DNA of 64,000 nt from positions 120,034,001 through 120,098,000 of the forward strand of contig NC_086097.1 in the NCBI RefSeq assembly GCF_963921235.1, given 5' to 3'. Below the pieces are notes generated by a model, which saw nothing but the letters and a program-made list of their open reading frames with translations, searched no databases and was not told where the DNA came from. The translations under genes and the position numbers were made by a program. Of the stretch, positions 1 through 64,000 are shown one piece after another (position 1 is the first letter of the stretch; the number at the start of each line of letters is the position of its first letter). The stretch is from Mobula hypostoma (taxonomy: Eukaryota).

Positions 1-61
1 TTCCCATCCATGCATCCACATATCTATCTATCTAACCATTTATTTGTCTATCTGCTTATTT

Positions 62-965
62 ATTAGCACAGAACATTGAATAGTACAGCACAGGAACAGA
101 CCGTGCAGCCCAGAATGTTGTGTCGAATCAGCTAAAAAGCTAATCCAATGCACTCAAACAGTAACCCCTCCTACTAACACCGTCCATATCCCTCCATTTT
201 CCTTACATCTATGTGTCTATCCAAACATCTCTTAAAAGCTTCCAATGTATTTGCCTCTACCACTATACCAGGCAGCAAATTCCAGGCATCCGTGACTCTC
301 TGAGTAAAGAACTTTCCTTTCATGTCCCCTTTGAATCTCAGTCCTCTCACCTTCAATGCCTGCCCCGTGCTATTAGGCATTTCAACCCTGGGAAACAGAT
401 ACCCCATGTCCACTCTATCTATCCCTCTCATAACCTTGTAAATCTCTATCAGATCTCCCTTCAGCCTCCAGCACTCTGGGGAAAACAGCCTAAGTTTGTC
501 AAGCCTCTCGTGATAGCATATGCCCTCTAAACCAGGCAGCATCCTGGTAAAACTCTTCTGCACCCTCTCCAAAGCCTCAATATTCTGCCTATAGTGGGGC
601 GACCAGAACTGTATGCAGTACTTCTGACGTGGCCCAGCCAGAGTTTTATAAAGTTGCAACATAACCACTTGACTTTTGAACTCAGTACCTTGACTAATAG
701 AAGTACACATTCCTTATCGACCTGTGGAGTCACTTTCAAGGAGCTATGAACTTGGATCCCAAGATTTCTCTGCTCAGTAACACTGCTGAACACCTTGCCT
801 TAACAGTGCACTGTCTCCTTGCATTTCCTCTACCAAGATGCAACATCTGATACTTATCTGGATTAATCTCCATCTGCCATTTCTCTGCCCATATCTGTAA
901 CTGATCTATATCGTGCTGTGTTCTTTGCCAGTCTTCTACACTATCCACAACTCCACAAGTCTTGA
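62..965 (-). mobile_element. CR1-clade LINE, 5'-truncated (end of RT, ORF2 C-terminus, 3' UTR)
   Basis: ORFs 736..1008 (GVVDSVED..WAEKWQMEINPDK) and 174..710 (LQLYKTL..YCIQFWSPHY..LERVQK..KGDLIEIYK..FFTQRV) match the CR1 ORF2 C-terminus; frameshifted. Confidence 0.9.
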
Positions 966-2023
966 TCATAACAGCTTCTCTTTGATGGGTTAAGCTTCCA
1001 GATCTCAAGAAGGAAATGAGTGTGGTCAGTGAAGAGTAATAGTTATAGAAATGTGAAAGGAGCTAGAGGATATGTTTATAATACTAAGCAAAATTCAAAG
1101 AATACTGCCTCACAGTTAGAGATATTAACTGATGAATTAAAACACGCTGTATTTTATTCATCTGAGGTCAATTAAAATAGAATATCGCAAATACCTTCAA
1201 ATTATGGTGAAAAGGATTTGTGTTGGTGTTGTTTGAGATCATTGATGTGATTAGTTATAAGGAAAATTTGGAGGGAATGATTTGTTATTGAGATCTGATT
1301 TGACTCCTTCTTAAGGAAGTAAGGGTCTATTATATTTCAAAGTAGTGTGTGCATGTCTCCCAGTGCCCAGCAGTAATAAAATGATAACTTCAGATCGTTT
1401 AAGGCTTTCGTGAAACAATAGAAAGTGCTGATGTCAGTAAGTGGCTAATGTAAGATTGGGTTACATTCTCAATTTGTAACACAATTATTAACTGGTAGGC
1501 CTATAAATTCTGTAATATCACATCATATTTTTAATGGCGCACAAATGGAATCTTGTTTCTTTCCTTGAGTAAAACACTATTTCCCAGTTTGAATGCTGAT
1601 TCTCCAGGGATTTGATCAACCGTTATTTCTGATAACTTGCACTTCAGAGACACGCGGATTGTTTTGCATACTCAGGCAACATTGCTGGGAAAAATTACTC
1701 TACCTGGCTCTGAAGCCCACTTGTCAATGGACACTGTCAGTCCAATGAGGTTTTAAGAGAAACTTCTTTAACCAAATCTTCTGAAGTGAAGATGGTACAG
1801 CAAATCATTACATTGGAGACTAAAAGACAAGTGTCAGTGACGAGGAGATCATGCAATTACTGAATTATTCTAAAAACCCATCTGATTACCAATATCCTTA
1901 AGAGAAGAAAATCTGCAGTTCTTACCCTATTTTGCCTCAGATTCATCCCTGTGGTTAACTCTGAATGATCTCTTAAGTTGCACATCAAGTCACTCTGATC
2001 AGAAATTCTGCAAAGTCTATAGC

Positions 2024-3250
2024 ATAACATAAGAACATAAGAAGTAGGAGCAGGAGTTGGCCATCTGTCCCTTCGAGCCTGTTCCACCATTCAATAAAAT
2101 CATGGCTGATCTGGCCGTGGACTCAGCTCCACCAACCTGCCTTTCCCCCATAACACCTAATATCCTTGTCATGCAAAAATCTACCTACTGTGTCTTAAAT
2201 ATACAAACGTACTTAATAAAGTAATATCTGCTGCTTCTGTGGGCAGAGAATTCCTCTGATTCATTACTCTCTGGGAAAAGCAGTTTCTTCTCATTTCCAT
2301 CCTAAATCTATTCCCTAGTCATAGTCTCACCTACCAAATGAAACAACTTTCCTGCCTCTATGTAATGTATCCCTTTCATGGCTTTATGTTTCTATAAGGT
2401 CCTCTCTCATTCTTCAGAATTAGAGTGAGTATAGTCCCAAATGTCTCAATGTTTCCTTATAGGCTAACCTTCATCTCTAGAATCAACCTGGTGAACCTCT
2501 GCTGCACTCCTTCCAAAGCCAATATATATTGCCTTAAGTAAGAAGGCCAGAACTGCATGCAATACTCTAGGTGTGGCATCACTAATCCCCTGTACAGTTG
2601 CAACATAACCTCCCTGCTCTTAAAGTTAATCCCTCTAACAAAGAAGGCCAACAATCCATTGAACTTTTTGATAAGCTGTTACACCTGCAAACCCACCTTT
2701 TGTGATTCATATATAAATGAAGACCCGCTCCAAAACAGCATGCAGCAATCTTTCACCATTGAAATAATCACTTGGTTTTCCATTTTCCCTTCCAAAGTGC
2801 CTTGCACTTTCCAACATTGTACCCTATCTCTCAGACCCTTGCCAATTCACTTAATCTATCTATATCTTTCTACAGAATCTCTGCATCCTCTGCACAATTT
2901 GTTTTCGCACACGTTAGTGTCATCAGCAAACTTAGATATGCTACACATGGTCCCCTCTTTCATATTAATGTTATGTTAATGTATATCATGAACAGTTGAG
3001 GGCCCAGCACTGAACCCTGAACCACCAGAGTAACACCCATCTGTCCCACTCTCTGTCTCCTGTTGGGTTAACCAATCTTATATTCACAATAATACCTTAC
3101 CCCAACTCCATGTATCCTCATCTTATGGATGTCTTTTATGCAGAAATTTATCAAACACCTTCTGGAAATCCTATATCCATTGTGATCATTATATCATCAA
3201 AGAAATCCAGCAAGTTTAACAAAAAAGGCCTACCTTTCATTAACCCATGC
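2024..3250 (-). mobile_element. CR1-clade LINE fragment, decayed
   Basis: ORF 2457..2654 (KSREVMLQLYRGLVMPHLEYCMQFW); CR1-type tail cataagaacataagaagtaggagcagg near 2028. Confidence 0.85.
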
Positions 3251-3734
3251 TCCATATATTAAAAAAATAATTCCAATGTTGGTAAGAAAAACTTGAAACT
3301 CCTTTGCAGAGAACCCTGGAAGATTTTTACCTCCTTAACTGCAGCATAGGTCCAAATTCTCTTATCAACTAAGTTAGAAAGAACTGATCATTAGCCCTAT
3401 GGTTAATTAGTTAGGTTTAAGATATCATCTCAACTACTTGCACATTTACAAAGAAGATAATGAGTCTTTGGAGGCTAACATTAAGTTTCTTCCTGATGAA
3501 GTATCTTTAATTTATTTTAATCGGCTCTAAACATACTGAATTATTTGAAGCATTTGAAATTGGTTGGAATATCCATGCAGAAAAAGAACATCGCCATTTG
3601 TTCTTAAGTCTATTCTCTGGTGGCAGCCTTCAGTTTTAAATATTTATTTTTTTCATCAATAACAAATACCTCTGAAAAAACCTGTAATGGGATGCTCAAA
3701 ACAAGGACTGTAATTGAAGAAGAGGGAAGCCATA

Positions 3735-4299
3735 CACTCAATGGCCTTTTTATTAGATATCTTCTGGAACTAAAAATGTGGCCACTAAGTGTAAGCTTGT
3801 GGTCTTCTACTGCTATAGCCCATCCACTTCAAGATTCACCTAGTTATGCATTCAAAGACATTCCTCGGCATGCCACTGTTGTTGTTGTTGTCACCTACCC
3901 TGCAGCTCGAACTAGTCTGACCATTCTCCTCTGACCTCTCTCATTAACCTGACATTTTTACCCACAGAACTGCTGCTCACTGGATTTTTTCTTTTTGCTT
4001 ATGCACCATTCCTTGTGAACATGAGAGACTGTTGTGTGTGAAAATCCCAGGAGATCAGCAGTTTCTGAGATACTCAAACCACTCCATCTAGCACCAACAC
4101 TCATTCCACGCTCAAAGTCACTTAGAGAATATTTCTTCTCCATTCTGATGTTTGGTCTAAACAACAGCTGAACCTCTTGACCATGTTGCATGTTTTTTTT
4201 ATGCAATGAGTTGCTGCCATGTGTTTGTCTGATTAGATATTTGCATTAGTGAGCAGGTGTACAGGTGTACAGTTGTACATATCAAGGTGACCACTGAGT
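3735..4299 (-). mobile_element. Tc1/mariner non-autonomous element with transposase N-terminal HTH remnant
   Basis: Imperfect TIRs cactcaatggcctttttattaga (3735) and gtacatatcaaggtgaccactgagt (4275-4299); ORF 3958..4206 contains LSDFERGMSVGARWSGLSISETADLLGFSHTTVS. Confidence 0.8.
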
Positions 4300-4499
4300 A
4301 AGCAATTGACATAATTTGAAACTGATTCTGCATTTGCAAACTTGTAGATGAAGCTGGAGCAGATTCTGGCCACATAGTTATGAGTTGTCTTGGGAGCAGA
4401 ATGGAGATCTGTAGATGCAGCCTTGTTGGGAACCAGTGTTGAGTGCAATTATGGTAGAGGTTTGCTGAAGACTATCCCTACTATTTGTGATTTTGTAGG

Positions 4500-5467
4500 T
4501 CAGGATCTTTACACCTATGACTGTGTGGCTAAGTACAGCTCCAACACTACATACAAACTTGCTGATGACACCAGTGCTGTGGGCATATCAAGGGTGGAGG
4601 GAGATTGAAAATTTGGCTGAGTGGTGTCATAACAACAACCTCCCACTCAATGTTAGCAAGACCAAGGAACTGGTTGTAGACTGCAGGAGAGGGAAACCAG
4701 GGGTCAGTACTCATTAAAGGATCAGAGGTGGAGAGGATCATTAACTTTAAATTCCTGAGTGTCATTATCTCCGAGGACCCGTCCTGGGCCCATCATATAA
4801 ATGTAGTTGCAAAGAAAGTATGACAACACCTCTACGTCCTCGGTAGACTGCAGAGATTCGGCATGACACCAAAAACCTATAGATGTGTCATGGAAAGTCT
4901 ATTGACTGGCTCATTACAGCCTGGTATGGGAACACCAATGCCTTTGAGTGGAAAATCCTATATAAATTAGTGGATTTAGCCCAGTACGTCACAGGTAAAG
5001 CACCCCCAGCCCCTGCTAACCGTTGAGCACATCTACATGAAACGTTGCCATAGAAAAGCAGCATCTGTCATCAAAGATCCTCACCACCCAGGTCATTCTC
5101 TCTCCTCGCTGCTGCCATCAGGTAGAAGGTACAAGTGCCTCAGGGCTCGCACTGCCAGGATTAAGAACAGTTACTACCCCTCAACCATCAGGCTCTTGAA
5201 CAAAAGAGTATAACTACACTCATTCTATTTCTGGTGTTTCCACAACCAAAGATCTCACTTTGAGGATTCTTTATGTTGTTATTTCATGTTCTCATTAATT
5301 ATTGCTATTTATTTATATTTGCATTTGCACTGTTTGTTGTTCATTGATCTTGTTTACAGTTACTGTTTTGTAGATTTGCTGAGCATGTCCACAGGACAAA
5401 AAAATCTGGTGACATGTATGTACTCTGATAATAAGTTTTACTTTGAACTTTGAACTGTTGAACTTTG
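4500..5467 (+). mobile_element. Rex1/Babar-type LINE 3' portion
   Basis: LYTYDCVAKYSSNTTYKLADDT and WCHNNNLPLNVSKTKELVVDCRR; tail actttgaactttgaact. Confidence 0.85.
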
Positions 5468-5589
5468 ATCCTGTTGTAAAAGAAGGTGCTGAGTCCCCAT
5501 TTAGGAGATTGGAAATGCATTTACTTGGCACTGGAGCTGAAGGCACATCTGTTTGAAGTTGTCTAGGAGGCTGAAGTTGACGCATGCAT

Positions 5590-6030
5590 GAGAAGCCTCT
5601 TGAAGCACCTCATGATGGTGGATGCCAAAGTCACTGGGCGATAGTTAATCAAGGGATATTGCCTTGTTTCTCTTAGGTGCTGGGATTGTAGTATTCTTCT
5701 TAAAGCAGGTGGAAACCACAGAACCACGCAGGGAAAGGTTAGAAATGTCTGGAAATACCTCTGTCAGCCGATCTGTGGAGGATCTAAGGACACCATCCAG
5801 ACCAAAAGCTTTCGACAGGTGCACTCTCTGGAAGATTGATCTAACCATTGCAACAATAACTGCGGGTTCAAGTGCATTGAAAGCCGACAGGGTGGGTGAT
5901 GACATTCTGTTTCCCCCTCTGATAACAAAGTGCATAGAATGCATTAGATAATGAGGAAGGATGTGCTGTTGTCAGCAATGAGGCCGGATTTTATTTTGTA
6001 ACCCTGGCAAAGCTGACCGCTGGTCTGGAA
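5590..6030 (-). mobile_element. Rex1/Babar LINE internal fragment
   Basis: ORF 5645..5944: SKAFGLDGV..DRLTEVFPDISNLSL..VSTCFKKNTTIPAPK (pre-RT region). Confidence 0.75.
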
Positions 6031-6044
6031 CTTTGGGCTTGTAT

Positions 6045-6333
6045 TTATTTATACATTTATTAAGATATGGCACAGAACAGGTCCATCTGGCCCTTCGAGT
6101 TGTGCTGCCCAGCAACCCTCAATTTAAATTTAGCCTTATCACAGGACAGTATGCAATGACCAATTAACCTAACAACCGATACATCTTTAGACTGTGGGAG
6201 GAAACCCAAGCACTCAGACGAACCCATAGGGTCATGGGAGAATGTACAATCTCCTTACAGGCAGCGGTGGGAATTGAACCAGGGTCGCTGGTACAGTAAA
6301 GTGTTGTACCAACCACTATGCTACCATGCCATC
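6045..6333 (-). mobile_element. tRNA-derived SINE with V-domain core (HE1-like)
   Basis: Minus strand reads ggcatggtagcatagtggtt (A-box-like), ggttcaattccc (B-box-like), core gggtttcctcccacagtctaaaga. Confidence 0.8.
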
Positions 6334-6619
6334 CTTGTTGTATCATCCTTAGATATCCTTGATTGCATTACAAAGGTGGCATCTCGATTTGGTGTATAGG
6401 TTACTGGTTTTGAATATTGCAGGTTTAGACTTCAGTGGAGGATGGATCTCTCATCTCATCCTTTGTTTCTGGTTTGACAACACCCAGACTGACATTGTTG
6501 GTACATACAGAGTCATCTATACTCCTGCTGATAAAATCTGTGATGGTGGTGACACTCAAAAAGGTTGGCTGATAAGACTTTGAACATGAACCAGTCTACT
6601 CACTCATAACAGTCACAAT

Positions 6620-7000
6620 CGAAGCTCATTTTGTTCCTCAGACCAGCACTGTATGACTTCCTGTAGTGAGTCCTTCCACTTCTCCATACCAGCTTTCTGT
6701 TTATATGCAAGGAACAGCAGCATTGCCTAGTGCTCTGATTTACCAAATCAGAGTGGGAAGTGGTGTTTGAGTAGGTGTCCTTGATTGTTTATAGCAATGG
6801 TCAAGGGTATTTGGGATCCGCATGATCTCTTGAAGTTGGCCTAGTTGAAGTCACCAGGTACAATGAAGAGAGCCTCAAGGAATATGGCTTCAAGTCTGTT
6901 GATCACAGAGACTAGTTCAATGAGCACAAGCTTCACTTTCACCTGGCATCTGGTGTAGAGTCCCATCAGGATACCTGAAGTGAACTCCTATTGCAGGCAG
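6620..7000 (-). mobile_element. Decayed LINE endonuclease fragment (Rex1-like)
   Basis: Minus strand encodes GDFN-like (ggtgacttcaac) and SDH-like segments with stops. Confidence 0.5.
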
Positions 7001-7138
7001 TATGGGTGGTGCTTCACTGCTAGATATTCCAAGTCGGGTGAGTATGAACTTGCTAGGACCATCACATCCAAGTGCTACAAGGAGTTCAGATATCAGATGC
7101 AAATTTATTAATTTATCGCATGTACATGGAAACATAGA

Positions 7139-7340
7139 TGTCCGGTGGTGCAGTGGCATCAGCACCGGACTTTGAGGTGAGTGGTCCCGGGTTCAAATCC
7201 AGCTGGCTCCTTGCAAATTTCCCATCCGTGCTGGGTTGAGCATCAAGCGAGCAACTCGGCCTCGTAAAAATCAAACAGGTGCTGAAGCAACAGCAAGTTT
7301 GGCCACCCGATGCGCCACAAGGCGTGGGGAGGAACAACAA
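7139..7340 (+). mobile_element. tRNA-headed SINE with (AAC)n tail and TSD
   Basis: A-box-like tggtgcagtgg, B-box-like ggttcaaatcc; flanks catggaaacataga (7125-7138) and cgtggaagcataga (7341-7354); inserted in the tail of another SINE. Confidence 0.8.
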
Positions 7341-8416
7341 CGTGGAAGCATAGAGTGAAATGTGTTGTGTTCACAACCAACACACCTAAGGATGTACTGG
7401 AGCAGCCACAAGTTGATGAGGAAGCAGAATTCTTTCCCTTCCCTTTGCCTAAGGGTGCCATTTAGTCCATCTGGTGAATTAACAAGCACTTGAGTTGTAC
7501 GGCTGAATCAAGTGAAGCAGAAGTAAGCCACATTTCAGTGAAGTAGAGCACGTCGCAGCCGCTCAGTACTCTTTTATAGAGCAGTCTTGCTTTTAGTGCA
7601 TCAGTTCTGTTCTCGGTGACCTCAGTGAAGTATGGAAAATGACAAGATGAAAGATGGACAAGGCATTAGCCCCAGATAAGTAGTAAATATAATGCCAGAT
7701 TTAGTGCGTTTGGTTTCATTATGGTTTAGTCAACCCAACAATTTTCAGTGAAAAAGGGCTCCATTGCATGTTGTGAATCACCAAAAAATTGCCAGATCTC
7801 TGAAACCACTTTATAATTAACAATCACACTCCTGCACCTTTTCTATAAAGCACGCTGCCAAGCCAAAATGGGGAAATTATAAAAGAAAATGAATCCTTCA
7901 TGGGAAAGAAATACACAATTAAATGATAGAACTGTAGGAAACAAAAGAAAGCACTAATGCTCGTGTTTAATGAGTGTAAATGTTGCTGGGAAGTTCTATT
8001 CTGGCCAAGATGGCACTGAGCAGCAGTCTCTGTCGAGGTCATGGCTCAGAATTAGTTATTATTTTAGGTTCATAGGGATGACAGAGAGCGAAGTTTAGGG
8101 ACAGGGATGTGGGAGGATTCATAGTTATATGTTCGGACAGTAGACCACCGAGGATGAAGGCTGGTCTCCCCCACCCCCAGGTCAGCAGGTTGTCGACGGT
8201 TTCCAGGATCAGAGTTCCATGCAGGCAAGAGCGATCAGGGCCAGTGAACACTTGTGTACACAAATTGGTGAGACCAGAGTTCGAAGCCTAGGATCCCAAC
8301 ATTGGCAAGTCCAAAGTTTGAGGCCTGGGGTTTGGGGTCCTCATTCAATGTCATCTGTGAGTCCTGAGGTCAATATTGAAAATCAATCGACATTCCATAA
8401 GTTTGTGGAACCCAGG

Positions 8417-8710
8417 TAACAAACACAAAATGCTGAAGGAACTCAGCAGGTCAGGCAGCATCTATGAAAATGAATAAACAGTTGACATTTCAGGCCAAGG
8501 TGTTTCACCAGGACTGGAAAGGAAGGCTCTTTTTATGCCAGAATAAAGAGGTGGGGGAGGGGAAGGAGGCCAAGCTAGAAGCTGATGAGTGAACCCAGGT
8601 GGGCGGGAAAGTTAAAGGCCTGGAGAAGAAAGAATCTGATAGGAGAGAAGAATAGACTATGGAGAAAGGAAAGAAGGAGGGGCACTGGGGGTGGCTGGTA
8701 ATGGAAAAGA
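8417..8710 (-). mobile_element. Penelope-like element 3' terminal repeat fragment
   Basis: Terminal motif gaactcagcaggtcaggcagcatc plus purine-rich tract shared with the GIY-YIG-bearing copy at 12335-12997. Confidence 0.75.
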
Positions 8711-10364
8711 AGGTTTTACATCAATGATGTTTTCTTCAAGATAGCAATAAATGAATCAAACATGCTTATATATGTTATAAAGATTATGTATGCTTCAGTT
8801 TCAAAGGTGATACATGATAGAGAATAATTGCAGAGTTTTGAATTCACATAACTGATTACAAACAATTATTTTGTGTTAAGCCAAAGGCAACTTATGTTCC
8901 TTCTGCATTATTGTTATTTTTTTTTGTCATTCAAGGTAAATGTTAGCAAAATGTGTTTGCAGGCTTTCTTTTGGAATGAACCTCCCATCCATTACATATA
9001 AATATTGTAATATTAAAGTTAAATATCAAAATTTGTCTGAGCATACAGGTCTATGAGTCTTTTTTTAAATAAGACATCATCTATGTATTCTGATTCTGTC
9101 ATGTTTCAGTAAATGGTTTCAAGAGGGCATCAGGCTTCTAGCTGATGTAGAGAAAAATGTTAGTAATAGAGTATCCATGGAGAGAAAAAATATGGTCAGA
9201 GAGTTTTAGAGATTAGCTTTATTTGTCACAAGTACATGAAAACATACAGCAAAATGTGTTGTTTGCATCAAATCAAATGAGCGAGGATTGTGCAGGGCAG
9301 GCCACAAGAGATGTCTTTCGTCTGATGCAAAATAGTATGCCATAGTTCAATAATCCTAACTTGTACTCTATGTCTTTGTTCAGTTATTCAACATGTTTTT
9401 GTCTTACTTCAGATCACCAACACAGCAGTATTTTGCTTATAGAATGTGAGTGATACCCCTTTGATGGGTGATAGATAATTGCTAGGCTATGAGGAAGGTT
9501 ATAATACAGAGAGAAATAGGAAAACAGCTATTCTTTTATGTACTTAAGGATGACATTAAACTAAGATTATTGAATACCCTGGAGCAGAACTGTAGACAAT
9601 CAATCCTAGTCTTGTGTTTTATCTTTTCCTTGATCAATTTAGCTGCTTTAATAATGATATCAAACATACACACTTCCGAACAAGATTCTTTCTAGTATCT
9701 ACGCATTCACAGACTAAGTCCAATGTTGGTCTATTACAGTAAAGAGTGATAACTCTGTTCTGGGAGGTTTTAATAACTAATGATTTCCACTGATTAGTTT
9801 TGCTCAGATATGAAGATTGTTGGTACATTTCCAGATGAAATTGGTAAATAATGCTATGAGATAGTTAGTTAGAGTTAGAGCATTATTGTCATTGCTCTGG
9901 ACAACAAAATTGCAGTGCTGAGATAGCATGATGATTGTATAGTAAAGAATTTGTGCTACTGTAGTGATGTAGCTAGCAAACATTTTTAGAAATCAGTATG
10001 GAGCATTAATGTTTACATCTTGGTGAAGAAGGAAACAACAAGAGGAAACCCAGACAGGAAATCGGGAGCGGAACCTCTTTGTAGCTTTTCTGCAGGAGAG
10101 TTTCTATTGTGGAGAGTTCTATCACATGAAGCAGCATGTAGAGTATGCAGAGTCATTTGCATAATAACCTGGCAACTTCTAAAAGGTATGATAGGTTACT
10201 CTGTGATTCCTCTTAGACTCAACGCATGCACTATGATTATATACGTTGTTTATAACGTATCTTGAAGGCTGACTTTGCTGAAAGTCCAGATTTCAAATGA
10301 AATGGACCTGCAGTATGGGAAGGAATTGCATCACTTGCCGCTAGCACGAAGATGATAGAAAGTC

Positions 10365-11647
10365 CTGTCTGCCCACTACCCTGGACCCCCATCAATTTGC
10401 CTATGGCACCAACAATTCAACAGAGGATGCCATCTCCATGGCACTTCACTCTGCCCTGACCCACCTGGACAGCCTCAACTCTTACGTCAGAATGCTGTTC
10501 ATTGACTTTAGTTCGGCATTCAATACTGTGATCCCCGCCAAGCTGATCACCAAACTTCGCCAGCTTGGTATCAGCTCATCCCTCTGCAATTGGACCTTGG
10601 ATTTTCTGACCAACAGACCCCAATCAGTTAAGTTAGACAACCTCTCCTCCTCCACTCTCACCCTGAAAACTGGCGTGCCTCAAAGCTGTGTGCTGAGCCC
10701 TCTTCTGTATTCCCTTTTTACCTATGACTGCGTTCCTGTACAAGGTTCTAACTCCATAATCAAGTTCGCAGACAACACCGCGGTGGTTGGTCTGATCAGA
10801 GGAGATGACGAGACGGCCTACAGGGATGAGGTCCAGCGCCTGGCTGTGTGGTGTGCTGATAACAACCTGGCCCTTAAAACCCAGAGAACCAAGGAGATCA
10901 TTGCGGACTTCAGGCATGCTAGGAGTCACACTCACGTCCCCATCTACATCAACAGAATTGTAGTTAGCATGTATCAAGCATCAAATTCCTTGGTGTCCAC
11001 ATTTCCGAGGACCTCACCTTGTCCCTGAACTCCTCCATCCTGATCAAAAAGGCGCAACAGCACCTTTATTTCCTGTGGATCATGAAGAAAGCTCACCTCT
11101 GTCCCAGGATACTGACGGACTTTTACCGCTGTACCATTGAGAGCATACTCACCAACTGCATCTCAGTGTGGTATGGTAATTGTCCCGTATCGGACCGCAA
11201 AGCACTCCAGCATGTGGTGAAAACTGCCCCGTGGATTATCGGCACCCCAATTGCCCACCATTGAGAACATCTACCATAAACACTGCCTGAGCAGGGTGAA
11301 AAGCATTATCAAGGATGCATCTCACCCTAACCATGAACTTTTTACTCTCCTCCCATCCGGTAGGTGCTACAGGAGCCTCCGCTCCCGTACCAGCAGGCAC
11401 AGGAAGAGCTTCTTCCCTGAGGCTATGACACTGCTGAACCTTTCATCACAGCGCTAAGCAGTATTGCATCTGGATTGTACTGTCTCAGTACTTTTATATT
11501 TGTGTGCTGTAGCACATTTTTTATTCCCAGTTATTTTGGAAATAACACTACTCTGCATTCTGGTCAGATGCTATACGCATTTCATTGGCTTTGCATCTGT
11601 ACTCGGCACAATGACGATAAAGTTGAATCTAATCTAATCTAATCTAA
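10365..11647 (+). mobile_element. Rex1/Babar LINE, 5'-truncated, well-preserved RT region
   Basis: ORF 10438..11028 ([41 protein letters not shown]), frameshifted continuation 11019..11457, (aatct)n tail at about 11626-11647. Confidence 0.92.
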
Positions 11648-12334
11648 AATAATGACCCAGGCCTGAGCTTCTAGGCACCCATCTGAGCATGTAATAACTC
11701 TGTAAGGTTGTCTGATTCTAGATCTGCTTGGTTCAAGTTCTGAAACCCTCATCCATACCTACACAACTTGCAGATCTAAGTATTTCATCACCTTCCTTGC
11801 TGATCTCCCTTCCTCTACCCACTATAAACTGTATTTCATTCTGCTCGGTGCATCTTAATTCCTACCAAAAGACACTACCCATCATTTGCAATCTTCTTGC
11901 TGCTGAAGAAACATTTGCCCTTTCAAATTTGTTGCTAAATGTAAGCTCAAGGCCTCAAGTATTCTTTCAATGAAGCAGCAATTTTCTTGACTCTTCACAT
12001 TTAGCATACATGACTGCATTCATACCTACAATATGATCACTTCTATACTACTGTGAGCAAATTTCTGTTTGTGAAATGACAGTAGAAAGTGCTGAATAAA
12101 TTTAGTTTTGGACATTGGTAATCAGTCCACAGGAATGATCCTGAGCTTCAGGTTGAGTGGCATTTTACATCACAATCCCATTCCCTCACTAACCTATCTG
12201 TGTTACAATGCAATTCAATGTAGTCTTAAGGGAACATCTCCTGTCAGGGCATATTGCAGCCTTATGGTCTTAATATCAAATTGTCTATCTTCCAATTATA
12301 TCCTTTTCCTGTTTATTCAAATTTACTCTCTAAA

Positions 12335-12997
12335 GCAATACACTTAAATACTGGAGGAACTCAAGAGGTCAGGCAGCATCTGTGGAAATGAATAAACAGT
12401 TGACATTTTGGACCAAAACCCCTCTTCAGGACTGGGAAGGAAGGGGAAGGACACCAGAATAAAAAGGTGGGGGGAGGGGAAGGAAGCTAGCGAGAAGATG
12501 ATGGGTGAAGCCTGGTGGGTAGCAAAGGTAAAAGGGCTGGAGAGGAAGGAATCTGATAGGAAAGGAAAGTAACCATGGGAGAAAGGGAAGGAGGAGGAGT
12601 CCTGGGGGAAGTGATAGGCAGGTGAGAAGAGGTAAAATGCCAGAGTGGAGAATAGAAGAAAAGGGGAGAGGGAAGGAATTTTTTCATATTCATACCATCA
12701 GGTTGAAGGTTACCCAGATGGAATTTAAGGTTTGCTCCTCTGCTCTGAAAGTGGCTTCATCTGAGTACGAGAGGAGGCCAGGGACTGACATGTCATAATG
12801 AGAATGGGAATCAAAATTAAAATATTTGGCCACTGGGAAGTTTCACTTTTGCCAGATGGATAGAAGGTACTCAGTGAAGCGGCCCCATAATTTATGACGG
12901 GTCTCACCAATGTAGAGGAGGCTGCATCAGGAGCATCGGATACAATAGACGACCCCAGCACATTCACAGTTGAAGCGTTGCCTCACCTGGAAGGACT
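12335..12997 (-). mobile_element. Penelope-like retroelement 3' part with GIY-YIG endonuclease remnant
   Basis: Minus strand 12995-12901 translates SFQVRQRFNCECAGVVYCIRCS*CSLLYIGET, followed by a pyrimidine-rich UTR and the terminal repeat. Confidence 0.88.
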
Positions 12998-13101
12998 GGA
13001 AGAACTTTCCTGTCTATGTATGGAAGAACTTTCCTCTTTGTGTATAGTCTGGCCTGTTCCTCATGTCCCAATATGTCAGAACCTCATCCACAACATTCAG
13101 A

Positions 13102-13299
13102 TAAAAATTGCTGGTGAATGCAGCAGGCCAGGCAGCATCTCTAGGAAGAGGTACAGTTGAAGTTTCGGGCTGAGACCCTTCTCAGCCCGAAACATCGACT
13201 GTACCTCTTCCTAGAGATGCTGCCTGGCCTGCTGCATTCACCAGCAACTTTTATGTGTGTTGCTTGAAATTCCAGCATCTGCAGATTTCCTCGTGTTTG
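13102..13299. mobile_element. Fold-back non-autonomous Penelope-terminus element
   Basis: Near-perfect inverted arms of about 75 bp around ccct (13176-13179); flanking direct repeat cacaacattcaga at 13089-13101 and 13300-13312. Confidence 0.88.
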
Positions 13300-13914
13300 C
13301 ACAACATTCAGAACCAGCTTTACAACTCATGTTCTCAGTACTACATTGATCTGCACAACTTGCCTTCTTTTAGCACATTCTACATTGGGGATTGTCAATC
13401 TTTATTTATATATGATTCTTCATGAAATTATCTTGCATTACTTTTGCTCTGTAAATTCTTGCAAGAAAATAAATTTCAAGGTAGAATATTGTAACAGGTA
13501 AGTACTTCGATAATAAATTTACTTTGAGCTTTGAACTTTCAGATCCTGTGGCTAACATTTGATAAATAAAGGTGCGAGGTAGCTCTATTCACTCAGGGTG
13601 ATCTAGCAATGGAGACCAGTGTTGGCAGCTGGGAGGTTAATCTGCCAATCTGTACTTCATCTCGATTGTTCAAGTCTGTGCCTTATGATCTAAGGAAGAA
13701 ACGTGAGTTTTGCCTTGTAAATATACTTGGGAGAGAAACTAATTAATAATGGGATCAAAGACTGAGGCGTGACTTGGTGTGCACTAGAAATCGCAGGGCC
13801 GGTAGGCTGAAGGTTAGACGCTGGAAGAACTTGCAGGTCAGGTGGCATCAATGGAGAGACATAAAGAGTTGACATATTGGGCCAAGACTTTTCATCTGTC
13901 CATCCTGATCTAGA

Positions 13915-14845
13915 TCAAAATTGAGCTTTCCTTTTTGGAGTGAAGGAGGATGGGACGTGTCTTAATAGAGGTGTACAAGATAATAAGAACCATAGATTGA
14001 GTGAGTAGCCATAGCCCTTTTTTTTTCACAGGGTCAAAATAGCTAATACAAGGGGCCATAATTTTACGCTGAGTGAAGTTAAGGATAGGGAGGATGTTGG
14101 ATGTAAGTTTTTTTACACAGAATATGGTAAGTGTGTGGAACACCTTGCCAGGGTTGGTGGTTATGGCAGATACATTGGATGTCCTGCCATTGGAGAGGGT
14201 TCACAAGGATAATTCTGGGAATGAAAGGGTTATCATATGAGGAATGTTTGATGGCTCTGGGCCTGTACTCGCTGGAATTTAGTAGGATGAGAAGATATCT
14301 CATTGAAACCTTTTGAATGTTGAAAGGCTCAGGCAGAGTAGATGTGGGAAGGATGTTTCCCATGGTTGGGGACCCTAGGATAAGAGGGCACAGCCTCAGG
14401 ATAGAGGGGCATCCATTTAAAACAGAGATGAAGTGAAATTTCTTTAGCTGGAGTGTGGTGAATTTGTGGAATTTGTTACCACAGGCAGCTGTGGAGGCCA
14501 GGTTATTGGATATCTTTAAAGCGGAGATTGATAGGTTCTTGATTGGCTATGGCATCAAAGGTTACCGGGAGAAGGTCAGGGAGTGTGACTGAGGAGGGGG
14601 GAGAAAAGGGATCAGCCATAGTTCAATGGCCAAGCAGACTCAATAGCTTAATTCTGCTCCTACATCTAATGGTCTTATGGCCTTATTAGAGATATTTAAG
14701 AAACACTTAGATAGGTACTTAATGATAGAAAAATGGAGGGCTGTGTAGGAGGGAAGGGTTAGATTGATCTGAGAGTAGTTTATAAAGTCAGCACAGAGTT
14801 TTGCTCTGAAAGGCTTTGCACTTCGCTGTAGTGTTCTACGTTCTA
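13915..14845 (+). mobile_element. Two nested CR1 3' ends (inner copy about 14178-14685)
   Basis: Outer copy breaks at gcagatacatt and resumes at agagatatttaagaaacac; inner copy encodes GMKGLSYEECLMALGLYSLEF and has its own tail. Confidence 0.8.
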
Positions 14846-15235
14846 ATATGTTTGAAGGCTTGTTAAACTAGACGCGCAGACAGCAGAGATGTGATGGCTG
14901 AGTACACTGTGGAGCCCTGAATGGATGTGTATAGATTGCAATATATTTCCAGATATTGTCATCTTACAAATAATGATTCTGTTCTCTAATCACATGAACT
15001 CTTATAGTCAATGCTCTTTAAAAAAAACAGGTATTAGATATGCCATTTCAAATTGTGCATCTCTGTATCTTTTGGAAGAGAACATTATTTAAAGAATATG
15101 TTTTATGTTCTATGGTCTTTCCTTCTTTTGAAATGCTACTAGTATAAACTACTCAAATAGAATTTCAGGAAGGAGTTTCCAGGAACAGCAAAACTGTAAA
15201 CAACGATTGGGAAGAAAGCAATCTACGCTATATCT

Positions 15236-15627
15236 CATCATCATCATTATGCGCCCTGTTGTATGACGTGGGCGATCATAGGCTCATGACCATGATTGTT
15301 CTTGGGAATTTTTTCTACAGAAGTGGTTTGCTGTTGCCTTCTTCTGGGCACTGTTTTACAAGATTGATGACCCCCCCCCACCTCCCAAGTCATTATCAAT
15401 ACTCTTCAAAGATCGTCTGCCTGGCGTCAATGGTCGCAAAGCCAGGACTTGTGATTATGCACCAGATGCTCACACGACCATCCACCAACTGCTCCTGTGG
15501 TTTCACTTGATCTTGATTGGTGTGGCTAACCAGGTGCTATACCTTGCCCGGGGTTGACCTGCAGAATAGAGGAGACAAAGAGCACCTTACATCTCTTTTG
15601 GAATGGACGTATCTCCACTCCGCCATT
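15236..15627 (-). mobile_element. RTE-related non-autonomous retroelement with (TGA)n tail
   Basis: catcatcatcat tail; minus-strand gaaggcaacagcaaaccacttc resembles RTE/BovB-type UTR sequence. Confidence 0.55.
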
Positions 15628-16844
15628 GGCACAGTATATCTATATACCATATAATCTATAAAATGCAATAAAGCCAAATACTGTGTTACAAAAGGGAGCC
15701 TGGATTGAGTGTGAAGATTTGAGCACATTCCACCGGTCATTGTAGCCAAAAGATACATAAATATTTACTTGATTGGATTAATTCTTATAATATTATGATA
15801 TTGTGTCTGATCTGCAAGTAGGTGTGCAAATTTTATGAGATTTATTTTGTTCAATGGATAGGTTGCCTGGGATTTCCAGCTGTGTGCTCCCCACTGGTGT
15901 AAAACAATAGATCTTTGATGATTTAAACAGAATGTGATGCCTTTGATCGTTTAATTTTCCCAAACCAAAATCATTGCTAGTCCTAGCCTCTCACAAATCG
16001 ACCTGCAGCAGTTACTCCATAGTTTCATCAGGAATTGATTGGAAAATTCTACAACAAAGATAGGTTTGTACTAAGAGCCTGAGAAATGATGTGACCAAAT
16101 GCGGGCTATTGGAATCCAGGTACAATCCCTATAAGCAAAGAGAAGTAGATTTAAAATATTGACTGATTCGCTTTTTATGGATGCTGTCTGACATGCTGGC
16201 TGTTTCAAGTATTTTCTGTTTATGTTATAAAACAATCAGATACCTCATACCATTCAGTGTGTCCTACTTCCTGATTTCTGACAGCACCCGATGCTTCTGC
16301 TCCTTCATTTCCACAAGCATTGAGAGAAGTTCAGCAGAAAAGTGTTTGCACCAACACATCTTTTAGAATAGGTTGAGATCAGCTGCGTCTCTTAATAATA
16401 CTGACAATGGATACTTGCAGTTACCGTCAAAGCAACAACAAACTGCAGAAAAGGTATTTCTCTTTTTGTCCTTTCTCAGCCTACACTTCTGTTTTAGTTG
16501 TGAAAATGACCAGAAGTGGGATAAAATAACCAAGATGAATGCCAACAATCTGACACTTCTGTCTATTCCCCCCTGGAATGAGGCCCGACCAACAAACATT
16601 AAGCCATCTGTTCCCCAGTGGAAGGATAGGCTTGCTGTAAGTTATGCTTCAATTAATGGGGCTGAGTGGAGTTAAAGTGCACTCTCTCCTCCTTCCATAT
16701 ACTGACCACCCACATCATCTGTCCAGAAAAGTCTTGGTAAAACCAAGAGACTGATGTGGGAAGAGGATTGCTCTGTGAAACAGGATAGACTATGGACTAA
16801 ATGACCTTCCTCTATGTCAAAACCACACCAGTGTGAATACCCAC

Positions 16845-17640
16845 AGTGTCCGGTTACCTCCTGATCGCTACCTCAGAGAACAACCTCAAAACATCCTTCA
16901 AGACGGTGAACCCTCGCAAGACGTCAACCCTCAACTGTGATGAACTGCGATGAAAGGCTGGTCATGGCTAGAACTAACAGTTGCCTGAGCGGTCTACAAT
17001 GAATGCAATCTTACTGCCTCTCCAGTGAGCTTTGCATCACCTGGACAGCAGCAATAGCGATATCAGGCTGCTGTTTATCGATTATAGCTCAGCGTTCAGA
17101 ACTATAATCCCCTCAGTATTAATCACCAATTTTTGAAACCTAGGCCTTTATATTTCACTCTGTGACTGGCTTCTTGACTTTCTCATGGGGAGACCACGGT
17201 TAGTATGGATTGTTGATAAACTCTCTGCCTCACGGTCAATCAACAGTGAGGAACCGTGAAAATCACTCGAGGACCCAGCATGGAAGTGCAAGTACAAGAA
17301 AAAAAAAGCATAGCAGCATCTCAACTTCCTTAGAAATTTGCTAAGATTCAGTATGACATCCAACACCTCGACAAATTTCTATAGATGTATAGTGAAGAGT
17401 ATATTGGCTGGTTGCATCACAGTCTGGTATTGAAACACCAATTCCCTTGAATGGAAAATCCAACAAAACGTAATCGATATAGCCCAGTCCATCACGATTA
17501 AAGTCCCTACTTCATTGAGCACACTTACATGCAGGACTATCGGTAGAAAGCAGCATCAATCATCAGGTCATGCTCTCTTCTCACTGTTGCCATCAGGCGG
17601 AATGATACAGGAGCCTCAGGAATCATACAACCATGTTCAA
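16845..17640 (+). mobile_element. Heavily deleted Rex1/Babar LINE
   Basis: caggctgctgtttatcgattatagctcagcgttc (RLLFIDYSSAF); HALFSLLPSG near 17570. Confidence 0.75.
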
Positions 17641-18510
17641 GTATTTAAGATAGTGCTTCTCACGGGTTTAAGCAATAACTTGTCAGTAGACAATGAAGCA
17701 AAGAAAGCAACTAAATACTTTATTATTCACACTTTTTCTGGTAAATGATTGCTGCAAACAATGGCCTGTGGCCTCCCTGTCGGAGATGAGCTGAATCACC
17801 TGTACGATCTGGCAATATTTTGGATGGAACTGGAGTCTCACTGGAACAGGATGGATCCAGTATGTCTGGGCTGGAGTCGCTGGAGTGGACTTAGTGGAAA
17901 TTCAATGAGGTGGAGCTGAGGCAAGGCAAGGAAAGATAAGAGGATTGATCGATTTAAAAGTTAAGCCAAATTGGAAAGGTCGGGTAATTCAATGTAGCTA
18001 AGGTGAGGAGAGAGCTGAGGATTGATTGATTGAAGAACCGAACTGAATTAGAATGGTCAGGTACTGGCCATATCAAGGAAGCGGAGCCCGAGTCTGCGAG
18101 TAAGGAACGACCTGAAGTTTGGAGGATTTAAGCACCCAGCCAGATTGAAATAGTCAGTGTGTCAGACTTTTTTGTGACTGCCTGTAAGGAGACAAATCTC
18201 AAGGCTATATAAAGTATACCTAATAAAACTAACTTTGAACTTTGAGAAACGGTTATTACTCCTCAACCATCAGGCTCTTGAAGCAGTGAGGATAGCTTCT
18301 TCAACATCAGTTGCCCCATCACCGAACACTTCCCACAAACTTTGGACTCACTTTCAAGGACTTTTCATCTCATGTTCTTTATATTTACAGCTTACTTATT
18401 TATTTATTTATCTGTCTATCTTATCTTTCTCTTTTGTATTTGCAACACTTGTTCTTTTACACGTTGGTTGTTTGTTCCTCCTGCTAGGTGCCATCTTTCT
18501 TTGATTCTAT

Positions 18511-19208
18511 CATAGAAACAAAGAAAGCCAACAGCACAATACAGGCTCTTTGGCCCACAAAGCTGTGCCAAACATGTCCTTACTTTAGAAATTACGTAGG
18601 GTTACCAATAGCCCTCTATTTTTCTATGCTCCATGTACCTATCCAGAAGTCTCTTAAAAGACCCTATCGTTGCTGCCACCACCACCTTTGCCAGCAGTCC
18701 ATTCCACGCACTCACCACTCTCTGCATAAAAAACTTACCCTGATATCTCCTCTGTACCTACTTCTAAGCACCTTAAAACTGTGTCCTTTCGTGTTAGCCA
18801 TTTCAGCCCTAGGAAAAAGCCTCTGACTATACACACAATCAGTGCCTCTCATCATCTTGTACACTTCTATCAGGTCACCTCTCGTCCTCCATCGCTCCAA
18901 GGAGAAAAGGCCAAGTTCACTCCACCTATTCTCATAAGCATTCTCCCCAATCCAGGCAACATCCTTGCAAATATCCTCTGCACCCTTTCTATGGTTTCCA
19001 CGTCCTTTCTGTAGTGAGGCGACCAGAACTGAGCACAGTACTCCAAGTGGGGTCTGACCAGGGTCCTGTATAGCTGAAACATTACCTCTCAGCTCCTAAA
19101 CTCAATCCCATGATTGATGAAGGCCAATACACTGTATGCCTTCTTAACCACAGTGTCTACCTGCATAGCAACTTTGAGTGTCCTATGGACTCTGACCCCA
19201 AGATCCCA
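18511..19208 (-). mobile_element. CR1 3' end inserted in a Rex1 3' UTR (host about 18250-19325, +)
   Basis: ORFs 18870..19082 (LYRTLVRPHLEYCAQFWSPHYRKD) and 18712..18900; the Rex1 tail resumes after 19215; similar to the 3' end of 43885-47615. Confidence 0.88.
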
Positions 19209-19378
19209 AGATGGTTCTTTGGATTATGGTTCTTGGAGTTACTGTGTATGCCTGCAAGAAAATGAATATTTGTGTTGAATATGGTGACATACTGTATATG
19301 CACTTTAATAATGAATTTACTTCAAACTATCACAACCAGATTCCATGCATGGCTGATGACTGATACCAGGAACTTAGT

Positions 19379-19525
19379 GCGAAAGAGTATAGTTGAGTTT
19401 CAGGCTGTGACCATTCATCAGGACTGATGAAGGGTCTCGGCCTGAAAAGTCGACTGTACTCATTTTCATAGATGCTGCCTATGTTGCCTGGATTTCCAGC
19501 ATCTACAGATTTTCTCTTGTATGTG
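19379..19525. mobile_element. Fold-back Penelope-terminus element with back-to-back hammerhead-like cores
   Basis: Centre ttcatcaggactgatgaa; flanks ccaggaacttagt (19366-19378) and ccaggaactaagt (19526-19538). Confidence 0.8.
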
Positions 19526-20169
19526 CCAGGAACTAAGTATTACTTTCCCAGCAAATTCTGGCCTTGGTTTTATTCCTCAAAGATTCCAGAGGATTAAGTG
19601 CTGAAGGAACAATTTTTCAATGAGTGTTTCCAATGCATTTTCATGAAATAGAATTCTATCATATATAAATTCCAACATGTACTGATGCAACATTTGTCAA
19701 CACACAGCTACTACTAATAAATATGCTTCAGAAGGTGTGGTAGCACAACAATATTTTCTAAATATTGCTGGAATATATTAAAATGTTCCTGCATGAATCA
19801 CCACTTGGCTGTTGAATGATGGATCCTTATACGGTCACCATTTTAAACTGTTAAAGCAGCCTCATAAATGTCTCTATCGGCAGTAAATCTTCTAATGTCC
19901 TCATAACATTTTTCTAACTTTGACTGCAACTTGCGGCAAAGTCCTGCAAGTGCTTATTTTCTGAAGTACAATTGCTTGAAACATCCATTTTCCACCAAGG
20001 CCAAAGAATATGGTCTTTACAAGTCTGATATTTGAGCAGAGTATCCGGTGTAGATCCTTATCTTCCACTAGAATCTATTTGTTGTTCTGCATTGGGCAAT
20101 AATCTGCAGAAGTCCCATATGTCTTCCTCAGATGAAACTGGCCTCACAGTTCTGGCTCATTTTAAGCTT

Positions 20170-20537
20170 AATTGAATTGACTCTATTTCTTACATCCTTC
20201 ACATACATGAGGAGTAAAATTCTTTACGTTATGCCTCTGTCTAAATGTGCAATGTGCAATCATAGTAATTTATAATAATTTATAATAAATAGAACAGTCA
20301 CTGTGACATGGAAATACACACAATGAGTGTGAGTTCATCAGTCTGATGGCTTGGTTGAAGAAGCTGTCCCGGATCCTGTTGGTCCTGGCTTTTATGCTGT
20401 GGTACCACTTCCCAGATGGTAGCAGCTGGGATAATTTATGGTTGGGATGACTCGGATTCCCAATGATCCTTCCGGCCCCTGTTTCACACCTGTCTTTGTA
20501 AATGTCCTGAATCATAGGAAGTTCACAACTGCAGATG
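20170..20537 (-). mobile_element. Rex1/Babar LINE 3' end
   Basis: ORF 20270..20542 (RIIGNPSHPNHKLSQLLPSGKWY..RDSFFNQAIRLMN); same subfamily as 62322-63010. Confidence 0.85.
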
Positions 20538-21590
20538 GACAATAGACAATAGACAACAGGTGCAGGAGTAGGCCATTCGGCCCTTCAAGCCAGCACCACC
20601 ATTCACTGTGATCATGGCTGATCATCCGCTATCAGTATCCAGTTCCTGCCTCATCCCCATAACCTGTGATTCCACTAACTTTATCCATCTCTTTTTTGAA
20701 AGTATCCAGACACTTGGCCTCCACTGTCTTCTGGGGCAGAGCATTCCATATATCTACCACTCTCTGGGTGAAAAAGTTTTCCTCAACTCCGTTCTAAATG
20801 GCCTACCCTTAATTCTTAAACTGTAGCCTTTGTTTCTGGACTCACCCATCAGCGGGAACATGCTTCCTGCCTGCAGTGTGTCCAATCCCTTAATAGTCTT
20901 GTATGTTTCAATAAGATCCCCTCTCAGCCTTCTAAATTCCAGAGTATACAAGCCCAGACATTCCAATCTTTCGACATATGACAGTTGCGCCATCCCGGGA
21001 ATTAACCTTGTGAACCTACGCTGCACTCCCTCAATAGCAAGGATGCCCTTCCTCAAATTTGGAGACCAAAACTGCACACAGTACTCCAGGTGTGGTCTCA
21101 CCAGGGCCCTGTACAACTGCAGAATGACATCTTTGCTCTTATACTCAATTCCCCTTGTTATGAAGGCAAGCATGCCATTAGCTTTCTTCACTGCCTGCTG
21201 TACTTGCATATTTGCTTTCAGTGACTGATGTGCAAGAACACCTAGATCCGTTGTGCTTCCCCTTTACCTAACTTGACTCCATTTAGAGAATAATCTGCCT
21301 TCCCGTTCTTACCACCAAAATGGATAACCTCACATTTATCCACATTAAACTGCATCTGCCATTCATCTGCCCACTCACCCAGCCTGTCCAAGTCACCCTG
21401 CATTCTCATAACATCCTCCTCACATTTCACACTGCCACCCAGCTTTGTGTCATCAGCAAATTTGCTAATGTTACTTTTAATTCCCTCATCTAAATCACTA
21501 ATATATATTGTAAACAGCTGCAGTCCCAGCACTAAACCTACGGTACCCCACTGGTCACCGCCTGCTATTCCGAAAGAGACCCGTTAAGCG
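20538..21590 (-). mobile_element. CR1 LINE 3' part, relatively young
   Basis: ORFs 21242..21532 (ISKFADDTKLGG) and 20754..21209; gacaata repeats at the tail; closely similar to 36903-37950. Confidence 0.92.
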
Positions 21591-21593
21591 CTC

Positions 21594-22387
21594 GTCATGG
21601 TCTGGATCAGGGTCCCTTTAAATTTACCATGTTTATGTCACGGTCTGGACTGCTGATTCCCTGTTTCCCCGTGTCACTTGGCTTTGGTGATTAGAGGCAA
21701 TTAACGCTCGGCTGAACCGGTAGTTTATACTCTCCGGCTTTCAGCCGTTCGGCGCGGGAATGTTTGCAAAGTCACCAAGGTACGGCGTGCCAATGTCATC
21801 TGGCCGGAGCAAGCCTAGTCTCCACCCGAAGGGAGTGCCGGTAATTCGCCTCTCCTCACCGGAGCAACCCTGTCCAGTTACCTCGCCAAAGCGAGCCTGC
21901 AAAGTTTCCTCACCGAGGTGGGTCCATCAGTTAACCCGCCGGAGGGAATCAAGAACCGCTGTCTACTGTTTCCGGGCCGAGCCGAGAGCTTGCCACAACC
22001 CGGAGGCTCCAAGTCGAGTCCTGGCTCTGGGGGCATTCAAGTACCAGGTCAAGTCCTGGCCCTGGCGACATTCAAGTACCAAGTCAAGTCCTGTCCCTGG
22101 TAGCTTCCCAGTTCCGAGTCAAGTCCTGGCCTTGGCGGTCTGTGATTCCTGTCCTATCCCCCTGTCTGTATCCCTTCTCTGCCCCTCTCGCCTCTAGCCC
22201 TCATCTGCAGCCCTTGCCTGCACTTCGGTCTAGTTCTCTTGCCGGAGTGAGATAGGTACTGTCTGGTGTTCTTTCATGTTGGTCTTGTCTTGTCTTGTCC
22301 TCGCCTCTGTGGGGTAAGTCTGGCCGTCTTGCCGTTGCCCCGCAGGGGGTCATATCTTGTCTAGGTTAGAGAGCATGTCTTGTGACG
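21594..22387. mobile_element. GC/CpG-rich solo-LTR-like segment
   Basis: tgtcacgg at 21636 and tgtgac near 22381; CpG-rich against a CpG-poor background; internal minisatellite; no recognisable protein. Confidence 0.45.
22015..22140. repeat. 35-bp minisatellite, about 3.5 copies
   Basis: agtcctg recurs at 22017, 22052, 22087 and 22122; unit about tcaagtcctggccctggcgacattcaagtaccaag. Confidence 0.9.
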
Positions 22388-22655
22388 ATAACTTGAACAA
22401 GCTAGGGTTTTTCTCTTTAGAGTGAGAGAGGATGAGAAGAGGCTTGTTAGAAGTATAGAAAATGTTGAGAGGCATCAATACATTAGGGACATTTAAGTAA
22501 CTCTTAGATAGGCACACAGATGATAAAAAAAATGGAGGGCTATGTAGGAAAGATTAGATTGATCTTAGAGTAGGTTAACAGGTCGGCACAATGTCATGTG
22601 CGGAAGAATGTGTATTGTGCTGTAATGTTTTAGTATATTTTCTGATATGTTCTAT
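22388..22655 (+). mobile_element. CR1 3' end, internally deleted
   Basis: Matches the outer CR1 tail at 14690-14845. Confidence 0.7.
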
Positions 22656-22664
22656 TTTCTACCA

Positions 22665-22855
22665 CCATCCTACACTAGGGTCAATTTACAGTGACCAACG
22701 ATCCTGCACATCCTTGGGATGACACAGGAGCACCTGAAGGTAACTCTTGCAGCCACGGGGAGAATATATAAACTCAAATGGGGTGTGTTGGTGGTTGTCC
22801 GGATTGGACATAGATCACTGGAGCTGTGAACAGTTGTTCTACTAGCCACTGTATC
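22665..22855 (-). mobile_element. Decayed HE1/V-type SINE
   Basis: cactagggtcaatttacagtgacc and ggagcacctgaagg resemble other SINE copies in the window. Confidence 0.55.
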
Positions 22856-23774
22856 ATGAAGAACTAACACACAAACTGCAATTTCAGTCCTCACCTAGAC
22901 CTACAACCTCATAAAGTGCCCAAAACACTTTGCCCACTGAGGTCATACTCACTTACTAACCAGCTTACTAACCTCAGGATAATTATAGGCTCTGCTGTGC
23001 CTCATGACTGACTCATTGCTTAGTGAAGCCTCACATTCAAGCAAACAACAGTTCATATACATTCCCTTCAGCACAGCACAGAAGCTTGCTATTATTTTAG
23101 ACATTCACACACTGACCTAATGTAGTAGATGACCTTGTCAGTACCCTTGGAGAGTTTTTGAGGCCCTCTTGCACAAGGCATATGGATGCTGTAGGTACTA
23201 CTTTTCACCAGCTTGCCAAGCTTCACTGAATGTCTCAGTGCCGTCAAAATGCTGGATCCATCTGGGCAGAACTAACTGAGCTGCTGCCTCTCAACTGTAG
23301 CAACTCAGGTTCAGTCTCGACCTCAGGTGATGACAGTGTGGGCAATGTCCGTTTGAGTTTACGGGTTTCACTTGGGTGCATCAGCCTCTTCCCACTTGCC
23401 AAAGACAAGTGTATATTGGGCGCTGTTGAATGGCTTGATTATAGGTTGTTGGATCCTGACAATTTTGGTGATCCAAAGGATCTTCAGCAGTGAAGAATGA
23501 GGCATAAAACTTTTATGGCCATATTGTTAAATGTTACAAGAGGAAAGAAGAACAAGAAGTCGTGGTAAAACAAAGAAATGACAATGGAAAGTTCAGTCAG
23601 GGTCTTCTCATATTCAGACCAGAGATATAGAAATTCCAGTGCTAACAATTAAACTATAAGATAGCCAGGTTCAAGTGGGATGACAGCTGCTGCTGGAAAC
23701 TAGGAAGTTTCTAGCAAAATACAGAAGCAACAATACTGTAATTACTGGAAGGCATTGAATAATTACATGTATGA

Positions 23775-23867
23775 TATACACTTTGGCCACTTCATTAGGT
23801 ACACATCTACACCTACTTGTTAAACCAAGTAAAATGAGATACCAAATAAAGTCGCCACTGAACGTAG
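23775..23867. mobile_element. Miniature Tc1-type MITE
   Basis: tacactttggccacttcattaggtacac and aataaagtcgccactgaacgta are both TIRs of the family seen at 3735-4299. Confidence 0.65.
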
Positions 23868-24229
23868 GTGAAAATTACAAGCAAACACAGGAAAATTAAA
23901 CTACAGGAAAAAAATAACAATTCCCCGCAATCCATGTGGCTGGTGGGATTTGGGGTGGTTGATTCTTGACAGGAAAATGAGGAAAATAACTTAGAGCGAA
24001 AATCATTGAGGGGGTTTGGTTTGGGATTGCTCTTTGAGATGGAATTGAACCACTGGGTTGAATGACCACCTTCTATATTGTAAGAAATATGTGGAAATAA
24101 TACCTCTCCTGAAAGAGTGCTGCTTATATAGTGGGAGTAGTGCTAGTGTGATCACTTGGGTCAATTATGATGTACTCCAAAGGGGTTATTCCCATAATGC
24201 AGAATGCCTTTGTTTAACATTTGAAGGCT

Positions 24230-24525
24230 GACGCATGAGCAGCCACCACATGCTCGTAGGTAGATTGGGATCAGGGTCCACTGGCAATGGAATGCAAGAT
24301 GACTGGGGACCCTTTAATACTGCAGCCTTCTCCAACTTTACTGCTGTTATGATGTGTCAGCATCTTCCACCAGCTCCACCGTTGAGGTCTGGGCTGGATC
24401 ACTCTTTGTCTGCAGAAATAAACCTTGACCTTACTACTATTTGTGACCCTGCTAGGTGCTAAGCTCCATTCAGTGTTGCTCAGGAACTCGCATGCACCTC
24501 CACCATGACAAGGTGGTGATCCTTG
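24230..24525 (-). mobile_element. RTE-clade 5' region fragment
   Basis: Minus strand begins GGATCACCACCTTGTCATGGTGGAGG, resembling the conserved RTE/BovB-type 5' motif. Confidence 0.6.
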
Positions 24526-25121
24526 AGAAAGTTTCATGGTGGTATATCTTTTTAACAACGGAAAGTGACGTCCTTGACACAATGCCACAGGTTATAAGAA
24601 TGTTCACTATTAAAGCATCAGCTGACACTGAAACTGACAGTACGCATTCACGAACCTTGAAAATGAAGATCACAGTATATGGGAGTTATAAAAACGCCAT
24701 CAGGGTGATGCATGGTGCTGTCTTCATCCTTTCTGAAAATAAACTTCTCCTTGGCATGAGTGTGCTCATTATAATTCTGCAAACAAAATTAAGTGACTAG
24801 CAGCAGTACAACAATTTTGCAAAAATTGTCAACAAAGTTGCTGCTAAAAAGATGCCAGCAGAGATTTTGACTTGTGCTTGCTGTGCTGCCAACATTTTAA
24901 GGAACCTGGTTGTAAATCTCGTCAGCAAAATGTGTTTGTGCAAGAGTAACTAGCAGATGTGAGCAAAAATCCATAATGAGTTGATACCTTGACAATTCTG
25001 TAGGTTGCACTAGATTTTTCAAGAAAACAATGAATGTGTGTAAATTGAATTAAATTGCATGCAAATTACATGCAAATTGCATTTAAACTGAAGGTAAATT
25101 GCAATCAAACTACCTCAGATC

Positions 25122-25650
25122 CCAGTGAACGCAGCAGGCCAGGCAGCATCTCTAGGAGGAGGTACAGTCGACGTTTCAGGCCGAGACCCTTCGTCAGGAC
25201 TAACTGAAGGAAGAGTTAGTAAGAGATTTGAAAGTGGGAGGGGGAGGGGGAGATCCAAAATGATAGGAGAAGACAAGAGGGGGAGGGATGGAGCCAAGAG
25301 CTGGACAGGTGATAGGCAAAGGGGATATGAGAGGATCATGGGACAGGAGGCCCAGGGAGAAGGAAAAGGCGGGGGGATGGACCCAGAGGATGGGCAAGGG
25401 GTATAGTCAGAGGGACAGAGGGAGAAATAGGAGAGTGAGAGAAAGAATATGTATATAAAAATAAATGGCGGCTGGAAATTCAAGCAACACATGTCTATCC
25501 ACGGCCTCCTCTACTGTAAAGATGAAGCCACATTCAGGTTGGAGGAACAACACCTTATATTCCGTCTGGGTAGCCTCCAACCTGATGGCATGAACACTGA
25601 CTTCTCTAACTTCCCCTAATGCCCCACCTCCCCCTCGTACCCCATCTGCT
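25122..25650. mobile_element. Young Penelope-like 3' segment with internal inversion
   Basis: 25122-25466 is UTR plus terminal repeat on -; 25488-25650 on + encodes the ORF end MSIHGLLYCKDEATFRLEEQHLIFRLGSLQPDGMNTDFSNF. Confidence 0.85.
25165..25202 (-). ncRNA. Minimal type I hammerhead ribozyme motif (Penelope-associated)
   Basis: Minus strand UAGUC-CUGACGA-AGG GUCUCGG CCU-GAAAC-GUC/GACUG: complete core, stem I AGUC/GACU, stem II AGG/CCU, palindromic ACGU in place of stem III. Confidence 0.8.
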
Positions 25651-27275
25651 ATCCCGGCAACATCCTTGTAAACCTTCTCTGCATTCTTTCAACCTTATTT
25701 ATATCCTTCCTGTAATTTGGTGACCAAAACTGAACACAATAGTCCAGATTCAGCCTCACCAATGCCTTATACAACCTCATCATAACATTCCAGCTCTTAT
25801 ACTCAATACTTCCATTAATAAAGGCCAATGTACCAAAAGCTCTCTTTACGACCCTATCTACCTGTGACGACACTTTTAGGGAATTTTGTATCTGTATTCC
25901 CAGATCCCTCTGTTCCACTGCACTCCTCAGTGCCTTACCATTAACCCTGTATGTCCTACGTTGGTTTGTCCTTCCAACGTGCAATACCTCACACTTGTCA
26001 GTATTAAACTCCATCTGCCATTTTTCAGCCCATTTTTCCAGCTGGTCCAAGTCCCTCTGCAGGCTCTGAAAACCTTCCTCACTGTCTACTACACCTCCAA
26101 TCTTTGTATCATCAGCAAACTTGCTGATCCAATTTACCACATTATCATCCAGATCATTGATATAGATGACAAATAACAATGGACCCAGCACTGATTCCTG
26201 TGGCACACCACTAGTCACAGGCCTCCACTCAGAGAAGCAATTCTCTACCACCACTCTCTGGCTTCTTCCATCGAGCCAATGTCTAATCCAATTTACCACC
26301 TCTCCATGTATACCTAGCGACTGAATTTTCCTAACTAACCTCCCATGCAGGACCTTGTCAAAGACCTTACTGAAGTCCATGTAGACAATATCCACTGCCT
26401 TCCCTTCATCCACTTTCCTGGTAACCTCCTCGAAAAACTCCAAAGATTGTTCAAACATGACCTACTACGCATAAAGCCATGTTGATTCTCCCTAATAAGC
26501 CCCTGTCTATCCAAATGCTTGTAGATTCTGTCTCTTAGTACTTCTTCCAATAACTTACCTACTACTGATGTTAAACTCACCGGCCTATAATTTCCCGGAT
26601 TACTTCTCGATCCTTTTTTAAACAACGGAACAACATGAGCCACTCTCCAATCCTCTGGCACTTCACCCGTAGACAGCGACATTTTAAATATTTCTGCCAG
26701 GGCCCCCGCAATTTCAACACTAGTCTCCTTCAGGGTCCGAGGGAACACTCTGTCAGGTCCCGGGGATTTATCCACTTTAATTTTCCTCAAGACAGCAAGC
26801 ACCTCCTCCTTTTCAATCTGTACAGTTTCCATGGTCTCACTACTTGATTCCCTCAATTCCATAGATTTCATGCCAGCTTCCTTAGTAAATACAGACGCAA
26901 AAAACCTATTTAAGATCTCCCCCATTTCCTTTGGTTCCGCACAAAGCCAACCACTCTGATCTTCAAGAGGACCAATTTCATCCCTTACAATCCTTTTGCT
27001 CTTAATATACTTGTAAAAGCTCTTTGGATTATCCTTCACTTTGACTGCCAAGGCAACCTCATGTCTTCTTTTTGCCCTCCTGATTTCTTTCTTTTCTTGC
27101 ACTTCTTATACTCCTCAAGCACCTGATTTACCCCCTGTTTCCTATACATTTCATACAACTCCCTCTTCTTCTTTATCAGAGTTGCAATATCCCTTGAGAA
27201 CCAAGGTTCCTTATTCCTATTCAATTTCCCTTTAATCCTGACAGGAACATACAAACTCTGCACTCTCAAAATTTC
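25651..27275 (-). mobile_element. CR1 ORF2 (RT) segment, young, truncated at both ends
   Basis: ORFs 26335..27102 (KSPGPD..PEDWRVAHVVPLFKKG..NYRPVSLTS) and 25649..26458 (DFSKVFD..GVPQESVLGP..KFADDTK). Confidence 0.95.
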
Positions 27276-27659
27276 CCTCTCAAAATTTCTTTCACTTTTT
27301 CACTGAACTATGAATCTCTGCCTTAAACTTGGCTGGTAATGAATTCCACAGACTAACCACCTGCTGACTGAAGAAATTCCGCCTCATTTGAGAGATGTCC
27401 TTTTATACTGAGGTTGTGCACTTAGATCCTAGCTGCTTAGATCCTAGCTGAATCTTTCAGTATTACAAAAGGCCTTAGTGAGAACCCCCCCCATCCCTGC
27501 CTCATCCTTCTGAACTCCATCAAATATAAGACCCTCCACCATCAGATTTCTGAATGGTCCATGAGTCTCTGATCATTACCTTGCTATTCCTCTTGTGTGC
27601 TTTATTCGTTTGTTTGTTTGTTTATATATGTATATCTTTGATAATAAATTTACTTTGGC

Positions 27660-27970
27660 TATAAATTTGTCAGTCCAGCAGAGGCAGAGCCCTCCCCACC
27701 ATTGAGACATCTACCAGAAAGCACCATTCATCTTCAAAGAGCCCCACCATTCAGGCCATGCTCTGATGCATCAGGCAGAGCATACAGGAGCCTTAGGTCC
27801 CACAACTTCAGGTTCAGGACCAGCTATTACTCTACAATTATCAGGCTCCTGAACCAGTGTGGACAACTTCACTCACTTCAACTTTGAACTGATTCCACAA
27901 CCTATAGTCTCACTTTCAAGGACCTTACAACTCGTGCTCATAGCTGTATCTATCTATCTATCTATTATCT
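27660..27970 (+). mobile_element. Rex1 3' end
   Basis: SGRAYRSLRSHNFRFRTSYYSTIIRLLN in ORF 27702..27887. Confidence 0.7.
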
Positions 27971-28139
27971 TTCCACAGATGCTGTTTGACTTGCAGAGTG
28001 TTTTCAGCATTAATTATAGCTACCAACTACCAATTATAACTTCCATTTTGAGTGCTTGCCTGGGGATAAAGCAGCCTTGGGAGTTCCATGGTGTGAATTA
28101 GAACAGTGGTGCCAATTTCACTTGATCTTCCTGATCAGC

Positions 28140-28310
28140 AATCGCCTCTGATCTGGGCTGACATTTACGTGCTGGGCGGCACCTAATTAATTAGCTTGTT
28201 TATTTCAGCTTTTTTCTTAAAGCTGTGCTGGGTGTGCCCTGGCTACCACTACACCCCTGAATGCTTCATGGCCCGGTATCAGTCCGTGGCCCGGAAATCG
28301 GGAGCCACTG
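28140..28310. mobile_element. hAT-like MITE end fragment
   Basis: Similar to 53560-53700 (aattaatt..tgtttattt..cttttttcttaaag.tgtgctg); ends gtccgtggcccgg..gccactg, a Charlie-like terminus. Confidence 0.55.
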
Positions 28311-28429
28311 AATTATTAGAATGGTAAACATCTATGGTCACTCTGATATAGTCACTGATGCTCCATATGTACTGGCCAAAATCTGGTGGAACCAGACCAG
28401 ACTGGATGTTTACTTTCAAAACCTTGAAA

Positions 28430-29560
28430 CAGAATCAGAGTCAGATTTATTATTGCTGATATATGATGTGAAATTTGTTGTTTTGTGGCAGCAGGACAGT
28501 GCAAAGATGTAAAATATCTATAAATTACAAAAATAAATAATGCTAAGAGAAAAGAATACCAAGGTAGGTCTCATGGGTTTAGAGAGGGAAAGAAGCTGTT
28601 CCTAAATCATAAAAACTAGAGATTCTGCAGATGCTGGAAATCCAGAGCAATACACAAACAATTCTATAGGAATTTAGCAGGTCAGTTAGCATCTACAGAT
28701 AGGAATAAAGATTCAACCTTTTGAGCTGAGACCCTTCACCAAAACTGGAAAGGAAGGGGGAAGAGGCCAGAATAAGAAGGTGGGGTTAGGGGAAGGACTG
28801 CAAGCTGACAGGTGATAAGTGAAAACAGATGAGGGGGAAGATCGTAGGGGAAAGGGATGAGGTGGGAAGGTGCGAGGTGACAGGTGGAAATGCTAAAAGG
28901 CTGAAGAAGAAGGAATTTTATAGGAGACAAGAGGAGACCATAGGAGAAGGGGAAGGAGGAGGAGCACTGGAGGGAGATGATAGGCAACTGAGGAGAAGAT
29001 AAGGGGTAAGAGTGGGGCCTGAATGGGGAATGGAAGAAGAGAGAAGGGGGATCGGGGAGGAATATCCTAAATCATCAAGTTTTGATATTCAGGTTCCTCC
29101 ACACCAGGCTGTATTGTAACCAGTCAGAATCTCTCCACCATACACCTATAGAAATTTATAAACCTCTTTGGTGACATATGAAATATCCTTACTCCCAACA
29201 AAATAGAGACACTGACATGCATTCTCCATGATTGCATCAATGTCTTCTGCACAGATCCGCTGAGATGTATGCACCCAGGAACTTGAAGCTGTTCACCCTT
29301 TCCACAGCTGACCCCTCCTGAAGTCCACAGTCAATGCGAGGTTCTTATTCACCACTCAACCAGCTGATCTATCTTACTCTTGTAAGCCTCTTCATCTCCA
29401 TCTGAGATTCTGCAACAAAGTGGTGTCATCAGCTAGTTTATAGCTGGTGTTTAAGCTGTGTCTAGCTACACAGTCATAAGCACAGAGACAGTATTGCAGT
29501 GGGCTACGTCATATCCTTAAGGTGCATCTGTGTTGATTGCCAGTGAGAAGACGTTATCAC
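28430..29560 (-). mobile_element. Rex1 3' part interrupted by a Penelope-like fragment
   Basis: Tail gaatcagagtcagatttatt at 28432; RT-region sequence 29100-29560 includes gtggtgtcatcagc (ADDT on -). Confidence 0.7.
28611..29064 (-). mobile_element. Penelope-like 3' terminus with 11-bp TSD
   Basis: tcctaaatcat at 28600-28610 and 29065-29075; terminus ctgcagatgctggaaatcc. Confidence 0.85.
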
Positions 29561-30608
29561 CCATCTGCACTGAAACATATAAGTGGCTTGTAATTGTGGC
29601 TGTGCTGCCAACTGTTAGCCCTTTATAATACACTGGTGGGAAAAAAAAGCATGTGTCACATTTCATCAGTCTGCCGTGAAAAGAAAAAACAGATGGCTGA
29701 TCAACCAGACATCTGCTGTTAAGAGTCACTCGATGTCTGCTTTGTACGGTAGTTGTTAGATTGAGTACAAAAAACAATGGAATGGATGTGTCCTCTTTAT
29801 AAGTACCCCACTTACCCCTGCATCACCCCATTCAGGTGACCTCATAGTCCTGTTACTCTTGATTCAAGGGAAATCATCTGGAAAATTGGAAAAAGGAGAA
29901 ACAAGAGAGAAAATGAATAGGCACAAGAGTCTATTACTGCTTCTATTCATGTTTTTTCTGTTTATCATAGTCCAGTAATACACTGGATGCTTTATATTTT
30001 GTGTCTTCATACTCTTCTATTAATCAGTCTGTACCTTCAGGGATTATGTAATGAAAATGTACTTGTAAGTTTATCAGGACCAAGGCTCCAAAGCTTCAGG
30101 TGGGATGTAGGAGGAGGGAGCTGACATTTTACTGTATACCAGGTAAACACATTCTGAAAGGTCAGACTCTTCAATAGCATCATTGGGAAATAATCACAGA
30201 TGATGCTGTCCTTATGGCCAGAATGTGGACTAGCCAGAAATCCAAAACATGTTCAGCGAGGGAGGCAATATGAGGCAATCAAAATGCATTTTATTAATAA
30301 TATAGATTTAATATTTCATCTACGGGTAATTGAGCTGTTCTCTGGATATAAGCCTACACTGGTACAGAGTCTTCAGGAATGATGTATGCTAAAAGTATTT
30401 TCAAGTAAACATATAAAACTGCAGGATATAATTTAAAACAAGGAATTCATTATTGGTAGCTATTGTTTAGTGACATCAGCAAATGTGCTTGTTGATAAAT
30501 TCATAGCATTTATATTTTCATATATAATTAAAAACACCAGTCTCTGACAGTGCAAGTGATACCTAGGCCATTCCTGGAGGCAATTATTTCCAGAGGACTG
30601 GCAATGAC

Positions 30609-30635
30609 ATATATAGATATATATATATATATATA
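30609..30635. repeat. (TA)n microsatellite
   Basis: Directly visible, with one interruption. Confidence 0.9.
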
Positions 30636-30759
30636 GTAAAACATATCGTCACCATACGTATTGTTTTCTTTCCATTTGTTTTCTTAAAAAAGCACGATAA
30701 AAAAGGTGGAGCAGGTGTAATAGTCACGTGGCTACATTTCTGTTGCTTCCTGATTCACT

Positions 30760-31180
30760 TAGACTATAAGGTGTTGGATCAGAATTAGGGCATTCAGCTC
30801 ATCGAGTCTGCTCCATCATTCCATCATGGCTGATTTATTATCCCTCTGAACCCCATTCTCCTGCCTTCTCCCCGTAACCTTTGATGCCCCTACTAATAAA
30901 GAACCTATCAAACTCCGCTTTAAATATACATGAGCCAATCGACCATAAAACATAGGAGCAGATTTAGGCCATTCAGCCCATCAAGTCATCTCTGCGAATC
31001 CATCATGGGTGATTTATTATTCCTCTCAACCCTTCTCTCCTGCCTTCTCCCCATGACCTTACTGACCAAGAAACTATCAACTTTCACCATCTGATCCTAG
31101 ACTTCCTCGGTATAGAAAACAGCCTCTCCATGTCCACCCTATCTAAGCCTTTCAATATTTGAGAGGTTTCAATGAGTTAT
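30760..31180 (-). mobile_element. Two adjacent CR1 3' UTR fragments
   Basis: catcatgg.tgatttattat occurs at about 30822 and 31001, each preceded by a gac(c/t)ataa tail. Confidence 0.75.
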
Positions 31181-31689
31181 GAGAATAAAGAGAAGTACAC
31201 ACTAACTTAACAGCTGACTTGATAAGACAGCATGATAACAGCACTGAAACAAGATTTGCAAGTAGTTTTTAGAAAGGAGTCTATGAATGGTTTACGGCTT
31301 CAATTATCTGATACACTGAATGGGTAACATTTTAAAGAGGATTTGCAATGGGCAATCAGTATTCGCATGATTTAATAAATCTCAACAGAAATTTTGATGA
31401 GTCAAAGCAATAGGCTTTTCTCAGTTTTATAAGGCTATAAAGAAGTAAAGATAATTTAAAAAGTTAAATCTAAAATGACTTTTATCTCAGTTGCATAAGG
31501 ATAATATGGGTCTCTTCTGAGCCCATCATCAACTACTGTAGCCATTGATGGACTTTTGGGAAAGATGCAAATGGCTTTACATCAGCCTGGAATCAGCGAG
31601 CAACAAGAACGCATTTTGCCTATCAGCATGACAGATCACAGATCCAAACCCATTTAGAAGTCTGGACATTAGTTCCTTGCCATTAGCAA

Positions 31690-32575
31690 GCAAAAAGCAT
31701 GAAGTGTAATCCTGTGGCTTGATAAAGCATTGGTCAGACCACACATTGAATATGGTGAATAGCTTTAAGACCTTTAACTAAGAAAGGATGTACTAGCATT
31801 GGAAAAGGTCTAGAGGAATTTCACAAAAATGATCCTGGGAATGAAAGGGTTATTACATGAAAAGCATTTGATGGCTCTGGGGTAACACATACAAAATGCG
31901 GAAGGAACTCAGCAGGTCAGGCATCATCTATGGAAAGGAATAAACAGTTGATGTTTTGGGCCAAGATCCTTCGTAAATCCAAAGAAAGGTCTCAACACCC
32001 ACCTCCCAAACATCAACTGTATATGACTTAAATGTAGATGCTGCCTGATTTGCTAAATTCCTCCAGTATTTTGTACTTGTTACTCTGGATTTCCAGCATC
32101 TGCAGAACCTCTTGTGTTTCTGATGGCTCTGGGCTTGTACACCCTGGAGTTTGGAAGAATGAGGGGAGGAGATCTCATTGAAGCCCATTCAATATTGAAA
32201 GGCCTGGACAGAGTGGATACGGAGAGGCTGAGTTTTATAGTGGAGAAGACTAGGACCAGAAAGCACAGCCTCAGAACACAAGGATGTTCCTTTAGAAAAA
32301 ACTGATGAGAAGGAAATTCTTCTGCCAGAGGATGGTAAATCTGTGGAATTCAATGCCACAGACAGCTGACGAGGCCAAGTCAATAGGTACAGTTAAAGCG
32401 GAGGTTGATAAGTTCTTAATTAGTAAGGATGTCAAGGGTCAGGGGGAGAAGGCAGAAAGGATAGTGTTGAGAGGGATAATAAGTCATGCATGATGGAATG
32501 ACAGAGAGGACACAATGGGTTAAATGTACTTGTTCTGCTCCTATGTTTTATGGTGTATGGTCTTATGGTCTTTAT
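31690..32575 (+). mobile_element. CR1 3' part
   Basis: LMALGLYTLEFGRMRGGDLIE and FFCQRMVNLWNS; tail tatggtcttatggtc. Confidence 0.85.
31882..32120. mobile_element. Fold-back Penelope-terminus element nested in CR1
   Basis: Inverted arms (cagcaggtcaggcatcatcta / tagatgctgcctgatttgct); exact flanking repeat tgatggctctggg at 31869-31881 and 32121-32133. Confidence 0.85.
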
Positions 32576-32599
32576 GTAAGTTCCGTGTCAGGTAATATA

Positions 32600-32790
32600 T
32601 AACAGAATATTTTTTCAGACATTTTGAAGTCAAGATAATCTTCCCATGGCTGACCTCCTTACGGTTTGGGTTAGTAAGTTGTGGGCATGATATGTTGGTA
32701 TCGGAAGTGTGGCCACACTGATTTGATTTGACCAAAAAGATGCATTTCCTTAATGTACATGTCACAAATAAAGCTAATCTTCATCTTCTT
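32600..32790 (+). mobile_element. SINE 3' half (same family as 60333-60645)
   Basis: gggcatgatatgttggt..gtacatgtcacaaataaagctaatc. Confidence 0.6.
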
Positions 32791-33009
32791 CAATCTTAAT
32801 GACAAATAACAATGATATCCCCTACCTCAGGAGCCACCTCTTGGTGAAAGCAGAAACAAGATTTGCTGTTGCCTTCTGTACAGCAGCTTAGACTTTGGCG
32901 AGCTGAGGAAAAGAATGCTTGAACATCAAGACCTAAAAACAGACACAAAACCAATCAGTGAATCTTGCCCTGTTATAGCTTTTGAGATGTCATTTGTTTC
33001 ATAAAACTA

Positions 33010-33960
33010 ACTACATGACCCATCCATTGCTAATAAAAAAAAATTAAGAATGACAGTGGATCCAGCAAAGAGTTATATCAGAAACAAAGACAAGGACTGG
33101 GAGCAGCTTAGAGTTCAGCAAAGAACAAAATTAAGAAGGAAAGGGTTAGTGAAGTTTAAATTAGATCCCTGCAGCTAGAAATTAGTGAATCCATAACAAG
33201 TAGATGGGAAATGGAAGAACAATTAAAGGAATACTTTAGTTCTGTCATCAAAGAAGAGCACAAAAAATAATTTTCAAAGGAATCAGGAATATAATGAAGG
33301 CAAAGAAATAAATTAAATTCGCGTCAATAAAAAAGTTGTTGGCAATGAGCCAGGTTCTGATCACTGGATTGCAGAACACAAAAAGTGGTAGCTACAGAAG
33401 AAGCAAATATATTGTTAAATATTGATCTGAATTCTATAGATTATGAAATATTTATCAAGGCTTGGTCAAACAAAACCCAGTCTCTTATTGAAAGGGAAGG
33501 GGGATAATAGACAGAAAACACACCAGTTAACCTTCCAATTACAAGCATAAAGATGAGATAGTAACAGGCAAGATCAACATAGATTTCCAGAAGAGAACTT
33601 GTGTTTGACAAACATCTGAGGGTTTCTTGAGAATATAATTGGTTGAAAAGTGCAATAAAAAACAATCGATATGTTATCACTTTTATTAAGTCTCACCTAA
33701 AAATGTAATGTATCAAATTGAAATGTATGATATAGGGGTAATGTATTAGCATAGATAGAAAATGAGTTTATAGATAGGAAACAGTAAGTAGGAAATTTAG
33801 CAATATGATCTACTAAAATTGGTAAGGTCCTACAGTGATTGTACCTCAGCTATTTCTTAGATTAATCAAAGATTTGGATAAAGAAAAAGAATACAATGTT
33901 CAGAATTTTGCTGATGACAACAAACTGGGTGGCAAGATTAGCAAGCAGGCAGAGGAAAAC
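33010..33960 (+). mobile_element. Old AT-drifted CR1 ORF2 remnant
   Basis: tttgctgatgacaacaaactgggtgg (FADD..KLGG) at 33907; collinear degenerate CR1 motifs upstream. Confidence 0.6.
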
Positions 33961-34404
33961 ATTCAAAAAATATCCCATCTGAGAGCTCCAGGACTATGAA
34001 GAAATGCGGAACTTTTGGGGAGAGTAACAAAAACTTGACTCCATGCATTGGGCCCTGTAATCTTCCCTATAAGATTTTTCCTCTCAATCTTCTATACTCT
34101 GAAAAATTCAGACCGTGTCTATTCAGTGCCCCATCACACTACAAGCATGTTATCCTAGGAAACATTCCAGTCATTTTTTGCTTCATTTATAGCATTTCTT
34201 CATATTTCTAACTAACAAGACCATATTTTTTTGTAAGTCATCTTTACTCCTGTATACAATTCCCCTGACAATAACTGGCAACATATCATTTGCATTTCTA
34301 ATTTTCTACTGAAGTTGCATGTTACATCTCATTGACCAGTGTATATAAAAAAAGAAAAGCTTTACATATTGATTAATTATTTTATTTATTTATTATCTAT
34401 AAAA

Positions 34405-34705
34405 TGATTAGCTTTATTTGTAATATGCACATTGAAATAAATATACAGAAACATACATCAATTGTGTCAAATCAAATCAGTGGGGATTGTGCTGGGCAGC
34501 CTACAGGTGTGGCCACGCTTCTGGCACCAACATAGCACACCCACAACTCATTAACCCTAACCAGCAGGCAGGATGCTGGAGCACCTGGAGGAAAGTAATT
34601 GGGAGAAGGGACAATATATAAACTCCTTACAGACAGCAGCAGGTATCAAACCCTGTTCTTACAGCTGATGGCTGTATGTGTCATGCAAACTGCTACACTA
34701 TTGTG
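34405..34705 (-). mobile_element. SINE inserted in a decayed minus-strand CR1 (about 34000-34990)
   Basis: gattagctttatttgt tail; ggagcacctggaggaaa core. Confidence 0.65.
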
Positions 34706-35038
34706 CCGCACTGTCTATGACATCAACATTTCCCAATCTGTTACCTTTTAAAAATTGCTTTAGTTTCCTTTTATGCTGCACCAGATTGGAAGACCTAACA
34801 CCTTCTGTATTATTATCTATATGCAATATTATCAGCCATTCAGTTAGTTTACTTACATCCTTGTGAAGCCTCTGAGATCTTGCTCCCTATTCACAATCCC
34901 AATCAGCTTTGTATGATCTGAAATGTGGAAAAATCATATTTCATTCCCTCGGCCAAATCAATAATGTAGATAACAAGTCAGTTGTGTCCAAGCTGGTTGC
35001 ATTCATCCTGGGATGAAAGTCAATGGGTTCTCAAAGTT

Positions 35039-35277
35039 TACACTAGGTGGCCTCTTTATTACCCCTGTACACCTGCTTATTAATGCAAAGATCTAATTAG
35101 CCAATCATGTGGCAGCAACTCAATGCAGACATTATCAAAAGGTTCAGTTATTTTTTCGGACTAAACATGAAAATGGGGAAGATATGTGTTCTCAGTGACT
35201 GTGACAATGGAATGATTGTTGATGTCAGATGGAGTTGTTTGAATTTCTCAGAAACTGCTAATCTCCTAGGATTTCAG
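35039..35277 (+). mobile_element. Tc1-type element left part
   Basis: TIR-like tacactaggtggcctctttatt; LSDCDNGMIVDVRWSCLNFSETANLLGF. Confidence 0.7.
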
Positions 35278-35860
35278 ACCAGAAGCACAGGTACAGAGTT
35301 AGGCTATTTGGTCGATCGAGTCTGCTCCACCATTTCGTCATGGCTGATCCATTTCCCCCTCAATCCCAATCTCTCACCTTCTCCCCATATCCCTTCAGGC
35401 CCTTACTAATCAAGAATTTATTAACCTCTGCCTTCAACATACCCAATGATATGGCCTCCACAGCCACCTATGGCAACAAATTGCTTAGATTCACCACTTT
35501 GTAGCGAAAGAGATTCTTCCTCATCTCCATTCTAAATGGATGTCCCTCTATTCTGAGTCTGTGTTCTTTGGTCTTCAACTTCCCCACCATAGGAAACATC
35601 CTCTCCAAATCTAATTTATCTAGTTAACATTTGATAGGTTTCAATGAGATCCCTCCTCATTACTCTAAATTTGAGTGACTACAGACCCAGAGCCATCAAA
35701 TGTTCCTCATATGATTTTCTTTCAATCCTGGAATCATTTTTGTGAACCTCCTTTGAACTTTCTCCAACGTAAGCACATCCTTTCTTAGATAAGGGGCCAA
35801 AAACTGCTCATAATACTCTTAATGAGGCCTCACCGGTGCCTTCTAAACCCTTATTCTAAT
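35278..35860 (-). mobile_element. CR1 3' end
   Basis: Reverse-complement similarity to 14178-14685. Confidence 0.8.
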
Positions 35861-35864
35861 CCTC

Positions 35865-36315
35865 TGGAAAGCAGCATCCATTATCAAGGACCCCCGCCAT
35901 CCAGACCATGCTCTCTTCTCACTGCTGCCATTGGGAATGAGGTTCAGGGAGCCTTAGGTCCCAAACCAACAGGTTCAGGAACAGATATTACCTTTTAACC
36001 ATCAAGCTATGAACTAGCATGGATAACATCTCTCACATCAACACTGAACTGATCACTGAATGCAATCTATGGACTCACTTTCAAGGCCTCTACCACTCAT
36101 GCTGTCCGTATTATTTATTTACTTATTTTGTACTTGCACATGTTATCTTCTATGGCACATTGTTTGTTGGTCTGTCTTTGTTTCTGTGTAGTTTTTAATT
36201 GATTTTATTGTACTTTGTTGTTCTACTATGAACACCTGCAAGAAATTTAATCTTAGGGTAGTACATAGCAGCGTATACTTATTTTGATAATACATTTATT
36301 TTGGATTTTGAACTC
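35865..36315 (+). mobile_element. Rex1 3' end
   Basis: gcagcatccattatcaaggaccccc..catgctctcttctcactgctgcca; tail ttttgaact. Confidence 0.8.
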
Positions 36316-39300
36316 TAAAGTTAACATGAAGATGTACTGATTTGCTATAAGTGTTGCCAAATTAGAAATCATTTGAATTTTGGCCTCCAACCATCCACTG
36401 AGAGCTAATATCTCACTATTGACTGAAACAATTGGAATTTTGCTGCCAAAGATGGATTTCCACACTACCTCTCCACAATTTCAGATAGGGGTGATAAAAA
36501 TTTCTTAAAGGCTTTCTCAATACATCTTTCTATCAGAGATACAGAAAGCAACGTGCCAACAGATAATAGGAAAAAATTGTACCAAAAGGAAAGGATATAG
36601 ATCAGTTTTGTTCACCATGAACTCTTATAAGCATTAGGAATTTTCTGTGATGTGTTGGCATGACAAGCAACAAAAAACAACAGTATTCAACAATTATAAA
36701 TAAAAATAAATAATTACATAAAATAATGTTAAAGGTTAAGCTATGGATATACAATAAAATGTGTATAAATACTTAAGTGCCAGCATATGTTTACAATGTA
36801 AACAGCATGATAAAAAGCGATTTAAAGTATCTACAGTGCAGTGGAATGCAGTGACTGAGACAATAGAGGGGGGTTAGAGGTGGGGGCTAAATGGAATGAT
36901 TATAAACAATAGACAATAGGTGCAGGACTAGACCATTCGGCCCTTCCAGTCAGCACCGCCATTTACGATCATGGCTGATCGTCCATAATCAGTATCCAGT
37001 TCCTGCCTTATCCCCATAACCTTTGATTCCACTATCTTTAAGAGCTCTATCCATCTCTTTCTTGAAAGCATCCAGAGACTTGGCCTCCACTGCATTCTGG
37101 GACAGAGTATTCCACATATCCACCACTCTCTGGGTGAAAAAGTTTTTCCTCAACTCCGTTCTAAATGGCCTACCCCTTATTCTTAAACTGTGGCCTCTGA
37201 TTCTGGACTCACCCATCAGCGGGAACATGCTTCCTGCCTCCAGCGTGTCCAAACCCTTAATAATCTTATATGTTTCAATCAGATCCCCTTTCAACCTTCT
37301 AAATTCCAGTGTATACAAGCCCAGTCGCTCCAATCTCTCAACATATGACAGTCCTGCCATCCTGGGAACTAACCTTGTGAACTTACGCTGCACTCCCTCC
37401 TCAAACATGGAGACCAAAACTGCACACAATACTCCAGGTGTGGTCTCACCAGGGCCCTGTACAGCTGCAGAAGGACCTCTTTGCTCCTATACTCAATTCC
37501 CCTTGTTATGAAGGCCAGCATTCCATTAGCTTTCTTCACTGCCTGCTGTACCTGCATGCTTGCTTTCAGTGACTGATGTACAAGAACACCTAGATCTCGT
37601 TGTACTTCCCCTTTTCCTAACTTGACTCAATTTAGATAATAACCTGCCTTCCTGTTCTTACCACCAAAGTGGATAACCTCACATTTATCCATATTAAACT
37701 GCATCTGCCATGCATCCGCCCACTCACCCGCCTGTCCAAGTCACCCTGCATTCTCATAAGACCCTCCTCACATGTCACACTGCCACCCAGCTTTGTGCCA
37801 TCTGAAAATTTGCTAATGTTATTTTTAATCCCTTCATCTAAGTCATTAATGTATATTGTTAACAGGTGCGGTCCCAGCACTGAACCCTGCTGTACCCCAC
37901 TGGTCACCGGCTGCCATTCTGAAAGGGACCTGTTAATTGCTACTCTTTGTTTCCTGTCAGCCAGCCAACTTTTAATCCATGTCAGCGCTCTGCCCCCAAT
38001 ACCATGTGCCCTAATTTTGCCCACTAATCTCCTATGTGGGACTTTATCAAAGGCTTTCTGAAAGTCCAGGTACACTACATTCACTGGCCCTCCCTTGTCT
38101 ATTTTCACAGTTACATCCTCAAAAAATTCCAGAGGATAAGTCAAGCACAATTTTCCCTTCGTAAATCCATGCTGACTCAGACCTATCCTGTTACTACTAT
38201 CCAAATGTGTCATAATTTCATCTTTTATAATTGACTCCAGCATCTTTCCCACCACTGACGTCAGGCTAACCGGTCTATAATTCCCTGTTTTCTCTCTCCC
38301 TCCTTTCTTGAAAAGTGGGACAACATTAGCCACCCTCCAATCCACGGGAACTGATCCTGAATCTATAGAACATTGGAAAATGATTACCAGTGCATCCACT
38401 ATTTCTAAAGCCACCTCCTTAAGTACCTGGGATGCAGACCATCAGCTCCCGGGGACTTATCAGCCTTCAGACCCAACAGTCTATCCAACACCATTTCCTG
38501 CCTAATATAAATTTCCTTCAGTTTATCCATTACCCTAGGTCTTTTGGCCACTATTACATCTGGGAGATTGTTTGTGTCTTTCCTAGAGAAGATAGATCCA
38601 AAGTACCTGTTCAACTCATTTACCATTTCCTTGTTCCCCATAATAAATTCACCCGTTTCTGTCTTCAAGGGCCCAATTTTGGTTTTAACTGTTGTTTTCC
38701 TTTCCACATACCTAAAGAAGCTTTTACTATCCTCCTTATGCTCTTAGCTAGTTTACCTTCATACCTCATTTGTTCTCCACGTATTGCCTTTTCAGTTATC
38801 GTCTGTTGCTCTTTAAAAGTTTCCCAATCCTCTGGCTTCCCATTCATCTTTGTTATGTTATACTTCCTCTCTTTTATTTTTATACTGTCCATTACTTCCC
38901 TTGTCAGCCACGGCCTCTGCTTACTCCCCTTAGGATCTTCCTTCCTCTTTGGAATGAACTGATCCTGCACCTTCTGCATTATTCCCAGAAATACCTGCCA
39001 TTGTTGTTCCACTGTCATCCCTGCTAGGGTATTGTTCCATTGAACTTTGGCCAGCTCCTCCCTCATAGCTCCATAGTTCCCTTTGTTCAACTGTAATGGT
39101 CACAACCTCCGAATGTCTCCTTTACCTCGAGGTCCCTGATCAAATCTGGTTCATTGCACAACACTAAATCTAGAATTGCCTTCTCTCTGGTAGGCTCCAG
39201 TACAAGCTGTTCTAAGAATCCATCTCGGAGGCACTCCAAAAACTCCCTTTCTTGGGGTCCAGTACCAACCTGATTCTTCCTGTCTGCCTGCATGTTGAAA

Positions 39301-39668
39301 TTTCCCATAACAACTGTAGCATTAACTTTGCGACATGCCAATTTTAACTCTTGGTTCAAGGTATACCCTACATCCAGACTACCGTTTGGGGGCCTGTAGA
39401 TAACTCCCATTAGGGTCTTTCTACCCTTAGAATTTCTCAGTTCTATCCATACTGACTCTACGTCTCCTGATTCTATGTCCCCCCCTCGCAAGGGACTGAA
39501 TATCATTCCTCACCATCAGAGCCACCCCACTCCCTCTGCCCATCAGTCTGTCCTTTCGATAGGATGTATACCCTTGAATATTCATTTCCCAGGCCCTGTC
39601 CACTTGAAGCCATGTCTCTGTTATTCCCACAACATCATATTTGCCAATTTCCAACTGTGCCTCAAGCT

Positions 39669-40622
39669 CATAGAAACCATAGAAAAACTACAGCACAGAA
39701 ACAGGCCTTTTGGCCCTTCTTGGCTGTGCCAAACCATTTTCTGCCTAGTCCCACTGACCTGTACACGGACCATATCCTTCCATACACCTCCCATCCATGT
39801 ATCTGTCCAACTTATTCTTAAATGTTAAAAAATAACCTGCATTTACCACCTCGTCTGGCAGCTCATTCCATACTCCCACCACTCTCTGTGTGAAGAAGCC
39901 CCCCTAATGTTCCCTTTAAACTTTTCCCCCCTCACCCTAAACCCACGTCCTCTTGTTTTTTTCTCCCCTTGCCTCAGTGGAAAAAGCCTGCTTGCATTCA
40001 CTCTATCTATACCCATCATAACTTTATATACCTCTATCAAATCTCCCCTCATTCTTCTACGCTCCAGGGAATAAAGTCCTAACCTATTCAACCTTTCTCT
40101 GTGACTGAGTTTCTCAAGTCCTGGCAACATCCTTGTAAACCCTCTCTGCACTTTTTCAACCTTATTTATATCCTTCCTGTAATTTGGTGACCAAAACTGA
40201 ACACAATAGTCCAGATTCGGCCTCACCAGTGCCTTATACAACCTCATCATAACATTCCAGCTCTTATACTCAATACTTTGATTAATAAAGGCCAATGTAC
40301 CAAAAGCTCTCTTTATGACCCTATCTACGCCACTTTTATGACGCCACTTTTAGGGAATTTTGTATCTGTATTCCCAGATCCCTCTGTTCTACTGCACTCG
40401 TCAGTGCCTTACCATTAACCCTGTATGTTCTACGTTGGTTTGTCCTTCCAATGTGCAATACCTCACACTTGTCTGTATTAAACTCCATCTGCCATTTTTC
40501 AGCCCATTTTTCCAGCTGGTCCAAGTCCCTCTGCAGGCTCTGAAAACCTTCCTCACTGTCTACTACACCTCCAGTCTTTGTATCATCAGCAAATTTGCTG
40601 ATCCAATTTACCACATTATCAT
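39669..40622 (-). mobile_element. Nested young CR1 3' part
   Basis: Nearly identical to 25655-26150 over the shared part; own tail catagaaaccatagaaa; host APE splits at NKVD|ELEAQ. Confidence 0.92.
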
Positions 40623-40848
40623 CTACTTTATTTCTTATACTTCGTGCATTCATATATAATACTTTTAATACATTACTTTCCTCACATTTCATATCAATTC
40701 CTATTTCACTTGGCCATACTGTTTGATCCCTTCTTGAGCTTTCTGCTCCATTGATTCTGTTGTCTTTCTTAACTTTTCTTATTCTCACTTTCCCTTTAAC
40801 TCCATCCTTATATTTGCAGTTCGTCCCCTCCCCTCCCCCCCTGACTAC

Positions 40849-41757
40849 TTAGTTTAAACACACCCGTGTTGCAGTGGGAAACCTGCTTGCCAGAATGCCG
40901 GTCCCCCGCCTATTAAGGTGCAACCCGTTCCTTTTGTACAATTCATCCTTACCCCAAAACATACCCCAGTGGTCCAAGAATGTAAATCCTTGCTTCCTGC
41001 ACCAGTTCCTCAGCCACACATTCAGATCCATTATCTCCCTATTCCTGCCCTTTCCAGCACGAGGAACTGGAAGCAAACCGGAGATAACCACCCTGGAAGT
41101 CCTGCTTTTCAGCCTTCTTCTGAGTTCTCTGAAGTCACTCTGTAGAATGTCTTTCCTCTTCTTCCCCACGTCATCTGTGCCAACATGCACCACCGCTTCT
41201 GGATGTTCACCTTCACCCTTGAGGATTCCCTGCACCCGGTCCGTGACGTCCTGGATTCTGGCACCAGGGAGGCAACACACCATCCTTAAATCCTGCCTGT
41301 TGCTGCAGAAACCCCTACCTGTACCTGTCACTATGGAGTCCTCTACTACCACGGCTCTGCCTGACGTCTGTCTCCTCGGCTTTGCTTCAGAGCCAATTTT
41401 CGACTCGCAGACCTGACCGCCTCTCAGGCTGGCAGTGTCTTCTGTCCCGACAGCTTCCAAGACAGTGAACCTGTTTATGAGAGGTACATCCCCCGGGATC
41501 TCTGGTACTTCAAGCATCCTTTCCTTCCTCATCGTCGCCTCCCCCCCCCCCCCACCACCCTTCTGGTATCCTCGGTGTAACAACCTAGCTGTAGGCCTGT
41601 TCAGAAAACTTTCGTTTTCCTGGATGAACCTGAGGTCATCCAGTTGCTTCTCCAGTGCTGCAACATGGTCCTCCAGAAGCTGAACCTGGACACATTTTCC
41701 ACAGTTGTAGGAGCCAGAGGCACCATCAGTGTCCCTGACCTCCCACATCATGCACAT
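40849..41757 (-). CDS. CR1 ORF1 protein (Cys-rich N-terminus, coiled coil, SGNH esterase-like domain)
   Basis: Open frame with CGKC, VVVEDSIV, CCLPGA, VHVGTDD, SGLLP, NGLHLN; true start uncertain and GDS/DxxH-type motifs altered. Confidence 0.75.
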   Translation of the reverse strand: MCMMWEVRDTDGASGSYNCGKCVQVQLLEDHVAALEKQLDDLRFIQENESFLNRPTARLLHRGYQKGGGGGGEATMRKERMLEVPEIPGDVPLINRFTVLEAVGTEDTASLRGGQVCESKIGSEAKPRRQTSGRAVVVEDSIVTGTGRGFCSNRQDLRMVCCLPGARIQDVTDRVQGILKGEGEHPEAVVHVGTDDVGKKRKDILQSDFRELRRRLKSRTSRVVISGLLPVPRAGKGRNREIMDLNVWLRNWCRKQGFTFLDHWGMFWGKDELYKRNGLHLNRRGTGILASRFPTATRVCLN

Positions 41758-42195
41758 TAATTGATTAACTACCTGCAAACTGCTGTGAAAACAACTAGAA
41801 AGAATCTTTCACGTACCTTTCACCCAAACTAGGAAGTATATGTCTGCAGATACTACAGAACACAGGAGTGGTAACAATTTAGTAAGGAGATAAATCATTG
41901 GTTGCTTTACTTCAAAGTTATTTATCTAAACTAAATTGTTTAATTTTATGTAAAGGGATTCACAATTTATTGACCAACATTTGAAAGGTGGTTGAGAATA
42001 ATACTGTATCTGGAACCTGTGCAGACACTCAGATGAATATAGTTTCAGAGTGCTGGTGTGGAAGAAGCTTCAGGGTTTAGAATCGGTGGCAAAGAAGGAA
42101 AGACAATATGTGTCAAAGTCAGAATTCTGTTGAACTATTGGACGGGAACTTATAGATTAACTTATAGTGATGCCTTGTACCTGTTCTTGTATTTC

Positions 42196-42470
42196 TTGGT
42201 AGTAGTGGTCAAATATCTAGGAGATACTGAGGACATTTTCTAGGCTCTGCATTGTGTAATGATGTCCTTGGACCTACAATGCAATGGTGGAGGAAGTAAC
42301 ATGTTACTACACATATGACTTTCTAAAAGTAATTATTATCTTAGTGGTCCAATATTTAGGAGATGCTGGTGACATTGTTTAAGCTATGCATTTTGCCAGT
42401 GATGTCCTTACAAATACATTGCTGTGGTAGCACCTTATTACATATATGACATGTTACTAAAAGTAGCCCT
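42196..42470. repeat. Old tandem duplication, period about 139 bp
   Basis: tagtggtc..atat.taggagat.ctg.gacatt at 42203 and 42342. Confidence 0.75.
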
Positions 42471-42849
42471 AAAGTGTCTTGAAAGACGTACTCAACCAAT
42501 GCAGAAGATTTGGGAGATTATTCACAGTAGAAAAAATATTGCATGTGCTATGGACAGAGAAGCAAATTCACACAAACACTGAAAATCAGGGGTAATGTTC
42601 TGTCGCCCAACACTTCAAGGAACAAAATTAACATGTAAAATGGATAAAAGACAGAATTTGATAAGAATTGAAAGTAGACATTACCTGAGACAGATTATAT
42701 TGTGATAAGGAGATTAGTACAATTGTGCTTGATTTTTTAAAAATATGTAAGCTCACTTGTCTTTTATTGTGAAGAATACTGGGGTAGGTGCTATTCTGCT
42801 TTGTTCAGGTTGTCATTGTGTGGAATCACTAATTGTGTTGAGTTGAGAA

Positions 42850-43126
42850 TTACAGCCTCAGGATAAAGGGGCGCCCAGAGAAAATTTGTTAGCCAAAGGA
42901 TGGTGAATTTGTGGAATTTGTTGTCATGTGCAGCTGTGAAGGCCACGTCGTAGGGTGAATTTAATGCAGAGATTGATAGGTTCTAGATTGGACATGGCAT
43001 CAAAGGTTACTGGAAGAAGGCCAGGAATTGGGGTTGAGGAGGAGAAAAAAGGAACAGCCCTGATTGAATGGCGGAGTAGACTCGATAGGCCAGATGGCCT
43101 ATTTCTGCTCCTATGTCTTATGGTCT
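42850..43126 (+). mobile_element. CR1 3' end
   Basis: Similar to 14390-14680; tail cctatgtcttatggtc. Confidence 0.8.
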
Positions 43127-43249
43127 AACATTAACAACATCTTCATTGCGTTGCTACACTGAGATTGTTGTTAACAGCGTTCTGAGTGGCATTTGTCAGT
43201 CAGAGCAGCATGGGTTTTTGTGTTTCGAAGTGCCCGGCCTCCCCTTCTC

Positions 43250-43880
43250 TGTCATTTCTCCCTGATGATAATGACCATATTTCCTGCTACTGGCAAATCC
43301 CCACCATCCTACCAACCTCATTACAGCATTTGGTAATCCTGCCTATCAATGTATCCCACACTTCACTCATCTCATTGGCAACTGCGATAATTTGTGATGA
43401 GCCCACATATAATCTGTTGAAGCACCATTAAAGGTACATCTTCCAAAGTGACTCCTTTATCTACTTGTCCCTCCCCAATGATCTCTCTTTCTGGAACTTG
43501 TACATGAAAGCATGGCAAGTGCTACACTTGCCCCTACTCCTCCCTCCTTACCACCAGTCAGGGCCCAAAGCATTCCTACTAACTAAGGTGACACTTTATT
43601 TGCGAGTCTTTTAAGGTCATTTAAAGTATTTGCTACTCCCATTGCAGCCTCCACTATATCAATGAGACTTGATGTGCGCTTTGTTGAGGACCTTTGCTCT
43701 GTCTGTCCCAAAAGGTGGGATTTCCCAGTGACCACGTATTTCAATTTTATTTCCTTTTCTCATTCTGACATACTGTATTTGTCCATGACCTCCTCTACTG
43801 CCACAATGAGACCATGTTCAGGTTGGAGGAGCAACACCTCAGATTCCATCTGGGTAACCTTCTACCTATTTCTCTAACAT
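43250..43880 (+). mobile_element. Penelope-like ORF end (GIY-YIG region), decayed; continues at 47616-47985
   Basis: aagtgctacacttgcccc (KCYTCP), cagcctccactatatcaatgagact (decayed YIGET), ggttggaggagcaacacctc (RLEEQHL). Confidence 0.75.
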
Positions 43881-43884
43881 CTGA

Positions 43885-46800
43885 TTCGGAGCAGAAAGAC
43901 TGCGAGTGGAATGGCTAAGAATTTCCGGAGAGAAGGCATTTTACTACTCGAGGTAAAAGAGAGGCAAGACTGTGCAGGCATGTGACGTCAGCCAGTAGAG
44001 CAGGAAAAGTTTAAAAAGAAGACTGCCATACACAGCGGGCAGCGGAGTGAGAGGTAGCAGTGTGGTAGGGCTTTGGCTCAACGAGTTTAGGCTGTCACGA
44101 GGCGAGGTAGGTTTACCTGTGTTAATTGCGGAAAGGAGGTGGCATGTGTGTGAGGCTGGTTTTCTGTGCTCAGTGTCAGATGTGGGAGGCCCAGGAGTCT
44201 CCCAGCCTCCCGGACGGCCATATCTGCACCCAGTGTGTGGCGCTGCAGCTCCTATGGGACCGCGTTAGGGAACTGGAGATGCAGCTCAATGACCTTTGTA
44301 TATTCAGGGAGAGCGAGGAGGTGATGGAAAGAAGTTATAGGCAGGCGATCACACCGGGGCCATGGGAGACAGACAAGTATGTCACAGTCAGGGGAGGGAG
44401 AGTACCCCTGTGGCTGGAGAGTACCCCTGTGGCTGGACCCCATGACAATAAGTACTCCTGTTTGAGTACTGTTGCGGGGGACAGCCTATCTGCGGAAGCA
44501 ACAGTGGCCACACCTCTGGCATGGATTCTGGCCCTGTGGCTTAGAAGGGTGGGGAAAGGAAGAGGAAGGCTGTAGTGATAGGGGACTCTTATAGTTAGGG
44601 GGTCAGACAGGCGATTCTGTGGACGCAGGCAAGAAACTTGGATGGTAGTTTGCCTCCCAGATGCCAGGGCCCCAGATGTTTCAGATCACGTCCAAGATGT
44701 CCTGCAGTGGGAAGGAGAACAGCCAAGGTGGTGGTACATATTGGTACCAACGACATAGGTAGGAAAAGGGAAGAGGTCCTGAAAACAGACTACGGGAGTT
44801 AGGAAGGAAGTTGAGAAGCAGGACCGCAAAGGTAGTAATCTAGGGATTACTGCCTGTGCCACATGACAGTGAGTATAGGAGTAGAATGAGGTGGAGGATA
44901 AATGCGTGGCTGAGGGATTAGAGCAGGGGGCAGGGATTCAGATTTCTGGATCATTGGGACCTTTTTTGGGCTAGGTGTGACCTGTACAAAAAGGATGGGT
45001 TGCACTTGAATCCCAGGGGGACCAATATCCTGGCAGGAAGGTTTGCTAAGGCTACTGGGAAGAGTTTAAGCTAGAATTGTTGGGGGGTGGGAACCAAACT
45101 GAAGAGATGGAGGAAGAGGCAGTTGGCTCACAAATAGAGAAAGCTTAGAGACAGTGTGTTAGGGAGGATAGGCAGGTGATAGAGAAGGGACGTGCTCAGA
45201 TGGATGGTTTGATATGTGTCTATTTTAACGCAAGGAGTATTGTGAACAAAGCAGATGAGCGTAGAGCATGGATCAGTACTTGGAGCTATGATGTGGCGGC
45301 CATTACAGAGACTTGGATGGCTCGGGGACAGGAATGGTTACTTCAAGTGCTGGGTTTTAGATGTTTCAGAAAGGACAGGAAGGGAGGCAAAAGAGGTGGG
45401 GGCGTGGCACTGTTCATCAGGGATCGTGTCACGGCTGCAGAAAAGGTGGACGTCATGGAGGGATTGTCTACGGAGTCTCTGTGGGTGGCGGTTAACAACA
45501 GGAAGGGGTCAATAACTTTACCAGGTGTTTTTTACAGGCTGCCCAATAGTAACAGGGATATTGATGAGCAGATAGGGAAACAGATCCTGGAAAGTTGTAA
45601 TAATAACAGAGTTGTCGTGATGGGAGATTTTAATTTCCTAAATATTGATTGTAACCTCCTTAGAGCAAGGGGTTTAGATGGGGTAGAGTTTGTTTGGTGT
45701 GTTCAGGAAGGTTTCTTGACACAATATGTAGATAAGCCTACAAGAGGAGAGACTGTACTTGATTTGGTATTGGGAAATGAAACTGGTCAGGTGTCAGAAA
45801 TCTCAGTGGGAGAGTACTTTGGAGATAGTGATGATAATTCTATCTCCTTTACAATAACATTGGAGAGAGATAGGAATAGGCAAGTTAGAAAAGGGTTTAA
45901 TTGGAGTAATGGGAATTATGAGGCTATCAGGCAGGAAATTGGAAGCTTCAATTGGGAACAGATGTTCTCAGGGATAAGTACGGAAGAAAAAAAGCAAATG
46001 TTCAGGGGATATTTGTATGGAGTTCTGCATAGGTATGTTCCAATGAGACAGGGAAGTTATAATAGAGTACAGGAACCATGGTGTACAAAGGCTGAAATAA
46101 ATCTAGTCAAGAAGAAAAGAAAAGCTTACAAAAGGTTCAGAGAGCTAGGTAATATTAGAGATCTAGAAGATTATAAGGCTAACAGGAAGGAGCTGAAAAA
46201 GGAAATTAGGAGAGTCATAAGGGGCCATAAGAAGGCCTTTGCAGGCAGGATTAAGGAAAACCCCAAGGCATTCCACAAGTATGTGAAGAGTAAGAGGATA
46301 AGATGTGAAAGAGTAGGACCTGTCAAGTGTGACAGTGGGAAAGTGTGTATGGAACCGGAAGAAATAGCAGAGGTACTTAATGAATACTTTACTTCAGTAT
46401 TGAGGATGTGGCTAAACACATTGATGAAAGAAGAGCAGTAGATGTCGTGTATATGAATTTCAGCAAGGCATTTGATAAGGTACCCCATGCAAGGCTTCTT
46501 GTGAAAGTAAGGTAGCATGGGATCCAAGGGCACATTACTTTGTGGATCCAGAACTGGCTTGCCCACAGAAGGAAAAGAGTGGTTGTAGATGGGTCATATT
46601 CTGAATGGAGGTCAGTGACCAGTGGTGTGCCTCAGGGATTTGTTCTGGGACCCTTACTCTTCGTGATTTTTATAAATGACCTGGATGAGGAAGTGGATGG
46701 ATGAGTTAATAAGTTTGCTGATGACACAAAGGTTGGAGGTGTTGTGGATAGTGTGGAGGGCTGTCAGAGGTTACAGAGGGACATTGATAGGATGCAAGTC

Positions 46801-47615
46801 TGGGCTGAGAAGTGGCAATTGGAGTTCAACCCAGATAAGTGTGAGGTGGTTCATTTTGGTAGGTCAATTATGATGGCAGAATATAGTATTAATGGTAAGA
46901 CTCTGGGTAGTGTAGAGGATCAGAAGGATCTTGGTGTCTGAGTCCATAGGATGCTCAAAGCAGCTGTGCAGGTTGATTCTGTGGTTAAGAAGGCATACGG
47001 TTTATTGGACTTCATTAATTGTGCAATTGAATTTAGGAGCTGAGAGGTAATGTTGCAGCTATATAGGACACTGGTCAGACCCCACTTGGAGTACTGTGCT
47101 CAGTTCCGGTTGCCTCACTACAGGAAGGACATGGAAACCATAGAATGGGTGCAGAGGAGATTTACAAGGATGTTGCCTGAACTGGGGAGCATGCCTTATG
47201 AAAACAGGTTGAGTGAACTTGGTCTTTTCTCCTTGGAGTGACGGAGGATAAGAGGTGACCTGATAGAGGTATATAAGATGATGAGAGGCATTGATCGCGT
47301 GGTTAGTCAGAGGCTTTTTCCCAGGGCTGAAATGACTGCCACAAGATGACACAGGTTTAAGGTGCTGGGGAGTAGTTACTGTTGTCAGGGTAAGTTTTCT
47401 ATGCAGAGAGTGGTGAGTGCGTGGAATGGGCTGCCGGCAACGGTGGTGGAGGCGGATACCATAGGGTCTTTTAAGAAACTTTTGGATAGGTACACAGAGC
47501 TTAGAAAAATAGAGGGCTATGGGCAAGCCTAGTAATTTCTATGGTAGGGATATATTTGGTACAACTTTGTGGGCCGAAGGGCCTGCATTGTGCTGTAGGT
47601 TTTCTATGTTTCTAT
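43885..47615 (+). mobile_element. Essentially full-length CR1 LINE with internal ORF2 deletion
   Basis: 5' UTR; ORF1 from about 44144 (CAQCQMWE..HICTQC, GDS, HIGTND, DGLHL, frameshifted); ORF2 APE in 45176..46441; RT FADD at 46713; tail tttctatgtttcta. Confidence 0.95.
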
Positions 47616-47985
47616 CAGGTAATTTCTCCCCCTCCTACTTCTGACTTTTTACGTTCCCCATTCTCGTTCCCCTCTCATCCTTTCTCTTCCCCTCACCTGC
47701 CCATCACCTCTCTCGTGCCCCTCTCCTTTCCCTTTCTTCCACAGTCCACTGTCCTCTCCTGTTAAATATCTTCTTCTTCAGCCCCTTACCTCTTCCATCT
47801 ATCATCTCCCAACTTCTTACTTCATCCTCCCCCTTCTTCCATCCACCCATTTTCTCCCTTACCAGCCTTACCAGGTTTAACCTAGTACTTGTCAGCTGTA
47901 CTCATTCCACTCCTCCCACCCTCTGCCCCCTTCTATTCCAGTCCTGATGAATAGTCTTGATCTGAAATGTTGACAGTTTATTTCA
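47616..47985 (+). mobile_element. Penelope-like 3' UTR and terminus with decayed hammerhead
   Basis: Pyrimidine-rich tract, then ccagtcctgatgaatagtcttgatctgaaatgttgac. Confidence 0.75.
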
Positions 47986-47989
47986 GGTC

Positions 47990-48930
47990 ATCTGGTGTTC
48001 TGTTATCTTGTCCCCTTGACCTTACTCCTTACTAGAACATTACCAGATCTTGAACTCTGATCAGCTAGTCTTCAAACAACATCACATTTCAGATGTGGAT
48101 TGGACCAAAAACAGGTGCTCCTAGTCAATGCTCCTTATTTTCCTGTCATAATTTGCCCTCCTATCATTTAGTACCTTCCTGAAAGTTCCAATTTTATCCT
48201 TACTCATAACTATCTTATAACATAATTCCCAAAATATTCACCCACTATCAGGTCTGTCATCTGGTCCAACTTATTTCCAAAACTAGGTGAAGTATGATCT
48301 CTCCTCTAGTTCACTTCTCCACATACTGTTTCAAGAATCCCTCTTGAATGCACTGAAAAAAAAATCCTCCCCTATCTAAGCTTATTGTATTAAAGAAGTT
48401 CCCGTCAATACTGAGGAAGTTAAAGTTCCCCACTATGATAATCGTGCTGTTTCTACACCTTTCCAAAATACGTCTGCACAACTATTACTTAATCAGAGTA
48501 AGAATCGGATTTATCATCACTAATATGTCTTGAAAATTGTTTTGCATTGCATTACAGAGCAAACATATAAAATTCCTGTACATTGCAAAATAAATACATA
48601 GAGCACAAAGAAGGAGTTATGAAGTAGTGCTCTTAGGTTCATGGACAGTTTAGATATCTGATGGCAGAGAGGAAGAAGTTGTTCCTAAGTCACTAAGTGT
48701 GTGCACAGGCTTTTGTACCTCCTCTCTTCTGGCTGTAATGACAAGCAAGCAAGACAGAGTAATTGCATCTTCCCATTTCTGAGTTCCACCCAAAATACCT
48801 CTGTGGATGAGACCTCCAGTATGTCCTCTCTGAGTACTTCTGTGACATACTGCCTTATCAGTAGTGCAACTCCTCCACCTCTTTTATCCCCCTTTCTATC
48901 ATGTCTAGAACAATGAAACCACAAATGAAC
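47990..48930 (-). mobile_element. Old CR1 endonuclease region, split by a Rex1 tail (about 48490-48740)
   Basis: ORF 48685..48924 RHDRKGDKRGGGVALLIR..WVELRN; GNFN-like motif near 48420. Confidence 0.65.
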
Positions 48931-48949
48931 TTCAGTACACTCTGAGCTG

Positions 48950-49110
48950 TAATAGTGTTATGCTAGCCATTATATTACCAAGGTGCCCAGTTGGTTACTG
49001 CAAATTCGGAGTTCAATTCTGGTGCCATCTGTAAGGAGTCTATACATCCTCCCCTTGGAATGTGTGGGTTTTCTCTCGGTGCTCTGATTTCCTCCCACAG
49101 TCTAAAGAAA
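48950..49110 (+). mobile_element. HE1/V-type SINE 5' part
   Basis: gagttcaattc B-box-like motif; gtgggttttctctcggtgctctgatttcctcccacagtctaaaga core. Confidence 0.7.
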
Positions 49111-49119
49111 GCTGACCGT

Positions 49120-51456
49120 TAAAGAATCGCATTAGTTTCTGTATTAGCAAGCCTGTAGTCTTCATGTTCTGACCTGTGTTTTCATATTGTGGATTTCAGC
49201 TTTCGGATTACTCTCTTGGATTTAGCTGCCTTGGATCACTTCAGTAGATACATGTAAATACTGTAAATATATTGCAAATAGGATCGCCTGTGTCTGCCTT
49301 TCCCTTTTCCCGTCACAGCCAGCAGACGGCACTGAGGATGGGTTTGTTTTTATGTTGCTTCCCCAACACCCCAAGACAAAAGCCAACAAGGGGATGTAAC
49401 ATTAATTGGGGGCTCATCTGGGATGCATCCAGTTGGAGTTGTTTCATTTTGTAAAGAGTGAGCTGAAGTTTTTTCCTTCTTTTATGAGTGACCACCATGT
49501 TCTTGAGTGTTCTTCAGTTAAATTAGTGTGTTCCATCTAGGGTGTGTTCACTCCTTCCAGCAGAACACTTATTTGTTATTTTGCTTTGTTATTTTCTATT
49601 TTTTGTTTTGGGGTGTAATCCTGGGTGGAGATTGTTGGTTAGGTAGACAGGGACCAGACAGGGACCAGACGGGGACCAGAGAGTGTCCTTAAACCTCGCT
49701 AGCTGGTTTGGTTAGTACCTAATCTCACTGCTGTTGGGGTGAGAGTTTTTCAGTGTGGACATGAGCCATTTTAGAGTTTTTGAGTGATTGTATAGTAGAG
49801 CAATTAGACAAGTGCTATATGGATGGCTTGCTTGCCCTGGCAGAGCAATTTAGTATTCCTCTGATGAAACAAGCCATAAAAAGGTCATGACGCATGCTGT
49901 GTTTGAAGATTTGATGGGGTGTGTTGTTTTTACTGCTTGATGCACAGGCACCTGATGTGGGGGTGGGCGGAGAGGTACCCACAGCTGAGAAGTCTGAGGG
50001 GCAAGAGGTAGAGTAGGGAGTGGAGGCTGAGGCTGAATCATGGGCTAGCCTATCCTCCTCTAGAGCGTGGAAATCTCCCTGCATCCTGGCAACCAAGACC
50101 GATGGAACTGTCCACTTCTGCACAGATTATCTGAAAGTAAATGCTGTTACGGTGCCTGGCTCATTTCCATGGCCGCGTATGAAGGATTGCATTGGCAGAG
50201 TAGTTTCAGCCAAGTTTGTCATTAAGCTTGACCTGTTGAAAGGATATTGGCAGGTCCCGCTAAGTCCTTGTACTGCTGAAATCTCTGTCTTTGTTACACC
50301 AGACCACTTCCTCCAGTACTCCATCACGACATTTGGGATGCATAATGCACCACATTGCTCCAAAGACTTAAGTCCCTAGTTTTAGTTTCAATAGGTACAT
50401 TTAATGTCAGAGAAATGTATACAATATACATCCTGAAATTCTTTTTCTTCGCAAGCATAAACAAAAGCAGAAGAGTGCTTCAAAGAATGAATGACGTGTT
50501 TAGGTGAGGCCCCCTTGATCCTTAATTTGGTTAAGACTAACTCCGAGAAAGTTTCAGTCAGCTATCTGGTCAAAGTCATTGGCCGGGGTCAACTACCTCC
50601 AGTTGACGCAAAGTCAAGGCAATGCTTACCTTCCCTGTGCCCGATACAAAGCGGCAGCTCCTGCGCTTTCTTGGTATGGCTGGTTATCATTGATGTTTCT
50701 GTGGTAATTTCTCCACAGTCGTGCCTCCTCTCACTAACCTGCTGAGCTCTTCCCATGAGGTTGCGTTGGCCCCTGGGTGTCAGGTGTCATTTCAGCATGT
50801 GAAGACATTAGTTACTTCTCCAAGAAGTTTGATAAGCACCTAAGTAACTACCCCACCATAGAAAATGAATGCATATCCCTCCTGCTTACACTACAGCATT
50901 TCTAGGTTTACATAGGTTCCCGCTATCTCCCGGTAGTAGAATACACAGACCACAATCCCATTGTCTTTCTCTCTCGTATGCAGAACTAGAACCTTATGTG
51001 CTGGTCTTTCATTGCCCAAGATTTTAATATTGATATTCATTATTAGAAAGGGAATGAAAATGTATTTGGCAGACGTACTGTCTCGATCCATGAGTTAGTG
51101 TTAATTTTGTTGTAAAGTTGAGACATGTTTGTTCTTGTGGGTGGGCACATTCTGTGCCCATGTGCATCCGTGTTTTTGTTATCTGTTCTCTCTTCGCTCA
51201 GCTTTCTTTCTTGCAGGCGTGCCGAGCAGCTGCTACTCTCCATTTAGAGATCTGCTGGACCTTTCCCCTTGTCAGGGTTGCTGCAATTGAGATTTCAAGA
51301 GCTCAATTTAAAAAAGCAAGCCAGCATCAGGGAAGAGACAAATATGTGTCTGCTTTGTCTCTTCTCCCATCACAAACAACACACCATATTCAGGATGGAC
51401 TTGATTTTATGTCGTTTCCCCGACATCCCTAGTCGAGTCAACAAGTGGACGTAACA
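49120..51456 (+). mobile_element. Internally deleted Ty3/Gypsy LTR retrotransposon with both LTRs
   Basis: Homologous LTR ends 49290-49401 and 51345-51456 (..gtaaca); PBS; RT (FCTDYLKVN..KLDLLKGYWQVPL..FGMHNAP); RNase H (YFSKKF..ADVLSR). Confidence 0.85.
49407..49424 (+). promoter_or_regulatory. tRNA-Pro primer-binding site
   Basis: tgggggctcatctgggat versus canonical TGGGGGCTCGTCCGGGAT (two CpG-type changes), 5 nt after the LTR end. Confidence 0.8.
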
Positions 51457-51673
51457 GTTTGCTTATGTCGTTGTTAACTCGTATGGGCTAGGACTTGTGG
51501 TTGTTCATGGTAACGACCTCAGGCTGGTCTGGCTTGCTGAGAGTTTCCAGCGTTTCCTGCTGTTGGCTCAGATTTCCAGTATTTGCTTTTCACTTCCAGG
51601 TCAGTTCTGTATCTTACAGATTTCTTCCCTCTCTTCTGTCATCCTTCTATTTACCCCTTTCCCCAGACAGATT

Positions 51674-51925
51674 TTTTTTGTGTGCCATAATCTGCCAGCA
51701 CCTTGGTGACCACTTTTTCAAGTGGTTGTCTTGGAGGAAAGATTCTGTGAGTGGTCCCCCACGTCCTTCTCACAGCGCAGTTTTTTTTTAACAAGGCCAG
51801 GTTGTGAGCTTGACATTCAACCTGGCATGGATGGAAAGCGTGCCCGGGAGCGGCTCGACTGGGTTTGAACTCGGGAACCTTCGCTCCGGAGTCTGGTGCT
51901 GATGTTACTGCACCACCAGCCGGCC
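51674..51925 (-). mobile_element. tRNA-headed SINE with poly(A) tail and 13-bp TSD
   Basis: ccccagacagatt at 51661-51673 and 51926-51938; head homologous to the SINE at 7139. Confidence 0.85.
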
Positions 51926-52959
51926 CCCCAGACAGATTAGCCTCCACAAAAAATTCCTCTCCTCACATCTCCATTTCTTTTCAAATTTCCAGCACCTGTA
52001 TTGTTTTTCCTTTTCATTCATACACTGTGGACTGTATTAGGATGCCTTATACCTAGAATGGTATTAATTTAGCTATATATTTTCTGCTTCTCTGGATCTT
52101 TATTAAAGTCAACCAGAATGAATCAGTTACTCTCTCATGGTTTCTTTCCTCCTTCCATTAAATCTTGAAACCTTGCTCTAGATTTCTCAAGAGTAACGTA
52201 AAAGTAAACAGAGGATGGGGGATGGTGTTTAACAGGCTGTTGAGTCACAATTGCCTGACAGACCAATTCCTCATAGCAAGAGTTGGCTCCACTTCTGAAA
52301 AATCTTCTGACCATCCAGTATATTTCCAAAGAGTCAGCAATGGGAAATCCAGGCAGATGCACCTCTGTACTTCAGCCTGGATGAATGAGCAGCAAGTATT
52401 TGATCTGTTATATCTTAAAAGATTGAAAGAATATTCATTTCCACATCAGAAGGCTTGCAGAAGATGAAGATGAATCCTCTCAGAAGCTAACTGAATGGAA
52501 CTGAAGTTAACGGAATGAATCATTTAGCTCTTCTATGCATATTCATGTGACAGAAAATTGGACCGTCATGAAATGGATAAATGCAGTAAGAAGCACTATA
52601 ATGACACATCGGAACGCAACCCAGAACCAGGTGGCTTACAGAAATGTTTGCAATGCTGCCGCAGCTGGCATAGCCTAATCACAGAATCTCTTCCACATGC
52701 TGTTACCACCATATGTTCCAGGGTTTAAAGAGAAAGTGAATTCGCAAGGTTACAAATACCAATGCCAGTCCCTCCTTCCAACCACCACAGCAGTCTGTTG
52801 AACTTCAGAAGGCTGAGCTCTTTATATCCTGGAAGATAATTTTATTTCCAGTACATTTTTTGCCAAATTCTACATTTTGCTCAGTGTCAAAGTCAAAATA
52901 AATTTATTATTGAAGTATGATATTCATTGTCTCGCAGACATTTAGGGGAAAATGAAATA

Positions 52960-54462
52960 CAGGTTTCCCCCGCCATCCGAAGGTAGGGCATTCCTATGAA
53001 ACGGTTCGTAAGCCGAAATGTCATAAAGTGAAGAAGCAATTACCATTTATTTATATGGGAAAATTTTGTGAGCGTTCGCAGACCCAAAAATAACCTACCA
53101 AATCATGCCAAATAGCATATAAAACCTAAAATAGCAGTAACATATAGTAAAAGCAGGAATGATATGATAAATTCACAACCTATACAAAGTAGAAATACTT
53201 CTCTACAACGATTGCCCGCACAGATCTCCATAGCCAAAATCTCACGCAAGCGCTGTTGGCATAAACGCTTTCTCCAGTAACCTTTAAACTATGAAGCTGC
53301 CAAATCTACCAAATAACACGCAAAAATACACAGCTTATATAAAGTAGAAATAATGTATGTACAGTGTAGTATCACTTACTGGAATTGGGAAAACAGCGCC
53401 GAGCACACTGATGATGGTGTGTTAGACTGAGTCATCACAGGCTGGGTGGTGCAGTGGCCCCCACCCTCCGGGCCACTGACCCGATATATTACCGTGAAGA
53501 ATGCAGAGGTAGCCGGGAGGCACACAGCACATCATTAATAAAAATGCCGAAATAAACATGCTAATTAATTAGGTGCTGCCAGGCACGTAATTAATTTGCA
53601 TGTTTATTTTGGCTTTTTTCTTAAAGATGTGCTGTGTGCCTCCCGGCTACCGCTGCGTTCTTTACGAATCGGTGCAGTATCTGTCCAGGGCCCGGGTGTT
53701 GGGGTGGTGGGACACAGGGGTGTCATCTCATCGTCGATCAGGGCAGGCAGCTCATCTTCTCCTATGATTGCCCGCCTCGATGTCAAAGGTCGAGGTTCGT
53801 CGTCTGTGGCTGATGTGGAAGGCTTGTTTGACTGCTGAGCCTCACGCATTTTTCTATCATGCAGTTGTTTGTAAGCACTCAAGCCATCCTGCAAATATCC
53901 CCTAAACCTACGTACCCTTTCAAAATTAAAGTCGTACTTTATCATTGCAGCAAAAATCTCACGCAGTTGCTTCACTTTCTGCATTCGGTTTCGATGGTTA
54001 TCCTTTCCTCTTCCAATTGCATCAGCTCTTCATCTATTAGTTCTTGGTCATGGGATGCCAAAACCTCTTCAACATCATCTTCGTCAACTTCCACAAGCCA
54101 AACTCACTTTGTCCTTGCTTCGTTCACCATGATCGAAACGCTTAATTATGTCTAGTTTTACTCTAAGTGTAACACCCTTACTCTTTCAGGCTTTTCCGAC
54201 ACCTTAGAACTCATTTTGCTAACGGCTGCTCAATGCAACATGTTTAAGCAATGCCGTTCCAAATCCGGGGCAGAGCGGCTGCTCGGGGCGCGCGCTGCCT
54301 TTTATTGCGCGCTGATTTTATCGCGCGCTGATTTTTTATCGCGTGCTGCCTTTCTTCGTAACAGTGAAAACACCTTCTGAAAGCGAAAACAGGGTACTAA
54401 CGTAGGTCTTTCGTAACAGTGAGGTTTCGTAAAGCGAACGTTCGAAAAGCGGGAGACACCTG
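52960..54462 (-). mobile_element. Tigger/pogo-like non-autonomous DNA transposon
   Basis: TA flanks; ends caggtttcccccgc and gcgggagacacctg; transposase N-terminal piece (GVTLRVKLDIIKRFDHGE) joined to an acidic C-terminal piece (EVDEDDVEEVLASHDQEL); sits in a Rex1 tail. Confidence 0.9.
53495..53663. repeat. Inverted repeat of about 75 bp per arm inside the Tigger element
   Basis: ggtagccgggaggcacacagcacatc..aattaatta versus taattaatt..gatgtgctgtgtgcctcccggctacc. Confidence 0.9.
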
Positions 54463-54604
54463 TATAACAGAACTTATGAAAAAAGATTGACAAACAACCA
54501 ATGAATAAAAGAAGACAAAATGAGCGAATAATAAATAAATAATACTGACAACATGAATTGTCAAGTACTTAAAATTGAGTCTGTAGGTTGTGGAACAGTT
54601 CAGA

Positions 54605-56385
54605 GTATCACGCTTGCACATGTACTCCACTCCCAGCTAACAAGAGTCACTTGCCACTCATTTCCAAATCATCACCTGCACTTAAACCCAATTCTCATCC
54701 GCAATCCTTGTTCATCGATTAGAACCATCCAGTCTCAACCAGTTTCTTCAAGCCTTCAATTACCTTGTTGTCTTGTCGTGCTAAATATCCATTCTCTCTT
54801 GCTTTGTGGACCTCATGGGATGTTATTTTTGCAGTTTATTATTAAAGTGTTTGCACACCACTAAAATGTCTCTGCTGCTGTGCATTTGTGTCAAGCCTCC
54901 TCTATGATTCCTGACAGGATGGGAAACCAGCCAATGACCCAGCAGAGTTTGCTCGTCTAAAGGAAGATGACCACCGACATGAGTGCACGACCCAGAACCA
55001 GCAGGAAACCATTGACCAGAGAGAGCTGACCGCTCTCAACCAACTTTCTGTCCTATTACAGCAACCCAGTGCTGCAAATTCCTGCTCAGTACATCTTGCA
55101 CTTTGAGCTACAGCCACCTCTGAATGTTATGGACAGAGCCAAGATTGCCCTTATCATTCCTCTCTTGACTGGGTGAGCTCTGACCTGGTCTGGTGCTAAC
55201 TGGGACAATTACAACAATCTTTTGCCATAAACATGTGGAGCTTACCACTGAGATCCACCATGTTTGCGATCATCCAGGAAGTGGGAGGGAGGCAGCGGAT
55301 CAGATATTTCATCTGTGCCAAGGCTCACACTCAGTGCTGGATTACACCATGGAACTCAGGACCCTCTTTTTGGAGTGAGCTGTAATAAGAAGCACTGCTG
55401 GGTCATTACCATCATAGCCTCTTAGAGTGCTCGACAGATGAGCTGTCTACCCAGGAGACACACTGCAACCTTGAAGGCCTCATCGCTCTGGCCCTCCATG
55501 TTGACACGTGTCTTGTAGGCTGACCTTCCAGATCACCAGCCAGAACCCCAGTCCCATTCCCAGAATGCATTTCGGGCTGCAGGAACCACATCAGCCATGA
55601 CTCCGGAACTGACGCAGTTAGGGACAGCTAGCCCCCTTAACAACAACCCCACCCCCCGCCCCCCCCAACCACCAAGGGCATGGACATCAGTGAAGAAACA
55701 ACTTGTGTGGGTGCCGCGGAGCAGCTGAACACCCATACATCAAATGCCCCCTGTGACTGGGAACTGGCACCCCTAGGATCAGAGGAATTATATCTGGTAA
55801 GTTCGCCTGGCTCCTTGATCCAACTCCATAGGCCAACTCACTATCTTTATTCTCCCCCACACCCCAACAGGAGACTCTTGTGGATTCTGGCGCAACAGGC
55901 AACTTTACGGACTAGACTCTGTCTGTGCAGCTTGGCCTCTCTACTGAGCTTATCCTTCATCCTTTCAACAACAAGAGTCATTGTCAGATGACCCTTGGGG
56001 TCTAGCATGATAAGAGTGCGCACAAGGACAGTACCGCGAATCCATCTAATTCCTCCTGATCGACTCAATCAACTCTCCTGTCATCTTGGGATACCCCCTA
56101 CTCTCCACTCTCAGCCCTCGCGTCACCTGATCATCGAGTTCACTGCTGAGTTGGGGACCCACCTGCATGCAGTCTCAGTTGGCTTCACCCCATGAACCCG
56201 TGTCAATGGAAGAAATCCTCGACATCGACTAGCTCCCACAAGAAAACCATGAATTAGCCTTCACCTTCATTTAAAGGGTAGCCAGCACCCAGCTACCTGA
56301 CAGATCACAGGTCTGTGCAAATGACCTCCTCCCGGGCACCACTCCTCACTAAAGTCACCTGTTCTCCCTCTCCCTTCCTGAGACC
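54605..56385 (+). mobile_element. Sushi-like Gypsy element remnant (5' LTR, gag, protease, start of RT region)
   Basis: LTR-like end cctgaca (54916); gag DHPGSGREAADQIFHLCQGSHSVLDYTMELRTL; protease LVDSGATGNF at 55877 and PVILGYP; DLLPG..LFSLSLPE near 56323-56385. Confidence 0.85.
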
Positions 56386-56920
56386 TTTTCCAGTGCTAGT
56401 TCATCAAAAAAGCAGCAAAGATAATTTTAAACAGCAATTGTGGGTGGGGATTCCTTCTGCTGAACACTGCCCTGCAACGTGGGGATACCACAGTGAATGA
56501 ATATGAAGCATGGGGCAGGAAAGATCCAACCCAACACAAAGCACTTGCACCATCTGCCTCAAGATCGTGTTGCATGAAGGTGGCTGCCAGCTCTACACAC
56601 TGCTCATGTCTGTGCTACCAAGCTATGCAATTGGCTGAGAATGTGCACCAGCTAAGAATGTCCACAAGTGATTCTCAAAATAAAAGTGATGGCTGTGACA
56701 CTGAGAAAATTGGCCCAGGAGCTCCCGTTTCATGGCCAAAGTGAATTCACGGTTCAATTAAACAAAGCTCTAAAGCTGAACTAACAAAATTTTCCTCAAG
56801 GACTGTGAACAGTAAGCAATTTAGATTGTCATTATGATAATAATTAAGCACATTTTATTCAGTGCACTAGGAAGTTGTTCTGGAAAGGGCTTGGTCATGG
56901 ATATGGAAGCAATGGCAAGG

Positions 56921-57081
56921 ATAACAGACACAAAAAGCCTGAGGAGCTCAGCAGGTCAGGCAGCATCTATGGAAAGAAACAAACAGTTGAATCATCCATC
57001 AGATGAAGGGTCTCAGCCGGATACATTGACTGTTTATTACTCTCCATAGATGCTGCCTGACCTGATGAGTTCCTCTAGCAT

Positions 57082-57116
<35 letters not shown>

Positions 57117-57148
57117 CTGAATTTCCAGCATCTGCAGAACCTCTTGTG
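56921..57148. mobile_element. Fold-back Penelope-terminus element containing (GT)n
   Basis: gctcagcaggtcaggcagcatctatgga versus tccatagatgctgcctgacctgatgagt; (GT)n at 57087-57112. Confidence 0.8.
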
Positions 57149-57539
57149 CAAAAGCAAAGATGGCAGGTTAATTTCCGAAATAAAGATCGTGAACGGTGTG
57201 ACCCAAAGTCTCGTGTTCCTTGAACCTGTACCATATGAAGTTCTCATCTTCAGTTTGGTCAGAAACATCCCTAGAAAAAGAAAAGAAGTGTTGCACTGAA
57301 AAATATCGATGTGTCATTTTTAAAATAAAAGAATGATTGTCAGGATCATCAAGTCAGAAGGTGAGACATTCGCCAATGGTCGTTTGAGGGTTAATTCAAT
57401 ACGTAACTTCTTAGTAAATGTGATGACCCGTGGATGCCTGCTGCTAGATCTAGATCTCATTCAGGCAGGGGCTGATAAGAAGCAGGAAACACTCTTACCT
57501 CACAAGTGAGAGTCAATAACTGTCTCCACCAAGAGAAAG

Positions 57540-58330
57540 TCTAACCATCAACCCATCAAAAGTATTATGTTATTGATTTCCATCACCATCAATATCTTGG
57601 ACATCACCATTGACTAGAAACTCATCTGGACCAGCTACAAATATACCATGGCTACAAGACCTGTTCAAAGGTTGCATCGTTTAGTGATTCATTCCCTGAC
57701 ACTCCAAGGTCTTTTCACCATTACTACTACTACTACGTCAACTCAGGCCTAGGGGGCCAGCGTCGGGCACGATGACGGACTCTCCACTTCTCCCTCTCCC
57801 TCATCAGTGTTTTCAGTTCATCTACATTAGCCACGCCGCTGTCTTCTAGGAGCGTGTTGATCATAGTCTTGGGAGGGCCAAGACAACGCATAAATCAGGA
57901 TTGTGATAGAATATTTTCCACGTAACTAGAAGAATGTAGTGCCAATAACTCTCATAAAATTCAATGCCATCTAGAACAGAGCAGCCTGCTTGATTAGCAC
58001 TTAATATTCAACCTCTTCATCACTGGCACACAGTGGCAACAGTGTGTGCTATCTACAAAATGCACTGCCTTGGCCAATAATACGTCTTCCACAAAGAAAG
58101 CATGAATAACTACTACTTGGCAACACCATCACTCACAGGTTTCCCTCCAAATCACACGCTATCCTGACTTGGAAATATTTCACCAGTCCTTCATCGTCAC
58201 TAGTTGTAAGTCTCGGAACTCTCAACCCAGCAACGCTGTGGGTGTACCTTCAAGAGAAGAGTGACAGCAGTTCAAGTAAGCAGCTCATCACCATCTGTTG
58301 AGTTGTAACCAGGGATGGACAATAAATACT
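57540..58330 (+). mobile_element. Old CR1-like LINE 3' portion (distinct family)
   Basis: atcttggacatcaccattgactagaaactcatctgg (ILG/D.TID.KL.W-like); 3' end agggatggacaataaat. Confidence 0.5.
57722..57880 (-). mobile_element. RTE/RTE-X LINE extreme 3' end with (GTA)n tail
   Basis: Minus strand GPPKTMINTLLEDSGVANVDELKTLMREREKWRVRHRARRWPPRPELT* running into gtagtagtag. Confidence 0.7.
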
Positions 58331-58663
58331 AGTCATATCTGTGGCTTCCACACCTTTTTGGTACCTTGCTTCAGGAGACAAACTGTGGAATTGCCATGCT
58401 TCCAAATAGCATAAAGGAAGCTTATACCCTTGTGGAATAATTGCTGGAAGATGTAAACTCCAAAACACACATAAATGCACACATAAACCTTTGCTGGATG
58501 TATTGTTTGAAAAAACAATTTTAACATAGCACTTAATAGTAGTTATTCTAATCAACAATTCCAGTTGCATCCCACCCTTTCTATGTCCACAGAACTGCAC
58601 TGCACTGGAAACCATTTTTTTTTTGTATTTATGCACACTCTATTCCTTATCCAAACTTAAACC

Positions 58664-59710
58664 CAATGGTTCTCAACTTGGCCCATATTTATTTATCATT
58701 TTACTTATTGAGATACAGTGTAGAATAGGCCCTCTGAGCCACAGTGCCTAGCAATCTCCTAATTTAATCATAGGCTATTCATGGGAAAACAATTTGCAAT
58801 GACCATTTAACCTACAAACTGGTATGCCTTTGGACTGTAGAAAGAAACCAGAGTACCCAAAGGAAATCCACGCGGTCACTGGGAGAATGTATAAACTCCT
58901 TAGAGACAGTGACGGGATCCATGCAGGATTTCATAGGGGCCACAAATAATAAACCATGAAACTGGAGTTTCTGAATGGGCCGCAATAATTTTACTGTTTT
59001 AATTAAATATTACTAAAATAAACAGTATAAGTAAAAATAAATGAATATATGTTATCTGATTAGAACTCTGAATGAACAGACTGTAAAAAGATGCTAACTG
59101 ATGCAAATGAGGCAGCAAAAAAGCTCATGTCACGTAAAGAGGTTATTACCCACTTTCTTTGGAAAACTCAAATATTTCAGCAGCAATATTGGACATTGTA
59201 AGCTTATGCAATTTCCTTCACTTGCCACTCCTCAAATAGAATTGCAAGAAGGTGATCTGAAGGTTTACCTTGATCATTTGAAACAACTGTACACTGATAT
59301 GGTATTTTGGTTCTGGGACCTGGAGGAGATGCAAATTCCAGACTGATTGGTGGATCCTTTTGGGATGAATGTGAATGACGTTGACACCACATTGCAAGGA
59401 TGTTTTACTGAGCTGCAGAGTAATATAACAGCTCAAGGAAAATTCAAATACAGCAAGCAAAATTTCTGGATATCTAGTGATATTCAAAATATGTTTCCAC
59501 TGCTATTGGGGAAAGCAGAGTTGTTTTTCATTTGATTTCCCATCTCTTATCTAGTTGAATCTGGTCCTAGTCAATTTATTCACCTGCTATCAAAAGCTTG
59601 TTATCTTCCTGATGTTGTAAAAATAAGTGATCTTCAATGAACTTTAACCAAGTTGCAACCAGCCATTCAAAATTTTGCGAGTTTGCATCAGTTTCAAGGA
59701 TCTCACTAAA
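58664..59710 (+). mobile_element. hAT-Charlie transposon relic (transposase C-terminal dimerisation region)
   Basis: TIR-like caatggttctcaac at 58664; VYLDHLKQLYTDM..VDPF..FW..FPLL..FPISYLVESG..Q.SH* with stops. Confidence 0.8.
58688..58915 (-). mobile_element. HE1/V-type SINE nested in the hAT relic
   Basis: Similar to 6045-6290. Confidence 0.75.
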
Positions 59711-59859
59711 TACCCAAAGTAACAATATTAAATGATTTTTTTTTGTTGGTGTTTGTAAGAAAATGATATATATTATAAATAAGGTATCCTATTCAGTGCT
59801 CTGAAATAGTTTTACTTTTCATATACACATGTAACATTATCTAGGTCTCTTAGGCCACT

Positions 59860-59997
59860 AAATGAACAGTCACCATTTCAGGTCAAGGCCTTACATCGGG
59901 ACCTGATGAAGGGTCTCGACCCAAAATGTCGACCTTTTCTTTCTTTCTATAGATGCTGTCTGAGCTGCTGACTTCCTCCAGCATCTTGTATGTGCTA
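59860..59997. mobile_element. Fold-back Penelope-terminus element, decayed
   Basis: ccttacatcgggacctgatgaagggtctcgacccaaaatgtcgac..tagatgctgtctga. Confidence 0.75.
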
Positions 59998-60332
59998 CCC
60001 CTGTATAAGAATAAAGAATTTTATCATTATCTTCAATCACTTCTGAGACAGTGGCACCCTTTCAAACTGCACTGATATGTTCAAGCTGGTTAACACTTGT
60101 AAGTCTGTAATGGGACATGGATTGACAACCCTCAAGTTGTGGTAAAAATATTGCCAAATAGTTTAATAGATATCACCATCAGAAAAATTACTGCTTCCCA
60201 TGTAGCAACAAGATGTCATTTTTTTTCCTGGCATAGAAACAATTTTATCATGGCTACTTGATTCTTATAGGGGTATGTGACCTGAATTGAAGGATAACTA
60301 TGTAACGGACAGTTATTAAAAGCACTAGTTAA

Positions 60333-60645
60333 GGGCAGCATCGTGGCCCAGTTATTATCATATTGCTTAACAGTGACAGCGAACACTAATTGGAGTTCAA
60401 TTCCTTCCACTGTCTAGAAGGACTCCCGAGACCATGCGTGTTTCCTCCGGGTGCTTCAGTTTCCTCCCGCAGTCCAAAGACATATGGTTAGGCTTACTGA
60501 GCTTCGGGCATGCTATGTTGGTAGCGGAAATGTGGTGACACTTGCAGGCTGCCCCCAGCACGGTGTTCACCGATTGATTTGACGCCAGCGACGCATTCCA
60601 CTGTACGTTTTGATGGTCAATGTACATGTGGCAAATAAAGCTAAC
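60333..60645 (+). mobile_element. HE1/V-type SINE, full length
   Basis: gggcagcatcgtggc head, gagttcaattcc, core tttcctccgggtgcttcagtttcctcccgcagtccaaagac, tail aataaagcta. Confidence 0.82.
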
Positions 60646-62321
60646 CCTTAATGCTGATTAACATCTGTAAAATGGTGCAGATGGGTTTCTAGACCAAACT
60701 CCTTGTAGATTTGATAACAAACCTGCCATCGACAGGTTTCTGAGTCTGCTGATGTTCAACCTTGCGTTAAAAGAAGAACAGGCTTTAGATCACACACCAG
60801 GAGGCAGAGTGACTAATCATCGTTTGTGATTCAGTGGATGCATTCTTGACTCAGAAAGTTGTCCCAGGTAATAGAAGGGAATGCTGCTGCAGCAGAGAGC
60901 TATTACTGCATGCTGGGGTTTGCTGACAGGATCATTGGGCTTGCAGGCACGGCTTCGCTTTGAATGTCAGTGAGTTCACATTTTGGGTATGAATCACGTT
61001 TGCAAACTGAGTTGCACCATACCACCTGCAGAGGAAGCAGGTGGTGACATCTACCCTCATTTAGTGCTAATTTGACGTATGTCTTCTAACAAGTAAACAG
61101 CACTGACCCAGCTAAAGGATTGTGTAACCATGTACAGAAAGCCTGGTCCTTACAGCAGGTAATGCACCTTCACTTGTGTTATTTAAAGAGACTCCCAAAT
61201 ACAAACAAATTCTCTTTGGTTTGACTAAGTTTTTTTTTAATTACTTCAAAACAAAGAGTGAAATGGATCATCTGCATTAACAACCAACACAAGTTAAGCA
61301 ATACACACAAAATGCTGGAGGAAGTCAGCATCTACGGAAAGCAATAAAGAGGAGACATTTTGGGACGAGACCTTTTATTAGGACTGGGATGAGTTTGGAG
61401 GAGCCTGCAAGTGTTTCCACACATGATAGCACCCACAATGCTTGGCAGTACGATATACAACATAAGAAATCAGAGCATAATAAGTAACAAAACAACAGCA
61501 GCAGAAGAAGCCCCATTCCCCCCTTCTACCCAGCCATGCACACTGCCAGTCCTCCAGCACCAGGACAGGCTATCTCTGGCCTCCAGCGGATTCATGGATT
61601 CACAGACATTTGGCTTTCAACTTCCTAGTGGACTCACAGACACAGGATTCTGGCCGTCTGACCGCAACTTCTGAACTTCCAATCGATCTTCAGGCTTTAG
61701 TATTAGGTACCTACTCCAAGACTCACCGAATATGATGAATAAGGACCCTGATGATGAAGATTGAAGGTTCTAAGTTGTTTATTGTCATTCATCAAGACAT
61801 GAGTGTAAAGGAGAGTGAAATGATTGTTACTCTGGATCTGATGCAGCATAAAAAAAACAATAAGCGTAAAGAACACAATAAATATAAACACAACAGATTA
61901 ACTTATACATGGACAGACGAAGGCTACAGGAGTAAACCTAGACAGCAAATCCGGAGTGGAACCCCTGAGGCTGAGAGGGGGACCTTGCTGACTGGGCACC
62001 TCAGGATCTCCATACTTTCCGCCCAGGCTTGTGATGATGATCATCACCCATTGTCCTTTGAGACCGACTGGATGTACATAAAGTGACCCTAGATACAGGA
62101 GTATCTGTATATAAAGTAATTCTGACAGGAAATGATAACGTATTGGTGTGAGGGGTGTGCTGAGGTGGAAGTGTTGATCAGCCTGATGGCTTGGGGGAAG
62201 TAACACAAACAATAAGAATAAAGAAAACAATTTAAAAAAGCATGAAATGACAACAAATCAATATAAAAGCAATCCTATAAAACACACTGTACAAACAATT
62301 GTTAATACATAGACTGTTTAT

Positions 62322-63010
62322 TTTGAATTCAATTGACTTTATTTCTTATGTCCTTCACATACATCAGGAGTAAAAATCTTTACGTTATGTCTCCATCTAA
62401 ATGTGCAATTGAAATTATAGTAATTTATAATAAATAGAACAGTCAATGTAATATAGAGTACATTCAAGTCAGCGTGATTTCATCAGTCTGATGGCCTGGT
62501 GGAAGAAGCTGTCCCGGAGCCTGTTGGTCCTGGCCCTCATGCTGCGGTACCATTTCCCGGATGGTAGCAGCTGGAATAAGTTGTGGTTGGGATGGCTTTG
62601 GTCCTCAATGATCTTACGGGCCCTTTTTACACACCTGTCTTTATGAATGTCCTGAATCATGGAAAGTTCACAACTACAGTAGCTGTAGCTGGGCTGTCCA
62701 CACCACTCTCTGCAGAGTCCTGTGATTAAGAAGAGTACAGTTCCATACTAGGCAGTGATGCAGCCAGTCGGGATGCTCTCAACCGTGCCGCTGTAGAAAG
62801 TTCTTAGGATTTGGGGGCTCATACCAAACTTCCTCAAATGTCTGAGGTGAAAGAGGCGCTGTTGTGGACAGACCATGTGAGGTCCTCGGTGATGTGGACA
62901 CCAGGGAACTTGAAGCTGTTTACCCTCTCAACCCCAGATCCATTGATGTCAATAGGGGTTAGCCTGTCTCCATTCCTCCTGTAATCCACAACCAGCTCCT
63001 TTGTTTTTGC
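62322..63010 (-). mobile_element. Rex1/Babar LINE 3' part
   Basis: ORFs 62834..63019 (KTKELVVDYRR..FKFPGVHITEDLTWS) and 62469..62660. Confidence 0.88.
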
Positions 63011-63303
63011 ATATGACAAATAAAGCTAATTTTGATGTTTAATCTTTTTCTTTTCTTTGCCCCCAGATCATTCCAGACAAATGCAGCAAGCATCAGTCAC
63101 AGTTCCCAATTTGTAGCCAAGCATGATGAAGGTGATATATGTTTTCTTCTCAAAATTTGGAAGGTTCTTCTCCTCTGTTTGGTTTGGATTTCAAGCAGAG
63201 AATGAATCATGGTATAGAAATTCTGCAGAATCTCCCTCAACACTTGAATGCGCTGTGACTATTGACAAGAAATTAAAAAGGTCATTTCACTGATTTAACT
63301 TTA

Positions 63304-64000
63304 CAGGTGTCCCCCGCTTTTCTAACGTTTGCTTTACGAAACCTCACTGTTGCGAAAGACCTACATTTGTACCCTGTTTTCGCTAACAGAAGGTGTTTTC
63401 ACTGTTGCGAAAAAAAAGCAGCGCGCGGGGAAAATCAGCGCGCGATAAAAGGCAGCACGCGCCCCAAGCAGCCGCTCCCCCCCCCCCCCCCCGGATTCGG
63501 AACGGGTCTCACCGTCATTGCTGAAACACGTGCCTGTGAGCAGTCGTTAACAAGATGAGTTCTGAGGTATCGGAAAAGCCTAAAAGAGCTCGTAAGGGTG
63601 TTACACTTAGTGTAAAACTAGACATAATTAAGCGTTTCGATCATGGTGAACGAAGTAAGGACTAAGTGAGTTTGGCTTGTGGAAGTTGACGAAGATGATG
63701 TTGAAGAGGTTTTGGCATCCCATGACCAAACATTGATAGATGAAGAGCTGATGCAATTGGAAGAGGAGAGGATAACAATCGAAACCGAATGCAGTGGCGA
63801 ACGGACCAAAGGTGACTGTGTGAGATTTTCGCTGCAATGATAAGGTACGGCTTTAATTTTGAAAGGGTACATAGGTTTAGGGGATATTTACAGGATGGTT
63901 TGAGTCCTTATAAAGAACTGTATGATAGAAAAATGCTCGAGGCTCAGCAGTCAAGCAAGCCTTCCGCATCAGCCACAGCAGACGACGAACCTCGACCTTC
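63304..64000 (+). mobile_element. Second Tigger/pogo-like non-autonomous copy (runs off the window)
   Basis: ta|caggtgtcccccgc start; reverse complement of about 53785-54462. Confidence 0.9.

Follow-up and report, generated by a model that had tools for sequence, protein, structure and literature searches.

A repeat in the genome of the ray Mobula hypostoma raised the question of whether a short motif on its minus strand belongs to a self-cleaving RNA and, if it does, whether this one copy could still cut a transcript that runs through it. The motif lies at 25165-25202 of the window, the 64,000-nucleotide stretch of DNA analysed here, and the original prediction had read it as an intact minimal hammerhead ribozyme in a young Penelope-like terminal repeat. 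Minimal hammerheads of metazoan Penelope-like elements (PLEs) were described by Cervera and De la Pena in 2014 (PMC4209133). Our analysis indicated that the family most probably carries a dimer- or protein-assisted ribozyme, and that the window copy is a dead, truncated and inverted member of it, likely inert.

Results and Discussion

Re-reading of 25165-25202 on the minus strand confirmed the sequence as it had been written and every invariant core residue. The 38-nt motif held a complete minimal type I hammerhead core, with CUGANGA, GAAA and UH in type I order; its structure was drawn from the sequence, from pair counts on related motifs, which set the register, and from the folding energy of helix II. 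Helix I (25202-25198 with 25169-25165) had 5 bp with a U-G pair outermost, in agreement with the 4-5 bp proposed. The core from C3 to A9 occupied 25197-25191 and was followed by an extra A at 25190, placed between A9 and position 10.1 by sequence and pair counts. Helix II (25189-25186 with 25181-25178; GGGU/GCCU) consisted of a G10.1-U11.1 wobble, two G-C pairs and one U-G pair under a 4-nt loop. GAAA was found at 25177-25174, and the palindromic, loopless A15.1-C-G-U16.1 at 25174-25171 replaced helix III, so that the reduction of stem III to a self-complementary ACGU, a palindrome of the dimer type, was verified. By hammerhead numbering and the consensus in supplementary figure S3 of PMC4209133, cleavage is predicted 3' of C17 (25170), between 25170 and 25169, the same bond that had been named before.

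The one part of the drawn structure that had to be changed was helix II, for which a 3-bp AGG/CCU stem in the wrong register had been given. Over 16 related motifs, that register paired 58.3% of cells, its A-U pair forming in 1 of 16, while the extra A with a 4-bp helix II paired 96.8%, and the extra A was invariant in all 16. The folding energy of helix II was -2.3 kcal/mol in the extra-A register versus -1.1 kcal/mol in the AGG/CCU register. Among unfiltered cores from related invertebrate-type loci with a helix II of at least 3 bp, 27 of 27 had the extra A and G10.1-C11.1, and none had the AGG/CCU register. The latter was therefore rejected on folding energy, pair counts and the 27 to 0 division of well-paired relatives.

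Scanning both strands of the 64,000 bases with a minimal type I descriptor gave a single match; over 200 dinucleotide-shuffled versions, the loose descriptor averaged 0.095 matches per window and the strict one made none. Across the genome, a core-only pattern of fixed spacing, which required no stems, found 95,969 sites, or about 28 per Mb, and its reversal found 53; in 40 evenly chosen 10-kb stretches 11 core-intact motifs were counted where 11.0 were expected. The Rfam models reported no hammerhead at gathering score over the window, nor at E values up to 10 over 25050-25350. By the Rfam gathering threshold and a closed helix III, 25165-25202 is not a canonical type I hammerhead, and as a 38-mer it folded no better than shuffles (z -1.24). 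Both of these results would fit a chance arrangement within the repeat, unrelated to hammerheads. However, Rfam hammerhead models expect a closed helix III; the empty strict shuffles and the excess of 95,969 over 53 also speak against chance, as do the distant relatives described below.

These relatives were taken from metagenome loci encoding relatives of the element's open reading frame (ORF), the best 80 of 473. A descriptor open to both registers of helix II made 21 matches in 17 of the 80 loci, against 0 and 0.05 in controls. Eighteen of the 21 were on the ORF strand and 20 were in the extra-A register, and the protein match ended 349-445 nt ahead of the 13 downstream matches. A search of the same 80 loci free of any stem filter yielded 50 cores versus 2 in the reversed control, 27 of them with a helix II of at least 3 bp, and 21 of these 27 well-paired relatives had CG as the palindrome of helix III. 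The 16-motif alignment combined 2 ray and 14 invertebrate-type motifs, the latter being 14 of the 21 matches after near-duplicates and the atypical L130 were omitted. Under the corrected structure 87.4% of its cells were paired, with 45 two-sided changes, a level reached by 0 of 500 shuffles, while slid controls paired 27-43%; this covariation score is inflated by the picking of rows with a stem-requiring descriptor. The three inner pairs of helix I formed in 16 of 16 motifs, and each had changed on both sides 7-9 times. That descriptor demanded neither the invariant extra A nor the G-C pair, nor did it ask for the strand and position biases. Helices I and II are supported by covariation between families, not inside that of the ray; the covariation that had been expected of stems I and II was found for helix I and the corrected 4-bp helix II, and not for the AGG/CCU register. 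One relative (L095) carried the core and helices of the Acropora digitifera Neptune element, and two others (L103 and L118) nearly so. Distant elements thus share the core and its place with compensated stems, and this cross-family covariation already refutes the chance reading, which we consider scarcely conceivable.

Conservation within the ray was judged on 52 remnants spanning the motif (24 young and 28 old), drawn from 64 matches in 584 kb to a query centred on the ribozyme. The majority bases of young and old copies agreed at 34 of 38 ribozyme positions, at 23 of 55 positions upstream, and at 23 of 30 and 35 of 45 positions downstream. The expectation that the core is better conserved than its flanks was upheld against the upstream side; the excess over the downstream side was small, as those flanks are also fairly conserved. 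The four differences between the young and old majorities fell at the outer pair of helix I (C-G/U-G), at 10.1-11.1 (G-C/G-U), at the free N7 and at G12. Two of them retained pairing, and the one at G12 was an artefact of CpG decay in old copies.

The motif was located in the 3' part of a PLE terminal repeat (25125-25471, minus strand; purine-poor 3' UTR, ribozyme and start of the tail), which was 5'-truncated and 94.6% identical over 351 nt to a natural copy, L032. At the inversion junction stood 21 nt from the 3' tail of the element (25471-25491, minus strand), equal in sequence to the tail in sibling copies. It was joined by an inverted arm on the plus strand (25489-25652) with the last 43 ORF codons, comprising the GIY-YIG end with its stop at 25617-25619, and the first bases of the 3' UTR. 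This arm was 96.3% identical to L032, and its translation matched the ORF ends of L033, L034, L035 and L038. Because the two pieces, 25489-25652 (plus strand) and 25125-25471 (minus strand), are usually continuous in 29 sibling loci, the window copy is an inversion with its heads facing; a few bases are duplicated between the two arms. Its 3' end, at +72 from C3, falls about 20 nt before the first common end; in most young copies the element stops at +88 to +99 or +129 to +137. When 25125-25470 was compared with the ray's own genome (3.48 Gb), 2518 candidates were obtained, of which 40 were scored; the 39 others among these were 94-96% identical.

In this family the stop codon of an ORF encoding a reverse transcriptase (RT) and a GIY-YIG endonuclease precedes the hammerhead by about 300 nt. 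In eight longer siblings the ORF continued upstream through the endonuclease, a CxxxxCxxC linker and the RT, and a single ORF with RT and C-terminal GIY-YIG was seen in sibling copies 93-95% identical to the window copy, which keeps the last 43 codons only. Three of five Pfam queries with sibling ORFs returned RT PF00078 (RVT_1; E 5.8e-06) or GIY-YIG PF01541 (E 4.6e-04 and 1.1e-03), and none of these matches reached the curated cut-offs. A linker of the CKRNKCYTC type (CX2-5CxxC) was present between RT and endonuclease in the translations of L032, L033, L035 and L038. The closest named proteins, among 120 of 917 matches, were from rays (up to 91% identity) and from sharks and skates (61-71%), followed at about 50% by marine invertebrates (corals, echinoderms and molluscs).

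The CX2-5CxxC linker marks the Neptune and Nematis clades (PMC8557442). The protein of L095 was 48% identical to the ray ORF, and the L095 motif was that of the Acropora digitifera element listed as Neptune in table S1 of PMC4209133. The ray element likely belongs to the Neptune clade. Typical of PLEs are 5' truncation, inverted arms and an optional tail of 30-40 bp (PMC8557442), and the ray family had 5' truncation, a head-to-head inverted 5' arm and two tail ends, which fits an endonuclease-positive PLE. The assignment of the repeat to a Penelope-like element was thus borne out by the RT, linker and GIY-YIG of its siblings and by their inverted arms and tail ends. Long stretches of the element ORF were also contained in three public ray or skate protein models (P0001, P0003 and P0066) under the host names chitinase domain-containing 1, divergent kinase 1C and nicotinamide riboside kinase 1, probably through mis-annotation or exonisation.

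The copy had been called young, and its divergence agreed: compared with the majority bases of its closest 35 and 34 siblings, themselves chosen for similarity, it showed 9 differences over 340 positions and 3 over 156, and the medians of the siblings themselves were 2.7 and 2.9%. A contig of run X19, from a related organism, aligned to the unique flank as far as 25122 with about 97% identity and then departed from it for 247 letters, while the contigs of X20 and X21 ended at 25083. The X19 contig hints at an empty site in the relative, and because this orthologous contig parts from the window sequence at the edge of the insertion, the copy appears to be recent and lineage-specific. The motif is intact through the youth of the copy, not through selection at 25165-25202. 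Right of 25652 began a LINE fragment without its 3' end, exactly at the Penelope arm (25653-27300, minus strand); it is presumably CR1-type, and it was 96% identical to a second LINE copy at 39843-40632 (minus strand). The remainder of the forward arm beyond this LINE was not found in the 64-kb window, and since it and the LINE 3' end are missing, a deletion accompanied or followed the insertion.

The window also held nine older, decayed terminal repeats of related Penelope elements (8428-8690, 12346-12610, 13833-13935, 19416-19523, 28620-28970, 31884-31992, 56923-57150, 59889-59994 and 61300-61385), which were 50-65% identical to the young form around the motif and whose hammerhead cores were broken or decayed. 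A fragment of another retroelement RT, which we take to be LTR-type, was present at 50017-50376 on the plus strand (Pfam RVT_1, E 2.6e-05). Two long inverted repeats 9 kb apart, at 53493-54464 and 63302-63985, were 90-96% complementary and probably represent a DNA transposon family; an 84-nt hairpin occurred at 53493-53666.

The form in the window is the commonest of the family. Exact 34-mers numbered 36,060 with U at position 11.1, as in the window, and 5,457 with C, together 41,517, and reversed controls gave 0. The G-U closer at 10.1-11.1 was shared by the window copy and the dominant young subfamily, and the older form of the family had G-C. Decay of a CpG as the source of U11.1 in the window copy was rejected by the exact counts, the mirror CpG-decay 34-mer having 1,247 copies; since decay would give about equal TG and CA forms, U11.1 was already carried by the elements from which the youngest burst arose. 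In minimal PLE hammerheads G10.1-C11.1 is highly conserved, with a consensus above 80%, and not invariant (PMC4209133), and G-U closers occur in the published alignment in cichlids, Latimeria 1, Xenopus 1, Lottia 1 and 2 and Ixodes 2 (PMC4209133, supplement). The literature searched, including passages of PMC544870, offered nothing on how a G-U at 10.1-11.1 affects the rate. The loss of G-C in the dominant subfamily could reflect relaxed selection. At position 25178, most contig depth in X19 (organism I) came from the C form, which in X1 and X2 supplied between a quarter and a third. This hints weakly at an expansion of the U subfamily restricted to certain lineages, summed contig depth being a poor measure of the share of each form.

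The ends of copies would be expected to bear on whether the RNA is cut before it is copied. Patterns for foreign junctions made 192 matches at the cut, 125 at 5 nt after it and 147 at 4 nt before it. When the first 30 of each were classed, true junctions made up about 28, 16-18 and 29-30 of 30, respectively, many arising from short shared sequence in inversions. At the cut, the 30 comprised 24 inversions (13 at two short stretches shared by the arms), 4 with foreign flank and 2 tandem or indel cases; the controls comprised 12 indels, 10 inversions, 6 foreign flanks and 2 others at +5, and 24 inversions, 5 foreign flanks and 1 other at -4. Against about 96,000 intact cores, no clear peak of copy ends at the cut site was found. 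In 584 kb, none of 29 young tail-bearing pieces began at the cut and 12 began between -19 and +11 of C3, with three pairs among these 12 being the two arms of one fold-back; the 3' ends of young copies formed two groups, near +93 and near +130, the tail signature of PLEs. Because copy ends showed no peak at the cut, the copied RNA appears to have been mostly uncut.

Inversion junctions (L171-L260) often shared the ribozyme's short inverted repeats (the helix I arms; GACG/CGUC), so that the motif influences how its own element is rearranged. A short fold-back of the same family was present at 13091-13299, with arms at 13098-13175 and 13180-13257 that are 95% complementary and turn inside the ribozyme front; similar fold-backs occurred in L045 and L085.

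The absence of a peak at the cut, the clustering of 5' ends at the front edge of the motif and the inheritance of U11.1 from source elements (36,060 copies against 1,247 of the mirror decay form) could all be accommodated if the young ray motif were a catalytically degenerate passenger after the change from G-C to G-U at the base of helix II, kept for another role, such as promoter or RNA start or protein binding, or simply hitchhiking. Naiads, which are free of ribozymes, spread well (PMC8557442). Yet every core base has been retained, the old and young majorities differ at only four places, of which two keep pairs, one is the free N7 and one is decay, and G-U closers are also known from the published cichlid, Latimeria, Xenopus, Lottia and Ixodes motifs. 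We consider degeneration unlikely and favour a ribozyme that works with a partner.

In this favoured reading, the loopless helix III can form only between two motifs, which would join by base pairing of the ACGU palindromes and exchange the strands of helix I. Tandem element transcripts, as inferred from known families, would supply the paired motifs, and the parent element RNA would be cut after GUC only as a dimer, likely with the element's protein. Judging from genomic ends, most new copies were reverse-transcribed from RNA uncut at the ribozyme; because most derive from uncut RNA, cleavage would be a slow or late step unneeded for insertion, serving to process or circularise tandem RNA. 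Published behaviour is similar: a minimal PLE hammerhead, the Schistosoma motif, showed no cleavage as a monomer and low cleavage as a dimer (PMC4209133), dimer cleavage was reported by Lunse et al., as summarised in a review (PMC6765202), and the Anolis motif requires the element's protein in order to cut, insertion persists when its core is mutated, and RNA reads ending at the cut were absent (PMC11167929). By nearest-neighbour energies the active dimer lay 10.5 kcal/mol above two mispaired monomers, a gap that does not single out the ray motif because those of its relatives span 1.1-16.0 kcal/mol. Folding energies were discarded as a test of activity, since a G5-N17 mispair reached a probability of at least 0.7 in 10 of 14 relatives.

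The original prediction had gone further, holding that a transcript running through this copy on the minus strand could still be cleaved by it. A function in place would require such a host transcript to be cut through pairing in trans with the RNA of another copy, or with the element's protein. The motif is identical to the commonest form of the family, partners in trans are plentiful, at about 96,000 core-intact copies, and protein-assisted cleavage is known for one PLE (PMC11167929). Nevertheless, in the 184 kb examined the nearest intact core on the same strand was 42.7 kb away on one side, with none within 60.7 kb on the other, and the pairing probability of helix I in its own flanks was at most 0.02, although most relatives were also low. 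No host exon was recognised by Pfam, in a weak test, among the 150 longest of 354 non-repeat frames, which returned one retroelement RT and one sub-threshold match. The departure of the relative's orthologous contig at the insertion edge also points to a recent, lineage-specific copy. In contigs of three runs guessed to be RNA, the repeat was covered and the unique flank uncovered, which carries no weight either way. We regard function in place as very unlikely, and the claim of continued cutting was weak given a same-strand partner at least 42.7 kb away, the inactivity of published monomers and U at 11.1; the lone window copy likely cuts little or nothing.

The ray motif shares most of its features with the minimal hammerheads of PMC4209133: type I, CUGANGA with an extra nucleotide, G at 10.1, GAAA, a loopless palindromic helix III (CG), a short helix I, a U-rich 5' side, a place in the terminal repeat behind an RT-EN ORF, and mostly lone occurrence in truncated elements. 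The nearest row there is the Acropora digitifera Neptune element, whose core and helices are carried by relatives of the ray element. It differs in its cartilaginous-fish host and in the G-U at 10.1-11.1 of its dominant subfamily, which is found in six or so of the published rows and not in their consensus. Its 95,969 core-intact copies compare with about 9,000 in Xenopus tropicalis and 4,000 in the coelacanth (PMC4209133), a rough comparison as the descriptors differ. In axolotl, which has a far larger genome, 126,247 canonical hammerheads were counted, with another descriptor (PMC7229834).

The Poseidon element PAc of Anolis carolinensis (Frangieh et al. 2024, PMC11167929) resembles the ray family in having its ribozyme near the 3' boundary, an optional tail from two RT start points, and copies made from unprocessed RNA with no ends at the cut site. 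However, PAc belongs to the Penelope/Poseidon clade, whereas the ray linker is the CX2-5CxxC of Neptune/Nematis, and the activity of PAc was measured, whereas the ray motif is known from sequence alone. Animal non-LTR retrozymes (PMC7229834; bioRxiv 10.64898/2026.07.22.740005) also have type I hammerheads in very high copy, are dimer-dependent in vertebrates and are proposed to originate from PLE terminal repeats. They are head-to-tail non-coding tandem repeats, those of axolotl with a canonical helix III and loop contacts, whereas the ray copy is a single inverted PLE fragment with a coding arm attached and its tandem partner absent. An identity as a non-LTR retrozyme was rejected on the single motif, the coding arm and the 42.7 kb to the nearest same-strand intact core.

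With canonical and minimal models, the same preprint (10.64898/2026.07.22.740005) detected retrozymes bearing type I hammerheads, in units averaging 363 bp, in one chondrichthyan genome, so hammerheads in chondrichthyans are not unreported. A minimal PLE hammerhead from a chondrichthyan was not found in the literature searched, although Lunse et al. 2017 and further supplements may hold one; portions of figure S3 and table S1 of PMC4209133 had no cartilaginous-fish row, and supplement file 2 had no shark or skate name.

Conclusions

Conservation, cross-family covariation and a palindromic helix III supported a minimal type I hammerhead in a young Penelope-like repeat of a cartilaginous fish. 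The ray hammerhead is of an already described kind, and only its copy number stands out. A bolder proposal, which we hold to be decidedly doubtful, would be that rays bear the densest hammerhead load among the genomes with printed counts compared here, that single copies are latent ribozymes activated in trans by element RNA or protein, so that a Penelope burst would clip host pre-mRNAs genome-wide, and that the change from G-C to G-U was an attenuation that aided spread. If so, sense-strand intact motifs should show a deficit in introns, stronger for the G-C form. The single locus matters little, since its motif is of a described kind and exists in tens of thousands of identical copies. The family as a whole fills a taxonomic gap in the literature searched, and it provides an unusually large natural data set on the role of PLE hammerheads, in which copy ends could be counted genome-wide, the natural G-C and G-U variants compared, and any strand bias in introns measured with great power.
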